This document shows positions 1-64,000 of a stretch of 64,000 bases of DNA, piece by piece. Numbering within the stretch: the stretch's first letter is position 1; each line of letters starts with the position of its first letter. The stretch lies in contig CAWHFW010000005.1 of the NCBI GenBank assembly GCA_963828735.1, positions 192,001 to 256,000 on the forward strand, written 5' to 3'. The position numbers and the translations under genes are program-made. Origin of the DNA: an uncultured Gemmatimonadales bacterium (GTDB lineage Bacteria; Gemmatimonadota; Gemmatimonadetes; Gemmatimonadales; GWC2-71-9). Below the pieces are notes generated by a model, which worked only from the letters and a program-made list of their open reading frames with translations, was not told where the DNA came from and made no database searches.

Positions 1-832
1 GGCCGATCGCGGCGAGCTTCTCGCTCTGGAGGATCTGGCGCTGCACGCGGGTGTACTCGGTCACGTCCTCGCCGATCGTGATGACGTGGGTGATCTCGTC
101 GCCGTCCAGGCGCATGGGGATCTTGCTGAGACGGAAGCGCCGGGTCTCGCCACCGGCCGTCACCTCCTGCTCCGTCTGCTGGATCTCGCCGGTCTCGAAC
201 ACCCGGTCGAACTCCGCGCGCAGCTGCGCCGCCGGCTGCCGCGTGAGGACATCGAAGACGGGCCGTCCCACCACCTCGTCGCGCCGAAGCCCCTGCGTGC
301 CGGTCTCGCGCTTCCGGTTCCAGCTCTGGATGCGGTAGCTCCGGTCCACGACGTACAGTCCCACCGGCAAGCTGTCGACGATGAGGCTGGTGAACCGGCG
401 GTGCTCCTCGATCTCACGCGACTGGGCCGCCACCTCCCCGGCGAGGTCGGCCGACAGCTCGACCGCCGCCAGATAGGGCGCCAGGAAATCGGCGACGATC
501 GGAAGCACGCCCGCCTCGGCGACGGCGTCCCCCAGGCGCGCCTCGAGCAGTCCCAGCCGGACGCCTTCGTGCTCGAGCACGTACCGGCGCCAGCCGGCTC
601 GCAGAGAAACCAGGTCGAGCGACCGTACAGGTGCCGGGCCGTCCGGCGTCGGTGGTGCCTCGACGGACCGAAACGCGGGCGTCCCATGTTCGCGATGCCA
701 GATCGTCACCCCTTCCGCGGGCAGGCCCCGCCGAAGGGTTTCGGCGACCGCCGCGATCGTCGCCTCGGTGCCAAGCTCCTCGTTGAGCAGCTTGGCGACG
801 GAGGCCACGAGCGCGAGCTCAGCGCTCGGCAC
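1..832 (-). CDS. PAS-domain sensor histidine kinase, NtrB-like (partial; runs off the left edge)
   Basis: Not in the ORF track. Translated by hand from GTG at 832 (GGAG upstream): ...IVDSLPVGLYVVDRSYRIQSWNRKRE...VVGRPVFDVL...IGEDVTEYTRVQRQILQSEKLAAIG, a PAS fold followed by the QSEKLAAIG segment that precedes the H-box. Confidence 0.85.
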   Translation of the reverse strand, partial: MPSAELALVASVAKLLNEELGTEATIAAVAETLRRGLPAEGVTIWHREHGTPAFRSVEAPPTPDGPAPVRSLDLVSLRAGWRRYVLEHEGVRLGLLEARLGDAVAEAGVLPIVADFLAPYLAAVELSADLAGEVAAQSREIEEHRRFTSLIVDSLPVGLYVVDRSYRIQSWNRKRETGTQGLRRDEVVGRPVFDVLTRQPAAQLRAEFDRVFETGEIQQTEQEVTAGGETRRFRLSKIPMRLDGDEITHVITIGEDVTEYTRVQRQILQSEKLAAIG

Positions 833-1331
833 GGGTGTCTCCGCGGCGCGACGGCGTGGCGGCGAGGCTCAGGATGCGCCACTGGTCGTTGAGGCGCCGG
901 AGCACCATGTGCTCGATCCACTCTCGATCCGTCACCGATCCCGCGACGGGAAGCACGCGACGCGTCACCAGCCACACGCCGGCCAGGTCCCCCTCCTGGC
1001 GATAGTCCGCCCGGAGCACGCGGATGTCGAACCGCTTCGCGTCCAGCCCCTCCAACCGTCGCGCGAGCAGGCCGAGCGCGAGATCGATCGACACGGCCTG
1101 ATGGGCGTCGTTGTCCATGGGGAGCATCGGTCCCGAGTAGGTCGCGTCCGGCCAGAACAGCGCCCGCGCCGCGCTCCAGTCGCGATCCGACAGTGTTCGG
1201 GCGTAGCGCGTCACGATCGCCTGCACGGCCTCCTCGTCCCGGCGGCTTCCGGTCGGCGTGTGATCCTCGATCCGGCAGGACGCGGCGGCGAGGAGGCCGA
1301 GGCAGAGCAGCATCCGGTGCATGCGGGTCAT
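819..1331 (-). CDS. Lipoprotein with NTF2/SnoaL-like (DUF4440-type) domain
   Basis: Lipobox-like LLAAASC; AIVTRYARTLSDRDWSAARALF...LRRLNDQWRILS pattern typical of the NTF2-like fold. Confidence 0.65.
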   Translation of the reverse strand: MTRMHRMLLCLGLLAAASCRIEDHTPTGSRRDEEAVQAIVTRYARTLSDRDWSAARALFWPDATYSGPMLPMDNDAHQAVSIDLALGLLARRLEGLDAKRFDIRVLRADYRQEGDLAGVWLVTRRVLPVAGSVTDREWIEHMVLRRLNDQWRILSLAATPSRRGDTRAER

Positions 1332-1418
1332 CGAAATCCTTGGTGGGGTGAGGAAGCGTACACCGACTGTGGCATTCAGTAAACACGCTCGCGCGGCGGT
1401 CGGACCACGGCCGGAAGG

Positions 1419-3767
1419 CTACCCTCGCACGTGGAATCGCACCTCGTGCCGGTCGTGCGTCTCGAAGCGCACACGCGGTGCGGAGAGGGGGACCTCGTCC
1501 ACTTCGGTGGACTCGACCTCCACGCCACGCAGGCCGACCGTCAGCACCAGGCGAGGCCCGAACAGGTGCCCGACCCGCAGCACGACAGACTGCGGCCGGC
1601 GCCGGACCTCGAGGTCGAGAAGGCTCCTTCCGACCCGGAGCCGCCGGAGCGCGAAGCCGTTCCATCCCGATGGAAGCGCCGGGGTCACGCTCAGAGCGGC
1701 GGCCGGTGCGTCGGGCTCGAGTCCCCAGAGCGCGGCGACCGACTCGAGCAAGGCAGGTGCGGCGCCCGTCCCGTGCAGCGCGCCCGGCGCCCGGCGCAGC
1801 GCCGCGGCCGCCGCCTCGACGATGGCGTGCGGCTCGATCCGGTCCCCGGCCCGCGCCGCGAGGGCTCTTGGCCGGAGTGCCGCGATGGCCGCCGAGCCGG
1901 CACGACCGGCCACGTTCTCGAGCGCGTCGAGCACCCGCTCGCTTGGCCCCGTTCCCACGACTTCCGCGAGGAAGGCGAGGGCCTGGGTGATCGACTCGCC
2001 CAGCCGGCGAACGCCGTCCTCGTCGCCCGCCCAGGCCAGGAGACGTTCGGCGAGCTCGAGGAAGGCCCGCGTGCCCTCCGGGCTCGGCGAGGACGCGAGA
2101 CCTCCGAACGGATACGAGGCCGGAATGCCGCCGCCCGGGTGCTGCGCCTGGGCCAGGAACTTGAGCAGCTCGCGCGCCGGATCCCGGGCGCCCGCGACGA
2201 GGAGTGCCGCGGCTGCAGTGCAGGCGCGGGTTCCGAAGCACCAGGCGTCGACGGGAGCCCGCGGACAAGCGGTGAGCATCGACCGCCCGACGCCTGGCAC
2301 TCCGATCAGCGCCTCGTCCCCGCGCTGTCTCGCCCAGTCGAACCCACGCGCAAGCAGCTCGTCCGGCGCCTCGAAGGCTGTCCCGTAGCGTTGGAGCTGC
2401 GCCGCCCTTCGCGCCCTAGCCGCGGCCACCTCGCGAACGCCGTCGCGCTCGAGGACCCGGACGGCCCGCTCGAGCTCCGGGGGATCCACCCCCGCGACCG
2501 CCACGATCCGGAGCGGCGTGACACCCCGGCACGAGATCTGGACCGCCGCGCGGCCGGGGATAGCGACCGCCTCGAGCCGACCTCCACGGACCGCGAACAT
2601 CACGCGCGGTCCGCCCGCGGACGCGGTGCGGAGGCTGAGCCCATCGGACGACGACGCGACATCGAGGTCGCCATAGGCGCCTTCGGGGTACGGCCAGGAG
2701 CGACGGAGGTCGACTTCCCATTCGGCGACGAGCTCGATGCCTTCGGGACCTCCGATGTCCCACACCACGAGCGGTACATCGGCGGCCGCGACCCAACGCT
2801 CCAGCAGTCGATGCCCACCGATCGCAAGCCCGCCCGCTACCTCGTCCGCAGCCAAGTGGCCGGGGGCGCATGGAATCCCGCCACGCACCGTCGCGTCCCG
2901 CATCACGCGGAAGGGCGGCGCCCAGACGTCCCGGTACCCGCCGGCCGGTCGGGCGCTTACGAGCATGCGGCGACCGGCGTGCATCCAGGCCGACGCCGGC
3001 GTGAGATCGAGCAGCGGAAGCGAGGTGCCGGGCCACGCGTCGGCTGGCGCGGTCAAGCGATGGGCTTCCTCCATCCTGACGACTGCGCACCGGCCCGGCG
3101 GCGGCCACAGGATGACGGGACCGGCCCGATCGTGATGCGGAATGGCGTCACCCAGGAGCGCATTGGCCAAGACCACCTCGGCCTCTCGCCGGCCGCCGTC
3201 GCCCCGCAAGGCGGGGTCGAACGCCAGACACAGCACCCCTCCGGCGCCCACCGCGAGCTCCCACGCGAGCACGGTGGACGCGTGGACGTCGAGTCCGCGC
3301 CGCTCGACCGCCACGACGCCCGCAATGTCCGGCCGCCGACCGTTCGTGTAGCAGTACATCGATTCGGATGCGCGCGTGTTCCAGGGCGCGAGCGAGGCGC
3401 CGTCACGCAACCCGGTAAACAGCGGGTGAGAGCCAAAGCCGGCGAGGCCGAACCCGGCCGGGGCCGGATCGGGAAAGGGCAGCTCGACCGGCGATGCCGG
3501 CTCGAGGCCGAGGCTGGAGAGGATCGTCGCCCCGTCGTGCGTGGCGAGGAGCCGGCCACCGCGGTGAAGCCAGGCCTCGAGTCCGGAGTCGACCCCCGCG
3601 GAGGTCCGCAGCCACACGACGTCGGTCTGGTCGAGGCGCGCGTCGGCCACGCGCTCGACGCGCGTGAGGGCGCCGATCGGCAGCCTCCGCAGCCAGGCCG
3701 AAGTCTCGTCGAGGATACGCTCGCCCGGCCGGTCACGCGGCGGATCGATCAGCGCTATCCGCCGCAT
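1419..3767 (-). CDS. Glycogen-debranching / six-hairpin glycosidase-like protein, apparently degenerate
   Basis: 782 aa. Segment AWCFGTRA...ARELLKFLAQAQHPGGGIP resembles GDE_C 'WxFGRD...L.FL...Q...G.IPHE'; C-terminal 'LWGLEPDA...PALPSGW...LRRLRVG' beta domain. Overlapping + strand ORFs are shadows. Confidence 0.55.
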   Translation of the reverse strand: MRRIALIDPPRDRPGERILDETSAWLRRLPIGALTRVERVADARLDQTDVVWLRTSAGVDSGLEAWLHRGGRLLATHDGATILSSLGLEPASPVELPFPDPAPAGFGLAGFGSHPLFTGLRDGASLAPWNTRASESMYCYTNGRRPDIAGVVAVERRGLDVHASTVLAWELAVGAGGVLCLAFDPALRGDGGRREAEVVLANALLGDAIPHHDRAGPVILWPPPGRCAVVRMEEAHRLTAPADAWPGTSLPLLDLTPASAWMHAGRRMLVSARPAGGYRDVWAPPFRVMRDATVRGGIPCAPGHLAADEVAGGLAIGGHRLLERWVAAADVPLVVWDIGGPEGIELVAEWEVDLRRSWPYPEGAYGDLDVASSSDGLSLRTASAGGPRVMFAVRGGRLEAVAIPGRAAVQISCRGVTPLRIVAVAGVDPPELERAVRVLERDGVREVAAARARRAAQLQRYGTAFEAPDELLARGFDWARQRGDEALIGVPGVGRSMLTACPRAPVDAWCFGTRACTAAAALLVAGARDPARELLKFLAQAQHPGGGIPASYPFGGLASSPSPEGTRAFLELAERLLAWAGDEDGVRRLGESITQALAFLAEVVGTGPSERVLDALENVAGRAGSAAIAALRPRALAARAGDRIEPHAIVEAAAAALRRAPGALHGTGAAPALLESVAALWGLEPDAPAAALSVTPALPSGWNGFALRRLRVGRSLLDLEVRRRPQSVVLRVGHLFGPRLVLTVGLRGVEVESTEVDEVPLSAPRVRFETHDRHEVRFHVRG

Positions 3768-3792
3768 GCGGGCGGGCTTCTCCGCGTCGCGG

Positions 3793-4278
3793 CTACGTGA
3801 GCGTGCGCAGCTGCGCCAGCAGCTCCGCGTTCTCTCGGCGCGTGCTCGGCGTCTTCTCGGCGTACGTCCAGCGGACGATGCCGTTCCGATCGATCAGGAC
3901 GTAGGCCCGGTTGGAGAAGAATCGCTCTTCGATGAGGGCGCCGTATCGGCGGCTCACCTCGCGCCTGAAGTCGCTCAGGAGGTCGATCGTGAGTCGTTCC
4001 TTGGCCTTGAATTCCTTGAGCGTCGGCACGGAGTCCACGCTGATCGGCAACACGACGGCGTCGGCACCCTGGAACTCCGCGTAGTCCTCCGTGAACGCGG
4101 ACATCTCGTTGGTGCACGTCTTGGTGAACGCCAGCGGGAAGAACGCGAGCAGCACCTTCTTCCCGCGGAGCTGCGAGAGTGTGATGTCGATGTCGGCCGT
4201 GGACGGCAGCGTGAAGTCCGGCGCCGTCGATCCCACGGCGGGGAGCGCATGCCCGGTCGCCAGCGTCGGAGACGCCAT
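3793..4278 (-). CDS. Peroxiredoxin (AhpC/TSA family, 1-Cys AhpE-like)
   Basis: APDFTL, FFPLAFTKTC (PxxxTxxC), LLSDF, RAYVLID; a single Cys. Confidence 0.9.
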   Translation of the reverse strand: MASPTLATGHALPAVGSTAPDFTLPSTADIDITLSQLRGKKVLLAFFPLAFTKTCTNEMSAFTEDYAEFQGADAVVLPISVDSVPTLKEFKAKERLTIDLLSDFRREVSRRYGALIEERFFSNRAYVLIDRNGIVRWTYAEKTPSTRRENAELLAQLRTLT

Positions 4279-4282
4279 GCGC

Positions 4283-4900
4283 TCAGGCCCCCTTCGCGCG
4301 GTCGTACCGGCGCGCGACGTCGGTCCAGTTGACCACGTTCCACCACGCGGCGACGTAGTCGGGGCGGCGATTCTGGTACTTGAGGTAGTAGGCGTGCTCC
4401 CACACGTCGCAGCCCAGGATGGGCTTCTTCCCGCTCATGAGCGGCGTGTCCTGATTCGGCGTGCTGTCGATGATGACGCCGCCGCTGCGGTCGGCGATGA
4501 GCCACCCCCAGCCGCTGCCGAACCGGCCCACGCACGCCTTCTGGAACTGCTCCTTGAACTGCGCGACGCCACCGAATGCCTTGGCAATGGCGTCCGCCAG
4601 CGCGCCCGAGGGCTCCTTGGCTCCGCCGGGGGCCATCATCTCCCAGAACATCGTGTGGTTGACGTGCCCGCCGCCGTTATTCCGGACGGGGGCGCGGATG
4701 CCTTCGGGCAGAGCGTCGATATTGGCGATGAGCTCCTCGACCGACTTCTTCTGAAGGTCCGCGTGCGGTTCCAGTGCGGCGTTGAGGTTGTTCACGTACG
4801 CCGCGTGATGCTTGTCGTGATGGATCCGCATCGTCTGCTCGTCGATGTGCGGCTCCAGGGCGTTGTAGTCATACGGCAGGGGGGGAAGGGTGAAGGCCAT
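4283..4900 (-). CDS. sodA: Superoxide dismutase [Mn/Fe], probably Mn
   Basis: [47 protein letters not shown]. Confidence 0.96.
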
Positions 4901-5031
4901 GGCCGGCTCCTCGAGGGTAGAACAAGCTGAAATAACGACTTACCGTCTCAGACTGCGAAATATGCTGGTGCCCCCTGCGGAGGGTCAACGCGGGCTTTCC
5001 GCCGCGAGCGAACGCCGCGACATTTCCGCCC

Positions 5032-5883
5032 GTGACTGCCTCCGCCACGCTCCGGCCGCTCGAGCCCGTGCTCGTGCTCGACCGCCTCGCACCACTCCAC
5101 GCCCAGCTCATCGCGCTGCTGCGCGGTCTCACCGTCGAAGACTGGGGCCGTCCCACCGCGTGCGCGCTCTGGTCGGTACGCGACATCGCGGCGCACCTCC
5201 TCGACGACGACCTCCGCCGTCTGTCCTTCCATCGCGATGGACACGCGGCGCCCGCAGGCGGTCCGGCGAGCGCACAGGACCTCGTGGCCTTCGTCAACCG
5301 CATGAACGCGGAGTGGGTGGCGGTCGCGCGCCGGATGAGCCCTCGAGTGATCGTGGACCTCCTGGAGGTCACCGGGCCGTGGGTCGTGGACCTCTTCGGA
5401 GCCACGGATCCGTTCGCGCCGGCACACTGGTCGGTCACCTGGGCGGGCGAGGAGTCGTCAGCGCACTGGTTCGACGTGGGCCGCGACTACACGGAGCGCT
5501 GGCTGCACCAGCAGCAGATACGCGACGCCGTCGGGGCGCAGCCGCTCACCGGGCGCGAGTGGCTCCATCCCGTGCTCGATCTGTTCGTTCGGGCGCTGCC
5601 GGTCGCGTATCGGGAAACCGCCGCCGCCGAGGGAAGCACGGTGCGGTTCGCCATCGACGGTACGGCAGGAGACATCTGGACGCTTCGGCGCGAGCGCACC
5701 GGATGGCGCCTCTTCGCCGGCGCGGACCCTGACCCATCGGCGACCGTCACCCTGAGCGACGACACCGCCTGGCGCCTGTTCTCCAAGGGACTCAAGGGCG
5801 AGGCGGTCCGGGCGCGAGTCGGGATCGAGGGCGATCAGGCCCTCGGCGCGGTGGCCCTGGGGACGCTCGCGGTGCTGGCCTGA
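5032..5883 (+). CDS. Maleylpyruvate isomerase (MDMPI/DinB-like) family metal-binding protein
   Basis: WGRPTACALWSVRDIAAHL and ERWLHQQQIRDAVG motifs; SCP2-like C-terminus. Confidence 0.8.
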   Translation: MTASATLRPLEPVLVLDRLAPLHAQLIALLRGLTVEDWGRPTACALWSVRDIAAHLLDDDLRRLSFHRDGHAAPAGGPASAQDLVAFVNRMNAEWVAVARRMSPRVIVDLLEVTGPWVVDLFGATDPFAPAHWSVTWAGEESSAHWFDVGRDYTERWLHQQQIRDAVGAQPLTGREWLHPVLDLFVRALPVAYRETAAAEGSTVRFAIDGTAGDIWTLRRERTGWRLFAGADPDPSATVTLSDDTAWRLFSKGLKGEAVRARVGIEGDQALGAVALGTLAVLA

Positions 5884-7088
5884 ACGAAGCTGAGTCGGCC
5901 GCAGCCCGTGACGAGCGCCGCCACCGCGAGTACGGTGTAGACCACCTCAGCGCGAAGGCCCGCGTCGATGGCGAAGAGTGCGCCGACGCCCCCCAGCAGG
6001 GCGGCCGTGGCTTCGAGCGCGCGTCGGGCAGCGGCACTCGCCGGTGAGATCCTGATCCAGAGCTCCAGCAGGAGCGCGGCCACGATCAGCAGCGCGGCTC
6101 CCAGCTGACCGGGCGGTTCACCCGACATCAGGCCGACCCAGGCGAGCGCCACGGCCACCCCGTCGCGGCGATCCGTCGCCACCGCGTGCCACAGGCCGAC
6201 CACCACCACCGGCATCGCCAGGGCCCGCCAATGCGCCAGGCCATCGGGCACCGCCGGAACCACGACCCGAAGGACGAGGAGCGCACCGGCGAGCGCGGTG
6301 AGCGCCGCGGGTTCCTCACGGTGCAGTGGCCAGAGCCCGCTGGCTGCCCATGACGCCACGATGAGGACGAGCCCGAGCAGGCGTTCGGCGGCCGGACTCC
6401 AGGGCAGGTCGGGCAGCGAAACGACTGCCAACCCCTCTGGTCCGGCGATCGTGGACATGAGCCACCACGCGGGAATCACCAACGACGCCAGCAACGGCGC
6501 GATCGGGAGCGGGCGGTCTCCCTCCGCCCAGCGCACGCGCCACCCAGCGAATGCGACGAGGAGGGTGCCGAGGAATACGTGGCCGGCGGCGGGGCCCACC
6601 GCGGCGAGCAACGTCCCGAGCGCGATCGCGACGACGGAGATGCGGGGCCCGGGACGGCGCTCGTTCGCCACGAGCGACCGCGGGGTGAGCCGTGCGGCTG
6701 CGCACAGCAGATACCCCATGCCGGCGAGCGCGACCAGCGCGGCAACCAGGCCGCCGATCGAGGCGCGGACCACCCATGTCGCTGCCTGGAGGGCGAGCAG
6801 TACCCCTCCCACGCTCGCGACAGCCGAACCAGCCACGTTCGCCGGCGATCGTTCGCGTCGCAGCGTCACGAACGCACTGCCCATGGCTAGCGTCGCGCCC
6901 AGGGTCAGGAGCGCCGCTTCGACGGCGACGAACCCCGCCGGCAATGATTCGGCGGGCGCCGGACCGGCCCCAAGTCCCGCCAGCGCGAGGCCGGATGCAA
7001 CCGTTGCGAGCGCCGCCAGCACCCGGCCGCGTCCGTCCGAAAGCAGGGCGGCGCCGAGGAGAACAAGCAGAAATCCGGGATGGATCAT
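5835..7088 (-). CDS. Polytopic membrane protein of unknown function
   Basis: Many hydrophobic Ala/Leu/Gly stretches; ATG at 7088 (MIHPGFLLVLL); 3' end overlaps the convergent gene. Confidence 0.6.
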   Translation of the reverse strand: MIHPGFLLVLLGAALLSDGRGRVLAALATVASGLALAGLGAGPAPAESLPAGFVAVEAALLTLGATLAMGSAFVTLRRERSPANVAGSAVASVGGVLLALQAATWVVRASIGGLVAALVALAGMGYLLCAAARLTPRSLVANERRPGPRISVVAIALGTLLAAVGPAAGHVFLGTLLVAFAGWRVRWAEGDRPLPIAPLLASLVIPAWWLMSTIAGPEGLAVVSLPDLPWSPAAERLLGLVLIVASWAASGLWPLHREEPAALTALAGALLVLRVVVPAVPDGLAHWRALAMPVVVVGLWHAVATDRRDGVAVALAWVGLMSGEPPGQLGAALLIVAALLLELWIRISPASAAARRALEATAALLGGVGALFAIDAGLRAEVVYTVLAVAALVTGCGRLSFVQASTASVPRATAPRA

Positions 7089-7298
7089 ATTTTGCACTGC
7101 CGCATACGCCGAACGGAGTTCCATCCGGACCGTTCAGCGCTGTTCCCTCGGAAAATCGCCGATGAGACGCGCACGTATAGCGATGCCGTCGTGTGAGATG
7201 AACGGGTAGAACGCAACCCGTGCAGGTTATCTGCAAGGTACCCGCCGTTCGTCCAGCCGGACTGCCGCACCACCCGTTGACGAAGGGATCGAGACCCC

Positions 7299-8402
7299 GT
7301 GACCGTTGCGATTGAAACCACCACGACCCCCTCTCCGAGCTCGCACGTTGACGGCGGAGACGATCGCCGGCGTCAGATGCCCAAGCGTCGCGCATGGCGT
7401 CCGGCTACCGAGCTCGCCGTGGACCTCGGCACCGCCAACACGCTCGTGTTGGTGAAAGGTGAAGGGGTGGTGCTGAACGAGCCCTCGGTCGCCGCGGTGG
7501 ATCAGGCGACCGGGAACATCATGGGGATCGGGCTCGAGGCCAAGCGGATGCTCGGCCGGACACCGGACGGGATCCTCGCGGTGCGACCGATGAAGGATGG
7601 GGTCATCGCCAACTTCGATGTCGCGGAGAAGATGCTCCGCCACTTCCTCCGGCTGGTGATCGACCGGACCATCTTCAAGGTCAAGCCGACGGTCATCGTC
7701 TGCGTCCCGTCGGGAATCACCGAGGTCGAGCGCCGCGCCGTGCGCGACTCGGCGCGGTCCGCGGGCGTCAAACGCCTGCTCATGGTCGCGGAGCCGATGG
7801 CGGCGGCGATCGGCGTGGGCCTGCCGGTGGATACCCCGGTCGGCAGCATGGTCATCGACATCGGCGGCGGCACCACCAACATCGCGGTCATCGCCCTCGG
7901 CGGCATCGTGTGCGACGCGTCGATCCGCACTGGCGGCGACGAGCTGGACCAGGCCATCGTCCAGTTCATGCGCAAGAACTACAGCCTCCTCATCGGCGAG
8001 CCCACCGCCGAGCGGATCAAGATCCGCCTCGGCTCGGCGGTCCCGCTCGAGCGCGAGGAGGAGATGGATGTGAAGGGTCGCGATCTCGTGTCCGGCCTGC
8101 CCAAGACGGTCCGGGTGGACTCTTCCGGAGTGCGGGACGCCATTCAGGAACCGGTGAGCCGGATCGTAAATGCCGTGCGCCGGGCCCTCGAGATGACGCC
8201 TCCCGAGCTGGCGAGCGACATCCTCGAGCGCGGCATCGTTCTCACGGGCGGCGGCTCCCTCATCCGCGGGCTCGACGCCCTGCTGATGGACGAGACCGGC
8301 CTGCCTGTACGGGTGGATGACGACCCGCTCACGTCGGTCGTCCGCGGCACCGGTCGCATCCTCGATGACTTCACCAGGTACAGCAACGTCCTGACGACCT
8401 GA
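7299..8402 (+). CDS. mreB: Rod shape-determining actin-like ATPase MreB
   Basis: VDLGTANT, EPSVAA, RPMKDGVIA, VPSGITEVERRAV, EPMAAAIG, DIGGGTT, LTGGGSL. Confidence 0.95.
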   Translation: MTVAIETTTTPSPSSHVDGGDDRRRQMPKRRAWRPATELAVDLGTANTLVLVKGEGVVLNEPSVAAVDQATGNIMGIGLEAKRMLGRTPDGILAVRPMKDGVIANFDVAEKMLRHFLRLVIDRTIFKVKPTVIVCVPSGITEVERRAVRDSARSAGVKRLLMVAEPMAAAIGVGLPVDTPVGSMVIDIGGGTTNIAVIALGGIVCDASIRTGGDELDQAIVQFMRKNYSLLIGEPTAERIKIRLGSAVPLEREEEMDVKGRDLVSGLPKTVRVDSSGVRDAIQEPVSRIVNAVRRALEMTPPELASDILERGIVLTGGGSLIRGLDALLMDETGLPVRVDDDPLTSVVRGTGRILDDFTRYSNVLTT

Positions 8403-8853
8403 GACTTCCGGGCGGCCGAGAGGCCGCTCGGGCCCCAGCCCCACACGCCGGTGGTCCCGCCCGAGGGCGAGGTCACCGGCGTGTGGTCTTTCTGTGGGCT
8501 CTCCCCAACAACTCCGGGCCGCATCGCCCCCTCACCACGCACTGCAATCCCTGGCCTCGGTGCATCGAGAGCCTACAGTTGGAACGGGTAAGCGCGGCCT
8601 TCCACGCCGGTTACCCCGATTGTCACGGGATCGTGCAGCGGCCCCGGCCGTTTGGCATGCCTATTCCTTAACAAGGAAACGCGCGCCTCTACCGTGGATC
8701 TCGAGGCGCACGTCCCGATCCCGGAGGTCTCGTGCAGTCGTCCCAGCTCTTTACGGTGACGCTCGGCGCACTCTCGCTCGCCGGTTCGCCTCCCGTCGCG
8801 GCTTCCCCGGCGGCGCTGCCGGCGCCGTCTCATCCCACTACGGGCAGGTGACT

Positions 8854-9270
8854 ATGACACCCTCGACCGAGGTGCTGCTGATCGAAGACGAGGCCGCCGA
8901 CCGCATGCTGGTGCAGGAGCTGGTGGCCCACAAGGGGCGCGGGCGCATTCGCGTGACCGAGGCGCCCGACCTGGCGACCGGCCTGGCCTTGCTGAGCTCC
9001 CGGGCCTTCGATCTGGTGTTATTGGATACGAAGCTGCGCGACGTGTCGGCGCTGTCCGCACTCCGCGCCGTGGGAGAGTGCGCGCCCGATACGCCGATTC
9101 TGGCCCACCCCACGTTCCTCACGATCGAGACGCGCCAGGCGGCGCGGAACCGTGGACCATGGGACGTCGTCGAGCGGGGCGGGCTCAACCCGATGTGGGC
9201 GGCCATGACCAACCTGCTCGCGCCGACACCCGACGAGCGTATCGCGGACAACCGCCTGCTGACGAACTGA
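8854..9270 (+). CDS. Stand-alone response regulator receiver (atypical)
   Basis: ATG 8854: VLLIEDE...FDLVLLDTKLRDVSALSAL...PDTPIL; the conserved Lys appears replaced (VERGG). Confidence 0.75.
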   Translation: MTPSTEVLLIEDEAADRMLVQELVAHKGRGRIRVTEAPDLATGLALLSSRAFDLVLLDTKLRDVSALSALRAVGECAPDTPILAHPTFLTIETRQAARNRGPWDVVERGGLNPMWAAMTNLLAPTPDERIADNRLLTN

Positions 9271-9317
9271 TCGCTCATGACCTGCGCGGCCGGCGCTCGG
9301 TACGGCCGATCGTCCAG

Positions 9318-9791
9318 TCAGATCTCGTAGCGTCCCGACGGGCGACGAACGGACCGGGGTCTCCCAGGCGTCCCCGGCGTCATCGCCGGCGGCCCGAGCA
9401 GGTCGCGCAGGCGCGCGTACAGCTCGGCGAATCCAACCGGCTTGCGGAGCACCGGCAGGTCGCGATACCCCGTGAGCAGCTCCCGATGGTCGGCGTCCAC
9501 GGCCGCGGCCATGAGCGCCACCCGCACACCCGGATCGAGATCCCGCGCGCGCTCCACCAATTCCCCACCATCCATGCGCGGCATGTCGAGGTCGGCCAGC
9601 AGAAGCTTGACCTCTCTGGGATGGGCTTCGAGGTAGTGAAGCGCCGCCCGCCCCCCGTCACAGCTCTGCACCCGGTAGCCCAGCCCGCGGACCATCCGGC
9701 ACACGGCCGATCGCGCGGCCGACTCGTCATCCACCACCAGCACCAGCGGGCCGATCCCCGCAGCCGAGCCGGCATCTACATCGTCGAGCAT
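9318..9791 (-). CDS. Stand-alone response regulator receiver (CheY-like)
   Basis: VLVVDDE, LLADLDMPRMDGGEL, VLRKPV. Confidence 0.88.
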   Translation of the reverse strand: MLDDVDAGSAAGIGPLVLVVDDESAARSAVCRMVRGLGYRVQSCDGGRAALHYLEAHPREVKLLLADLDMPRMDGGELVERARDLDPGVRVALMAAAVDADHRELLTGYRDLPVLRKPVGFAELYARLRDLLGPPAMTPGTPGRPRSVRRPSGRYEI

Positions 9792-9869
9792 GAGGCCTCC
9801 GTGCGGCCTGGGGGCCGCCGTTGGCCCTCCCCACGAAGAGGGCGCTCGGTCCGTCTTGTCTGCTTCCCG

Positions 9870-10136
9870 TCAGGCACGGGGCTGTCGGAAGTCGCTGAGG
9901 CGCGAGGGGCGGCCCGCGAACCCGGCGGGGCGCTCCCCACCGCCACGGAACTCGAAATGCCTGTCGTCCAACGGCCGGTCGAGCAGCAGCTCGCCGGACC
10001 GCCGACCGCCCCTGAGCCGGGCCGCGGCGACGCAATCGAGCAGCTCCCCGATCGGCCTCCACTCGTTGGCCGGCACGCCGGGATAGAGACCGGCGAACTC
10101 CTGCCGCAGTCTGGCCTGACGTCGTCCTGTCTGCAT
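9870..10136 (-). CDS. Small hypothetical protein, LYPG...HFEFR family (paralog at 42987-43265)
   Basis: ATG 10136 MQTGRRQARLR...LYPG...W...DRPLDDRHFEFRGG; aligns by eye with the 92-aa ORF at 42987-43265. Confidence 0.75.
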   Translation of the reverse strand: MQTGRRQARLRQEFAGLYPGVPANEWRPIGELLDCVAAARLRGGRRSGELLLDRPLDDRHFEFRGGGERPAGFAGRPSRLSDFRQPRA

Positions 10137-10309
10137 GGACAGCCTGCTTGCCGATGACCTTTTCAAGATATCATCGGCCCGGGAGACCTGCTGTGAGGCG
10201 CTTCATCGAACCGGGGTGACTTCGGAGGTGCGCACGACAGACGGAGGCCACTCGGCTGCGACACGATCGCGCCGCGAGGCCTGTCTCGCGGCGCGGTGTC
10301 AGCCGTACC

Positions 10310-11287
10310 TCAGAACTTGACCTGGGCTTGTGCGATGAGCATGCCGTGGCGGACGCCTGGCGTCCCGATCTTGCGGGACACGTAGTTCCCCAGCAGTCTG
10401 ACCTTGCCGCCACCGAATTCCACGTTCACGCCGCCCGTCGTTCCCAGGTTGCGAACCGCCTCGCTGATCGCCGAGCGCCGGAAATCCTCCTGCTTGAGCA
10501 CGAACTGAACCCAGGGGAGCACGCGATAGGTGCCCTGCGCGTACCAACCCTTGTCATCGAGCCCACCGCCATCGCGATGCTGGCCGATATACTCGCCCTT
10601 GAGGGCGGCGCCTTGGTACTCGAGGCTCAGGTCGACGCCATAGCGCGTGCTGTCCGAGCCGTATTGTGCGAAGTTCCCGCCGAGCGTCAGGTACGCGACC
10701 GGGCGCACCGTCGCCCGACCGACCCAGAGGAGCGACGAGTCCGCGTTCGCCGTGACGTTCTGTCCCTCCCCGTTGAACACTCCCAGGATGAGCGTCGCGC
10801 TCGGGCCGATCGCGTAGTCCGCCATGATGCCGATGTCCCGCTTGGGGGCGATCGAGTCCACCACCGTCGATCGGTCGGCGGTCTCGACGTCGGCCAGTGA
10901 GGTGATGAACTCTCGAGTGAACGGGGTCTTGTACTGCCCCGCCTGAATGCCGAAGTTGCCGGTCCTGTACCGGATGTAGGCGTCCTGGAGCGACACGCTC
11001 GCCTTGCCCGTCCCGACCGCACCGGTTCTGAACTCGCCTTGCACGCGCCAGGTGACGTCTCTCGCGAGACCGCCGTACGCCGTGAGTCGGGCCCGGTTGA
11101 TGGATCCGGTAAGTCCGACCTCGTCGCGGTATGCTTCCCGGGCCTGCAGATAGCCGGTGAAACGCACGCTGGGGGCGGATGGTGGCGCGGGTGCGGGTGC
11201 CGGCGCGGGGCCCTGAGCGGCGGCTCGAGTCGCAGAATCGAAGGAGAGAAAGAGAGGTAGAGCAGGCAGACGGCGGACCCGAGACAC
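10310..11287 (-). CDS. Outer-membrane porin, phosphate-selective porin O/P-like
   Basis: Signal peptide, Pro/Ala linker, RARL, LQDAYI, GQYKTPFTRE, RDIG, GVFNGEG, amphipathic strands and C-terminal aromatic residue (QAQVKF). Confidence 0.8.
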   Translation of the reverse strand: MSRVRRLPALPLFLSFDSATRAAAQGPAPAPAPAPPSAPSVRFTGYLQAREAYRDEVGLTGSINRARLTAYGGLARDVTWRVQGEFRTGAVGTGKASVSLQDAYIRYRTGNFGIQAGQYKTPFTREFITSLADVETADRSTVVDSIAPKRDIGIMADYAIGPSATLILGVFNGEGQNVTANADSSLLWVGRATVRPVAYLTLGGNFAQYGSDSTRYGVDLSLEYQGAALKGEYIGQHRDGGGLDDKGWYAQGTYRVLPWVQFVLKQEDFRRSAISEAVRNLGTTGGVNVEFGGGKVRLLGNYVSRKIGTPGVRHGMLIAQAQVKF

Positions 11288-11330
11288 GGAACGCGCATGG
11301 GCTGTCCGGGATGGAGGTGTTGAAGTCGCT

Positions 11331-11400
11331 TGAGGGTAAATTAGGGTGCGTTAGAGCCAATTTTGGTTGCCCATGTCAGTTTATCAAGTATTATAGGGAT
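11331..11400. promoter_or_regulatory. AT-rich divergent promoter region with 10-bp phased imperfect direct repeats
   Basis: TGAGGGT/TTAGGGT/TTAGAGC/TTTTGGT start at 11331, 11341, 11351 and 11361; TATTAT -10-like hexamer just before the ATG at 11405. Confidence 0.4.
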
Positions 11401-11404
11401 CAAC

Positions 11405-11800
11405 ATGGGACTCTTGAGCGCTGATCAGGCGGCCTCCTATCTCCACCTGAACGTCAAGCGCGTTCAGGCGCTGGCTCGGGCGGGCAAGCTCCCCGGTCGC
11501 CGAGTCGGACGGAAATGGCTGTTCGACGAGCGCGACCTCGACGCGGCGCTCGGGCGCGGTGCCCGGGCCGAGGTCGGCGGTCTCGACCTGAGCGCCCGGA
11601 ACCAGCTTCACGGCCGCGTGCTCGGGCTCGCCGTCGATGGACTGATGGCGGAGGTTCGCATCGGCATCGGCGATCAGGAGCTGGTGGCCATCATCACCCG
11701 GAGCTCGGCCGAACGGCTTCGCCTCAAGGTCGGCGAATCGGTGTTCGCCGTCGTGAAGTCCACCGAGGTCATGATCGCGAAAGGCACCGCCCCGTCATGA
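11405..11800 (+). CDS. Excisionase-like HTH + TOBE/Mop molybdate-responsive regulator
   Basis: LLSADQAASYLHLNVKRVQALARAGKLPGRRVGRKWLF (HTH_17) fused to LSARNQLHG...IITRSSAERLRL...VKSTEVMI (Mop/TOBE); first gene of the mod operon. Confidence 0.88.
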   Translation: MGLLSADQAASYLHLNVKRVQALARAGKLPGRRVGRKWLFDERDLDAALGRGARAEVGGLDLSARNQLHGRVLGLAVDGLMAEVRIGIGDQELVAIITRSSAERLRLKVGESVFAVVKSTEVMIAKGTAPS

Positions 11801-12613
11801 ACATCGTGATTCGTCTCGCCCTGGCCGCCCTCGGCGTTCCGCTCCTGGCCAGCCGCCCGGTCGAGCCCGCACCGTCGACGCTCAACGTGTTCGCGGCGGC
11901 CTCGCTCACCGAGGCGTTCACCGACCTGGGTCACACCCTCGAGCAGCGGAACCCCGGCCTCACGGTCCAGTTCAACTTCGCGGGGTCCCAGCAGCTGGCA
12001 CTCCAGATCGAACAGGGCGCGCCGGCCGACGTGTTCGCCTCCGCCGACCAGCGCTGGATGGACTACGCGAAGGGAAAGGGAGAGGTGGAAGGCGAGGCAC
12101 CGACGTTCGCGCGGAATCGTCTCATCGTCATCGTGCCCAAGACGAATCCCGCACGCATCGGCGCGCTGCCCGACCTGGCCCGCCGCGGAACCAAGATCGT
12201 CATGGCCGCCGAAGCGGTACCGGTCGGGAAGTACAGCCGCGAGGCGCTGCAGAAGCTGGCCGGCGCCCAAGGCTATCCGGAGGGGTACGACCGAAAGGTG
12301 CTCGCCAACGTGGTGTCGCAGGAAGAGAACGTGAAGAGCGTGGTCAGCAAGGTCCAGCTCGGCGAGGCCGACGCCGGGATCGTCTACCGCTCGGACGTCA
12401 CGCCGGCCGCGTGCGCGCTACGTCCGGGAGTTCGCGATCCCCGACGAATACAACGTGATCGCGGACTATCCGATCGCGGTGCTCAAGTCCGCCAGGAATC
12501 CCGAAGCGGCCCGCCTGTTCGTGGAGCTCGTGCGGAGCGAGGACGGGCAGAAGGTCCTGGAGCAGCATGGCCTGCTCCGCGCCATGGCCGCCGAGCCGGT
12601 GCCCCACCCCTGA
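11797..12613 (+). pseudogene. modA: Molybdate ABC transporter substrate-binding protein, +1 frameshift near 12412 (real or sequencing error)
   Basis: ATG 11797: VFAAASLTEAF, NFAGSQQL, ADVFASAD, VPVGKY, GEADAGIVYRSD. The continuation RYVREFAIPDEYNVIADYPIAV...QKVLEQHGL is in the +1 frame and stops at 12613. Confidence 0.85.
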
Positions 12614-13465
12614 CGCTGTCGCAGCGGATCGCCCCGCGGCCCGCCCCTCTGGCGACGTTCGCGCTCCGCGCGACGGGGGCGGTGCTCGCCGGTCTGTTGC
12701 TGGTGCTGCTGGGCCTCCCGCTGGTGAGCCTGCTGGTCCGCCTGTCTCCCGGCGCGCTCGCTCGAGCGCCTGCGCGAGCCGTTGGTGCTCCAGGCGCTCC
12801 GGCTCAGCCTCGTCACCAGTCTTTCCGCCACCCTCGTCGTCATCGCGCTCGGGCTGCCCGTGGCGTACCTGCTCGCGATGCGCGAGTTTCGCGGGAAGCG
12901 CGTCCTCGAGGCGTTCATCGACCTCCCGATGGTGTTGCCGCCGACGGTGGCCGGCGTCGCGCTGCTCACGGCCTTCGGCCGAAACGGGCTCGCAGGCCAC
13001 GCCCTCGGCGCCCTGGGCATCACGCTGCCCTTCACGACGCTGGGAGTCGTGGTCGCCCAGGCGTTCGTCGCGGCGCCGTTCTTCATCGGCGCCGCCCGGG
13101 CCGGCTTCACGGAAGTGGATCGCAAATACCTCGACGCCGCCGCGACCCTGCGCGCGTCCCCGGCGCGTGCCTTTCTCTCGGTGCTCGTCCCGCTGGCCGC
13201 ACCTGGCCTGCTGGCCGGCGCCGCGACGGGCTGGGCCCGGGCGCTCGGCGAGTTCGGCGCGACCATCACCTTCGCCGGCAACATGCCGGGGATCACACAG
13301 ACGATGCCGCTCGCCGTGTATCTCGCACTGCAGAGCGATCTGGAGGCCGCCATCGCGCTCTCGGTCCTGCTGCTCCTCTTCTCGTTGACGGTCCTGCTCG
13401 CCATCCGGCTCAGCCCTTCGAGCCTCACCGTGCTGGTCGCACGTGCTCGACGCACGGCTCGTTAA
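12610..13465 (+). pseudogene. modB: Molybdate ABC transporter permease, +1 frameshift near 12760 (real or sequencing error)
   Basis: First TM segment (GLLLVLLGLPLVSLL) is in the frame starting at 12610. The rest (LERLREPLVLQALRLSL...DLPMVLPPTVAG...WARALGEFGATITFAGN) is in the +1 frame. Confidence 0.85.
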
Positions 13466-14516
13466 GCACCGCTCCGCATTCACGCTCGACGTCGCGTTCC
13501 AGGCACCCTCCGGCAGCACCACGGTGCTGGTGGGCGAGAGCGGCGCGGGCAAGACCTCCGTGCTCCGCCTGCTCACGGGTCTCGACCGCCTGGACGACGG
13601 CTTGGTCACCCTGGGCGCGGAACGCTACGCCGACGCATCTCTCGGCCTGCACCGTGACCCGTGGCAGCGCGAGATCGGCTATGTCGCGCAGGACTACGCG
13701 TTGTTTCCGCACCTGTCCGTGTTCGACAATGTGGCCTTTGGTCTCCGCGCCGCCGGCGTCGAGCGCCGCAGAATCCGCTCCATGGTCGAGGAGGCACTCG
13801 GCCTGCTCGGCATTGACGCGCTCGAGGCTCGCGCCTCGCTCCAGCTCTCGGGAGGTCAGCAGCAGCGCGTCGCGCTGGCGCGGGCACTCGTGCTGAGCCC
13901 GCGTCTGCTCCTGCTCGACGAGCCCCTGTCCTCGCTCGACCTTCAGACCCGGCGCGCGGTTCGCGGCGAGCTCCGCGCCCTGCTCCAGCGGCTGGACTGC
14001 GTGACGGTGTACGTCACCCACAGTCCGGTCGAAGCGCTCGTGTTCGGCGATCAGATCGTGGTGCTCGAGCAGGGGCACGTGGCGCAGGCGGGGACACGCG
14101 AGGACCTGCTTCGGCGACCCAGGTCCTCGTTCGTGGCGGAGCTGGTCGGGACCAATCTGTTCGTGGGGCGGCCGAGGGAGGGCGGGCCGCTCTTCTTGCC
14201 GACCATTCGGACCGCGGAGGGCGAGTTCTTGGTGGAGGATGCGCCCGGTCCGGGCACCGTGTTCCTGACCGTAAGCCCGCGAGAGATCACCCTCTCTCCC
14301 CGCATCCCTGAAACCAGCGCGCAGAACGTCTTCCTCAGCACGATTCGCGAGATCATTCCCGAGGCACCTGCGGGCGACCGGGTCCGCGTGGTGCTCGACG
14401 CACGCCCCACCCTGGTCGCCGAGGTCACCCGCGAGGCGGTCGCCACGCTCGACCTTCAGGTCGGCATGCGGATCCACGCCACGTTCAAGGCGACCGGCGT
14501 GCACGTGTACGCCTAA
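13443..14516 (+). CDS. modC: Molybdate ABC transporter ATP-binding protein with C-terminal TOBE
   Basis: GESGAGKT, QDYALFPHL, LSGGQQQRVALARAL, LLLDEP, VTH; C-terminal ...ATFKAT TOBE. Confidence 0.92.
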   Translation: MLDARLVKHRSAFTLDVAFQAPSGSTTVLVGESGAGKTSVLRLLTGLDRLDDGLVTLGAERYADASLGLHRDPWQREIGYVAQDYALFPHLSVFDNVAFGLRAAGVERRRIRSMVEEALGLLGIDALEARASLQLSGGQQQRVALARALVLSPRLLLLDEPLSSLDLQTRRAVRGELRALLQRLDCVTVYVTHSPVEALVFGDQIVVLEQGHVAQAGTREDLLRRPRSSFVAELVGTNLFVGRPREGGPLFLPTIRTAEGEFLVEDAPGPGTVFLTVSPREITLSPRIPETSAQNVFLSTIREIIPEAPAGDRVRVVLDARPTLVAEVTREAVATLDLQVGMRIHATFKATGVHVYA

Positions 14517-14753
14517 GCGCCGGTGCCCCCACCGCAGCACGACCGTTGAAACATACGTTACAACATGCGTTGTGCGGTGGTTTTCGCTAAAACAATCCAA
14601 GCCTGCTTCGCCTGTGCAAGACCTCCATGGCCTCGGCCTGCTAGCGTGCCAAGCAACCCGGTCCTGGCGAGCGCCAAGTCCTCGACCCTCCCAACCACAT
14701 TCCGGTCGCCCGGTGGGCGGCCCTCAAGCTCGAATTCCTCAGGAGGTCTCCAT

Positions 14754-15272
14754 ATGGAAAGTGTCCGCCTTTTCAAGATCGCTGTCGGCGCCCTGCTCCC
14801 AGTGGTTGCTGCCTGCAGTGACGACAACGCGCCGGCAGCTCCAGCGACGAGCTTCACGGCTACGCTGTCGGGGGCCAACGAGGTTCCGGCAGTGACGACC
14901 CCCGCGACGGGGACCGCGACGCTGACGGTGAGCGGCTCGGTCATTCAATACACGGTGAACGTGACCGATCTGCAAAACGCAGTCGTGGCGCACATTCACA
15001 TCGCGCCGACTGGCCAGAACGGCCCCGTGCGCCTCAACCTATGCGGCACCGGTGACCCGCTGCCTGCGTGCACGAGCGGCACCGGGGTCCTGGCCACGGG
15101 CAGCAACGGGACGACCGTTGGCGATCCGGCGATCACGTTCGACTCCTTGCTCTCGGCGATGCGCACGGGGGGAGCGTACGTCAACGTGCACACGAGCGCA
15201 GCCGACTGCACGCCTGGCAGCCCGGGCTGCAACCCGGGGGGTGAGATTCGCGGGCAGGTCACCAGCAACTGA
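14754..15272 (+). CDS. CHRD-domain lipoprotein
   Basis: AGGAGG RBS; lipobox VAAC; LSGANEVP...ATGTA, AHIH...GQNGPV, YVNVHT...PGGEIRGQV. Confidence 0.9.
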   Translation: MESVRLFKIAVGALLPVVAACSDDNAPAAPATSFTATLSGANEVPAVTTPATGTATLTVSGSVIQYTVNVTDLQNAVVAHIHIAPTGQNGPVRLNLCGTGDPLPACTSGTGVLATGSNGTTVGDPAITFDSLLSAMRTGGAYVNVHTSAADCTPGSPGCNPGGEIRGQVTSN

Positions 15273-15289
15273 AGAGGAGGCTTGCCGCC

Positions 15290-15318
15290 ACCGGCGACGC
15301 GCTGGGCGTCGCCGGTTT
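15290..15318. terminator. Hairpin between convergent genes
   Basis: ACCGGCGACGC-gctgg-GCGTCGCCGGT, an 11-bp perfect stem followed by a short T run. Confidence 0.6.
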
Positions 15319-15328
15319 AGTTGCCGGT

Positions 15329-16546
15329 CTAGAGGGACTTGAGGTATTCCACCAGGTCGGCCTTCTGCTGCGCCGTCAGATTGAGGCCCTGCCTCGTGTC
15401 GTAGCGCTCCACTACCGCCTCGAGCGTCGATGCAATCCCGTTGTGGAAGTACGGCGGGTGCAGCTGGAGCGCCCGCAGTGGGGTTGTGCGGTACAGCTTC
15501 GTCGCGCTTCGCGCGGCCGCGCTCGGCGCACCGTTCGGCTCTGGCTCGCTCACGACCTCAGAGGGTGAATGCAGCCGGGTGTTCGCGTCCGTGAGCAGGG
15601 TCCCCATGTGGCAGGTCGAGCATTTGCCGGCCCCGGTGAAGACCGCCCGCCCGCGGCTCGCCGCGGCCGCGTCGAAGCTTCCGGCGGCCGGCTTCGGCGC
15701 GTTGATGCTCAGTTGGTATGCTTGCAGTGCGGCAAGCTTGTCCGAGATCAGGTCGGGCGGATTCTGGACGTTGATGCCGAGCCGGGGCTCCGCAAATGAT
15801 CCGTGGCCGTGCATCTGCGTGACGCCCACGTATCGGTTCCAGTATTCAATGTCCTGGCCGTCCCCCGTGAACGTGATGCTGTTGACGCCCCGAAGGCCGT
15901 ACGCCGGCGGGATGAGCACGGGTCCGTTCAGGCCGTCGAAGTTGATGCGAGGATCGAAGCGTCCCGGCCCCCACGAATTGTAGATCGCCTTCTGCTCAGG
16001 GGTGAGCACCGGTGAAAGCGCCACGATCGCGCCCGGATTGAGCTCGAGATTGGGCCAGCCATCGAGCCGCGAGCCGATCCCCTTCGCGATCCGGTCATCG
16101 ACCGTCGAGTGGCACAAGGCGCAGGTGGTACCGAGCTGCGTGATCTGGTTGTTCGTGTCCACGGTAGCCCGCAGGCCCACCACCGCCCCGAGCTTGAGCA
16201 GCGTGACCGTCGTCGCCGGGTCGTTCAGGTCCACTTGCCCGGCCTGAATGGCTTGCAGCACCTCCGGGGGCAGTGTATCCGCATCCACCTTGAGGCCGAC
16301 CGCGAGCGCCGTGGTGGGTGGGACGTGCTGCACGATCTCGTGCAGGCGCAGCGTGTCGGTCCAGAACGTCTCGTCGCCGAACGTCTCGAAACGGAAGATC
16401 TGCTGGCCCTCGTCTATCACCGGCCCGGACGGTGCGGTCGGCTCGGAATCGTGGCTGCAGGAGATCGCGATGAGCACGCTCGCGGCCACGCCGAGCAGCG
16501 GCAGCCATCGCATCCCTCGCACCGACATCGCTGACATATTTGCCAT
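15329..16546 (-). CDS. Diheme c-type cytochrome lipoprotein (cytochrome c peroxidase-like C-terminus)
   Basis: Two CxxCH motifs (CALCH, CSTCH), YRTTPLR...PPYFHNG...TLEAVV...DLVEYLKSL; lipobox-like AISC. Confidence 0.8.
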   Translation of the reverse strand: MANMSAMSVRGMRWLPLLGVAASVLIAISCSHDSEPTAPSGPVIDEGQQIFRFETFGDETFWTDTLRLHEIVQHVPPTTALAVGLKVDADTLPPEVLQAIQAGQVDLNDPATTVTLLKLGAVVGLRATVDTNNQITQLGTTCALCHSTVDDRIAKGIGSRLDGWPNLELNPGAIVALSPVLTPEQKAIYNSWGPGRFDPRINFDGLNGPVLIPPAYGLRGVNSITFTGDGQDIEYWNRYVGVTQMHGHGSFAEPRLGINVQNPPDLISDKLAALQAYQLSINAPKPAAGSFDAAAASRGRAVFTGAGKCSTCHMGTLLTDANTRLHSPSEVVSEPEPNGAPSAAARSATKLYRTTPLRALQLHPPYFHNGIASTLEAVVERYDTRQGLNLTAQQKADLVEYLKSL

Positions 16547-16603
16547 GTTCTCCTCCTTGCCGCGCGTCGGTTGCGTCCCGCACGCATCATCACACAGGGT
16601 CAG

Positions 16604-16969
16604 TTATCGAACGATCAGCTTACCCAGCATGGTGGGGTGCAACTCGCAGAAATAGGAATTCTCGCCGCGGTGGTTCGCGACGTAGTGCCCGCTCACGCCT
16701 TGAGGCATCGGACCCGTGTTCCATCCGCCTTTCCGCTTGGCCGTCGCGGTGTGCGGGACGATGTCCCGATTGATCCAGACGACGGTGTCCCCGCGCTGCA
16801 CCTCCAGCACTTCCGGGTGAAACGCCATTCCTCGGATCTCGATGAGCTGGCGGTGGGGAGCGGGATCGCTCGGTCGCGGGGAAACGGCGGCGGCGGTGAG
16901 GACCAGGACTCCGGCCACCGCCAGCGCGGCGACCGGAATTCCAGCGGCCCAGGGCCTCACACTCGTCAC
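16604..16969 (-). CDS. Cupredoxin (amicyanin/plastocyanin-like blue copper protein)
   Basis: GDTVVWINRDIVPHTAT and YFCELHPTM give a type-1 Cu H/C/H/M set; signal peptide. Confidence 0.88.
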   Translation of the reverse strand: MTSVRPWAAGIPVAALAVAGVLVLTAAAVSPRPSDPAPHRQLIEIRGMAFHPEVLEVQRGDTVVWINRDIVPHTATAKRKGGWNTGPMPQGVSGHYVANHRGENSYFCELHPTMLGKLIVR

Positions 16970-17511
16970 TTGCTGGCGACCAGCACGCCCTGGAGCTTCT
17001 TCGCGTGCTCGAGATGCGTCGCGATGGCCGGCCGCACGTCAACGAGAAGCTGCTTGAGCTCGGCGTTCTCGGTCGTGGGGATCAGAAGCTTGTCCAGCGC
17101 ATCGAGCACGGCCTGGTGATACGCCACTTCCCGGTCGATGTAGGCCTTGTCGAACGCCTTGCCCTTGAGCGGCTCGATCGTGGCGCGAGCCTCGGCCGCC
17201 CCCTTCAGGAGCGACTGGCTGACGTCGTTGTCCTTCGGGGTGACGCCGAGCTTGGCAGCGAGCGCCGACGCCTGCGCGTTCACGGCGCTGTGGTCGGTGA
17301 CCATGGTCTTCGCGAACTGCTTCACGTCATGATTGGCCGTGCGCGACTGCGCCAGCTTGGCCAAGTCGATGTCGATGCTGTTGGCGGTCACCGCCACGTG
17401 GGCGACCTCGGAGTCCGACAGGTCTGGGCTGGCTGCCTGGGCGTGCAAGCCGGTGGAGAGGGCGAAGCTGAGGAACAGCGAGAGCACCGGGTAACTGGAA
17501 GGTCGTGACAT
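16966..17511 (-). CDS. DUF4142 (ferritin-like) exported protein
   Basis: ANSIDIDLAKLA, VKQFAKTMVTDH, GKAFDKAYIDREVAYH, LIP, HLEHAK. Confidence 0.85.
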   Translation of the reverse strand: MSRPSSYPVLSLFLSFALSTGLHAQAASPDLSDSEVAHVAVTANSIDIDLAKLAQSRTANHDVKQFAKTMVTDHSAVNAQASALAAKLGVTPKDNDVSQSLLKGAAEARATIEPLKGKAFDKAYIDREVAYHQAVLDALDKLLIPTTENAELKQLLVDVRPAIATHLEHAKKLQGVLVASK

Positions 17512-17571
17512 GGGGCGGCTCCGTGGCGATGGGTTAGATGTTGACCAACGCCACGTTAGCTGGCTTATACT

Positions 17572-17608
17572 AGTTTGTCAATAGATTGATATGATAACTT
17601 GACTAACT
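17572..17608. promoter_or_regulatory. Inverted repeat, candidate operator in AT-rich divergent promoter
   Basis: AGTTTGTCAA-N17-TTGACTAACT (9/10 complementary) between the DUF4142 gene and the divergent regulator. Confidence 0.5.
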
Positions 17609-17651
17609 CGCGGCCGCACAATATGTTCATTCACTCCTAACAGGCTGGAGC

Positions 17652-18317
17652 ATGACAAACTGGGTGGAGCAACTCACCGGCGAGACGAGGGCGAAGCTGC
17701 TCACCCTCCTTCGCCGATCGCGTCGGACGATCACCGCACTCGCGGATGCGTTGCACGTGACGGACAACGCGGTTCGCACGCACGTGGCCGCCCTGGAGCG
17801 AGACGGGCTCGTCGAACAGGTGGGCACGCAGCGGGACACCGGCGGCAAGCCGGCCCGCGTGTATGCGATGACCGCCGAGGGTGAGGAGCTGTTCCCCAAG
17901 GCCTACGCGCTCGTGCTCGGCGAGCTGGTGGCGGAGATTGCGCGTGAGGATGGCTGGGAGCGTGCCACGGCGCTGTTGAGCGCCGTGGGCCGGCGGGCCG
18001 CCTCAGGGGCGGCCGCACCAGCGGATCGGGACGGTCGAGTCGCCGTCGCCGCTGCCGCGCTGCGCAGCCTGGGTGGAGATGTCGAGATCCAGCGCACGGA
18101 GCAAGGGTATACGCTGCAGGGATACGCCTGCCCGCTCTCGGCCGTGACCGGGAAGCATCCCCAGGTCTGTGCCCTGGCCCGGGCGCTCGTTGAGGAGATT
18201 ACGGGACCGTCGGTCACGGAGTGTTGCGAGCGAGGGGACCGGCCACAGTGCAGGTTCCGCATCGATTGCGAGCCAGAGTCCCAGCGTGCGGTGGAGCGCG
18301 TCCTTCCACGCAACTAA
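17652..18317 (+). CDS. ArsR/SufR-like (COG2345-type) HTH regulator with Cys-rich C-terminus
   Basis: ALADALHVTDNAVRTHVAALERDGLV...GGKPARVYAMTAEGEELFPKAY; YACPL...VC...ECC...QCRF. Confidence 0.82.
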   Translation: MTNWVEQLTGETRAKLLTLLRRSRRTITALADALHVTDNAVRTHVAALERDGLVEQVGTQRDTGGKPARVYAMTAEGEELFPKAYALVLGELVAEIAREDGWERATALLSAVGRRAASGAAAPADRDGRVAVAAAALRSLGGDVEIQRTEQGYTLQGYACPLSAVTGKHPQVCALARALVEEITGPSVTECCERGDRPQCRFRIDCEPESQRAVERVLPRN

Positions 18318-18345
18318 GGAGCTGGTGCTGAAAAACGTTTCCTAG

Positions 18346-18370
18346 GGAGCGTACCGGCATCGAACCGGTG
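18346..18370 (-). repeat. Copy of the tRNA-Ala 3' end (att-like direct repeat)
   Basis: GGAGCGTACCGGCATCGAACCGGTG vs GGAGCGTACCGGGATCGAACCGGTG at 34485-34509: 24/25 identical, same orientation. Confidence 0.85.
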
Positions 18371-18577
18371 GCGAGCGGCGCGGTGCCCGAGTCCAGCGCC
18401 CCGGACCGGCGGAAGGCCTCCGCTGCCCGGCGCCACCCGGTCGTCCACCGCACAGCCTTCGGCCCGCAAGCCCGCCAGCACCCGATCAAAATCGTAACGG
18501 ACTCGTCGATCAGGCACAGTCGCGGTAGACGCTGCGACTGAGCGCTAGGTACACCTTTTGAGTCGCCAGGTCGGAAA

Positions 18578-21277
18578 TCAACGATCGTGCGACACGAGAC
18601 GCCGGAAGCGCGGCTCGGTGCGAATCGGATCGAACGTCGGATCCACCCGCAGCCACTCGGGCGACAAATAGAACGGCATCCGGAGCAGCGGCTCCAGCTG
18701 GTCCAGCGCCAGCTCCGGCTCGCCGATCAGCAGATAGATCCGCACGAGCTGGAGCTGCACGTAGGGACCTAGGAAGGCGTCGCGACTGATCGGGAGCAGC
18801 TCAACCCCGCGCCGCCCTTCGCGGATGGCTTCCGCCTTCCGGCCCAGGTAGGCCAGCGCCAGTCCCAGGAGCACGTGGCGCTGCCCGTCCTCGGGAGCGG
18901 CCCGGCTCTGCCCTTCCAGGGCGAGCCGCGCCGAGTCGGCGTAGATGATGGCGCGGCGCGCGTCGTGGCGCAGATGATGGATCTCGGCGCGGACGATGCC
19001 CCATGCGCCGCGGTCCTGGTCGAACGCGTCCGGGGTGAGCTCTAGCGCCCGCGACTGCTGGGCGTCGTCGAGCACCCAGTAGAGATCCTGGTACGTGACG
19101 AGGAAGGCGAGGAGGGTCGTGTCGTCGATCCGCCCGGCCGCCGCCCGAACCGCGCTGCGTGCCCCCGCGAGATCACCCCGCCCGAGCGCCACCATCACCT
19201 TGAGCAGCACCATCTGCGGGTTCGTCGGCGCGAGGGCGATGGCCCGGTCGACGGCCGAATCGGCCCGGTCGTACTGCCGCAGGAAGATGTAGGCGGTCGC
19301 CAGCCGGCGGGCAGCCGTCGAGGAGCGCGGATCGAGCTGCATGGCGCGCTGCAGCCGCGGGAGGATGCCGTCCCACTGCTGGAGCCGGGCCCCGTTGATG
19401 GCCACGGCGCTGAGCAGCTCCACATCGTCGGGGGCGATGCGCAGCCCGCGTTCGTACTCGGCCACCGCGCGGGCGTTGTCGATCGGGTTGACGCTACTGA
19501 AGTAGTCGCCGGATGCGAGGTAGACCAGCGGATCGTCGGGCCGGAGCGCCTGGGCACGCTCGGCCGCCGCCCGCCCCGCCTCGGCCAGGGCCTGATCGGG
19601 GACGCCGTTCGAGTAGAGCGAGGTGCGGGCCCGCGAGAGCTGGGCCCACGCCTGCGCGAACGTCGAATCGAGCAGGACCGCGCGCTCGTAGCGACCGATT
19701 GCCCGCCGCAGGTTCGCCTGGTCGGCCTTCATTTCCTGCGCTGCCTGCTCGCCCTGCAGGAATGCGTCCCACGCGGCCAGGTTGGCGGTCGGCTGCGCCG
19801 CCAGTCCGCGCCGGGCGCTGTCGGCGATCGCCACGCCGAGCGCGTCCGCCACCTTCTCGGCGATGTCGGCCTGGACTTGGAAGACGTCGGTGAGGCTGGC
19901 GTCGAACTGCTGGGCCCAGCGCGCGTGCGCCGCGCCCCCCGCGCGTGCATCCACCAGCTCGGGCGTCACCCGCACCCGGCTCCCGCCCGCCGCCTTCTCC
20001 CAGCGCACGGTGCCGGTGAGCAGATAGTCGGCGCCGAGCTCGCGGGCGACGGCAGTCGGCCGGCCGCGCGAGCCCCGATACTCGAGCGAGCTCCCACGCG
20101 CGATCACCTCGAGCCCCGCCACCTGGGCCAGCTTGGTGCGGATCTCGTCGGCGACGCCGTCGGCGAAGTAGGCGTCGGCCGAGTCGCCCAGATTGTCGAA
20201 GGGCAGCACCGCGACGACCCGCACACCGCGGTCGGGCCGCGCGGGCGGCGACTGGGTCCGGCGCCAGGCGAAGAGCGCAAGGCCGGCGAGCAGCACGGCG
20301 GCCACTACGATCAGCGGTGCTCGTGACCCACCGGGCCGCGACACCACCGGGCTTGCATCGGCAGGCGGTGGCGAGGCCAGGGATGGCGCCGGCACGGTCG
20401 CTACCGATGCCGGCCCTGGCCCCGGCGCCACCAGCGCCTGCGCGAACTCCGTGACCGTCGCGAACCGGTCCTCCGGCGCCCGCGCCATCGCCTTCCGGAT
20501 CGCCGCGTCCACCGGCGGCGGGACCGTGTCGCGGAGGAACCGGGCGCTCGGCGTCGGGTTGGTGAGCCGCTTCGCCACCACGGCCTCGAGCGTCCGCCCC
20601 GCGAACGGCGGCTCGCCGGTCAGCATCTCGAACAGCACCGCGGCCAGCGCGTACTGGTCGGTCCGCCCGTCCAGCTCGGCGTCATTGGTCTGCTCGGGAC
20701 TCATATAGAAGGGCGAGCCGAGCTGGGTGTTGGTCCGCGTCAGCCGCCGCTCGTCGTCGGCGCCGAGCCCGCGTGCGATGCCGAAGTCGCCGACCAGGGT
20801 TGTGCCGTCGCGGGTGAGCAGGATGTTCTCGGGCTTCACGTCGCGGTGGACCACCCCCTGCTGGTGCGCGTACGCCAGCGCGCGGGCGGCCTCGGTCGCG
20901 ATCCGGATCGCGTCGTCGAGAGGGAGGCGGCGCTCGCGGTTGAGCCGGTCGTAGACCGATTCGCCGTCCACGAACGGCATGGTGTACCAGAGCTGCTCGG
21001 CGCCCGCGTCGCCGGCCATGCCGGAATCCAGGACGGTCAGGATGTGCGGATGCTGGAGGCGGGCGGCCAGGAGGATTTCGCGCTGAAACCGCTCGGGCCC
21101 GGAGCGCAACGCGAGGCCGGGGAGCAGAATCTTGAGGGCGACGGGCCGGTCGTGCCGGATGTCGCGCGCAAGGTAGACGACACCCATGCCGCCGCGACCG
21201 AGCTCGCGCTCGATGGCATAGCGGCCCGCCAGCGAGGCGCGGAGCCGTTCGGGAAGGTCGATGCGGGGGGAGGTCAC
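18578..21277 (-). CDS. Ser/Thr protein kinase with TM, TolB-like and TPR domains
   Basis: LGRGGMGVVY, VALK, HRDVKPEN, DFGIA, GSPFYMSPE; VAVLPFDNLG...YFADG; TPR-like repeats. Probable GTG start at 21277. Confidence 0.92.
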   Translation of the reverse strand: MTSPRIDLPERLRASLAGRYAIERELGRGGMGVVYLARDIRHDRPVALKILLPGLALRSGPERFQREILLAARLQHPHILTVLDSGMAGDAGAEQLWYTMPFVDGESVYDRLNRERRLPLDDAIRIATEAARALAYAHQQGVVHRDVKPENILLTRDGTTLVGDFGIARGLGADDERRLTRTNTQLGSPFYMSPEQTNDAELDGRTDQYALAAVLFEMLTGEPPFAGRTLEAVVAKRLTNPTPSARFLRDTVPPPVDAAIRKAMARAPEDRFATVTEFAQALVAPGPGPASVATVPAPSLASPPPADASPVVSRPGGSRAPLIVVAAVLLAGLALFAWRRTQSPPARPDRGVRVVAVLPFDNLGDSADAYFADGVADEIRTKLAQVAGLEVIARGSSLEYRGSRGRPTAVARELGADYLLTGTVRWEKAAGGSRVRVTPELVDARAGGAAHARWAQQFDASLTDVFQVQADIAEKVADALGVAIADSARRGLAAQPTANLAAWDAFLQGEQAAQEMKADQANLRRAIGRYERAVLLDSTFAQAWAQLSRARTSLYSNGVPDQALAEAGRAAAERAQALRPDDPLVYLASGDYFSSVNPIDNARAVAEYERGLRIAPDDVELLSAVAINGARLQQWDGILPRLQRAMQLDPRSSTAARRLATAYIFLRQYDRADSAVDRAIALAPTNPQMVLLKVMVALGRGDLAGARSAVRAAAGRIDDTTLLAFLVTYQDLYWVLDDAQQSRALELTPDAFDQDRGAWGIVRAEIHHLRHDARRAIIYADSARLALEGQSRAAPEDGQRHVLLGLALAYLGRKAEAIREGRRGVELLPISRDAFLGPYVQLQLVRIYLLIGEPELALDQLEPLLRMPFYLSPEWLRVDPTFDPIRTEPRFRRLVSHDR

Positions 21278-21500
21278 GGCGAACCGTAAGTAAGCGGCGG
21301 GCCTCGACCCACGCCAGCCGGTGCCGTCGCCGAATCGCAAGGGGCGGCCCAGGCTACATGCCGGAACCGCTCAAGAAGACAACAGCGCACCTGACTGAGG
21401 GATAGCCAGCCGCTGTCGCCTGGGCTCGGGTCAGAGAGTGTTGCGCCTAACTAGGAGCTCGAATCATAGACCGCTCGCCTACCCCAAAAATTCAATGACT

Positions 21501-24500
21501 TCAGTCGCGGCCCAAGGGGCTTCCGACCAGCTTCGCCAGTTCCGCACGTATGGTGTCGACTGCCGGCCGCAGCGCCGGCTCCGGGTCCGACCGCAGCGCC
21601 AGGTAGTGCCGGTAGGCCCTGACCGCGCCCGCGCTGTCCCTGGTCATGGCGGCCAGCCGGCCCTCCTCGCGCAGGTGCGCGGCCAGGTAATCGGTGAGGT
21701 GGTAGGCGTACGCTCGCCTCCGGACCGCGGCGAGCGCAGCCTGAAGGTCGCCCTGGCGCTCGCGCAGGTGAGCCACCTCCAGGTTGGCGAAGTCTTCGAA
21801 CCCGACGGGGCTGATCCCAACGGTGGACCGGACGTACGCCGGGCTCAGGGTGAACGCGACCGGCGGGCCGTTCCGCGCTCCGCCGGGCCCGCTCCGCATG
21901 AGGGTGTCCAGGCGATCCAGCGCCTCCGGCGCCGCGCCCGCGGCGCCTAAGGCGGCCGCAAGCTTGGCCTCGAGCAATACCGCGCACACCGTGGCGGTGG
22001 TGAGCGACGCGGGCGAGTCGCCGGGCGCGCGCGACCGGAGACGCATGATGGCCTGATCCGCGCCGCCGAGCTCGCCATGACCCAGCCGCCAGAGCGTGAC
22101 GACGCACAGGTCCGTCTGGCCGACCGCTCGCGCGTCGCTTCCTCCCGAGGCCGGCCTCGCGACGAGCTGGGCCAGCTCCCGCGCCCCCTGGCTGCCGTTC
22201 ACGCTGTCCCCGTCGCCGTACATCGCGTCGAGCACTCGCTCATACAGCGCCGTGTGCGGCGCGTACTCGTCTTCACCCGCACGCGCCGTGTCCCCCAGCG
22301 CCTTCGCCGGATGGCCCCGGTTGATCTCGAAGGCGTGCAGATACGTCTTGCTGCGCTGCCAATCGGAGCTCCGCCCCGCCGTGGCCCGGATCGCGACGGC
22401 GGCCGACTCGGCGTCCTCCAGGCGGCGGCCGTCGAGCACCGCGTAGTTCATGATCCGCCACAGACTCGGCAGCCGCATCTGCCGATACTGCGCGCGCAGC
22501 GCGGTGAGCGCCGGCTCGTCGTGCAGCCCCTCGCCGATGCGCCAGCGATAGAAACCCAGCAGCTCGCCGCTCGAGTCGCGGGCCAGGTACAGGGGGGCCA
22601 TGCGTCGCACTGTCGCGCTGTCGTCCTCAAGCAGCGCGATCTCGAGCAGGTGTCCCAACGGCGCGCTGGCCGAATCCAGCGCCACCGACCGGCGGAAAGC
22701 CTCCGCCGCCCGCCGCCGGGTGGACTCGATCTGCAGGTAGGGCCCTTCGTGAAAGTACTCATCGCCCAGCTCGTACCACCGCTCCGGCTGGTCGGGGGCG
22801 AGATCCACGGCGCGCTCCCACCAGGCCAGATGCTTCGTCAGCGGGGAGACGGCCGGATAATCCGGACCCACTCCGGCCAGGAGCAGTGCCTGGTCGGGCG
22901 GGCTCAGCCGGTCGCGACTGCCCCACGCTCGCTCCAGCCCGCGCCGGCCGGCTCCGGGTGCCGTGGTCCAGCCGGCGGCGCTTGCGAGCCTGAGGCCGGC
23001 GATCGCGAACGTCGAATCCAGATCGAGGGCCTGACTGAGTCGGGCGACCGCGTCGGGGTAGTTGGCGCGCCGATACGCCGCCTGAGCCTCGAGATAGAGC
23101 CGGAGCGCGGGCAGGGGACGATTGACCAAGCCGGCCAGCCCGCGCGGCGCGCCGGCCTCCTCGGTGATGAGCTGGGCGATCAGCCGGTCCACCAGCTGGG
23201 GCAGGCTGTCCGCCACCCCTTCGACCTTCGCCTCTGCCCGCGGCCGTCCGCCTGCGACCGGCACCAGCGAGGCGTTGATGGTCAGGTGATCCATCGTACC
23301 CACGACGCCGCCGAGCAGGAGCTGACCGGCGCCGAGCCGGCGGGCCAGCCCGAGCGCGTCGCGCTCCGGCAGATCGTCCGCCTGGGGGCCCGCGGCGCGG
23401 CGCCAGGCGGCCATGACGGAGCCCGGGTCGGTCGCCCGCGCCCCGCCCTCGCCGGTCAGCCGCGCGGCCACCAGGTCGATCATGCCTTCGCGCAGGTAGC
23501 CGAGCGCCGGCACGGCACCCTTGACGCGAAACGGGAGGACGGCGACCAGGTTCGGGTCGAGCGCGGCGTTCGGCCTCGGCCACCAGAGGTAGCCCGCAAC
23601 GGCGAGCGTGAGCCCCGCGGCCGCGAGGGCAATCATGCGGCGCCCGCGGTAGAGGAGTGATGGCAGCGGGGACGCGACGGCCGTCTCGCGAGGCGTCGCC
23701 AGCGCCCCGGCAAACTCGGCGGCCGTGCGGAAGCGGTCGGCCGGTACCTTGGCGAGCGCGCGCAGCACGGTGTGCTCCACGCTCTCCGGCACGGTGGCGC
23801 GCACGGTTCGAAGCGGCGGCACCGCATCCATCGCGTGGCGCGCCAGCAGCTGCTGGGCGGTGACCCCCACGAACGGCGGCTGGCCCGCGAGCATCTCGTA
23901 CACCACGCAGCCGAGCGCGTACAGGTCGCTCCGTCCGTCCAGCTCTCGGCTGCCGCCGGCCTGCTCCGGGCTCATGTAGGAGGGCGTGCCGAGCGCGAGG
24001 CCGGTCTCGGTCAGCCGGTCCTCACCCGCGGCAGAGATGGCGCGCGCGACCCCGAAGTCCGCCACGACCGCCTCGTCGCCTTCCAGCAGGATGTTTTCCG
24101 GCTTGATATCGCGATGGATGACGCCCTGCGCATGGGCGTAGCCCAGGGCGCTCAGCACCTGGGTGGCGACCCGCACGGCCTGATCGAGTGGCAGCTGGCC
24201 CTCGCGCAGCATCCGCTGTCGGAGGGATCCGCCATCCACGTAGGGCATCGTGTACCACAGGCGGCCCGCGGCCTCGCCCGAGTCGTGCACGGCGAGGATG
24301 TGCGGATGCTGCAGGCGAGCCGCGATCCTGATCTCCCGAAGGAATCGCTCCGGGCCGAGCGAGGCGGCGAGCTCGGGGCGCAGGACCTTGAGGGCGACCG
24401 GCCGATCGTGCCGGAGATCGTGAGCGAGATAGACGGTGGCCATGCCGCCGCGTCCGAGCTCGCGCTCGACGCGATAGCGATCGGCCAGGGCGGCCGCGAG

Positions 24501-24521
24501 GAGGTCGGACGTCTCGGGCAA
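21501..24521 (-). CDS. Ser/Thr protein kinase with TM and helical-repeat C-terminus
   Basis: LGRGGMATVY, HRDIKPEN, DFGVA, GTPSYMSPE; VAVLPF after the TM. Start uncertain (TTG at 24521 chosen). Confidence 0.9.
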   Translation of the reverse strand: MPETSDLLAAALADRYRVERELGRGGMATVYLAHDLRHDRPVALKVLRPELAASLGPERFLREIRIAARLQHPHILAVHDSGEAAGRLWYTMPYVDGGSLRQRMLREGQLPLDQAVRVATQVLSALGYAHAQGVIHRDIKPENILLEGDEAVVADFGVARAISAAGEDRLTETGLALGTPSYMSPEQAGGSRELDGRSDLYALGCVVYEMLAGQPPFVGVTAQQLLARHAMDAVPPLRTVRATVPESVEHTVLRALAKVPADRFRTAAEFAGALATPRETAVASPLPSLLYRGRRMIALAAAGLTLAVAGYLWWPRPNAALDPNLVAVLPFRVKGAVPALGYLREGMIDLVAARLTGEGGARATDPGSVMAAWRRAAGPQADDLPERDALGLARRLGAGQLLLGGVVGTMDHLTINASLVPVAGGRPRAEAKVEGVADSLPQLVDRLIAQLITEEAGAPRGLAGLVNRPLPALRLYLEAQAAYRRANYPDAVARLSQALDLDSTFAIAGLRLASAAGWTTAPGAGRRGLERAWGSRDRLSPPDQALLLAGVGPDYPAVSPLTKHLAWWERAVDLAPDQPERWYELGDEYFHEGPYLQIESTRRRAAEAFRRSVALDSASAPLGHLLEIALLEDDSATVRRMAPLYLARDSSGELLGFYRWRIGEGLHDEPALTALRAQYRQMRLPSLWRIMNYAVLDGRRLEDAESAAVAIRATAGRSSDWQRSKTYLHAFEINRGHPAKALGDTARAGEDEYAPHTALYERVLDAMYGDGDSVNGSQGARELAQLVARPASGGSDARAVGQTDLCVVTLWRLGHGELGGADQAIMRLRSRAPGDSPASLTTATVCAVLLEAKLAAALGAAGAAPEALDRLDTLMRSGPGGARNGPPVAFTLSPAYVRSTVGISPVGFEDFANLEVAHLRERQGDLQAALAAVRRRAYAYHLTDYLAAHLREEGRLAAMTRDSAGAVRAYRHYLALRSDPEPALRPAVDTIRAELAKLVGSPLGRD

Positions 24522-24831
24522 CGAGGGAACCGTCGGATGCCGTATTGTGTGAGGATGGGCTATTGAGCGAACGGGCTGACTGACAGCGCAAGATGCCGCG
24601 TACGGTGGTTTTCTGCCAGGCTGGTTCGGGGCACCGTGGCCGCGGTGTTCTCGGGCATTCTGTCCCGTGCGGACGTTCGCGCGGCGACGGAAGCCCACGC
24701 TCTGGCGTGGCGTCCGTCCGACCGTGGTATCTGAGTCACAGCCCCGCCAGCAATCTGCATCCTAGTATGTCTGGCGGCCGTGCTGGTTCACCAGGTCCGC
24801 CTGACCCTCGCGCGGTTCCACGCCTGTGCTC

Positions 24832-26286
24832 ATGTCCCACTCCATCCGTCAGTTCGGGATCCTCGTTCTTCCGACCGCCGCCTGCCTCGCGATCGCCTGT
24901 GGCGGGGACGGGGGTGACATACAGGCGCCACCGACCGCAGTGGTAACGGTCGTCGTGCAGGCACCGGAGTCAACGCTCGCCGCGGGCCAGTCGGTTCAAC
25001 TCGCCGCGACCGCACGGGACGCCCAGGGCAATTCTGTCGCCGGCCAGACCTTCACCTGGACGACCACCAATGCGACCATCGCCACGGTGTCCGAGACCGG
25101 GCTCGTGACCGGAGTGACCGCGGGACAGACCGAGATCACGGCCACGTCGGATACGGCCCATGGCGGGCTCATGATCACCGTGACCGCGGATACCACGTCA
25201 CCTCCTGCACCCCCGACCGCCCCGGGTGTGCCAGGATTGCAGGAGATCGCCAGCGGACTGGATATCCCCGTCTTTCTGACGTCGCCTCCGAATGACGACC
25301 GCCTCTTCATCGTCGAGAAGGCCGGGACGATCCGCGTAGTGGAAGGCGGAGCGATGCTGCCGACGCCATTCCTCGACATCCACGACCGCGTGTCCGGCAG
25401 GACGGAGCAGGGACTGCTCGGCCTGGCGTTTGCGCCCGACTATGCGACCACCGGGCGGTTTTACGTGTACTACACCGACGTGCAGGGCGACACCCGGGTA
25501 TCCTCGTTCCTGGTCTCGAGCGACCGAAACCACGCCGACGCCTCCACCGAAGCCGTGCTTTTGACCCAGAGCCAGCCGGGGGTGAGCCACAAGGGTGGCG
25601 ATCTCGCGTTCGGCCCCGACGGCATGCTCTACATCTCACTGGGCGACGGCGGTTCGCATGACGGGATGGATGACGGCCACGGCCAGTCGCTCGACGATCT
25701 GCTCGGCGCGATGCTGAGGATCGACGTGTCGTCCGGCACGGGCTACGTCGTGCCGCCCGACAATCCTTTCGTCAGTACGCCGGGTGCTCGGCCGGAGATC
25801 TGGAGCTACGGGTTCCGCAATCCGTGGCGCTACAGCTTCGATCGCGCGACCGGCGACCTCTACATCGCCGATGTCGGCGAGCTGCGCTGGGAGGAAGTGA
25901 ATCGCGCGAGGGCCACGGAGGGCGACGGGCGCGGCCTCAACTACGGCTGGAGCCTGATGGAAGGCGACGTCTGCGAGCAGCCGGGCTGCGATACGACCGG
26001 GCTGACGCTCCCGACGTTCGAGTACGGCCACGACCAGGGGTGCGCGATCGTGGGCGGGTACGTCTACCGTGGCAGCGCTCTCCCCGCGCTTGCCGGTCAA
26101 TACATCTTCGGCGACTACTGCGAGGGGTGGGTCCGGAGCTTCCCCGCGGACGGCGACCCGGGGCAGCCGACGGACTGGCCGGCCCTGAGCCCCGGGCGCG
26201 GCATCACAGCTTTCGGCCAGGACGCGGCCGGCGAGCTGTACGTGATCGCGGAATCGGGGTCCGTGTTCAAGATGGTGCCGCGCTAG
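24832..26286 (+). CDS. PQQ-dependent sugar dehydrogenase (GSDH family) lipoprotein with Ig-like (Big_2) domain
   Basis: Lipobox LAIAC; WTTTNATIATVSETGLVTGV; EQGLLGLAF, HKGG.LAFGPDGMLY, GFRNPWR.SFDR, EEVN, NYGW. Confidence 0.88.
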   Translation: MSHSIRQFGILVLPTAACLAIACGGDGGDIQAPPTAVVTVVVQAPESTLAAGQSVQLAATARDAQGNSVAGQTFTWTTTNATIATVSETGLVTGVTAGQTEITATSDTAHGGLMITVTADTTSPPAPPTAPGVPGLQEIASGLDIPVFLTSPPNDDRLFIVEKAGTIRVVEGGAMLPTPFLDIHDRVSGRTEQGLLGLAFAPDYATTGRFYVYYTDVQGDTRVSSFLVSSDRNHADASTEAVLLTQSQPGVSHKGGDLAFGPDGMLYISLGDGGSHDGMDDGHGQSLDDLLGAMLRIDVSSGTGYVVPPDNPFVSTPGARPEIWSYGFRNPWRYSFDRATGDLYIADVGELRWEEVNRARATEGDGRGLNYGWSLMEGDVCEQPGCDTTGLTLPTFEYGHDQGCAIVGGYVYRGSALPALAGQYIFGDYCEGWVRSFPADGDPGQPTDWPALSPGRGITAFGQDAAGELYVIAESGSVFKMVPR

Positions 26287-26296
26287 CGAGGCGATC

Positions 26297-26317
26297 CTCA
26301 CCGCTCACCGCTCACCG
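26297..26317. repeat. Heptamer tandem repeat (CTCACCG)x3
   Basis: Three exact copies in the short gap between convergent genes. Confidence 0.7.
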
Positions 26318-26318
26318 C

Positions 26319-26840
26319 TTACTTGCAAGTCACCGTGAGATGATCCCGCACCACCGTGAGAGTGCCGTTCGCGTTCACAGTGACGTGGAAGTTCTCGTGG
26401 AGCAGGAAGTTGTTGCCGGGCCCGGGGCCGATGATCTTGAAGTTGTTGATGAAGGTCTCGGTGCTTCCGACGACGCCGCTCGTGGAGATATCCTGCGTGA
26501 CCCCGGTCGCGCGATAGACGTCGCCGGTCGTCTCGCCCACGCCCGAGACGCCCTGCGGCTGGTCATGAGTTTTGAGAACGAACCGGTTTCCGTTGATCGT
26601 CAGGTGAAAGAGGTCATGCAGCGTGCCGCTCAGGTCGACGACCTCGCCCGCACCCCCGGCGGCGCAGGAGATGAACACGGCGAGATCGAAGGGTATTTTC
26701 TGGCTGATCGTCGTTGTGATCGCTCGAACGAAGGGCGACGAGTCCTGCACCGGCGAGGCATCGGCGGAGGTCTCGGTCGGCGCGGCCTCACAGCCTGCCA
26801 GGCCAGCGGTGAGAACGAGAACGGCGAGGGTGGCACGCAC
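26319..26840 (-). CDS. Hypothetical lipoprotein
   Basis: GGAGG RBS, lipobox LAGC, beta-rich mature part ending in TCK; biased codon use. Confidence 0.75.
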   Translation of the reverse strand: MRATLAVLVLTAGLAGCEAAPTETSADASPVQDSSPFVRAITTTISQKIPFDLAVFISCAAGGAGEVVDLSGTLHDLFHLTINGNRFVLKTHDQPQGVSGVGETTGDVYRATGVTQDISTSGVVGSTETFINNFKIIGPGPGNNFLLHENFHVTVNANGTLTVVRDHLTVTCK

Positions 26841-27093
26841 GGGGACCTCCCGAGACGGGGAATAAGAGGGTAGATGCGTACGTTATTCCCTCACACTCGG
26901 TCGGCCCCACAGGGGAAGTCAATTGGATCTTGGTGTGACCTGCCGCCTCGGGGAACTCGGTCGACCCCTCGAGACGCGCGCCCACCTGCCTGCCCTTCAC
27001 CCAGACCAGATCCCTCGTGAGCCAGCGCGGGGCGCCGGGCGCTCTGAGCAGCGTCTCAATGGTCGCCGCCGCTCCTGCTGGCGTTTACTGGAC

Positions 27094-27867
27094 TCAACCC
27101 CGCTCTGACCCAAACACATACCTCGGATACCCATTCTTCCCTGCCGCCTGGCTGGCCAGGTCGATGTCCACTGTGACCCAAGGCGTCTCAGGGTTGGTCC
27201 GCGCCAGCACCGCTCCCTCCGGCCCGATGATCCACCCGCCGCCGCCGCAGGCCCCGGTCGGGTCCACCCGGTTGGACGAGAGACTGAATGCCCCCGACCG
27301 CACCGCTGCCACCACTCCCGCCGCGAACCACTTGGCCATCGTCGTCGCCGCCGTGGCCCTGGGCGACAGGATCACCTGCACGCCCAGCGCAGCGTACGCC
27401 GCGTAGGTCTCCAGCGCCCACAGCTCGGTGCAGATGTTGAGCCCGAACCGGAGGCCGCGCGACCGGTAGGCCGGGAACCCCGCGTCCCCCCGGTCGATCC
27501 ATGCCGCCTCCCACCCCCCCGGCTCGGACGGCAGGAAATACTTTCGACGGAGCGGCGCCAGGCCGGCGTCTTGCGACCAGAGAAATCCCTCGTTGAACCG
27601 CCGGCCCTGCTCAGAGGTCGGCCTCGTCCCTACGACCCGCTCGGCCTCTAACTTGTGGAGCTGCTCGAGAAGTGTGTCGGCCTGCGCCAGGGCCTCCGCC
27701 CAGCGCCCGGCATCGAACCGCTCCGCCTCCCACACCGCGTCCACCATCGCGAACTCCGGCAACAGCACCAGCTCCGACTCGTGCCGCGACACGTGCCGGC
27801 ACAACTCGGTCCATGCCGCCGCGAGCGCCGACGGCTCTTGGGGAAGCTCACAGACAGTGACCCGCAT
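27094..27867 (-). CDS. Carbon-nitrogen hydrolase (nitrilase superfamily)
   Basis: E-K-C triad: LVLLPEF, RRKYFLP, LNICTELW. Confidence 0.88.
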   Translation of the reverse strand: MRVTVCELPQEPSALAAAWTELCRHVSRHESELVLLPEFAMVDAVWEAERFDAGRWAEALAQADTLLEQLHKLEAERVVGTRPTSEQGRRFNEGFLWSQDAGLAPLRRKYFLPSEPGGWEAAWIDRGDAGFPAYRSRGLRFGLNICTELWALETYAAYAALGVQVILSPRATAATTMAKWFAAGVVAAVRSGAFSLSSNRVDPTGACGGGGWIIGPEGAVLARTNPETPWVTVDIDLASQAAGKNGYPRYVFGSERG

Positions 27868-27878
27868 TTTGTCAGGCG

Positions 27879-29951
27879 TTACCAGACTCGCACCCGAGCC
27901 GCCGGCGCGAGATACAGCTGGTCCCCCGGCCGCACATCGAAGGCATCGTACCAGGCATCGAGGTTTCGCACGGTGGCGATGCGGTACAGCTCCGGCGCGT
28001 GGTCGTTGCTGACGAGCTGGGTGCGGAGCGCGCTCTCGCTGATCCTGCTCCGCCAGCTCCTGGCGAAGCCTAGGAAGAACTCCCGGTCTTGCCGCCGCAC
28101 GTAGGCGGTGTCGCTGGCCCGGGCGCCAAGGGTGTGGCGGTAGGCGTCAAAGGCAGCGGAGAGGCCCCCGAGGTCGGCGACGTTCTCCGGCAGAGTGAGC
28201 TTCCCGTTGACGCCCAAATCCGGGAACGGGTGATACCCCGAAAACTGCCGGGCCAACCCGTCCGCCGCCCCCTGAAACTCCGCGCTGTCCTCCGGCGTCC
28301 ACCAGCGCCTCACTCGGCCGTCGGCCTCGTACTCCGCCCCTAGCGGGTCGATGAAATGGCTCGCCTCGTGGCCTATGATGGCGCCGATCGCCCCGTAATT
28401 CGCGGCGTCCGACGCCGCAGGATCATACTTGGGGGCCTGCAGCAGCGCCGCGGCAAAGGTGAGCGCATTCTGCTGGAAGACGAGCACTGCGCCGACCGTC
28501 TGCGGCGCGATCCACCACTCCGTCATGTCCACCGGCTGCCCCAGCCGGGCCAGCGCATGGCGGTAATTCCGGTCCGCCACCCGCCGGAGATTCCCCACCG
28601 CGTCCATCGGGTCCACTGTCAGGTCGGAGTAGTCCTCCCACCGCTCCGGGTAGCCAATGCCGACGTAGAGTGTGCTGAGCTTGGCCAGCGCCACTCGCTT
28701 GGTGTCCGCCGACATCCACGTCACCGTCTCGACACGGTGACGCAGCGCCTCGATGACATTGGCCCCGATCGCCTGCACCCGGGCCTTCTGCTCGGCCGGG
28801 AAATAGCGCTCGGCGTACATCTGTCCGAGGGCCCCGCTCATCGCCACCACCGTCGCCGCCAGCGCCCGCTGGGACGCGGTCGAGTCAGGGAGGCCGGCCA
28901 CGGCGGCGCCATGCAGCGCCCGAGCCTCCTCGGCATAGCCGCGCGGCAGCACCTCGGCGTACTCGTCCAACAAGTGGAAACGCAAGTAGTCCTTCCACGC
29001 CTCGAGCGGCGCCGACCCGACCTCGGCCGCCAGCCCCGTCGCCGCGGACGGCTGCCACACCACGAACGACTCCTGCCTGGCCAGCCCCGCCTCCTTGAAG
29101 AACGCCGACCAGTCCATCCCCGGCGCCCGCCGCGCGAAATCGCCTCGCGTCCACGTGCTGTCGGCGTTCTGGTCGTGGGCCGATACCTCCTTCGTGGCCT
29201 GCGATCGGGCGAGGGCCGTTTCGAGCGTCATCACCGCCGCCGCCCGCCCCTCGGCCCGATCGAGCCCCGCCAGGGCGAGGAACCGGCCGATGTACCTCTG
29301 GTACCTTGCCCGGAGCGCCTGCATGCCGGGCTCGGTGCTGACGTACGGCTCGCGGTCCGGCAGGCCCAGGCCCCCCTGCAGCAGAAAAGCGACGTAGGTC
29401 TTTTCGCCATGGAGCGAGGGCTCCACCGACAGCCCCAGCAGGCGCGAGGATCGATAGACCGCCCAGTTGAGCGGGTCGACATCGGCTGCGAGCGCCCGGC
29501 CCAGGAGCTTGGTCAGCGACGCCTTGTCGCGCACCCGGTCGATGCTGTCGAAGATCGGCTTGAGTGGCGCGATCCCTTGCCTCTCGATCGCGGCCTCATT
29601 CAGATAGGCCGCCCGGACGTCGGCGACCTTCCTGGCGAGGGATCCTGCTGGCGCCACACCGGCGTCGTCGAGCAGGTGCGCGATCTGCTGGCGGGTCACC
29701 TCCCCGATTTCGGTCCGCGCGTTCCACCGCTCCTTGCCCGCTGGAATCACCGTAGCCTTGAGCCAGGCGCCGTTCGCGTAGGAGAAGAAGTCGTCCCCCG
29801 GCGTGATGCTCGGGTCCGCCCCGTGCTCGAGCGCCGTCTGGTCGCCACGGGACTGCGCCCGGAGCGCCGATCCCGGCCACCCCACGAGCGCCAGGCCGAG
29901 GAGTACCGCTGCCCACGCGACCGTCCGGATGGCATCGTCCGGCACTCTCAT
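27879..29951 (-). CDS. M13 family (neprilysin/PepO-like) zinc metallopeptidase
   Basis: PGDDFFSYANG.W, NYGAIGAIIGHEASH, ENVADLGG, FFLGFA, VRNLDAWY, RVRVW. Confidence 0.93.
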   Translation of the reverse strand: MRVPDDAIRTVAWAAVLLGLALVGWPGSALRAQSRGDQTALEHGADPSITPGDDFFSYANGAWLKATVIPAGKERWNARTEIGEVTRQQIAHLLDDAGVAPAGSLARKVADVRAAYLNEAAIERQGIAPLKPIFDSIDRVRDKASLTKLLGRALAADVDPLNWAVYRSSRLLGLSVEPSLHGEKTYVAFLLQGGLGLPDREPYVSTEPGMQALRARYQRYIGRFLALAGLDRAEGRAAAVMTLETALARSQATKEVSAHDQNADSTWTRGDFARRAPGMDWSAFFKEAGLARQESFVVWQPSAATGLAAEVGSAPLEAWKDYLRFHLLDEYAEVLPRGYAEEARALHGAAVAGLPDSTASQRALAATVVAMSGALGQMYAERYFPAEQKARVQAIGANVIEALRHRVETVTWMSADTKRVALAKLSTLYVGIGYPERWEDYSDLTVDPMDAVGNLRRVADRNYRHALARLGQPVDMTEWWIAPQTVGAVLVFQQNALTFAAALLQAPKYDPAASDAANYGAIGAIIGHEASHFIDPLGAEYEADGRVRRWWTPEDSAEFQGAADGLARQFSGYHPFPDLGVNGKLTLPENVADLGGLSAAFDAYRHTLGARASDTAYVRRQDREFFLGFARSWRSRISESALRTQLVSNDHAPELYRIATVRNLDAWYDAFDVRPGDQLYLAPAARVRVW

Positions 29952-30183
29952 TGGGGTGCTGCCGCGGCGCGAGTCTCGAGCATGGGCGGGGCCTCTCGAA
30001 CGAACGGTGGTGATCGTAGATCGGAACCGCGCATCCGCGGGTGGTCACAAAGCTATGAGACGGGCCTCTCGCCGTCGCCGCCCAAGGCCGACAGGTTTGG
30101 TGCATTTTCGGACATCTACCCTTCCCCTCATTCCGCCGATCCCCTCTATGCTGTATCCTTGGACCTCATCCTCATGTCCTGAA

Positions 30184-31245
30184 ATGATCGCACGCGCGCA
30201 GATGATCGATTTGCTGTTCGTCATCGCCCCCCACTCGCTGCTGCTCGACATCGCGGGGCCGGCGGAGGCATTTCGCCTCGCCAACCTGCATCGCCGGGGC
30301 CAGGGACTGCCGCCCCGTTTCCGCCTCGGCTACGCCGGCCCGACGGCAACGGTGCCGACCTCTGTCGGGCTCGGGTTGGTCGACCTCGATCCGCTCCCCG
30401 ACCGCCTGCGAGTCCCGACGTGGGTGGTGCTGGTCGGTCAGCCAACCGCGCAACTCGCGCATGTCACCCCGGCGATCGCCGCCACCGCGAAGTGGCTCAC
30501 CGATCGGCTCGGCCGAGCGCTCCTCGCTGAGGATACGCCGCACCGCCTGCTCGCGATCTGCTCCGGCGCGCTCCTCGCCGCGCGGGCTGGCCTCCTCGGC
30601 CATCGCCGGTGCACGACGCACCACGAATTGCTGTCCGCGCTCCGGGCCCTGGCGCCCGAGGCCGAGGTGATCGACAACCGCGTCTACGTGGTGGATGGTC
30701 CGGTTGCGACCAGCGCCGGCATCACCGCCGGGATCGATCTGGCGTTGCATCTGATTGCAGAGGAGTGCGGAGAGGCGCTCGCGGGGAGTGTCGCGGAGGA
30801 CATGGTCGTCTATCTCAGGCGCTCGCCCCGCGACCCGGAGCTCTCCCCCTACCTGCAGCATCGGCGCCATCTGCACCCCGCCGTGCACCGGGTGCAGGAC
30901 GCGATCATCACGCGGCCCGACCGGGAATGGGACATGGCCGCGCTGGCGGCGGTGGGGCATGCCACGGACCGCCACCTGCTCAGGCTCTTCATCGACCACG
31001 CCGGCGTGTCGCCGCTCCAGTACCTGCGCTCCATCCGACTCGAGCGCGCCCGACAGTCGCTGGAAAACGGCGCGACGGTCACCGGCGCGGCCGAGGTAGC
31101 GGGCTTCCGCTCGGCGCTGCAGCTCCGCCGTGCCTGGAGGAACCAGTGGGGTGGATCGCCGCGCGACGTGGCGCGCGCGGTGGATCATCGGCGTGCTCCT
31201 CACGGTGCCCCAGCGGTCTATGCTGCACCCCACCGGCGCGGGTGA
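30184..31245 (+). CDS. GlxA-family regulator (DJ-1/PfpI + AraC HTH)
   Basis: LLDIAGPAEAF, ICSGALL, TTHH, TSAGITAGIDLAL, RLERARQSLE...AEVAGFRS. Start at 30184 or 30202. Confidence 0.9.
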   Translation: MIARAQMIDLLFVIAPHSLLLDIAGPAEAFRLANLHRRGQGLPPRFRLGYAGPTATVPTSVGLGLVDLDPLPDRLRVPTWVVLVGQPTAQLAHVTPAIAATAKWLTDRLGRALLAEDTPHRLLAICSGALLAARAGLLGHRRCTTHHELLSALRALAPEAEVIDNRVYVVDGPVATSAGITAGIDLALHLIAEECGEALAGSVAEDMVVYLRRSPRDPELSPYLQHRRHLHPAVHRVQDAIITRPDREWDMAALAAVGHATDRHLLRLFIDHAGVSPLQYLRSIRLERARQSLENGATVTGAAEVAGFRSALQLRRAWRNQWGGSPRDVARAVDHRRAPHGAPAVYAAPHRRG

Positions 31246-31433
31246 GTCCGCGCGAGCTCAAGTGGCAGACGCTCGAGACCGTCGACTCGGTGGATTTCTT
31301 TCCCGACCGCCGTTCGTTCTTCGTCTGCGAGACTGAGCACGGCAAGGCCAGCTGCTACCGAAGTCCCATGGACAAGCTCGTGCTCGAGCCGGTCACTCCA
31401 GACAGCGTGGGAGGCGGACGGCAGTGCCGGTAG
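31242..31433 (+). CDS. 63-aa ORF or gene remnant
   Basis: GTGA overlap with the upstream stop; MSPRELKWQTLETVDSVDFFPDRRSFFVCETEHGK... has protein-like composition. Confidence 0.35.
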   Translation: MSPRELKWQTLETVDSVDFFPDRRSFFVCETEHGKASCYRSPMDKLVLEPVTPDSVGGGRQCR

Positions 31434-31543
31434 CACCGCGGCCGAAAGGGGCGCCGGCGTGCGCGAGCCTGTCGGTTCCGAGATTGTCCGAAGATTCCTG
31501 CCCTGATCCCGCGGCCTCAGGTCGCCTCCAACCCCGGACTCCC

Positions 31544-34009
31544 ATGCGCCATCTCCAGCGCTGCACGCTTGTCGTATTGGTGGGCGCCGCTTCTACCGCT
31601 GCCGCCCAACAGCCGACGCTGACCAGTGGCGCCGACACCGTACCGACCATCGCCGAGCGCACGAGAGGTGTCGATCGGCTCGACGGGTTCGTGCCCGCGT
31701 ATGTTGAGCGCGGCAGCGGCGCCCTGTGGCTCGAGCTCCCGAAGGGCGGGACTCGGCTGCTACAATGCGTCTCGCTCGCGACCGGCCTCGGCTCCAATCC
31801 CATCGGGCTCGACCGCGGTGCCGACCGAGGCTGCAGCGTGGCCCGGCTGGAGCCGGTAGGGAGACGTCAGCTCATAGTGCTGGAGAACTGGAACTATCGA
31901 AGCACGTTCACCGAGAACCCGGCACATGCGCGATCCGTGGCCGAGTCGTTCGCGCCCAGCACGGTGGCGGCACTGCCAGTGATTGCGGCCGAGGGCGATC
32001 GCGTCCTGGTCGACGCCACCGATTATGTGCTCCACGACTGGTGGGATGTGACCGGAGCGCTCGCCGACGCCAAGGAGAATCCCTACGCGTTGGTGAAGGA
32101 CCGGTCTTGGATCTATGCACCAGCCGTCCGAGGCTTTCCCAAGAACACCGAGCTGGAGGCGGCCCTTACGTTCGAAGCGCGCGAGCGGCCGGGCCGGATC
32201 GTTGCCCAGATCGTGCCGGACGGACGGGCGTTCACCGTACGGCAACACCTCACGCTGGCCGAGCTCCCCGACAACGGCTACCGCCCACGGGCTCTCGATC
32301 CGCGAATGAGCTTCTTTGGCATCACCTTCAAGGATTATGCGCAGCCGATTCAGCAACCGCTCACGCGCCGCTGGATCAACCGCTTCCGCCTGGAGCGCAC
32401 CAATCCAGCCGATCCCAAGAGCCCCATCAAGAACCCCATCATCTACTACGTCGATCGCGGCATCCCCGAGCCCATCCGGACCGCGACGCTCGAGGGCGCG
32501 CGCTTCTGGACGCAGGCGTTCGACCGGGCCGGCCTCGTTGGCGGGTTCAAGGTGGAGCTCTTGCCGGAGCGCGCGGATCCGCTGGACCTGCGCTACAACA
32601 TGATCCAGTGGGAGAACCGGAACGAGATCGGCTGGAGTCTCGGCGGCGGACTGTTTGATCCACGGACCGGCGAGATGCTGAAGGGGATGGCGCGGATGGA
32701 CTCGCATCGTGCACGCACGGCCTATTCGATCGTAGCCGCGCTCGGCGGCGCCGCCACTGCAGCCGACACCCACTACGTCCTCGGACGTGTGCGGCAGGTG
32801 ACGGCGCACGAAGTGGGGCACACACTAGGCATGGCGCACAACTACATCGCGTCGACCTATGGACGCGCGTCCGTGATGGACTATCCTGCGCCGCTGCTCA
32901 CCGTCGATGCGTCGGGCAACGTCGACTTCCACGACGCGTACGCTCTTGGGCCCGGCGAGTTCGACGTGCTCGCGATCCGGTGGGGCTACGGGATCTTCCC
33001 ACCCGAGCACGAAGCCGATTCCCTCCAGGCGATCATCGCCGAGGGCATCAAGCGTGGGCTCGCCTTCCTGAGCGACGCCGACGCGCGACCTGACTACGCC
33101 AGCGATCCGAGAGTGAATCTCTGGGATGACGCGAGCTCGCCCGAGGCATTCCTCGCGCGCCAGCTCGCCGTGCGTCGCGCGGCCATGCGGCGGTTCGGCC
33201 TCCGAAATATCGGCGTGGGTGAGCCGGTGGCGACGCTGCAGGAGCGTTTCGCGCGTCTGTACTTCTTCCACCGATTCGCAGCCGTTGCGACAGCCAAGGT
33301 GGTCGGCGGAGTCGAATACCACCACGCCGTCGCGGGTGACGGCCAGCAGGCCACCCGTCCCGTTCCTGGCGCCCGCCAGCGAACCGCCCTCGCGCAGCTC
33401 CTGAGCACGCTCGCCCCCTCGGAGCTAGCAATTCCGGACACGGTGGTCACGCTGCTCGGACCCCGGCCATTCGGGTACGACCCGAATGCCGAAATGTTCG
33501 GGTCACGCACGCAGCCCACCTTCGACGAGTTCGGCGCGGCCGGCTCGCTGGCCACCCTCGTGCTGGGGCCGCTGCTCCAGCGCGACCGCTTGGCACGCCT
33601 GGTCCAGCAGTCAGCGCACGACCACGGTGCGCTGTCCTTGGGCGAGCTCCTCGGCACAGTAAAGCGATCCGTGTGGGATGCCCCGGCCGAGCGGAGTCCG
33701 CGGAATGCTGCGCTCCGCCGCGCGGTGCAGCGGGTGTACACCGACCGACTGCTCAGCCTCGCGGCCGACACCGCGGCCGCGGCAGATGTACGCGCCGCCG
33801 CGCAGCTCACCTTGGCTACGCTCAGGCGCGAGGCCGTGGCGCGCGGCGCGGCGGCTGGGACCACGCTCGATGCACGCGCGCACTGGCACGCGCTCGCGGC
33901 CGACATCGCTGGTTGGGAGCGGGAGCGCCGCCTACCCACCGCGCAACCGCTGCCGCCGCCGCCCGGCGATCCGTTCGGGGAGGACGAGGAGTCTTGGCAT
34001 GGGAACTAG
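31544..34009 (+). CDS. Exported zinc-dependent metalloprotease (metzincin; DUF5117/DUF4953-like)
   Basis: Signal peptide, PIIYYVD, W..AF, DPRTGE, HEVGHTLGMAHN and SVMDY Met-turn. Confidence 0.9.
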   Translation: MRHLQRCTLVVLVGAASTAAAQQPTLTSGADTVPTIAERTRGVDRLDGFVPAYVERGSGALWLELPKGGTRLLQCVSLATGLGSNPIGLDRGADRGCSVARLEPVGRRQLIVLENWNYRSTFTENPAHARSVAESFAPSTVAALPVIAAEGDRVLVDATDYVLHDWWDVTGALADAKENPYALVKDRSWIYAPAVRGFPKNTELEAALTFEARERPGRIVAQIVPDGRAFTVRQHLTLAELPDNGYRPRALDPRMSFFGITFKDYAQPIQQPLTRRWINRFRLERTNPADPKSPIKNPIIYYVDRGIPEPIRTATLEGARFWTQAFDRAGLVGGFKVELLPERADPLDLRYNMIQWENRNEIGWSLGGGLFDPRTGEMLKGMARMDSHRARTAYSIVAALGGAATAADTHYVLGRVRQVTAHEVGHTLGMAHNYIASTYGRASVMDYPAPLLTVDASGNVDFHDAYALGPGEFDVLAIRWGYGIFPPEHEADSLQAIIAEGIKRGLAFLSDADARPDYASDPRVNLWDDASSPEAFLARQLAVRRAAMRRFGLRNIGVGEPVATLQERFARLYFFHRFAAVATAKVVGGVEYHHAVAGDGQQATRPVPGARQRTALAQLLSTLAPSELAIPDTVVTLLGPRPFGYDPNAEMFGSRTQPTFDEFGAAGSLATLVLGPLLQRDRLARLVQQSAHDHGALSLGELLGTVKRSVWDAPAERSPRNAALRRAVQRVYTDRLLSLAADTAAAADVRAAAQLTLATLRREAVARGAAAGTTLDARAHWHALAADIAGWERERRLPTAQPLPPPPGDPFGEDEESWHGN

Positions 34010-34433
34010 CTAGGGCTGGGCATCAGCCGATGTGATGCCTCCCCACGGTCACGAATCGTGGTTACAGAATCAGAGAGCGCGGTGGTTGTGCTCGTGTGGT
34101 TGGACGCGCGAAGCCTTGATAGGTCAACACCAGCGGGTACGCGCCGGGGCGTTGGCAAGGCCTCCGGAGCAAGGAGTCGAACGTTCGAATGAGATGGCGG
34201 ACTGAGGTACGAGATTTTGTGCCGCGCATCTCTCGACGGGTATCATCCCAATGGCGATAGGGCGGTGGTGGGCAGGCAGGATGCCGGGGGTGCACCGGAC
34301 GGTGGGCGAGGCACTTCGGAAAGGCCCCACGGCCGACGGGACGGACCTTTCCAGTTAAGGCGAGAGCAGAAGAACCCCAAGCGACCCCGGTTCGCCACCA
34401 TTATTGGCACCGTTGCAGTGGGCGCCGCTGACG

Positions 34434-34468
34434 CAAAACGCCCCGCCAGCCTCTAACGGCTAACGGGG
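34434..34468 (-). terminator. Rho-independent terminator downstream of tRNA-Ala
   Basis: Minus strand CCCCGTTAGCC-gttaga-GGCTGGCGGGG (11-bp stem with two G-U pairs) followed by CGTTTTG. Confidence 0.65.
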
Positions 34469-34483
34469 TATAACTCTACGAAG

Positions 34484-34556
34484 TGGAGCGTACCGGGATC
34501 GAACCGGTGACCCCCTGCTTGCAAAGCAGGTGCTCTCCCAGCTGAGCTAACGCCCC
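34484..34556 (-). tRNA. tRNA-Ala (TGC)
   Basis: GGGGCGTTAGCTCAGCTGGGAGAGCACCTGCTTTGCAAGCAGGGGGTCACCGGTTCGATCCCGGTACGCTCCA; G3:U70 identity pair, anticodon TGC, CCA tail not encoded. Confidence 0.97.
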
Positions 34557-34663
34557 GAATGTCCTACAAGATAACGATTTCCCTGCCCCAGCTGAATCGC
34601 TCTAGCAGACTCGGCAGTCAGAAACGGAGGGCGCCACCGGTTTCTCCGAAGGCCGTGAACGCT

Positions 34664-35104
34664 TCAGGAGAGTTCCTCGGCCAGCGCGACGATGATGCCC
34701 GCAGGGCCTCGCATGTAGCAGAGTCTGTACTTGTCCTCGTACTGGACCACCTCGCCGACGAGCTCGGCGCCGTTGGCGCGCAGGCGACCGACAGTGTCGT
34801 CGACGCTTTCGACTGCAAACATGACGCTCCGGAGGCCCAGCGTGTTCGGCGGTGCGATCGCCGGCTCGACCTTGACCAGTTTTGGATTGCGAAACTTCGT
34901 CAGCTCAAGCCGCCCGTGCCCATCCGGGGTCCGCATCATAACGATGTCGACTTGGACACTTTCGAGCCCGTTGACGCGGTCCACCCACGGGCCCTCGATC
35001 GGCATCTCGCCTTCGAGCGTCATGCCGAGCGCGGCGAAAAAAGCGATAGCAGCCGCAAGGTCGTCGACGACGACGCTGACGTGGTCCAATCTCTTGATCG
35101 TCAT
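34664..35104 (-). CDS. VOC / glyoxalase family protein
   Basis: RLDHVSVVVDDLAAAIAFF, RLELTKF, FAVESVD, YMRGPAGIIVALAE. Confidence 0.9.
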   Translation of the reverse strand: MTIKRLDHVSVVVDDLAAAIAFFAALGMTLEGEMPIEGPWVDRVNGLESVQVDIVMMRTPDGHGRLELTKFRNPKLVKVEPAIAPPNTLGLRSVMFAVESVDDTVGRLRANGAELVGEVVQYEDKYRLCYMRGPAGIIVALAEELS

Positions 35105-35243
35105 GTCCCTAGTATAGCGGAGGCCGTGCGCGGCGATCCAGGCCGACCGTTCTCGCGAGTTGGACGTGGTTAGCCGAGGAAACGCAGGGAGCTGAGGGCG
35201 CAGCCACGCTGCAAGACCGACCTTCAACGGGGTAGCTTCTACC

Positions 35244-35681
35244 GTGGACGAGTTCCTCCAAGCCGCCCTGGCCGAAGCCCGCCAGGGCCTGCGCGAAGGC
35301 GGCATCCCCATCGGCTCGGTCCTGGTCCGGGATGACCGCATTCTCGGTCGCGGGCACAACCGTCGCCAACAGGCCGGCAGCGTGGTGCTCCACGCCGAAA
35401 TGGATGCCCTGGAGCGGGCCGGCCGGCAGCCCGCCGCGGTGTACCGGGGCTGCACGCTCTACACCACGCTCTCGCCCTGCGCGATGTGCAGCGGGGCGAT
35501 GCTGCTCTATGGGATTCCGCGGGTCGTGGTCGGCGAGAACCGGACGTTCCGCGGCGAGGAGGAGCTGCTTCGGAGCCGGGGCGTGACGGTGGAGGTGGTC
35601 CAGGACCCCGCCTGCGAGCGGCTGCTGGCGGATTTCATCCGGGACCACGCGGACCTGTGGGACGAGGATATCGGGCGGTAG
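35244..35681 (+). CDS. Zn-dependent cytosine/nucleoside deaminase (fungal Fcy1-like)
   Basis: EGGIPIGSVL, HAE, TTLSPCAMCSGA, GENRTF, WDEDIG. Confidence 0.9.
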   Translation: MDEFLQAALAEARQGLREGGIPIGSVLVRDDRILGRGHNRRQQAGSVVLHAEMDALERAGRQPAAVYRGCTLYTTLSPCAMCSGAMLLYGIPRVVVGENRTFRGEEELLRSRGVTVEVVQDPACERLLADFIRDHADLWDEDIGR

Positions 35682-35684
35682 GCG

Positions 35685-36554
35685 CTAGAGCCTGGACAAT
35701 CCCACATAGGTCTCCGGCCGCCGGTCGCGGTAGAACTGCCAGACGTTCCGCACCTCGCGGATCTGATCGAGGTCCAGCTCCGCCGTGATCAGCTCGTCCC
35801 GGTCTCGAGACGCCTCCGCCACCAGCTGTCCCCGCGGGTTGCAGAAGTAGCTCTGCCCGTAGAACTCCCCGATCCGCCACGGATCCTCATACCCCACCCG
35901 GTTGATCGCTCCGACGAAGAAGGCGTTGGCCACCGCGTGCGCCGGCTGCTCCAGCTTCCACAGGTACTCCGACAGGCCGGCCACGGTGGCCGACGGGTTG
36001 AACACGATCTCCGCGCCGTTGAGGCCCAGCTCGCGCGCGCCTTCCGGGAAGTGGCGATCATAGCAGATGTAGACGCCGACGTCGGCGTACCGGGTCTTGA
36101 AGACCGGGTAGCCCAGGTTGCCGGGCCGGAAATAGAACTTCTCCCAGAAGCCCGGCGCGCAGTGGGGGATGTGGTTCTTGCGATACTTCCCCAGGTAGGA
36201 CCCATCGGCATCGATCACCGCCGCCGTGTTGTAGTAGATCCCCGCTCCTTCCTCCTCGTACAGCGGGACCACGATCGCCATGGAGTAGCGCCGGGCGACC
36301 TCCTGCATGAGCCGGGTCGTCGGTCCGTCCGGAATCGCCTCGACCGCATCGTACCACCTCGCGCTCTGCTCGGCGCAGAAGTAGGGGCCGGTGAAGATCT
36401 CCTGCATGCAGAGGATCTGCACGCCCTCGCGCCCCGCCCGCTCGATCAACGCCATGTGCTTGGCGATGTTGGCCTCGCGGATGGTCTCGAGCTTTTCGGA
36501 CGTGGAGCAGGCGTGGATGGCTTGGATCAGGCCGCACTTGACGACTCGGGGCAT
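35685..36554 (-). CDS. Beta-ureidopropionase (nitrilase family)
   Basis: QEIFTGPYFC, YRKNHIP, FWEKFYF.PGN, ICYDRHFPE, NPSAT; sits in the pyrimidine cluster. Confidence 0.88.
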   Translation of the reverse strand: MPRVVKCGLIQAIHACSTSEKLETIREANIAKHMALIERAGREGVQILCMQEIFTGPYFCAEQSARWYDAVEAIPDGPTTRLMQEVARRYSMAIVVPLYEEEGAGIYYNTAAVIDADGSYLGKYRKNHIPHCAPGFWEKFYFRPGNLGYPVFKTRYADVGVYICYDRHFPEGARELGLNGAEIVFNPSATVAGLSEYLWKLEQPAHAVANAFFVGAINRVGYEDPWRIGEFYGQSYFCNPRGQLVAEASRDRDELITAELDLDQIREVRNVWQFYRDRRPETYVGLSRL

Positions 36555-36586
36555 ATCGTCCTTTCCCGGGTTCGTGGAATGTGTTC

Positions 36587-36680
36587 ACCACGGAAACACG
36601 GAAGACACGGAAGGAACGCTGGAAGGTAAACAGCACACCCACATAGCTGCTTTTCCTCCGTGTCTTCCGTGTTTCCGTGG

Positions 36681-36681
<1 letters not shown>
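36587..36681. repeat. REP-like element: perfect 25-bp inverted repeat built from 9-bp units
   Basis: ACCACGGAAACACGGAAGACACGGA (36587-36611) and its exact reverse complement (36657-36681), 45-nt spacer. Confidence 0.9.
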
Positions 36682-38173
<1,492 letters not shown>

Positions 38174-38177
<4 letters not shown>

Positions 38178-39655
38178 CGCGCCACCACGGGCCGCGCGGC
38201 GCGCGAGCGTGCGGACGCGGCCGGCGTGTCGGCCGGCGGAGGCGCGGGTGCCTCGGCTCGGGAGGCCTCGAGTCCGGCAGTCGTCCGGGGGAGCCACTGC
38301 CCGCGCCCTTCGCGCCCGACCACGGCGTACTGATCCACGATCACCTCACCGCGCGAGAGCGTCGTCCTCGCAAAGCCCGCCAGCTCCCAGCCCTCGTAGG
38401 GCGACCAGTCGGCGTTGGTCTCCATCGCCGACGGGGTGACAGGACGAGTCGCGGTGGGATGGATGATCGCCAGGTCGGCGTCGGCACCCACCGCGATGGC
38501 GCCCTTCCGCGGATACAGACCCATGATCCGCGCCGGGTTGGTGCTGAGCTTCATGCTCAGCTCTTCCAGCGTGAGCCGCCCGCCGAGCACGCCGCGGGTG
38601 TAGACCAGCGGGAGCAGGGTCTCGAGACCGGGAAGGCCCATCGGGATCTTGGTCCAGTCCCCGTTCCACATCGCCTTCTGCTCGCGGGTGAAGGTGCAGG
38701 TGTCGGTCGAGACGACCGAAACCTCACCGCCGCGGAGTCCTTTCCACAGCCGCTCGACGTCCTTGGGCTTCTTGACCTGGGGGCAACAGGCGAACAGGTG
38801 TCCGTCCTCCCGCTCGAACACCGAGTCGTCCAGCACCAGGTATTGCGCGCAGGTCTCGGCCAGCACGGGGACCCCACGCGCCTGCGCCGCGCGCACGATA
38901 TCCGCGCCTTCGGCGGTGGACATGTGCACGATGTAGAGCTGGCCGCCCGTCACCTCGCACCACTGCACGGCCCGCTGGATCGCCTCCGCCTCGACGAAGT
39001 TCGGACGGGTCATCGGGTGAAGTCGCGCGCCGTAGCGGGCCATCAGCTCCGGGGTGTGGTGCCGCGCGATGAGCTCGTCGAGCACCCGCGCGGACTCGGC
39101 GTGCACCAGGAGCATGGTGCCGTGCTCCCGCATCTGCTCCAGGGTGCCGAACAGGGCGCGGTCGTCCGACTGCCACCCCTCCGACTCGTAGATCATGAAC
39201 TCCTTGAAGGTGGTGAACCCACGGTCCACCATCCCCTTGATCTGCGACTTGTGCTCGTTCCACCGGGTAATGCAGACATGAAACGTGTAGTCGATCAGCG
39301 CCTTGCCCTCCGCCTTCCGCATCCAGTTGTCGGCCGCCTGGTCGAGCGATTCACCGGCATAAGGAATGGCGAAGTCGATCACGGTCGTGACCCCGCCCCG
39401 CGCGCCGGCCCGGGTGCCGGTGCGATAGTCGTCGGCCGAGACGGTTCCGCAAAACGGGAGAGCGAGATGCACGTGGACGTCGAGCACGCCGGGCAGCACA
39501 TGATGCCCGGTCGCGTCGATGACCTGCGTGCCCGGGGCGGGCTCGAGCTCGGTGGCGAGGGCCGCGATCTTCTCACCCGCGATGCCGATGTCGCCGGTGA
39601 AGCTCCCGGCGGGAGTCACGACGTTGCCGCCCTTGATGATGCGGTCGAGTTTCAT
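38174..39655 (-). CDS. hydA: Dihydropyrimidinase
   Basis: PG.LDVHVH, GGVTTVIDF, FKEF, HAE, LYIVHMS, AETCAQYL, VSTD, NPA...G.IAVGADAD. Confidence 0.9.
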
Positions 39656-39711
39656 GGTCGTGCTGCTCCTCTTGTCGAGTCTGGACGCGATCATCCCGAA
39701 CGTAGCAAGGC

Positions 39712-40851
39712 CTACTCCGCGGCCACCTGATCGGTCTGGGGCGGGGCGTAGCCTTCCGTCACTTCGTAGCCGGAGTGGTACCCCGCGGCGTCAGGCCTCC
39801 GGATCTCCGACTGCGCCACGATCCGATTCCGCCGGAGTCCCCGGAAGCTCTCGACCCCGCTCCACCCATCCGCCGCATGGCGCTCGAGAAACCCATCGAG
39901 CCCGGCCAACAGCCGCTTGATCACATTGGGCCCCACCGCCTGGTCGAGCATGGCCGCCGTACACACTTGGACCGTGCCGCAACCCAGGAGGAGGTAGGAC
40001 AGCGCCTGGGAGAAGTCCGAGATCCCGCCGATCCCCGAGAAGCTCTTGTCGGGAAACGCCCGGGTCATCTGGGCCATCTTCGCGAGCGAGAGCGGGAGGA
40101 TCGCCGGGCCGCCGAGCCCACCGCTCGACACCAGGCCATCCACGTTGATCTCGAACTCGAGGGTGTCGGGGTCGATCAGGGGAATCGAAGGGAAGGTGTT
40201 GGAGGAGACGATGGCGTCGGCCCCTCCCCGGAAACAGGCCGCCGCTTCGACTTCGATCTCGGCCGTGGCGGGCGTGAGCTTGCACCAGACCGGCACCGTG
40301 GCCGCTTCCTTCACCGCCTCGGTGACCACCGAGCAGAGCCCGTGGTCCTTGCCGATGTTGGATCCCATGTCGCGGCGGTCCATGTGCGGACAGGAGAAGT
40401 TGAGCTCTAGCCCGTCCGCCCCGGCCTCCTGGCAATCGCCGGCGAGTCGCTGCCAGTTCTGCAGCTCCTTGTCGTTCCCGGAGCCGGCCATGATCGAGGC
40501 GATGAGGATCCGGTCGGGAAACGCCTGCTTGATCCGTCGGATGCGGGGGAGCCACCAGTCGATGGTCTTGTCGGAGATGAGCTCCCAGTTCCAGGATGAG
40601 TGCAGCGCCGCACCGGGGCGCTTCTTCATGGAGACGTTGGCGTCCTCGGGAGTGGTGCGCATGAACTTGGCCTTGGCTCCGACGACGTTGACGACCGGGT
40701 GGAGCCCGATCGTCTTGGTCACTACGCCGGCCCACCCGGCCTCGAAGGCGCGAAGGATGTTGCTCTCCGACTCCGTCGGCGGCGCCGAGGAGAGCAGGAA
40801 GGGATTCGCGAAGTCGAGTCCCGTGAACTTGACGGATCGGTTGGCAGACAT
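39712..40851 (-). CDS. preA: Dihydropyrimidine dehydrogenase FMN subunit, lacking C-terminal ferredoxin motifs
   Basis: NPFLLSSAPPT, GW.GVVTKT, WNWELISD, ELNFSCPH, VWCKLTP, SGIGGI, VQVCT; no CxxCxxCxxxC. Confidence 0.87.
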   Translation of the reverse strand: MSANRSVKFTGLDFANPFLLSSAPPTESESNILRAFEAGWAGVVTKTIGLHPVVNVVGAKAKFMRTTPEDANVSMKKRPGAALHSSWNWELISDKTIDWWLPRIRRIKQAFPDRILIASIMAGSGNDKELQNWQRLAGDCQEAGADGLELNFSCPHMDRRDMGSNIGKDHGLCSVVTEAVKEAATVPVWCKLTPATAEIEVEAAACFRGGADAIVSSNTFPSIPLIDPDTLEFEINVDGLVSSGGLGGPAILPLSLAKMAQMTRAFPDKSFSGIGGISDFSQALSYLLLGCGTVQVCTAAMLDQAVGPNVIKRLLAGLDGFLERHAADGWSGVESFRGLRRNRIVAQSEIRRPDAAGYHSGYEVTEGYAPPQTDQVAAE

Positions 40852-41272
40852 GGCGGACAGCCTCCATTCACGACATCCAACTCACGCCGGTCATCCCGGC
40901 GCTTGCGCGCTCCATCACCCCGCGGGCGATCGCGCCGTCTTGGCAAAAATGGAGGCGGCGTTGCCGTTGGGCGAGCTATCACGGACGGCGGGGTATTTCA
41001 TGGCTCCTCCGAGGAACCTCGGCCCGCGCTCGGGAGGCAGCGTGGCCATAGCGGAGAGGCGAGAGGCGGATGGAGGTGGGCCGTTCCAGTCAACATAACG
41101 ATGCGCTCCAGCGGGGGGCAAACATGACGGCCGGAGGGCCCAGCCCGAGTCAGCAGGCCGGAGCAGCCACGGCGCCTCACCCTTGATATCGGCTTGACTG
41201 GAGGGTGGTATCGGTAGCTCAAGCACCAAGCATTTCCCTGATCATACCGAGTTCGAGGCCGAGGAGGCTCCG

Positions 41273-42820
41273 ATGCCGACCGCCCGTTTCCTTCCGCTCC
41301 TGATCTCGTTGCTGGGGCTTGCCGCCTGCGGGGAGGACCATCCACCCACGGGCCCGTCGGATTCGGCTGCGCCAGGCGCCGAGCTCGGCATGTCCACAGC
41401 AGGGCGCCGAGTCGTCACGAGCCTCGCCGATCCCGGTAACGGCATCTGCAATACGGTCCAGTGCACCTTGCGCGAAGCGATCAACGACCCGGGCAGCACC
41501 GACATCACTTTCGTCTCAGGGCTGGCTGGTACGATCACGCTTGCCGCGCCCGCGAAGGGAGGCGGCGAGCTCGTGATCAAGAAGTCGCTGACGATCAGCG
41601 CCCCCGCTAGTGGGATCACGGTTCGGCGCCGGAGCACGGATCCAGCCTTCCGCATTCTCCGAATCGTCTCGGCTGTGACCGTGTCGCTGACGAACCTGAC
41701 GCTCCGCGGCGGCAAGATCATCGACCAACCGGGCGGCGGCATCATCAATTTTGGTAGCCTCGCGCTCACGAGGTGTACAGTGACGGATAACCTTGCCCCT
41801 CATGGCGGCGGCATTGAGAGCCACGGCCCGCTGACGCTGACCAACAGCACGCTCGCGAACAACTCCGGTGGGGGGGTCGAGAATCACAACAACGCCACGC
41901 TCACCATCAAGCACAGCACGGTCACACGGAATCTGGGCGTGGGTGTCACGAACATCGGAAGTACGTTGGTGGTCCTGAACAGCACGGTCTCCGACAACAG
42001 CGGCACCGGCGTGGCCGTCAATCGAGGCATGTCCACGCTCACCACCGCCCGGATCGTAGGGAACAAGCGAGGAGGCATCAGAGTGGCAGTTGGCGACATG
42101 ACAGTCACCAAGAGCACGGTTGCGCGCAACCTGAGCACCGATGGAGGCGGTATCGCCAATTTTGGCGGAAACCTCACGATCACCAACACCACGGTCACGG
42201 GCAATTCGGCCACGGGCCACGGCGGGGGCATTTACAACACGACGGGCGATCCAAACGGTCGTGGGGGTGCGAGTCTCACGCTCACGAATAGCACAGTCTC
42301 AGGGAATTCTGCTGCTGTCGGCGGAGGAATCGATAACTTGGACAAGCTGGGCGGCGCTCGGCTCACCGCAACCAATAGTACGGTGGCGCTGAACTCGGCC
42401 CATGACGGAGGTGGGGGCATCCACCAGGGAACCGGCGTTGAGACGAGCAACTCCATCGCTCTCATCAATAGCCTGGTCGCAAAGAACACCGCGCCGTCCG
42501 GGGCCGATGTGCTGGGTGAGTCCGTCGAGAACGAATCCCGGTTCTTTGTGACCTTCAGCGTAATCGGAGACGGGCGCGGGAGCAGCATCACGAACGCTGA
42601 CGGCAACCAGGTCGGCAACGTCGCCCCGAACACGTCGTCCATAGACCCTCTCCTGGGCCCGCTGGCGCTCAACGGTGGCCCCACCAGGACGCACGCGCTC
42701 CTACCGGAGAGCCCGGCACTCGATGCCGCGTCGACGCCGGACTGCCCGCCCACCGACCAGCGTGGCGTGGCGCGCCCACAAGGGGCGGGTTGCGACAGTG
42801 GCAGCTACGAGCAGGAGTGA
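41273..42820 (+). CDS. CSLREA / choice-of-anchor-Q beta-helix lipoprotein
   Basis: Lipobox LAAC; CTLREAI; many GGGIxN repeats; C-terminal DPLLGPLALNGGPTRTHALLPESPALD...DQRG...CDSGSYE. Confidence 0.85.
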   Translation: MPTARFLPLLISLLGLAACGEDHPPTGPSDSAAPGAELGMSTAGRRVVTSLADPGNGICNTVQCTLREAINDPGSTDITFVSGLAGTITLAAPAKGGGELVIKKSLTISAPASGITVRRRSTDPAFRILRIVSAVTVSLTNLTLRGGKIIDQPGGGIINFGSLALTRCTVTDNLAPHGGGIESHGPLTLTNSTLANNSGGGVENHNNATLTIKHSTVTRNLGVGVTNIGSTLVVLNSTVSDNSGTGVAVNRGMSTLTTARIVGNKRGGIRVAVGDMTVTKSTVARNLSTDGGGIANFGGNLTITNTTVTGNSATGHGGGIYNTTGDPNGRGGASLTLTNSTVSGNSAAVGGGIDNLDKLGGARLTATNSTVALNSAHDGGGGIHQGTGVETSNSIALINSLVAKNTAPSGADVLGESVENESRFFVTFSVIGDGRGSSITNADGNQVGNVAPNTSSIDPLLGPLALNGGPTRTHALLPESPALDAASTPDCPPTDQRGVARPQGAGCDSGSYEQE

Positions 42821-42986
42821 CTGACGGATACCTGGGGGGCTGGCCCAGGGCTGCCTACGGCACGGTCTGGCCCAGCTGTTCTCAGCAGAATTGAAGTCTC
42901 TCCTGTCGCGGGCGCTGGCCAGAGCGGTGTTGCGCCTCCCGAGCTCCGGCGCCAGGTCCCGCCGCTTCAGGACAGAGGGGTATGCA

Positions 42987-43265
42987 TCAGTCTCCCTGCA
43001 GCCGCAGCCGATCGGTCGCGCGTCGGCGCAGTGTCGGGTCCGCCGGCGGCGATCCTTCGTGCCGGAACTCGAAGTGTGCGCTGTCTAGCACGCGGTCGGC
43101 GATCGATCTGCCGCCGCCGTGCTGCAGGCGTCGGGCCCACACGATATCGGCCATGGTCGCGGCCTGGATCCAGACCTCCGGCGTGATGCCCGGGTACAGA
43201 TGCGCCGAGGCTGCGCGGAGGCGCGCTTCCCTCGGCAGGTCTTGCTCGCCGCTCTCGGGATTCAT
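42987..43265 (-). CDS. Small hypothetical protein, LYPG...HFEFR family (paralog of 9870-10136)
   Basis: GAGGA RBS; REARLR...LYPG...W...DRVLDSAHFEFR. Confidence 0.75.
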   Translation of the reverse strand: MNPESGEQDLPREARLRAASAHLYPGITPEVWIQAATMADIVWARRLQHGGGRSIADRVLDSAHFEFRHEGSPPADPTLRRRATDRLRLQGD

Positions 43266-43517
43266 TCGTCTTCCTCGGCTCGTCTCTTGACGACGTGCTC
43301 GCCGGCCGCGAAGGCGCCGCCGACGGGTTTTGTGCTCTCAAACCTATGCGAAAGACCAGCACCCGGTACCAATCGGGCGGCAGCCGACGGCTACGAACGG
43401 CTCCGCTCCGCCCAGGGCTCGCGACGTGACGTCGATCTTCGAGCCCACTTCCCGTCGCAGGCCCATCCCCGCATCTTCGGCCATCGTCCTGTTCCCGCTC
43501 CCGATGAGGACCACCGT

Positions 43518-45023
43518 ATGCCCGAAGTCGCTCCCATCCTGATCGATGGTGCCTGGATTCCCGCGCGCGCTCGAGCGACGCGCGAGGTCCGGAACCCAGC
43601 TACTCTCGACCTCCTCGGTCTCGTCGCCGACTGCGGACCCGACGACGTTGCCGCCGCCGTCGAGGCGGCCGCCCGAGCCCAGCCCTCATGGTGGCGGGTG
43701 CCCGGGGTCGAGAAGGCGAACTATCTGCGGCGTGTCGCGGGCAAGATCCGCGAGAACGAGCGCGCGCTCTCGACGCTCATGGCCCGCGAGACCGGCAAGC
43801 CCTTGATCGAGGCGGTCGACTGCATCGAATGGGTAGCGGCCTGTTTCGACTACTACGCCGAGGTGGGCCGGCGGAGCTACGGCACCTCCATTCCGCCGGT
43901 CGCCGCGCACCAGATCAACTTCACGATCAAGGAGCCCTACGGAGTGGTTGCGGCCATCGTACCGTTCAACTTTCCCCTGCTCCTCATGGCGTGGAAGGTG
44001 GCGCCGGCGCTCGCGGCCGGAAACACGCTGGTCTGCAAGCCCCCGCACCAGAATCCGCTTTCGAACCTGCTGATGGCGCGGTGCTTCGACGATCTTCCCG
44101 CCGGCGTCGTGAACGTCATCACCGGAGGTCCGGACACCGGCGAGGCGCTCGTCCGGCATCCCCGCGTGGACCTCATCGCCTTCACCGGCTCGGTGGCCGC
44201 GGGGCGCCGGATCGCGGCGCAGGCGGGCCAGGACCTCAAGAAGGTCAATCTCGAGCTCGGCAGCGTGGACCCGCTCATCGTCTTCGCGGATGCCGACCTC
44301 GACGTCGCCGTCCCCGGCGCCGCGTGGGCGCGCCTCCTCAACGCCGGGCAGGTGTGTACGTCGGCCAAGCGAGTGTACCTGGTCGAGCCGATCGCGCGCG
44401 AGTTCACCGAGCGGCTCGAGCAGTATGTGAGCACGCTGCGCGTCGGCGACCCGATGGATCCGGCCGTGGACGTCGGTCCGCTCATCTCGAAGGACGCACT
44501 CGACACCGTCGAGCGGCAGATCGCCGAAGCGGTGACTCAAGGCGCGCGGCTGCTCACCGGTGGCTGCCGCGTCCAGCCGGACGGTCTGCGTGGACATTTC
44601 CTCGCCCCGACGATCCTGACCGACGTGCGGCACGGGACGCTGCCGACGACGGAGGAAATCTTCGGTCCGGTGCTGTCCCTCACGGTCGCGCGTGACGCGG
44701 ACGAGGCCATCCGCCTGGCCAACGACAGCCGGTACGGCCTCGGCGCGACGGTCTATACCAAGAGCCTCGAGACGGCGATGCGGGCGATGCAGGAGATCAA
44801 GGCGGGCACGTTCTGGATCAACGATCCGCTCACCGACAACGACGCCGGGCCATTCGGCGGGATGCGCTGGAGCGGTATCGGACGCGAGCTCGGCGAGGAG
44901 GGACTGGATGCCTTCCGCGAGCCCAAGCACGTGCATCTCGACTATGTGATGGAGCGGAAGGACTACTGGTACCCCTACAGCGAGCGCCCGATCCCGACGC
45001 ACGGTCCCGCCCACGGGGCGTGA
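43518..45023 (+). CDS. NAD(P)-dependent aldehyde dehydrogenase
   Basis: PFNFPL, FTGSVAAG, LELG, NAGQVCTS (catalytic Cys), EEIFGPV, PFGG...SGIGRE. Confidence 0.93.
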   Translation: MPEVAPILIDGAWIPARARATREVRNPATLDLLGLVADCGPDDVAAAVEAAARAQPSWWRVPGVEKANYLRRVAGKIRENERALSTLMARETGKPLIEAVDCIEWVAACFDYYAEVGRRSYGTSIPPVAAHQINFTIKEPYGVVAAIVPFNFPLLLMAWKVAPALAAGNTLVCKPPHQNPLSNLLMARCFDDLPAGVVNVITGGPDTGEALVRHPRVDLIAFTGSVAAGRRIAAQAGQDLKKVNLELGSVDPLIVFADADLDVAVPGAAWARLLNAGQVCTSAKRVYLVEPIAREFTERLEQYVSTLRVGDPMDPAVDVGPLISKDALDTVERQIAEAVTQGARLLTGGCRVQPDGLRGHFLAPTILTDVRHGTLPTTEEIFGPVLSLTVARDADEAIRLANDSRYGLGATVYTKSLETAMRAMQEIKAGTFWINDPLTDNDAGPFGGMRWSGIGRELGEEGLDAFREPKHVHLDYVMERKDYWYPYSERPIPTHGPAHGA

Positions 45024-45046
45024 CGGGGAGCGCTCGCGGCCTCCTC

Positions 45047-45991
45047 CTACCCTTCTGCCGCCCAGTTTCTCGGTTCGAGCATCGCCAGCAGCTCCGCCTC
45101 GAAGCTCCCCGGCTCGTACTCCGGGGCGTATTCCCATGCAGCCAGCGGCGGAAGGCTCATGAGCACGCTCTCGATCCGGGCGTTGGTCTGGAGCCCGAAG
45201 ATCGTGCCGCGGTCGTGGACCAGGTTGAACTCGACGTACCTGCCGCGCCGCGCAAGCTGGAACCGCCGTTCCCGCTCGCCATACGGAAGCGCCCGCCGGC
45301 GTTCGACGATCGGCTCGTACGCCATTGGCAGCGAGCCCCCGACGTCGAGCACGAATGCGACGAGCTGGTCGAGCGACAAGCCGCCGTCCCCATCCCTCAG
45401 GTTGTCGAAGAAGATGCCCCCGATGCCGCGCCGCTCGTCGCCCCGGTGCGTGTTGACGAAGTAGTGATCACACCAGCTCTTGAACCTGGAATAGAGCCCG
45501 GCATGGTGCCGATCGCACACGACCTTGAGCGCACGATGGAAGTGCGTCGCGTCCTCCGGAAACGGGTACGTGGGTGTGAGATCGGTTCCGCCGCCGAGCC
45601 AGACGTCCAGCGTGCGCCCCTCCGCGTCGCAGAGGTCGAAATAGCGCACGTTGAGGTGCACGGTCGGCACCATCGGGCTGCGCGGGTGCACCACGAGGCT
45701 CATGCCGGTTGCGTAGAACAGAGCCTCCTCGCCGGTCGGCGTCCGCGCGCCCAGCCGCTGCGCCGCGCCTCCGGTGAGAACCCCGCTCACGGCCGAGCGG
45801 TTGATCCCCGCCTTCTCGAACGTCGCGCCGTCCGTCAGCACGCGGGCGATGCCCCCGCCGCCACCCGGGCGGTCCCAGCGATCCTCCCGAAAGGTGCCGC
45901 CACCGTCGAGCCGGCCGAAGAAGGCCGTCGTTTCGTCGTGGAGACGCTCGATCATCGCGGACACGCGCTCGCGGAGCGGTCCCGCGGTCAC
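45047..45991 (-). CDS. hemF: Oxygen-dependent coproporphyrinogen III oxidase
   Basis: FEKAGIN, HPRSPMVPTVHLNVRYF, GGGTDLTP, RGIGGIFFD, RRGRYVEFNL..DRGT.FGL; GTGA overlap with the hemE stop. Confidence 0.95.
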   Translation of the reverse strand: MTAGPLRERVSAMIERLHDETTAFFGRLDGGGTFREDRWDRPGGGGGIARVLTDGATFEKAGINRSAVSGVLTGGAAQRLGARTPTGEEALFYATGMSLVVHPRSPMVPTVHLNVRYFDLCDAEGRTLDVWLGGGTDLTPTYPFPEDATHFHRALKVVCDRHHAGLYSRFKSWCDHYFVNTHRGDERRGIGGIFFDNLRDGDGGLSLDQLVAFVLDVGGSLPMAYEPIVERRRALPYGERERRFQLARRGRYVEFNLVHDRGTIFGLQTNARIESVLMSLPPLAAWEYAPEYEPGSFEAELLAMLEPRNWAAEG

Positions 45992-47019
45992 GGCGCCCGC
46001 CAGGCCTTCACCGCGTCGACGAACGCGCGAGCGTGGCCCACCGGCACGTCCGGGTTGATGCCGTGCCCGAGATTGGCGATGTGGTTCCGGCCGCCGAACG
46101 CGTCCAGCATCTCGTGCGTCCGTCTCGCGATCTCCGCCGGCGACGCGTACAGCCAGCACGGATCGAGGTTGCCCTGGAGCGCGACGGGCCGGGCACCGAG
46201 CCGCCGGCGCGCGTCCGACGCGTCGGTTTGCCAGTCGACGCCGATCACATCGGCTCCCGTCGCGTCAGCGATCTCCTCGAGCGCCCAGCCCGCGCCCGGT
46301 GCGAACGCGATGACGGGTGCGCCCGCCAGCCTCGCGAGGCGCGCCGCCTCGGCTAGGTAGGGCAGCGCGAACTCGCGGAAGTCCCGGGGGCCGAGGGCGC
46401 TCGCCCACGAGTCGAAGAGCTGGACGGCCTGGGCCCCGGCGGCGACCTGCGCCGCCAGGAACGCCCCGACCGCTCTCGCCAGCCTGGCGAGCAGGGCATG
46501 GGCCCGTGCCGGGTCCTGCACGAGCAGCCGCTTGGCGTGCGTGAACGACTTCGACCCCTGGCCCTCTACCATGTAGCTCATCAGCGTCCATGGTGCGCCG
46601 GCAAATCCGATCAGCGGCACCCGGCCGTCGAGCTCGCGCCGCGCCAGCCGCAGCGCGTCGAGCACGTAGCCCAGATGTTCCTCGGGGTGGATGTCGTGAA
46701 TACACTCGAAATCGGCCGCCGAGCGGAGCGGCTGATGGAACCGCGGTCCAATGCCTTCATCCACGGAGAGGGCCATTCCCATGGCCTGCGGAACGACGAG
46801 GATGTCGCTGAATATGATCGCGGCGTCCACGCCGAGCAGGTCCACGGGCTGCAGCGTCACTTCGACGGCGAGCTCCGGTGTGCCGACCATGGTGAGGAAG
46901 TCCGCGCGCTCCCGGACGGCGCGGTACTCCGGCAGATACCGGCCCGCCTGACGCATCATCCACACGGGAGGTCGTTCGACCACCTCGCGGCGGCAGGCTC
47001 GGAGGAAGAGATCGTTCAT
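45988..47019 (-). CDS. hemE: Uroporphyrinogen decarboxylase
   Basis: PVWMMRQAGRYLPEY, AAIIFSDIL, GFAGAPWT, QLFDSW, QGNLDP, NLGHGI. Confidence 0.96.
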   Translation of the reverse strand: MNDLFLRACRREVVERPPVWMMRQAGRYLPEYRAVRERADFLTMVGTPELAVEVTLQPVDLLGVDAAIIFSDILVVPQAMGMALSVDEGIGPRFHQPLRSAADFECIHDIHPEEHLGYVLDALRLARRELDGRVPLIGFAGAPWTLMSYMVEGQGSKSFTHAKRLLVQDPARAHALLARLARAVGAFLAAQVAAGAQAVQLFDSWASALGPRDFREFALPYLAEAARLARLAGAPVIAFAPGAGWALEEIADATGADVIGVDWQTDASDARRRLGARPVALQGNLDPCWLYASPAEIARRTHEMLDAFGGRNHIANLGHGINPDVPVGHARAFVDAVKAWRAP

Positions 47020-47035
47020 GTGCCTCCGAGGCTGT

Positions 47036-47782
47036 TCACTGAGAGGAGACCAGCGACCGGACGGCCACGGCCAGGGCCTCCGCGGTCGGCCGGGACGCCA
47101 CCTTGGCGGGCGGCCAGCCTGACGCGCGTGCCGCCGCCGCCGTGGTAGGTCCCACCGCCAGCAGGGCCGGCCGCACGCCCGAGGGGCACGCGCGCGCGAG
47201 GAGATCCGCGACGCTGGGACTGGTCACCACGAGCACCTGCGCGCGCTCCGCCACGCGGCGCGCCTCCACCTCGCCGGCGAGCACGGACCGGTAACACACC
47301 ACCTCGTGGATCTCCACGCCTTGGTCCCGCAGGCGGGCGGGCAGCTCGTCGCGCCGGATGTCGCCGCAGGGAAACAGCACCGGCCCCTGGACGCCCGAGG
47401 CCAGCAGTGCATCGCTCAGCGCCACCGCCGCCCCGAGCTCGCCCACCGCGCGCTCGTCGGGGCGTCGGATCTCGCCGAGCGACTCTCCCAGCGCCCGGAC
47501 GGTACCCTCGCCGGCAGCCCACACCGCCGGCCCGCGCGCCGGCGTGGCGTCCAGCACTCGGAGCCGCTCCGTAAACGCCGTCGCCGATCGTGGCGACGTG
47601 AACGCCACGGCGTGGTATCGGCCGAGGTGTCGTACGGCCGCATCCACCGGCTCCCAATCGAGCGGTGGGGCGAACGTCATGAGCGGTGCCTCTTCCACCG
47701 CGACGGGAATCGCGCGCAGGGCCTCGTGCAACCCTGGAAACGTCCCGGCTGACGCCGTCACCACGACGGTCGCCGGCATCAC
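47036..47782 (-). CDS. hemD: Uroporphyrinogen-III synthase
   Basis: VAFTSPRS, LFPCGD...L...G...VVCYRS, VTSPS, AVGPTTA; lies between hemC and hemE. Confidence 0.85.
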   Translation of the reverse strand: MMPATVVVTASAGTFPGLHEALRAIPVAVEEAPLMTFAPPLDWEPVDAAVRHLGRYHAVAFTSPRSATAFTERLRVLDATPARGPAVWAAGEGTVRALGESLGEIRRPDERAVGELGAAVALSDALLASGVQGPVLFPCGDIRRDELPARLRDQGVEIHEVVCYRSVLAGEVEARRVAERAQVLVVTSPSVADLLARACPSGVRPALLAVGPTTAAAARASGWPPAKVASRPTAEALAVAVRSLVSSQ

Positions 47783-48738
47783 GGCTCCGGGACGGCGGGC
47801 GCCTGGGCGGCACGCACCTCCGACAGGATCGAGGCCGCCCCATCCTCGAGCACACGCTCCGCAAGGCGGACTCCCAGGTCTTCGGCCTCGCGCTCGTCCC
47901 GCACGGGGCCGATCTCCTCTCCGTCGACCCCGCGCTCGCCACGAAGCGAGACGACCCTCCCGCGGAGTCGCAGGGTGCCGTCGGCGAGCACCGCGAGCGC
48001 CGCGACCGGCACCTGACAGCCGCCTTCGAGCGTGCGGAGAAACGAGCGCTCCGCGGCGACAGAGAGCGAGGTCGGCCCGTGGTGAATCGACCGCGCCGCG
48101 GCGGCCACGGCGGGGAGATCGCCGGTACGCGCGGTCAGCGCCAGCGCCCCCTGGCCGGGGGCGGGCAGCATGATCTCCGGAGGAAGCCGCTGCCCGATCC
48201 TGTCGGCCAGGCCAAGACGCACGAGGCCCGCCGCCGCGAGCAGGATGCCCGACCACTCCGGGTTCGCGGCCAGTTTGGCGAGTCGGGTGTCTACGTTGCC
48301 GCGGATATCGCGGACCTCGAGGTCGGAGCGAACATGAAGCAATTGGGCCCGCCGGCGGAGGCTGCTCGTGGCGAGCACGGCGCCCCGACCAAGATCATCC
48401 CATGAGATCGGCCCGCGGCCCACCAGCGCGTCGCTCGGGTCTTCCCGTTCGTCCACCGCCACGATCGCGATTCCGTCCGGTAGCGTCGTCGGCAGATCCT
48501 TGAGCGAATGCACGGCGAGATCGATCCGGCCGTCAAGCATGGCGTCGTCGATCTGTCGGGTGAACAGCGCGCGGGCGCCGATCTGCGCGAGGGGAATGTG
48601 TTGCACCATGTCGCCCGTGGTCCGGATCTCGACCCGCTCCGTGGAAAAGCCCGAGGCGCGGAGTCGGGCCCGGACGTGCTCGGTCTGCCAGAGCGCGAGG
48701 GCACTGGCGCGGGTCCCGATGCGGAGCGGCGAGCTCAC
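47779..48738 (-). CDS. hemC: Hydroxymethylbilane synthase
   Basis: RIGTRASALALWQ, TTGD, AVHSLKDLP, TSSLRRRAQ, RGNVDTRL, PAPGQG, LEGGCQVP. Confidence 0.96.
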   Translation of the reverse strand: MSSPLRIGTRASALALWQTEHVRARLRASGFSTERVEIRTTGDMVQHIPLAQIGARALFTRQIDDAMLDGRIDLAVHSLKDLPTTLPDGIAIVAVDEREDPSDALVGRGPISWDDLGRGAVLATSSLRRRAQLLHVRSDLEVRDIRGNVDTRLAKLAANPEWSGILLAAAGLVRLGLADRIGQRLPPEIMLPAPGQGALALTARTGDLPAVAAAARSIHHGPTSLSVAAERSFLRTLEGGCQVPVAALAVLADGTLRLRGRVVSLRGERGVDGEEIGPVRDEREAEDLGVRLAERVLEDGAASILSEVRAAQAPAVPEP

Positions 48739-50123
48739 GCGTTGCCCGCGCCTGCCGGTACCGCGCCGGCGACGCGTTCGGCCGCTGCTTCGCCGGACGC
48801 GACCGCCTCGCTGACGGCGACTCCCTCGCGATACGATCCGGCCAGCGCGAATCCAGGGTTGCGCCGCTCCACTTCGTCCATGATGTCCTTGAAGCGGCCG
48901 TAGGTGAGATCGTACTGGGGGATGGCCTTCGGCCACAGCTGAAACGTCCGGAACGTCGGCTCCCCCACGGCGCCGACCAGCAACCGCAGGTCGTCGTGGA
49001 CCCGCGCGGTGATGGTCGGCAGATCCGCGTTGGCGAGGTCGGGGTGGCGCACGCCGCCGATGAAGGCGGTGAGCAGCACGTGGCCATCGGGCGCGCGTCC
49101 CGCGAAGATGGTCGACGAGAAGATGACGCCGAGCACGCTCCGGCGCTCGACCTCGGGCACCAGGAAGCCGAAGCCGTCGAGCGGGTGACTCACCTCCGAT
49201 CGGCGGAACCCCAGCCCCAGCACCGCGACCGGCGGGTGCGTGATGCTCGCGAGGGTCTTGAGGCGGTCGCCGGCAGGGAACGCCAGGTCCACCTCGTCCA
49301 CGCAGTGAGCCGGCGCCGCGTAGATGACGGCGTCGTAGAGCTCGGTCGCCTGAAACGCGGCGCCCACGGCCCACCCCTTGGGCCCCGCGCGCAGCTGCGT
49401 GACCGCGGCCCGCGGCCGGATCTCCGCGTGCAGCTCGCGCGCGAGCGCGTCCGGCAGCTCCTGCAGTCCGGTCCGGAAGGAGAACATTCCGCCGGTGACG
49501 TCCTCCCCGGCCGCGTCCTCGTCGCGCCGCCGCGCCCGCATCATGCCCGCGAAGGCCTTCATCACGGAGCCGTGCGTGCGCTCGAGGCCGTGGAGCCGCG
49601 GCAGCGCGTGGCGCACGGAGAGCTGCTCGGGATCACCCGCGAAGATCCCCGCGACGAACGGGTTAGCGATGTAGTCGAGGATTTCCTGGTTGAATCGCCG
49701 GCGGATGAAGGTGGCGACGCTCTCGTCGACCGATCCGTCGGCGGCATCCACCAGCGGCTCGCCGAAGACGGCGAGCTTGGCACCGTTCGAGAGCAAGCGC
49801 GTGGTGAGGAAGTCCTGCGGTGAAGTGGGAAGCGGGCGGAGCTTCTTCTTCTTCACGATGTAGCGGTTCCGCGCAGCCGGCGAGGCCGGAACGACGCTCG
49901 ATTGGAGACCGAGCTCGCCGATCAGCCCCCGCAGCCCGGCGGCCGGCGTTGCGATCGAGGTGGGCCCGAGCTCCGCGACGTACCCTTCCCGCCGGTCGGT
50001 GCGAACCATCCCCCCGACGCGGTCCGCCGCCTCGTACACCACCACTCGAATCCCGCGCTGCTTGAGGCGATAGGCGGCGGTGAGACCCGCGACGCCACCC
50101 CCGACGATCGCTACCGCGCCCAT
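48735..50123 (-). CDS. hemY: HemY-type protoporphyrinogen/coproporphyrinogen oxidase
   Basis: IVGGGVAGLTAA, RVGG, ELGP, GIFAGDP..LS, GFGFLVP, W..AIPQY; ATG at 50123. Confidence 0.92.
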   Translation of the reverse strand: MGAVAIVGGGVAGLTAAYRLKQRGIRVVVYEAADRVGGMVRTDRREGYVAELGPTSIATPAAGLRGLIGELGLQSSVVPASPAARNRYIVKKKKLRPLPTSPQDFLTTRLLSNGAKLAVFGEPLVDAADGSVDESVATFIRRRFNQEILDYIANPFVAGIFAGDPEQLSVRHALPRLHGLERTHGSVMKAFAGMMRARRRDEDAAGEDVTGGMFSFRTGLQELPDALARELHAEIRPRAAVTQLRAGPKGWAVGAAFQATELYDAVIYAAPAHCVDEVDLAFPAGDRLKTLASITHPPVAVLGLGFRRSEVSHPLDGFGFLVPEVERRSVLGVIFSSTIFAGRAPDGHVLLTAFIGGVRHPDLANADLPTITARVHDDLRLLVGAVGEPTFRTFQLWPKAIPQYDLTYGRFKDIMDEVERRNPGFALAGSYREGVAVSEAVASGEAAAERVAGAVPAGAGNA

Positions 50124-51412
50124 GCCGAGGCCAGGGCGGCCTCGAGGGCCGCCAGCTCCGGGTCGCCGTGCACGGCGGACGTGAAGGCGGCCTCGAAGGC
50201 CGAAGGCGCCAGGTAAATGCCGCCCTCGAGCATGGCATGGAAGAAGGCATTGTACGCGGCGCGGTCGCATCGCTTCGCGTCGGCGTAGTCGCGCACCGGG
50301 ACGTCCGTGAAAAACGGAGTCAGCATCGTCCCGACCCGCTGCACGGTCACCGGGACGCCGGTCTCGCCCGCCCGGCGCGTGATCGCCTCGGCGGCGCGGG
50401 CCGCCCACCGCTCCGCGCGCTCCCAGGTGCCGGGTCGCGCGAGGACCTCGAGCGTCGCCAGTCCGGCCGCCATGGCGACCGGGTTGCCGGACAACGTGCC
50501 CGCCTGATAGACCGGCCCGGCCGGCGCGATGAGCTCCATCAGCGCGCGAGGCCCGCCGTACGCGGCGGCCGGCATCCCCCCGCCGACCACCTTGCCCAGG
50601 ATCGTGAGGTCCGGCCTGACCCCGTAGAGCACCTGCGCGCCGACCGGGTGCACGCGCCAGCCGGTCATGACCTCGTCGAACACCAGAAGCGCGCCGGCGC
50701 GCCGGGTGAGCTCGCGAAGCCCCTCGAGAAACCCTTTGGCCGGAGGCACGACACCCATGTTGCCGGCCACCGGCTCCACCAGCACCGCCGCGATGTCCGG
50801 TCCGCGTGAGGCGAAGACGGCCTCGACCGCGGCCAAATCGTTGAACGGCGCGACGAGGGTGTCCGCGACCGTCGCCTGGGTGACCCCCGGAGAATCGGGC
50901 AGCCCCAGGGTCGCCACGCCCGAGCCGGCGGAGGCGAGCAGCGAATCGGCATGGCCGTGGTAGCATCCGTCGAACTTGACGATCGCCTTGCGTCCCGTGG
51001 CCGCTCGCGCCAGGCGCACCGCGCTCATGGCCGCTTCCGTGCCGCTGCTCACGAAGCGCACCATCTCGATGGAGGGGAAGGTCGTCGTGACACGCTCGGC
51101 GAGTCGCACCTCGAGCTCGGTCGGCGCGCCGTAGGTCGTCCCGCGCGCGGCCGTTTCCACGACGGCTTCCAGCACCTCCGGGTGGGCGTGGCCGAGGATC
51201 AACGGGCCCCACGACAGCACGAGGTCCACGTATCGGTTGCCGTCCACGTCCTCGATCCACGGGCCCTGACCCCGCGCGATGAACCTCGGCGTGCCGCCGA
51301 CGCTTCGGAACGCCCGCACCGGACTGTTGACGCCGCCGGGCAGCACCTGCTGGGCAGCGGCGAACAGCCGCTCGGATGCGCTCGTCGTTCGGGCCGCGCG
51401 CACCTCCGTCAT
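50111..51412 (-). CDS. hemL: Glutamate-1-semialdehyde 2,1-aminomutase
   Basis: [61 protein letters not shown]. Confidence 0.96.
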
Positions 51413-52401
51413 CGTCCCTGCTCCTCCGCCAGCCAGGCCGCGACGTCCTTGGCGTGGTAGGAGATGATCGCGTCCGCGCCCGCCCGGCGCATGCCCGTCA
51501 TCGTCTCCAGCACCACGCGACGCTCCTCGATCCATCCCAGGCGTGCGGCCGCCTTTACCATCGAGTACTCGCCGCTCACGTTGTACGCTACGAGCGGGAG
51601 CGAGGTCCGCTCGCGCACGGCCCGCACCACGTCGAGGTAGGCGAGCGCGGGTTTCACCATCAGCAGGTCGGCGCCTTCCGCCTCGTCGAGCGCCGCCTCG
51701 ATCAGCGCCTCCCGGACGTTCGCGGGATCCATCTGATACTGACGCCGGTCGCCGAAGGCGGGCGCGCTGTCGGCGGCTTCGCGAAACGGGCCGTAGTAGG
51801 CGCTGGCATACTTCACGGCGTAGCTCAGGATGCCTCGCTCCGCGTAGCCGGCGCCGTCGAGCGCCGCTCGGATCGCCCGCACCATGCCATCCATCATGCC
51901 GCTGGGCGCCACGATGTCGGCTCCGGCCCGCGCGTGCGTCACGGCCACCCGGCCAAGGATCTCGAGCGTGGCGTCGTTGTCGACCACACCCTCCCGAAGG
52001 ACCCCGCAGTGTCCGTGGCTGGTGTACTCGCAGCAGCAGACGTCAGTGAGGAGCAGCAGATCCTCGTGGCGCGCCCTGATCCGGCGGAGCGCCCGCTGGA
52101 CCACGCCGTCCTCCGCGAAGTTTTCGGTGCCCAGCTCGTCCTTCGCCGCTGGCAGCCCGAAGAGGAGCACCGCCCCGATCCCGAGCGACCGGACGCGGTC
52201 CACTTCCCGGTCGAGCGACTCGTCCACGGACAGGTGGAAGACGCCGGGCATGGAGCCGATCTCGCGCTCCACGCCGGCGCCATGCACCACGAAAATCGGT
52301 TGGATGAAGTCGGCGGCGGCCAGCTCATGCTCGCGCACGAGCCGCCGCAGGGCGTCGGTGCGCCGCCGGCGTCGTGGGCGATGGATCTGGGAGGTGGTCA
52401 C
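51409..52401 (-). CDS. hemB: Porphobilinogen synthase (Zn-type)
   Basis: [57 protein letters not shown]. Confidence 0.96.
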
Positions 52402-52630
52402 GCCGGTAACACTATGGAGCCAGAGAGGCTGCCGCAACCGGACGACTACGCACGCGAAGCACCGGGCATGGCCTTTGCCCGTCGTCACTGGTGGCCGGGG
52501 TCACGGCGTGCTACTGCTTCTGTATCACCGCTTGATCGTTCCGTCCGTTCGCATCTTGTAGCAGGAATCGGGCAGTTTGCGGTGCCGTAGTTCGGTGCCA
52601 GTGCTCGAGGCAAGATGGAGCAGGCTGCCC

Positions 52631-54064
52631 ATGAGGATCGTCGCGTTATCCGCCTTCGCCGGACTGGCCGGCCTTGTGGCCGCCGCCTGTGGCGCGCCCC
52701 CAGCCAGGCTCGTTCCTCCTCCACCCGTCAATCCCGCGACCGCCATCGTCGGCGCCACCCTCTGGGACGGCACCGGACGCGCCCCCGTCACCAATGCGGT
52801 CACGGTCGTGCGCGGCGACCGCATCCTGTGCGCCGGTGTCGCCGGGGAGTGCCCCGTGCCACAAGGCGCCAAGGTCATCGACGCGAAGGGGATGTATCTC
52901 ATCCCCGGCCTCATCGACAGCCATGTGCACCTGCTCTTCCTGCAGAACGGGAGCGCCGTGGAGGATCTCGGTCTCGACCTCCGTGACCTGCTCGCCCAAG
53001 GGATCACGACGGTTCGCGACATGGGCACCAGCCCGGCGGCGTTGCTCTCCCGCGTGTCGGGTTTCGATGCCGCCCCGCGCGTCTACGCCATGCAGCTCGT
53101 GGCCGGCCGGCGCTTCTTCTACCCCGCCATGCGCCTGATGCAGACGGAGCGCGGCGTTCAGTACCGGCAGGCGCCCGCCCTCACCATGCAGTGGCTGGGC
53201 TGGAATCCCATCCTGTTCGATCGGAACGACGATCCCGACTCGGTCGTCGCGCAGGCTCGCCGAGCCGGGGCGATGGGGCTCAAGCTCTACGCGCAGCTCG
53301 ACAGCGTCAGCATCCGCCGGCTCACCTCGGCCGCGCACCGGATGGGCATGCCGGTCTGGGGACATGCCTGGCCCCAGCCGGCGAGCGTCGGCGAGCAGAC
53401 CAGGGCGGGCATGGACGGCGTGGTCCACGCTGCCGGCATGGCGGGCGAGCTGTTCTCGCCCGAGGATCGGGATACGCTCGTGAACGACGGAGCGCTGCAG
53501 TCGGCCACCGCGCGCGTGGCCACGGCCGAATCCGCGGACGACCCGCGCATCCTCGCGACCCTCGATTCGATGGCCGTGCACGGGGTCATGTTCGAACCCA
53601 CCCTCGACGCCACGCGGCACAGCGTGGCCACCTACGACTCGCGGGTGCGCCACGTGCCCTCGCTGCAGGAGGACTACGTTCGGGCCGCCGCCGCCTTCGG
53701 CATGGAGGTCACCCGCGAGGCCGTGAAGCACGGGGTCGGCATCAGCGCCGGTACGGACCACGTCGCGTACGGGCCGGTGGGAGATCGCGCGTCCCTCCTC
53801 GACGAGCTGCGCCTCTACGTGGACTCGATCGGCCTGTCCCCTACTGCCGCGCTGTTGGCAGCGACGCGCGACGCGGCCCGCGCCATCGGCGGGGATCCCG
53901 GGCGTCAGCTCGGAACGATCGTGGCGGGGCATTACGCCGATCTCGTGCTGGTCGGCAAGAATCCGCTGGAAAACATCGACAACCTCGAGGCGGTCGAACT
54001 GGTGATGCGGGGCGGCCGGGTCTGGCGGCCGGGCCAGCTGCGAAGTGGCATCGCGATGCGATAG
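52631..54064 (+). CDS. Exported metal-dependent amidohydrolase (lipoprotein)
   Basis: Lipobox AAAC; PGLIDSHVH, GITTVRDMG, LKLY, GHA, VH, AGTD, GTI..G..ADLV. Confidence 0.87.
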   Translation: MRIVALSAFAGLAGLVAAACGAPPARLVPPPPVNPATAIVGATLWDGTGRAPVTNAVTVVRGDRILCAGVAGECPVPQGAKVIDAKGMYLIPGLIDSHVHLLFLQNGSAVEDLGLDLRDLLAQGITTVRDMGTSPAALLSRVSGFDAAPRVYAMQLVAGRRFFYPAMRLMQTERGVQYRQAPALTMQWLGWNPILFDRNDDPDSVVAQARRAGAMGLKLYAQLDSVSIRRLTSAAHRMGMPVWGHAWPQPASVGEQTRAGMDGVVHAAGMAGELFSPEDRDTLVNDGALQSATARVATAESADDPRILATLDSMAVHGVMFEPTLDATRHSVATYDSRVRHVPSLQEDYVRAAAAFGMEVTREAVKHGVGISAGTDHVAYGPVGDRASLLDELRLYVDSIGLSPTAALLAATRDAARAIGGDPGRQLGTIVAGHYADLVLVGKNPLENIDNLEAVELVMRGGRVWRPGQLRSGIAMR

Positions 54065-54092
54065 GGCATCCTGCATCCACATCCACGGCAAT

Positions 54093-54126
54093 ACGAAGGG
54101 GGCATGCTCGAGCATGCCCCCTTCGT
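54093..54126. terminator. 34-bp perfect palindrome between convergent genes
   Basis: ACGAAGGGGGCATGCTC|GAGCATGCCCCCTTCGT. Confidence 0.65.
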
Positions 54127-54152
54127 GCTTGGCTGCATGCGCGCTGACGCAG

Positions 54153-55073
54153 CTACGGCGCGGAGCCGGTGGCCACCGGGAGCGAAGTATTCTCGGCCCA
54201 TTCGGTCCACGAGCCCACGTAGATCCGGACGCGTGGGTAGCCCAACAGGTACCGCAGGGTGAAGTAGACGTGGCTCGCCTCGGTGGCGCTGTTGCAGTAG
54301 GCGATGATATCGCGCTCGGGCACGATTCCTTGCGCGGCGTACGCCTGCCGCAGCTCGGCCGCCGGCTTCCACACGTGTCCGAAGCCCTCCTGGGTCAGAT
54401 CGTCCTGCCAGTAGTGGTTGATCGCCCCGGGTATGTGCCCGTGCCGCATCTGCGAACCGGCCTGCCCCGCGTACTGGTCCGGCGGCCGCGCATCGACGAG
54501 CAGGCCGCCCGCGCTCATGGCCTGCTGTACCTCGGACAGGACGGCCGCCTCGGGGTGGAACGGGCGATCGGGAAACGAGGTCGTCTGGAGCCGCGGATAC
54601 GGCTGTACGACCGCCCGCTGCTCGAGCTGCCACTTGAAGAACCCGCCGTCCAGCACGAACACCTTGGGATGGCCGAAGCCTGCGAGCAGCCACGCCAGGA
54701 ACGTGGCGTCGATGTTGTGGGTCTCGCCGGCGCTGTAGATCACCACCGGGCGGTCGAAGGCGATGCCGAGCCGTCCGAACAGCTCGCGATAGGCACCCGC
54801 GGAGAGCAGCCGGGTGGGGATCCCGCCTTCGCTCGCCCGAATCGTCTCCGTGTTCAGATACTCGGCGCCCGGAAGGTGGCCCTTCAGGTAAGTGAACACA
54901 TCGGTCCGTACGTCGAGCACCACGGCGTTGCTCTCCGCCTGCCATCGCGCGAGCTCCTCCGTCGAAATCAGCCGCGGCAGCGTCGAGGAGGCGGGCGCCG
55001 GCGCGGCCGCGGGTCCCGCGCACGCACCGCATAGCCAGGCCCAGACGAGAGCGGTCCCGAATCGTCGTTTCAC
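54153..55073 (-). CDS. Two-domain rhodanese sulfurtransferase, probable lipoprotein
   Basis: Cys-containing signal (WLCGAC); LDVR...Y..GHLPGA, LDGGF..W, DAR, GHIPGA, YCNSATEAS active loop, YVGSWTEW. Confidence 0.9.
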   Translation of the reverse strand: MKRRFGTALVWAWLCGACAGPAAAPAPASSTLPRLISTEELARWQAESNAVVLDVRTDVFTYLKGHLPGAEYLNTETIRASEGGIPTRLLSAGAYRELFGRLGIAFDRPVVIYSAGETHNIDATFLAWLLAGFGHPKVFVLDGGFFKWQLEQRAVVQPYPRLQTTSFPDRPFHPEAAVLSEVQQAMSAGGLLVDARPPDQYAGQAGSQMRHGHIPGAINHYWQDDLTQEGFGHVWKPAAELRQAYAAQGIVPERDIIAYCNSATEASHVYFTLRYLLGYPRVRIYVGSWTEWAENTSLPVATGSAP

Positions 55074-56032
55074 GGGAGCGAGTCCTCCAGCCCCATGTAC
55101 GCGTGCTCCTCCTCGACATAGACTCGCGCCGCGTTCCGCCGGCGGCGTGAATTGAGCGAGACCGGGCGGTTCTCCTCGGGCGGCGGGAGCGCGGCAAGCG
55201 CCCGCTGCATCGGGACGCCGCGCTCGACCGCTGATCGCATGTCGTCCTCGAGGCCCGTGATGTACGCACGTGTCCGAGCCACGAGGGCGGCCGCGTCCGC
55301 CGGGATCGCGCCATGCCCCGGGACCACCATCCGGGCCCCGAGGCTGTCGATGAAGTCCAGGCTGCGCCGAAGCGCGCGCGCGCTCCCATCCACCACCATC
55401 GTGACGCCGTCCTCGATCAAGAGATCGCCCGCGAAGAGTACCCGCTCCTTGGGAAGCCACACGATGAGGTCGCCGGCCGTATGCGCCGCTCCCGGGTGGT
55501 CGAGGACGATCGTCCGGCCGCCCAGCCGAAGCGTATCCCGGCCGGTCACCGGCCGGTCAGGCGTGTCGGCGAACTCGAACCCGCGCATCGCGTCGAGTCC
55601 CACCACGCGCACCCAGTCGGCGACCAGGGCATCAGGCCCGCCCTCGCTGGCGAGCGTCCGCGTGTCCGGATGGGCGATGACCTTGGCTCCCGCGCGCCGG
55701 AAGACGACGGCGCCGAACGTGTGATCGGGATGATGGTGCGTGAGCACCAGCCACCGCACCGGCTGTGTGGTAACCCGGCGGATGGTCTTGAGCAGTGCTT
55801 CGCCCTCACGTGGGCTCGCCAGCGCGTCCACCACGACGACGCCGTCCGTCGTGACGATGAAGCCCGCGTTCGATCGGCCTTCGGAGCCACGGCCCGTATC
55901 GCCCAGCACGGCGTAGACCCCGTCGGCGAGACGCCGGGGGGTATAGGCCGGGGCTCGCGACGTATCCGCGCTCACCCATGTGGCGGTCACGAGGCCGGAC
56001 AGCAGACTGAGCAGCGTGGGGAGAGGAGTCAC
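55070..56032 (-). CDS. Exported metallo-beta-lactamase-fold hydrolase (SoxH-like)
   Basis: Signal peptide; NAGFI, THHHPDHTFG (HxHxDH), AHTAGD, FAGDL, VPGHG. Confidence 0.87.
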   Translation of the reverse strand: MTPLPTLLSLLSGLVTATWVSADTSRAPAYTPRRLADGVYAVLGDTGRGSEGRSNAGFIVTTDGVVVVDALASPREGEALLKTIRRVTTQPVRWLVLTHHHPDHTFGAVVFRRAGAKVIAHPDTRTLASEGGPDALVADWVRVVGLDAMRGFEFADTPDRPVTGRDTLRLGGRTIVLDHPGAAHTAGDLIVWLPKERVLFAGDLLIEDGVTMVVDGSARALRRSLDFIDSLGARMVVPGHGAIPADAAALVARTRAYITGLEDDMRSAVERGVPMQRALAALPPPEENRPVSLNSRRRRNAARVYVEEEHAYMGLEDSLP

Positions 56033-56068
56033 GGGAAGGCGGGGCGAGAAGCCCGGCCCGGCATGCGG

Positions 56069-56401
56069 CTACGCCGCGGCGAAGGCGATGGTGACCGACT
56101 GCCGGTAGACGCCGCCCTTGTTGTCGGTCCAGACCATCGTGAGCGGCGCTTCCTTGTCTGCGGTGAGCGTGAAGCTCACGATGGGGTCCTTGCTCACGCC
56201 GGACGTCCACTCGAACCGGGCCACCTGGTCCTCGCCGTACGTCACCACGACTTCACGGATGAAGTACGCGGGAATGGCCTGCCCTTCCGCGGTGCGGAAG
56301 AACCCGGTGTCCATGGGGTGGACCACGATCGCGTTCACCGTGATGAGGTCGCCGCGCGAGATGCGGTCGGGAATCCGGATGCGGGCGTCGCCGATGGTCA
56401 T
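56069..56401 (-). CDS. soxZ: SoxZ-like sulfur carrier partner
   Basis: HPMDTGF.R...G..IPA.FI, SGVSKDP..SF, WTDNKG; TGATG overlap with the soxY stop. Confidence 0.88.
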   Translation of the reverse strand: MTIGDARIRIPDRISRGDLITVNAIVVHPMDTGFFRTAEGQAIPAYFIREVVVTYGEDQVARFEWTSGVSKDPIVSFTLTADKEAPLTMVWTDNKGGVYRQSVTIAFAAA

Positions 56402-56889
56402 CACCCGCACCCGTTGAGCGAGACGTTGACGTGGGCGTAGGCCGCCCAGACGTCACCGGTCGAGGTCTCGAGGATCGCGCGCACCCAGGTAGTGCGCTTC
56501 ATCTTGATCCGGGTCTGGATGGCCACCGAGCCGATCGCGGGCGTCAGGTGATACGCGGCCAGATGGGGGTCGGGGTTGTGGTCCACGATCAGATGGACGG
56601 CCTTCACGTAGTTGTCGGGCGTCATCGGGAGGCCGCTCTCGATGATGACCGGAACGATGCGACCGTCCTCCGCGACCGCCGGCATGTCCAGCGTGAGCTG
56701 GCCCTTCCGGATCGGACGGTCACCGAAGAGATCCTTGAGAATCCGGGCCACCTCTTCGTTCGGTACCTCGGGATCGCCCGGGTCGGAAACCGACGCGAGG
56801 AGACGCTCACCTCGGCCCAGAACACCCGAACCGAACAAGCCGGCGCCGGCGAGAGCGCAACTCCTGAGGAACGATCGGCGGGAGGCCAT
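56401..56889 (-). CDS. soxY: SoxY-like sulfur carrier protein, Tat-exported
   Basis: Twin-arginine SRRSFLR; P..AEDG..VP, DHNPDP, TRIKM; C-terminal VNVSLNGCG swinging arm. Confidence 0.88.
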   Translation of the reverse strand: MASRRSFLRSCALAGAGLFGSGVLGRGERLLASVSDPGDPEVPNEEVARILKDLFGDRPIRKGQLTLDMPAVAEDGRIVPVIIESGLPMTPDNYVKAVHLIVDHNPDPHLAAYHLTPAIGSVAIQTRIKMKRTTWVRAILETSTGDVWAAYAHVNVSLNGCG

Positions 56890-57089
56890 GCGGATAACCT
56901 CAGACCTCCCGGAAGCGAAGTCAAGCGAGGCCTTTTGGTTCCGAAACGGCGCGGGCCTTGCGGGGGCGGGTCGGGGCCGCCGAGCCGGCCCCTGCAACTT
57001 GTGTCATGCTGGGCCGGTTGCTAGTTTAAACCATTCTGTTACAAAGCGATGTGAGGCCCCCTCCTCACTCCTCTTCAGGCTGAGGCGCC

Positions 57090-58295
57090 GTGGACACCCA
57101 AGAACTTCAACAGGTCGCGTTGTTCGACAAGTGCCGCGAATTCACCAAAGCGCGGGAACTCCAGGCGCTTGGTCTATATCCGTACTTCAATCCGATTTCC
57201 GAATCGGAGGACACCGTCGTCGTCATCGACGGACAGAAGCGGATCATGCTTGGGTCGAACAACTACCTGGGACTGACCCACCACCCCAAGGTCCTCGAGT
57301 CCGCCAGCCGGGCGCTCAGCCGCTATGGCTCGGGCTGCACGGGGAGCCGGTTCCTGAACGGCACGCTCGATCTGCACGAGCAGCTCGAGCACGCCCTGGC
57401 TGAGTTCCTTGGCAAGGAGGCCTGTCTCGTTTTCTCGACCGGCTACACCGCCAACCTGGGCCTGATCTCGGGTCTCGTCGGCCGCGGCGAGGTGGTCTAC
57501 CTCGACAAGCTCGATCACGCCTCGATCGTGGACGGCGCGAAGATGTCCTACGGCGAGACCGAGCGCTTCAACCATGGCGACCTCGGCAACCTCGAGCGTC
57601 GGATGGAGCGGAACGGGTCGGGCAAGGGCTCGATGATCGTGGTGGACGGCGTGTACTCGATGGAAGGCAACATCGCCGACGTGCCGTCGCTGGTCCGCAT
57701 CGCCCGGAAGTACGGTTCCGCGCTTGCGCTGGACGACGCCCACGCGCTCGGCGTTCTCGGCCCCAATGGCGATGGCACGGCCGCCCATTTCGGGATGACA
57801 GATGAGGTGGACATCATCGCCGGCACGTTCTCCAAGTCGCTGGCCTCGATCGGCGGCTTCGTCGCCGCGAGCGAAAACGTCATTCACTACCTGAAGCACC
57901 ATAGTCGGCCTCTCATCTTCACGGCCTCTCTTCCGCCGGCCAACACCGCCGGCGTGCTCACGGCCCTTCAGGTGCTGCAGGACGAGCCGGGACGCCGTGA
58001 CTACCTGTGGGCCAATACCCGCCGGCTGCAGGACGGGTTCCGGAGCCTGGGCTTCGACATCGGGCCCACCGAGACCCCGATCGTACCGGTCCTCATCGGT
58101 CCGCTCGAGAAGACCTTCCTCATGTGGCGCCGCCTGTTCGACGCGGGCGTCTTCACGAACCCGGTGGCGCCGCCAGCCGTGCCGCCGACCCAATGCCGCC
58201 TCCGGACGAGCGTCATGGCCACGCACACGTTCGAGCAGATCGACTTCGCGCTCGAACAGTTCGCGCGCATCGGACGGGACCTGGGGGTCATCTGA
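57090..58295 (+). CDS. spt: Serine palmitoyltransferase (AOS family)
   Basis: YPYF, GSNNYLGL, GSRFLNGT (Spt-type Asn), DHASIVDG, GVYSMEG, DDAH, GTFSKS, IFTASLPP; followed by a bCerS-like gene. Confidence 0.82.
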   Translation: MDTQELQQVALFDKCREFTKARELQALGLYPYFNPISESEDTVVVIDGQKRIMLGSNNYLGLTHHPKVLESASRALSRYGSGCTGSRFLNGTLDLHEQLEHALAEFLGKEACLVFSTGYTANLGLISGLVGRGEVVYLDKLDHASIVDGAKMSYGETERFNHGDLGNLERRMERNGSGKGSMIVVDGVYSMEGNIADVPSLVRIARKYGSALALDDAHALGVLGPNGDGTAAHFGMTDEVDIIAGTFSKSLASIGGFVAASENVIHYLKHHSRPLIFTASLPPANTAGVLTALQVLQDEPGRRDYLWANTRRLQDGFRSLGFDIGPTETPIVPVLIGPLEKTFLMWRRLFDAGVFTNPVAPPAVPPTQCRLRTSVMATHTFEQIDFALEQFARIGRDLGVI

Positions 58296-59428
58296 CCGAG
58301 CCGCTGCGCGTCCGCGCGGCGCGCGAGCGGACCGACGTTCACCGCTTCATCGATCTGCCGTACCGGCTCCACGCGCGGGACCCGCTCTGGGTCCCGCCGT
58401 TGCGTCGGGATGTCGCGCTGCTCCTCTCCCGCGAGAAGAATCCCTTCTTCGAGCACGCCGAGGCCGAGTACTTCCTCGCCGAGCGCGGCGGGGAGGCCGT
58501 CGGCCGCATCGCGGCGATCAGCAACCGCCTGCACAACGAGACCCACGGCGACCGGGTGGGATTCTTCGGTTTCTTCGAGTGCGTTGACGACCAGTCCGTC
58601 GCCGACGCGCTGGTTGCAATCGCGGCCGAATGGTGCCGCGGCAAGGGCCACGACGTGCTCCGCGGGCCGGCGTCCTTTTCCGTGAACGACGAGTGCGGGC
58701 TCCTCGTGGACGGCTTTGAAACGCCGCCGACCATCATGATGCCGCATAACCCTCGCTACTACGTGGCGCTGCTCGAGCGGGCGGGATTTGCGAAGGCGAA
58801 GGACCTCCTGGTCTACGAAGGTGGAGACCACGAGCGCTACAAGCCCGTGCCCGAGCGGCTGGCCCGCGGCACGGAGTTGATCCGCCAGCGCATGGGCATC
58901 ACCCTCCGCCCCCTCAACGTGAAGAACTTCGAGGCCGAGGTGGAGCTCATCAAGGAGCTCTACAACGCCGCATGGGAGAAGAACTGGGGCTTCGTCCCGA
59001 TGACCGACCATGAGATCGATCATCTGGCGGAGCAGTTCAAGCCGGTCGTGATTCCGGAGCTGGTGCCGATCGCCGAGAAGGACGGGAAGGTCATCGGGTT
59101 CGGCCTCGCGCTGCCCGATCTCAACGTGGTTTTTCAGCAGAATCGCTCGGGGCGGATGTTCCCGATGGTCCTCAAGCTTCTGTGGGCCCTCAAGACCCGG
59201 AAGATTCGCCGCGCCCGCATTCTCCTGCTCGGCATCCTGCCCGAGTATCGAGGGAGGGGCGTGGACGCGATGCTGTACCACTGGATCTGGACTAAATCCG
59301 GCGACCGCGGGATCTACTGGGGCGAGGCGGGATGGATTCTCGAGGACAATCCCGCCATGAACGCCGGGTTGGAGAAGATGACGTTCAAGGTCTACAAGAC
59401 CTACCGGCTCTACGACCGGCCGATATGA
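58292..59428 (+). CDS. GNAT-family protein, bacterial ceramide synthase (bCerS)-like
   Basis: WVPPL, GRIAA, GFFGFFE, GP.SFSVNDECGLLVDGF..PP..MMPHN..YY, WEKNWGFVPMT, LPDLN, WILEDN..M; probable CTG start overlapping the spt stop. Confidence 0.78.
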   Translation: MTEPLRVRAARERTDVHRFIDLPYRLHARDPLWVPPLRRDVALLLSREKNPFFEHAEAEYFLAERGGEAVGRIAAISNRLHNETHGDRVGFFGFFECVDDQSVADALVAIAAEWCRGKGHDVLRGPASFSVNDECGLLVDGFETPPTIMMPHNPRYYVALLERAGFAKAKDLLVYEGGDHERYKPVPERLARGTELIRQRMGITLRPLNVKNFEAEVELIKELYNAAWEKNWGFVPMTDHEIDHLAEQFKPVVIPELVPIAEKDGKVIGFGLALPDLNVVFQQNRSGRMFPMVLKLLWALKTRKIRRARILLLGILPEYRGRGVDAMLYHWIWTKSGDRGIYWGEAGWILEDNPAMNAGLEKMTFKVYKTYRLYDRPI

Positions 59429-60393
59429 AGGCGCTGGTCACCGGCGCCACGGGGTTCGTCGGCAGTCACCTCGTCGAAGCGCTCCGCCGCCGGGGGGCTG
59501 AGGTCTCCGCGCTGGCCCGTTCCGCGAGCAAGGCCGCGGCCCTGACGCCGCTCGGCGTCCGCGTGGTGGCGGGAGATCTGCACGACCGGGGGGCGCTCGA
59601 GCGCGCGATGGACGGGCAGGACGTCGTCTACCACGTTGCCGGCGTCGTCGCGGCCCGGAGCGAGGCGGACTTCATGGCGGCCAATCGTGATGGAACCCGC
59701 AACATCGTCGACACGTTGGAGCGCGCGGGATCCGGACGGCTGGTGTTCGTCTCCTCGATGGCCGCGGCGGGTCCGACGATCAAGGGACGGCCGCTCCGGG
59801 GCGATGAGGCCCCCCGACCGGTCACCGCCTACGGCCGCAGCAAGCTCGCCGCCGAGCAGGCCGTTACCGCGGGCCGCTCGCCGTGGACCATCATTCGGCC
59901 GCCCCTGGTCTACGGCCCCAGGGACCAGGAAGTGCTCAAGGTGTTCCGGCTGGCCCGGCTCGGCGTCGCGCCGGTGCTGGGCGACGGCTCCCAGGAGCTG
60001 TCGGCGGTGCACGGCGCCGATCTCGCCGAGGCGCTCGTCGCGGCCGGGATCTCGGACGCCACGGTCGGCCGGACCTACTACGCCTGCCATCCCGAAGTCT
60101 TCAGCGGCGCCGACATGGCTCGCGCCGTCGGCCGCGCGATGGGGAAGTCGCCGGCCGTCATCCGCGTGCCGGCGACGATCGGTCGCGGTGTACTCATGAT
60201 CACCGAGGCCGCCGCCCGGCTCACCGGTCACGCCACCATTCTCACCGCCGACAAGGCCAACGAGTTCTTCCAGCCGGCCTGGACCGGCGACCCGAGCCCG
60301 CTCACGCGCGACACCGGCTGGCAGGCGGCGCACGATCTGCGCAGCGGGCTCGAGGAGACGTATCAGTGGTACCGGGCGGCGGGATGGCTGTAG
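59425..60393 (+). CDS. Extended SDR / NAD-dependent epimerase; candidate ceramide or 3-ketosphinganine reductase
   Basis: VTGATGFVG, HVAG, VSS, YGRSK, RPPLVYGP; ATGA overlap with the upstream gene. Confidence 0.75.
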   Translation: MKALVTGATGFVGSHLVEALRRRGAEVSALARSASKAAALTPLGVRVVAGDLHDRGALERAMDGQDVVYHVAGVVAARSEADFMAANRDGTRNIVDTLERAGSGRLVFVSSMAAAGPTIKGRPLRGDEAPRPVTAYGRSKLAAEQAVTAGRSPWTIIRPPLVYGPRDQEVLKVFRLARLGVAPVLGDGSQELSAVHGADLAEALVAAGISDATVGRTYYACHPEVFSGADMARAVGRAMGKSPAVIRVPATIGRGVLMITEAAARLTGHATILTADKANEFFQPAWTGDPSPLTRDTGWQAAHDLRSGLEETYQWYRAAGWL

Positions 60394-61265
60394 CGGTTCG
60401 TCCCAGCGCCTCGGTGCGCTCGCCCTCGCCTCGCCAGGCCGGCCTGCTGCCGGTCGACCTCGTCCTCCTCGGCTACCTCGGTATCGTGACCGTCGTCGCG
60501 ATCCGCCGCGCGCCGTCGCAGCCCGGGTGCTGGTGGCTGGTGGTCGCGAACGGCTTCGCGGCGCTGCTCGTCGCCCTTCTGAGCAGGCCAGGCCTCGGAC
60601 GCCTCGGCCAGGCGATCCGGGAGATCTATCCCCTGCTGCTCCTCGTCGGCCTCTACGGTCAGCTGGACGTCCTCAACCGCGGGGTCGTGCGGGCGCACGA
60701 CGCGCTGGTGCAGCACTGGGAGCTGACGCTGTTCGGCGCCCAGGTCAGCCGGGTCTGGTGGCAGGCCGCGCCGAGCGTGTTCTGGTCCACCGTGCTCCAC
60801 GGCGCGTACTTCGCCTACTACTTCATTATTACTGTCCCCGCCTGCTACTTCCTCTGGCGCGGCGACCTCGTCGCGGTCCGGCGGTTCGTGCTCACGGTGC
60901 TCACGACGTTCGTGCTCTGCTACCTGGTGTTCATCTTCTTCCCGGTGGCCGGACCCTACTACGTGTTCCCGCGACCGGCGGACTGGTTCGTGGCGAACCC
61001 GGCCGCGCGGCTGGTGTACGAGACGCTCGCGGAAGGCAGCTCCTACGGGGCGGCCTTTCCCAGCTCGCACGTCGCGGCCACGGTGGCGGCGGCGGTGACC
61101 GCGGCCATGGGGTCTCGACGCCTCGGCCTGTTGCTGCTCGTGCCGACCGTGCTGTTGACGGTGGGCGTGGTCTACTGCCAGATGCACTATGGCGTCGACG
61201 CGTTGGCCGGGCTTGCTGTCGGTGGACTCGTAGCGCTCGGAGCCTATCGGGTCCGCGTGGTCTGA
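60384..61265 (+). CDS. PAP2-superfamily membrane protein, Aur1/IPC-synthase-like
   Basis: Several TM segments; FPVAGP, AFPSSH (C2), HYGVD (C3); lacks the KxxxxxxRP C1 motif of PAP2 phosphatases. Confidence 0.75.
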   Translation: MAVAVRPSASVRSPSPRQAGLLPVDLVLLGYLGIVTVVAIRRAPSQPGCWWLVVANGFAALLVALLSRPGLGRLGQAIREIYPLLLLVGLYGQLDVLNRGVVRAHDALVQHWELTLFGAQVSRVWWQAAPSVFWSTVLHGAYFAYYFIITVPACYFLWRGDLVAVRRFVLTVLTTFVLCYLVFIFFPVAGPYYVFPRPADWFVANPAARLVYETLAEGSSYGAAFPSSHVAATVAAAVTAAMGSRRLGLLLLVPTVLLTVGVVYCQMHYGVDALAGLAVGGLVALGAYRVRVV

Positions 61266-61322
61266 AGCCGTCCGGGCGGCCTGCGGCCGGGACCGGAGGC
61301 CGCGACGATGATGGCGCGGATG

Positions 61323-61355
61323 AAAAAAAGGGGACTCCGTGGAGGAGTCCCCTTT
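61323..61355. terminator. Bidirectional Rho-independent terminator
   Basis: A7-GGGGACTCC-gtgga-GGAGTCCCC-TTT between convergent genes. Confidence 0.85.
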
Positions 61356-61377
61356 GCGTGCTCCGTTCCTTCGCGAA

Positions 61378-61857
61378 CTACTGAACGGTGATCTTGCCGT
61401 GCATGCCCAGCGCGAGGTGCGGAAGGCAGTAGAACTTGTAGTCACCCGTCGGAGCGCCGCTGAAGCTGACCTTGTATGTCCCATCCTGCTCGGTGAGCAG
61501 CGGGCCCTCGAGGGGCGCCATTTGATCGGGCATACCCGCCTTGAGCTTGTCTGCCGCACCGGCCGGAACACTGTCGGCCCAGAACGACACGTTGTGCGGG
61601 CCGCCGCTCTTGTTGTGAAACGTCACGACATCGCCGGACTTGATGGTCAGGTCGGACGGATCAAACTTGTAGGTGCTGCCCTCGAGCACCATGTTCACGT
61701 CGTGGTTGCCGCCGCCAGCGGCGTCAGGGGCAGCAGGCGCCGCTGCCGCCGGCTGTTCCGGGGCCGCAGTCGTCGTGGTTTGCTCGTCAGCCTTTTTCTC
61801 GCCACCGCAGGCTGCCAGAACGAGGGCCAGCCCCGCCACCATGGATGTCACACGCAT
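61378..61857 (-). CDS. Plastocyanin/halocyanin-like blue copper lipoprotein
   Basis: Lipobox LAAC, Ala/Pro linker, F.P..LTIK.GD, GPHNV, YKFYCLPHLALGM.G. Confidence 0.9.
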   Translation of the reverse strand: MRVTSMVAGLALVLAACGGEKKADEQTTTTAAPEQPAAAAPAAPDAAGGGNHDVNMVLEGSTYKFDPSDLTIKSGDVVTFHNKSGGPHNVSFWADSVPAGAADKLKAGMPDQMAPLEGPLLTEQDGTYKVSFSGAPTGDYKFYCLPHLALGMHGKITVQ

Positions 61858-61989
61858 CGCCGCTCTCGCCTCCGAAAACAGGAAAGTTGCCGACCTTGTG
61901 AACCCTTTCACAAGACCCCAAGTATACTCTGCTCCCCTCTGAAAGGAAGAGGGAGCCGCAGCGGCATCGCCGCGTTAGGTTAGGCTATC

Positions 61990-62808
61990 ATGACGATCTC
62001 CGCGCCGTCTCGCCCGCTTCGCCCTCCGACGGCTCAGAATGCGCCGCCCTGCCGCAGCCTCGGGGCCCAATGTCGCAGCCTCCGTGTCACGCTGCGCATC
62101 GGTGAGCTCGAGGAGGGCCCGGAGTCCCTGGACCACGAGGCGACCTGGCTCCTGGGCCACACCCAGAATATCGACTTTCTCGAGCTGTGGGAGGGTGAGG
62201 GCGACTTGTACGTCGATGCGGTGCTGCACGTGCCGTGTCGCTATCTGCACCAGGAAGGCGACGTCGCGCACTGCCGCGCGCATGGCTTCTCGGGCCCCGT
62301 GCCCCGCAGCCCTCGGCGTGAGCTACAGGCGCTCCAGCTCGGCGGGGACCGCTTCGTGGTAGTGGAGGGGTGCCAAAACACCGTCCGAAGCCTGCCGTTG
62401 CCGCCCCGCTCGCTTCCCGTCCTCGCGAGCGCGGCGGCGGCGGAGAACCCGTGCGCCACGGCGGCGTGCCGCACCGCCGACAACACGCGCAAGGCGGCGT
62501 GTTGCCGTGACCTGCAAGTGGAGATCATGTGCACCCGAGGGCAGCAGCGCCTCGAGGCTCTGGTGCGATCACGGCGTTCGCCGTACCTATGCAAGATCGA
62601 GCGGGGTGGTGATTACAGCCTCGAAGTCGAAATGATCTCCGCCTGCGGTTATCTCGAGGCCGACGGCGTCTCCTGCAGCCTGCATGGCCGCCATCGGCCC
62701 GACGGCCGCACGGCCAAGCCCGATCTGTGCTTCGAATGGCCCCCCAAGAACCGGGGACTCCATCCCGGCTGTATCTTCGGGCCGCGGCGTCGTGCCGCGC
62801 GCCGTTGA
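61990..62808 (+). CDS. Cys-rich protein with YkgJ (CxxCxxCC)-like metal-cluster domains
   Basis: 15 Cys; PCATAAC...AACCRD, CGYL...CSLHG...KPDLC, plus a weaker N-terminal copy (CRYL...CRAHG). Confidence 0.6.
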   Translation: MTISAPSRPLRPPTAQNAPPCRSLGAQCRSLRVTLRIGELEEGPESLDHEATWLLGHTQNIDFLELWEGEGDLYVDAVLHVPCRYLHQEGDVAHCRAHGFSGPVPRSPRRELQALQLGGDRFVVVEGCQNTVRSLPLPPRSLPVLASAAAAENPCATAACRTADNTRKAACCRDLQVEIMCTRGQQRLEALVRSRRSPYLCKIERGGDYSLEVEMISACGYLEADGVSCSLHGRHRPDGRTAKPDLCFEWPPKNRGLHPGCIFGPRRRAARR

Positions 62809-62915
62809 CGGGCGCAAGTGTGCAAGAATCTGGAGGTTGGCCGTCCCTTCTGGCGTTCCGGCCTCCCCGGTAGTTGAGCGGAGACCGCGCCTCGTTGGAC
62901 ATCTCTGGAGGGTCG

Positions 62916-63434
62916 GTGACTGACGACCTCGAACAGCTGTACCAGAGCACCTACACGGCCGTCGTTCGCTTCCTGTACCGCAAGGTATGGGACGCTGAGC
63001 GGGCGGAGGACCTGGCCCAGGAAGTCTTCGTTCGGGCCCTGTCGCACCGACCGGAGAAGCCACGCGCCTGGGTCTTCGCCGTGGCCGCGAACCTGGCACG
63101 TGACGAGGCGCGTGCGGCGATGCGGCGGAAGCGCCACTTGACGCTTCTCAAGGGCGACCCGATCGCGCAGCCCACGATCACGCCAGCTGCCGACGACACC
63201 GTGGAGCACGACGAGCAGATGGCCTCGGTCCAGGATGCCCTCAACACGCTCACCCCGAGGGACCGCGAGATCCTGCTGCTCTGGGATGCTGGCTTGAGCT
63301 ATCCCGAGATCGCGGCGCAGACAGGGTTGGCGGTCGGCGCCGTGGGAACGACGCTGGCGCGTGCGCGCCGTCGGCTGGTCGACGCGCATGATCGTCAGCA
63401 AACCCGAACGGGGACCGATGCGGCACATTCCTGA
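62916..63434 (+). CDS. ECF sigma-70 factor
   Basis: GGAGG RBS and GTG; AEDLAQEVFVRA, WVFAVAANLARD, LTPRDREILLL..AGLSYPEIA...VGTTLARARRRL. Confidence 0.93.
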   Translation: MTDDLEQLYQSTYTAVVRFLYRKVWDAERAEDLAQEVFVRALSHRPEKPRAWVFAVAANLARDEARAAMRRKRHLTLLKGDPIAQPTITPAADDTVEHDEQMASVQDALNTLTPRDREILLLWDAGLSYPEIAAQTGLAVGAVGTTLARARRRLVDAHDRQQTRTGTDAAHS

Positions 63435-64000
63435 GGACGAGCTGCACGCCTATCTGGACCAGGCGCTGAGCCGGACGCAGTGCGTCGAGATCGAAAGTCA
63501 TCTCGCCGACTGCCCGCCCTGCCGTGCCACCCGGGACGGCATCGCCGCGCTGCGGGACCGGACCACGGCGCTGCTGGCGCGCCTGGCGCCGCCTCCAGCA
63601 ATCCCGCCCGCGTTCGATCGCCTGCGGAGGCATGCCGCCGAGGTCGAGACGCGGCGGCGGCGCCGGATCCACGTCGTGGCCTGGGCCGCCAGTCTGGTCG
63701 CGGCGGTCGGGATCGGCTGGAGTGCGAGCTCGCTCCTGCGCACCAGCCAGGCGCGGCAAGCGACGTCCGCCGTGGCCCGCGCGTCCGACACGGCGGTGCG
63801 TACCCCGTCATCAGCTTCCATTCCCGCCCCTTCGATTCCCGCACCCAGCGCAGTTCCCGTGGCCGCCGAGCCCTCGCACCGGTCGCCGGTGGCCCGTCCG
63901 GCGCCCCCATCACCAGCGCGCACGGTGAAGCCGTCCTCCCGCCCACGCGAGGTCGTCGCGCCCTCGCAGGATTCCGCTCAGGCAGCCCGCGACGCCACGC
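63418..64000 (+). CDS. Zinc-finger (ZAS, zf-HC2) membrane anti-sigma factor (partial; runs off the right edge)
   Basis: Translated by hand from ATG 63418: MRHIPEDELHAYLDQAL...IESHLADCPPC (HxxxCxxC), then WAASLVAAVGIGW TM. Confidence 0.88.
   Translation, partial: MRHIPEDELHAYLDQALSRTQCVEIESHLADCPPCRATRDGIAALRDRTTALLARLAPPPAIPPAFDRLRRHAAEVETRRRRRIHVVAWAASLVAAVGIGWSASSLLRTSQARQATSAVARASDTAVRTPSSASIPAPSIPAPSAVPVAAEPSHRSPVARPAPPSPARTVKPSSRPREVVAPSQDSAQAARDAT

Follow-up and report, generated by a model that had tools for sequence, protein, structure and literature searches.

A predicted phospholipid:ceramide phosphotransferase of the Aur1 fold in a ceramide-type operon of Gemmatimonadales bacteria

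In a soil bacterium of the Gemmatimonadales, the gene that ends a four-gene operon is likely to encode an inner-membrane phospholipid:ceramide phosphotransferase of the LPT family, which would complete the pathway of the operon. The operon lies in a 64,000-nucleotide stretch of DNA (the window), and the gene at 60384..61265 belongs to what is a real, conserved, and uncharacterised subfamily of a known enzyme kind, termed here PVxGP. The phosphotransferase reading is supported by the motifs of the protein, its fold, the missing phosphatase-specific residues, and gene linkage. As the chemistry is already known, the system is not new in kind. The literature searched, with most subscription papers beyond it, contained no study of the PVxGP subfamily or of Gemmatimonadota sphingolipids. 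The features discussed are as follows.

57090..58295, + strand: spt, serine palmitoyltransferase-like alpha-oxoamine synthase; best NCBIfam match NF047600 SerpalmtaseCFB
58292..59428, + strand: cerS, GNAT protein, bCerS-like (PF00583); start codon uncertain
59425..60393, + strand: extended SDR, CerR-like (PF01370); ATGA overlap with cerS, stop overlapping the ATG of the PAP2_3 gene by 10 nt
60384..61265, + strand: Aur1-fold PAP2_3 (PVxGP subfamily) membrane enzyme gene; 293 aa; predicted phospholipid:ceramide phosphotransferase
60942..60956, + strand: PVAGP motif, aligned with PAAPP of Aur1 and BT_1522
61056..61070, + strand: C2 motif FPSSH, with His229 aligned with Aur1 H255
61185..61199, + strand: C3 motif HYGVD, with His268 and Asp272 aligned with Aur1 H294 and D298; Met just before; no C3 Arg
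61327..61355, - strand: 12-bp hairpin with U tail, likely terminator, between the operon and a convergent cupredoxin gene

The coupling to ceramide-type genes proposed in an initial annotation of this DNA holds, with spt, a cerS-like gene, and a CerR-like gene directly upstream. The spt product scored 522 bits against NF047600, a model for Bacteroidota-type SPT with a cut-off of 640, compared with 383 for BioF and 311-386 for Kbl; gene context supports its assignment as Spt rather than BioF or Kbl. A separate paralogue with 38% identity is encoded elsewhere in the genome. The GNAT protein is 35-36% identical to proteins annotated as YghO. Based on Pfam, context, and homology matches, the GNAT protein is probably bCerS-like and the SDR CerR-like. 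Spt, GNAT, and SDR enzymes are the types that make up the bacterial ceramide pathway (PMC11087976; bioRxiv 2023.05.23.541633). The pathway of Caulobacter and B. fragilis (Spt/bCerS/CerR; BF9343_4218, BF9343_4240) thus has three enzyme types in common with the operon, by type and not by direct sequence comparison, but here the genes form one overlapping operon that includes a head-group gene. A promoter scan at the operon found nothing, and the scan for terminator hairpins found one where 2.0 are expected by chance, making the hairpin weak evidence alone. The cupredoxin lipoprotein gene (window 61378-61854, - strand) is convergent with the operon in most close relatives and probably reflects a conserved neighbourhood only. 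On the other side, divergent from spt, a sulfur-carrier cluster (window 54153-56997, - strand) encodes SoxY, a rhodanese, and a protein of the metallo-beta-lactamase fold, and includes a SoxZ-like ORF.

The open reading frame of the fourth gene runs from an ATG at 60384 to a TGA at 61263-65, and the FPSSH, HYGVD, and PVAGP motifs that the initial annotation had placed in it were all located there. The protein matched the Pfam HMMs PAP2_3 (PF14378, 62.7 bits) and PAP2 (37.9 bits), and its His-His-Asp triad is H229/H268/D272 in full-protein numbering. Residue numbers in the family alignment (A2, 101 sequences) are one lower, as the query P0001 begins at codon 2; in that numbering H267, Y268, D271, G189, and P225 do not vary at all, and 100 of the 101 sequences keep H228. 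PVxGP is present in all 15 operon copies, in which the residue preceding the catalytic His is M, F, or V. The absence of the phosphatase C1 motif, also claimed initially, extends to the whole family: K-x6-RP occurs in 0/101 sequences of A2. At the position of the C3 Arg (SR-x5-H-x3-D), column 261 is T, A, V, or S in 101/101, with a loose regular expression matching a single sequence. As a positive control, the genome's own canonical PAP2 phosphatases, three of three, have both C1 and the C3 Arg, residues that bind monoester phosphate.

The AlphaFold model of the protein (pLDDT 94.4) was searched with Foldseek, and the best matches were Aur1 structures (9vj4, E 1.7e-4; 9ivc, E 5e-4; TM 0.64), with no other match reaching E ≤ 0.001. 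With VIA-align, 255 residues of the model (16-292), N-terminal helices included, aligned with Aur1 at Z 18.6 and rmsd 4.0, so that the Aur1-type pattern initially proposed from motifs is matched by the fold over the whole length; LpxE was the third fold match (Z 16.7 over 162 residues). The A2 profile aligned with Aur1 across positions 15-279 (E 2.4e-4), and the phosphatases LpxE (E 1e-5) and YodM (E 3.5e-5) outscored Aur1 but on the C-terminal part only. A single-sequence PDB search with the protein gave no match. Compared with Saccharomyces cerevisiae Aur1, the catalytic subunit of IPC synthase, the protein has the same whole-length fold and H-H-D triad and likewise has neither C1 nor the C3 Arg, but identity is 16-17%, PVAGP replaces PAAPP, the loop before C2 is shorter, and Met takes the place of His293. 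Aur1 requires Kei1, whereas no Kei1-type gene is present within the four-gene operon. Human SMSr (PDB 8ijq), which uses PE, has the predicted reaction type and the triad in common with the protein but is a poorer fold match (Z 10.7, rank 29), and the sphingomyelin synthase HMM PF14360 scored 14.9 bits on the protein, under its cut-off of 27. A search for longer proteins with the domain found two, carrying a peptidase domain in one case and a spermidine-synthase-like domain in the other, both possibly read-through and uninformative, and a scan of viral contigs gave no relatives.

The PAP2 lipid phosphate phosphatases (LpxE 6ebu, PgpB, YodM) share the five-helix LPT core and the C2 and C3 histidines with the gene product, but C1 K-x6-RP and the C3 Arg, both missing here, are present in them, and their alignment starts only at about residue 103. 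The gene could be read as encoding a hydrolase of sphingolipid turnover, either a phosphatase acting on ceramide-1-phosphate or a sphingoid phosphate or an enzyme like phospholipase C with water replacing ceramide, since the triad is common to all LPT phosphatases, LpxE has the best profile score in addition to its place among the fold matches, and databases label the protein as a phosphatase. Hydrolysis of glycerophospholipids without ceramide is reported for SMSr (PMC7988496). We judge a hydrolase to be unlikely given that C1 is missing throughout the family and the C3 column is never Arg, that Aur1 alone matches the fold over the whole length, and that the clusters inspected contain no kinase gene.

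The phosphotransferase reading draws further on genomic linkage. A scan of GTDB returned at least 582 loci, of which the best 80 (51-74% identity), and therefore close relatives, were examined; after 22 loci with less than 3.6 kb of upstream sequence were left out, spt, cerS, and the SDR gene were found in order upstream in all 58 remaining (≥3.6 kb upstream). The initial annotation had let its proposal depend on linkage to spt in other genomes, and the linkage was found in these 58 assessable loci and also in Nonomuraea gerenzanensis, outside the phylum, where a family member adjoins SDR, cerS, and spt homologues. (The record has the Nonomuraea spt homologue, L298:8111-9456, divided between two frames.) The named homologues are from Gemmatimonadales. 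Among 201 genomes of the phylum, 111 carry the gene together with a close cerS and 73 carry neither, while 3 have just the gene and 14 just cerS, tallies in which kin are not independent, some matches are unlinked paralogues, and the unpublished genome G181 is included. In family f4 the order is rearranged to SDR-spt-cerS-PAP2 with the gene still in the cluster. Three genomes (G026, G111, G141) have the three-gene cluster with their homologue elsewhere, and cerS clusters without the gene are present in G137, G169, G178, G074, and G179, several clusters having nothing at that position. In favour of the phosphotransferase, other clusters without the gene have different decorating genes, such as GT4 and LPG_synthase_TM genes in or near its slot in G124 and an LTA-synthase-family gene in Rubrobacter. 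The SDR is found without a PAP2 neighbour in four of the six plasmid-collection SDR records opened, Parabacteroides distasonis and Aureispira being species that show this arrangement.

Some family members are not near spt and are found as solitary copies or in SDR-PAP2_3-SDR clusters. Such paralogues, together with the 3 of 114 carriers that have no close cerS, would fit a phosphotransferase with an acceptor other than ceramide (diacylglycerol, an amino-lipid, or lipid A) that sits in the operon for co-regulation, and Bacteroides glycyl-seryl lipids phospho-linked to DAG or dihydroceramide are described in PMC12132519. We regard this as improbable because the link to spt, cerS, or SDR is kept in three phyla and survives rearrangement.

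Several other gene arrangements were observed. A cluster of SDR, PAP2_3, SDR, and an Rce1-like protease without spt is recurrent (L163, L170, L171, L047, L169), with genes for an alpha/beta hydrolase and a desaturase ahead of it in some loci, and is possibly an accessory lipid-modifying module. Two spt-cerS-SDR operons on actinobacterial plasmids have a different fourth gene, encoding an LTA-synthase-family protein in Rubrobacter radiotolerans (L305) and a condensation-domain protein in Streptomyces sp. NBC_01001 (L306). In genome G104 (L138:11-9185), a fused AMP-binding/acyl-CoA dehydrogenase/ACP/oxoamine synthase is encoded near a PVxGP gene, a UDP-GlcNAc 2-epimerase gene, and cerS.

In the pathway that we propose for the phosphotransferase, Spt would form 3-ketosphinganine, which the GNAT protein would acylate and the SDR reduce to (dihydro)ceramide. 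His268, activated by Asp272, would accept the phospho-head group from a glycerophospholipid with release of diacylglycerol, and His229 would activate the 1-OH of ceramide, which would then take the head group. We consider these catalytic steps probable by analogy with Aur1, for which PMC13133130 reports that H255A, H294A, and D298A abolish activity (mechanism in PMC13133130 and PMC12122681). Counting against a phosphotransferase are the empty single-sequence PDB search, the profile scores that favour two phosphatases on the C-terminal part, the spt score below cut-off, the copies away from spt, the clusters without the gene, the SDR records without a PAP2 neighbour, the frameshift in MIPS, and Met or Phe in place of the His that precedes the catalytic His in Aur1 and BT_1522.

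The initial annotation also held that bacterial head-group routes use other enzyme families, which is wrong. An Aur1-type PI-ceramide synthase has been published for B. thetaiotaomicron: deleting its Aur1 homologue BT_1522 abolishes PI-dihydroceramide (PMC9246714; PMC8791184) while PE-DHC persists (PMC9246714), and a second group observed residual IPC in the mutant (PMC8791184). The reaction is therefore not new for bacteria. For comparison, the primer printed in PMC9246714 was used to retrieve 119 metagenome loci, 23 of them with a PAP2_3 gene, and the proteins termed BT_1522-like here are metagenome proteins from the matching cluster rather than a record labelled BT_1522. Like the PVxGP protein, BT_1522 is a bacterial enzyme of the PF14378 type with the same triad, and its transfer reaction has been shown genetically; unlike it, BT_1522 is on a separate branch, and the BT_1522-like genes typically lie in a cluster with MIPS and PI synthase (from the 23 of 119 loci) and not with spt, cerS, and cerR. 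The BT_1522-like proteins have PAAPPW and HHY and match Aur1 as single sequences at E 1.5e-14. Their profile aligned with that of the PVxGP family at a probability of 96% over 252 columns with 17% identity, and a tree separated the two groups at 100/99 with a long branch, based on 49 chosen rows, unrooted, with compositional bias flagged and Aur1 itself not among the rows. A quick first tree had put the BT-like branch inside the PVxGP family with a long-branch warning, and the careful tree was preferred. Given the 17% identity and the 100/99 split, the gene would therefore work like Aur1 and BT_1522 but off their branch. The loop from the proline motif to C2 is 46 residues in BT_1522-like proteins versus 33 in the PVxGP protein. 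Just before the catalytic His, at a position that controls the selectivity of trypanosome and animal synthases, Aur1 and four of five BT_1522-like proteins have His and the PVAGP proteins of Bacteroidales have Ala, whereas Met or Phe stands here. That the gene is instead the BT_1522 orthologue, an IPC synthase specific for PI on the Aur1 branch, is very unlikely despite the profile match, the common triad, and the MIPS and PI-synthase-like genes of the genome, and by sequence comparison orthology is refuted (an identical product being possible), given the low identity, PVAGP versus PAAPPW, the tree split, the single-sequence matches to Aur1 that BT_1522-like proteins give and the PVxGP protein does not, and a separate PVAGP gene in Bacteroidales that forms no clade with BT_1522-like proteins.

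The genome has a second PAP2_3/Aur1-type gene (C3:6186-7211, L044) with PTAPPW, which adjoins a gene for a spermidine-synthase-like membrane protein; the two domain types adjacent there are fused in P0304. Its product has a higher PF14378 score than the operon's protein and groups with the BT_1522-like proteins. This gene was rejected as the housekeeping enzyme of the lineage because only 5 of 201 genomes have it. An Aur1-like gene in the Pseudomonas sga cluster was looked for and not found, with 0 hits for PAP2 or inositol.

Most of our expectation for the head-group donor in the Gemmatimonadales lineage is divided among four options: PI leads but falls short of an even chance, PG and PE are each rather unlikely, to the same degree, and a broad donor range is less likely still. 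Both PI and PE routes are present in the genome, with MIPS beside a CDP-alcohol transferase gene (PI-synthase-like) at C5:174076-175982 (L043:8226-10064), about 75 kb from the operon, and psd beside another. The MIPS gene is frameshifted in the assembly, probably through an assembly error, as suggested, though not proved for this strain, by related contigs in four runs that lack single bases near two places in MIPS. MIPS is found in 189/201 genomes of the phylum, and this near-universal presence therefore says little on the use of PI. Of the 111 carriers, MIPS was not found in one (G064, operon present; 99% complete, 140 contigs), compared with 2 of the 14 cerS-only genomes (Fisher p 0.03, weak and kin-biased), whereas 12 gave no psd match, the 10 carriers of family f6 all among them. 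This contrast, 12 of 111 carriers without a PS decarboxylase match and one without a MIPS match, slightly favours PI. In family f6, psd was found in 0/11 genomes and MIPS in all, with 10 carrying the PVxGP gene; PE is thus not a universal donor, since these carriers show no psd, and the lineage may lack PE. Only three CDP-alcohol transferases were seen in the four f6 genomes checked (the family including G086, G109, G218, G127, and others). PG was excluded as donor in no genome examined. The new bacterial phosphosphingolipid suggested by the initial annotation is possible and not indicated; inositol, glycerol, and ethanolamine phosphoceramide are known bacterial lipids.

Members of the Gemmatimonadales are common in soil, and from the operon more than half of the phylum, as sampled, is predicted to have a phosphosphingolipid. 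Spt-like genes are listed for 40 phyla in a Black Sea survey, the main text of which does not name Gemmatimonadota. A sharper point is that the Bacteroidales PVAGP member provides a named candidate gene for PE-ceramide synthase. Starting from a search of a plasmid collection, PVAGP proteins were found in Phocaeicola massiliensis, Bacteroides finegoldii, Prevotella sp. F0039, and a B. eggerthii-like record, that is, in species other than B. thetaiotaomicron or B. fragilis. The gene is directly behind an SDR gene orthologous to that of the operon in all four records, the P. massiliensis pair having been pieced together from two records. In B. finegoldii, the SDR and PAP2 genes overlap by 10 nt, as in the Gemmatimonadales operon, and the best matches of their products in the genome under study are the SDR (E 5e-38) and PAP2_3 (E 2e-10) proteins of the operon; the PAP2 protein (WP_237923849.1) scored 167 bits on the PVxGP profile versus -7 on the BT_1522-like profile. 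In the tree, the Bacteroidales PVAGP proteins nest within the PVxGP family, and an AU test rejected a clade uniting them with the BT_1522-like proteins (p 0.0009). Homologues are abundant, with 5947 of 6075 candidates at E ≤ 1e-20.

Ethanolamine phosphoceramide (PE-DHC) is the dominant sphingolipid of Bacteroides. PE-ceramide was made by all Bacteroides tested in PMC10191378, and PMC8791184 gives no match for the Drosophila EPC synthase as query. In the literature searched, most subscription papers lying beyond it, we found no report of a gene for the Bacteroides PE-DHC synthase. We tentatively suggest, as a possibility somewhat below an even chance, that PVxGP is a second widespread family of bacterial phosphosphingolipid synthases coupled to ceramide reductase, in which the Bacteroidales members would be the PE-DHC synthase, which may account for the IPC left in the BT_1522 mutant, and other lineages would use another donor. 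Two of the database clusters formed at 90% mix the Bacteroides PAP2 protein (321 aa) with 335-aa proteins named SDR, perhaps from a fused or read-through record.
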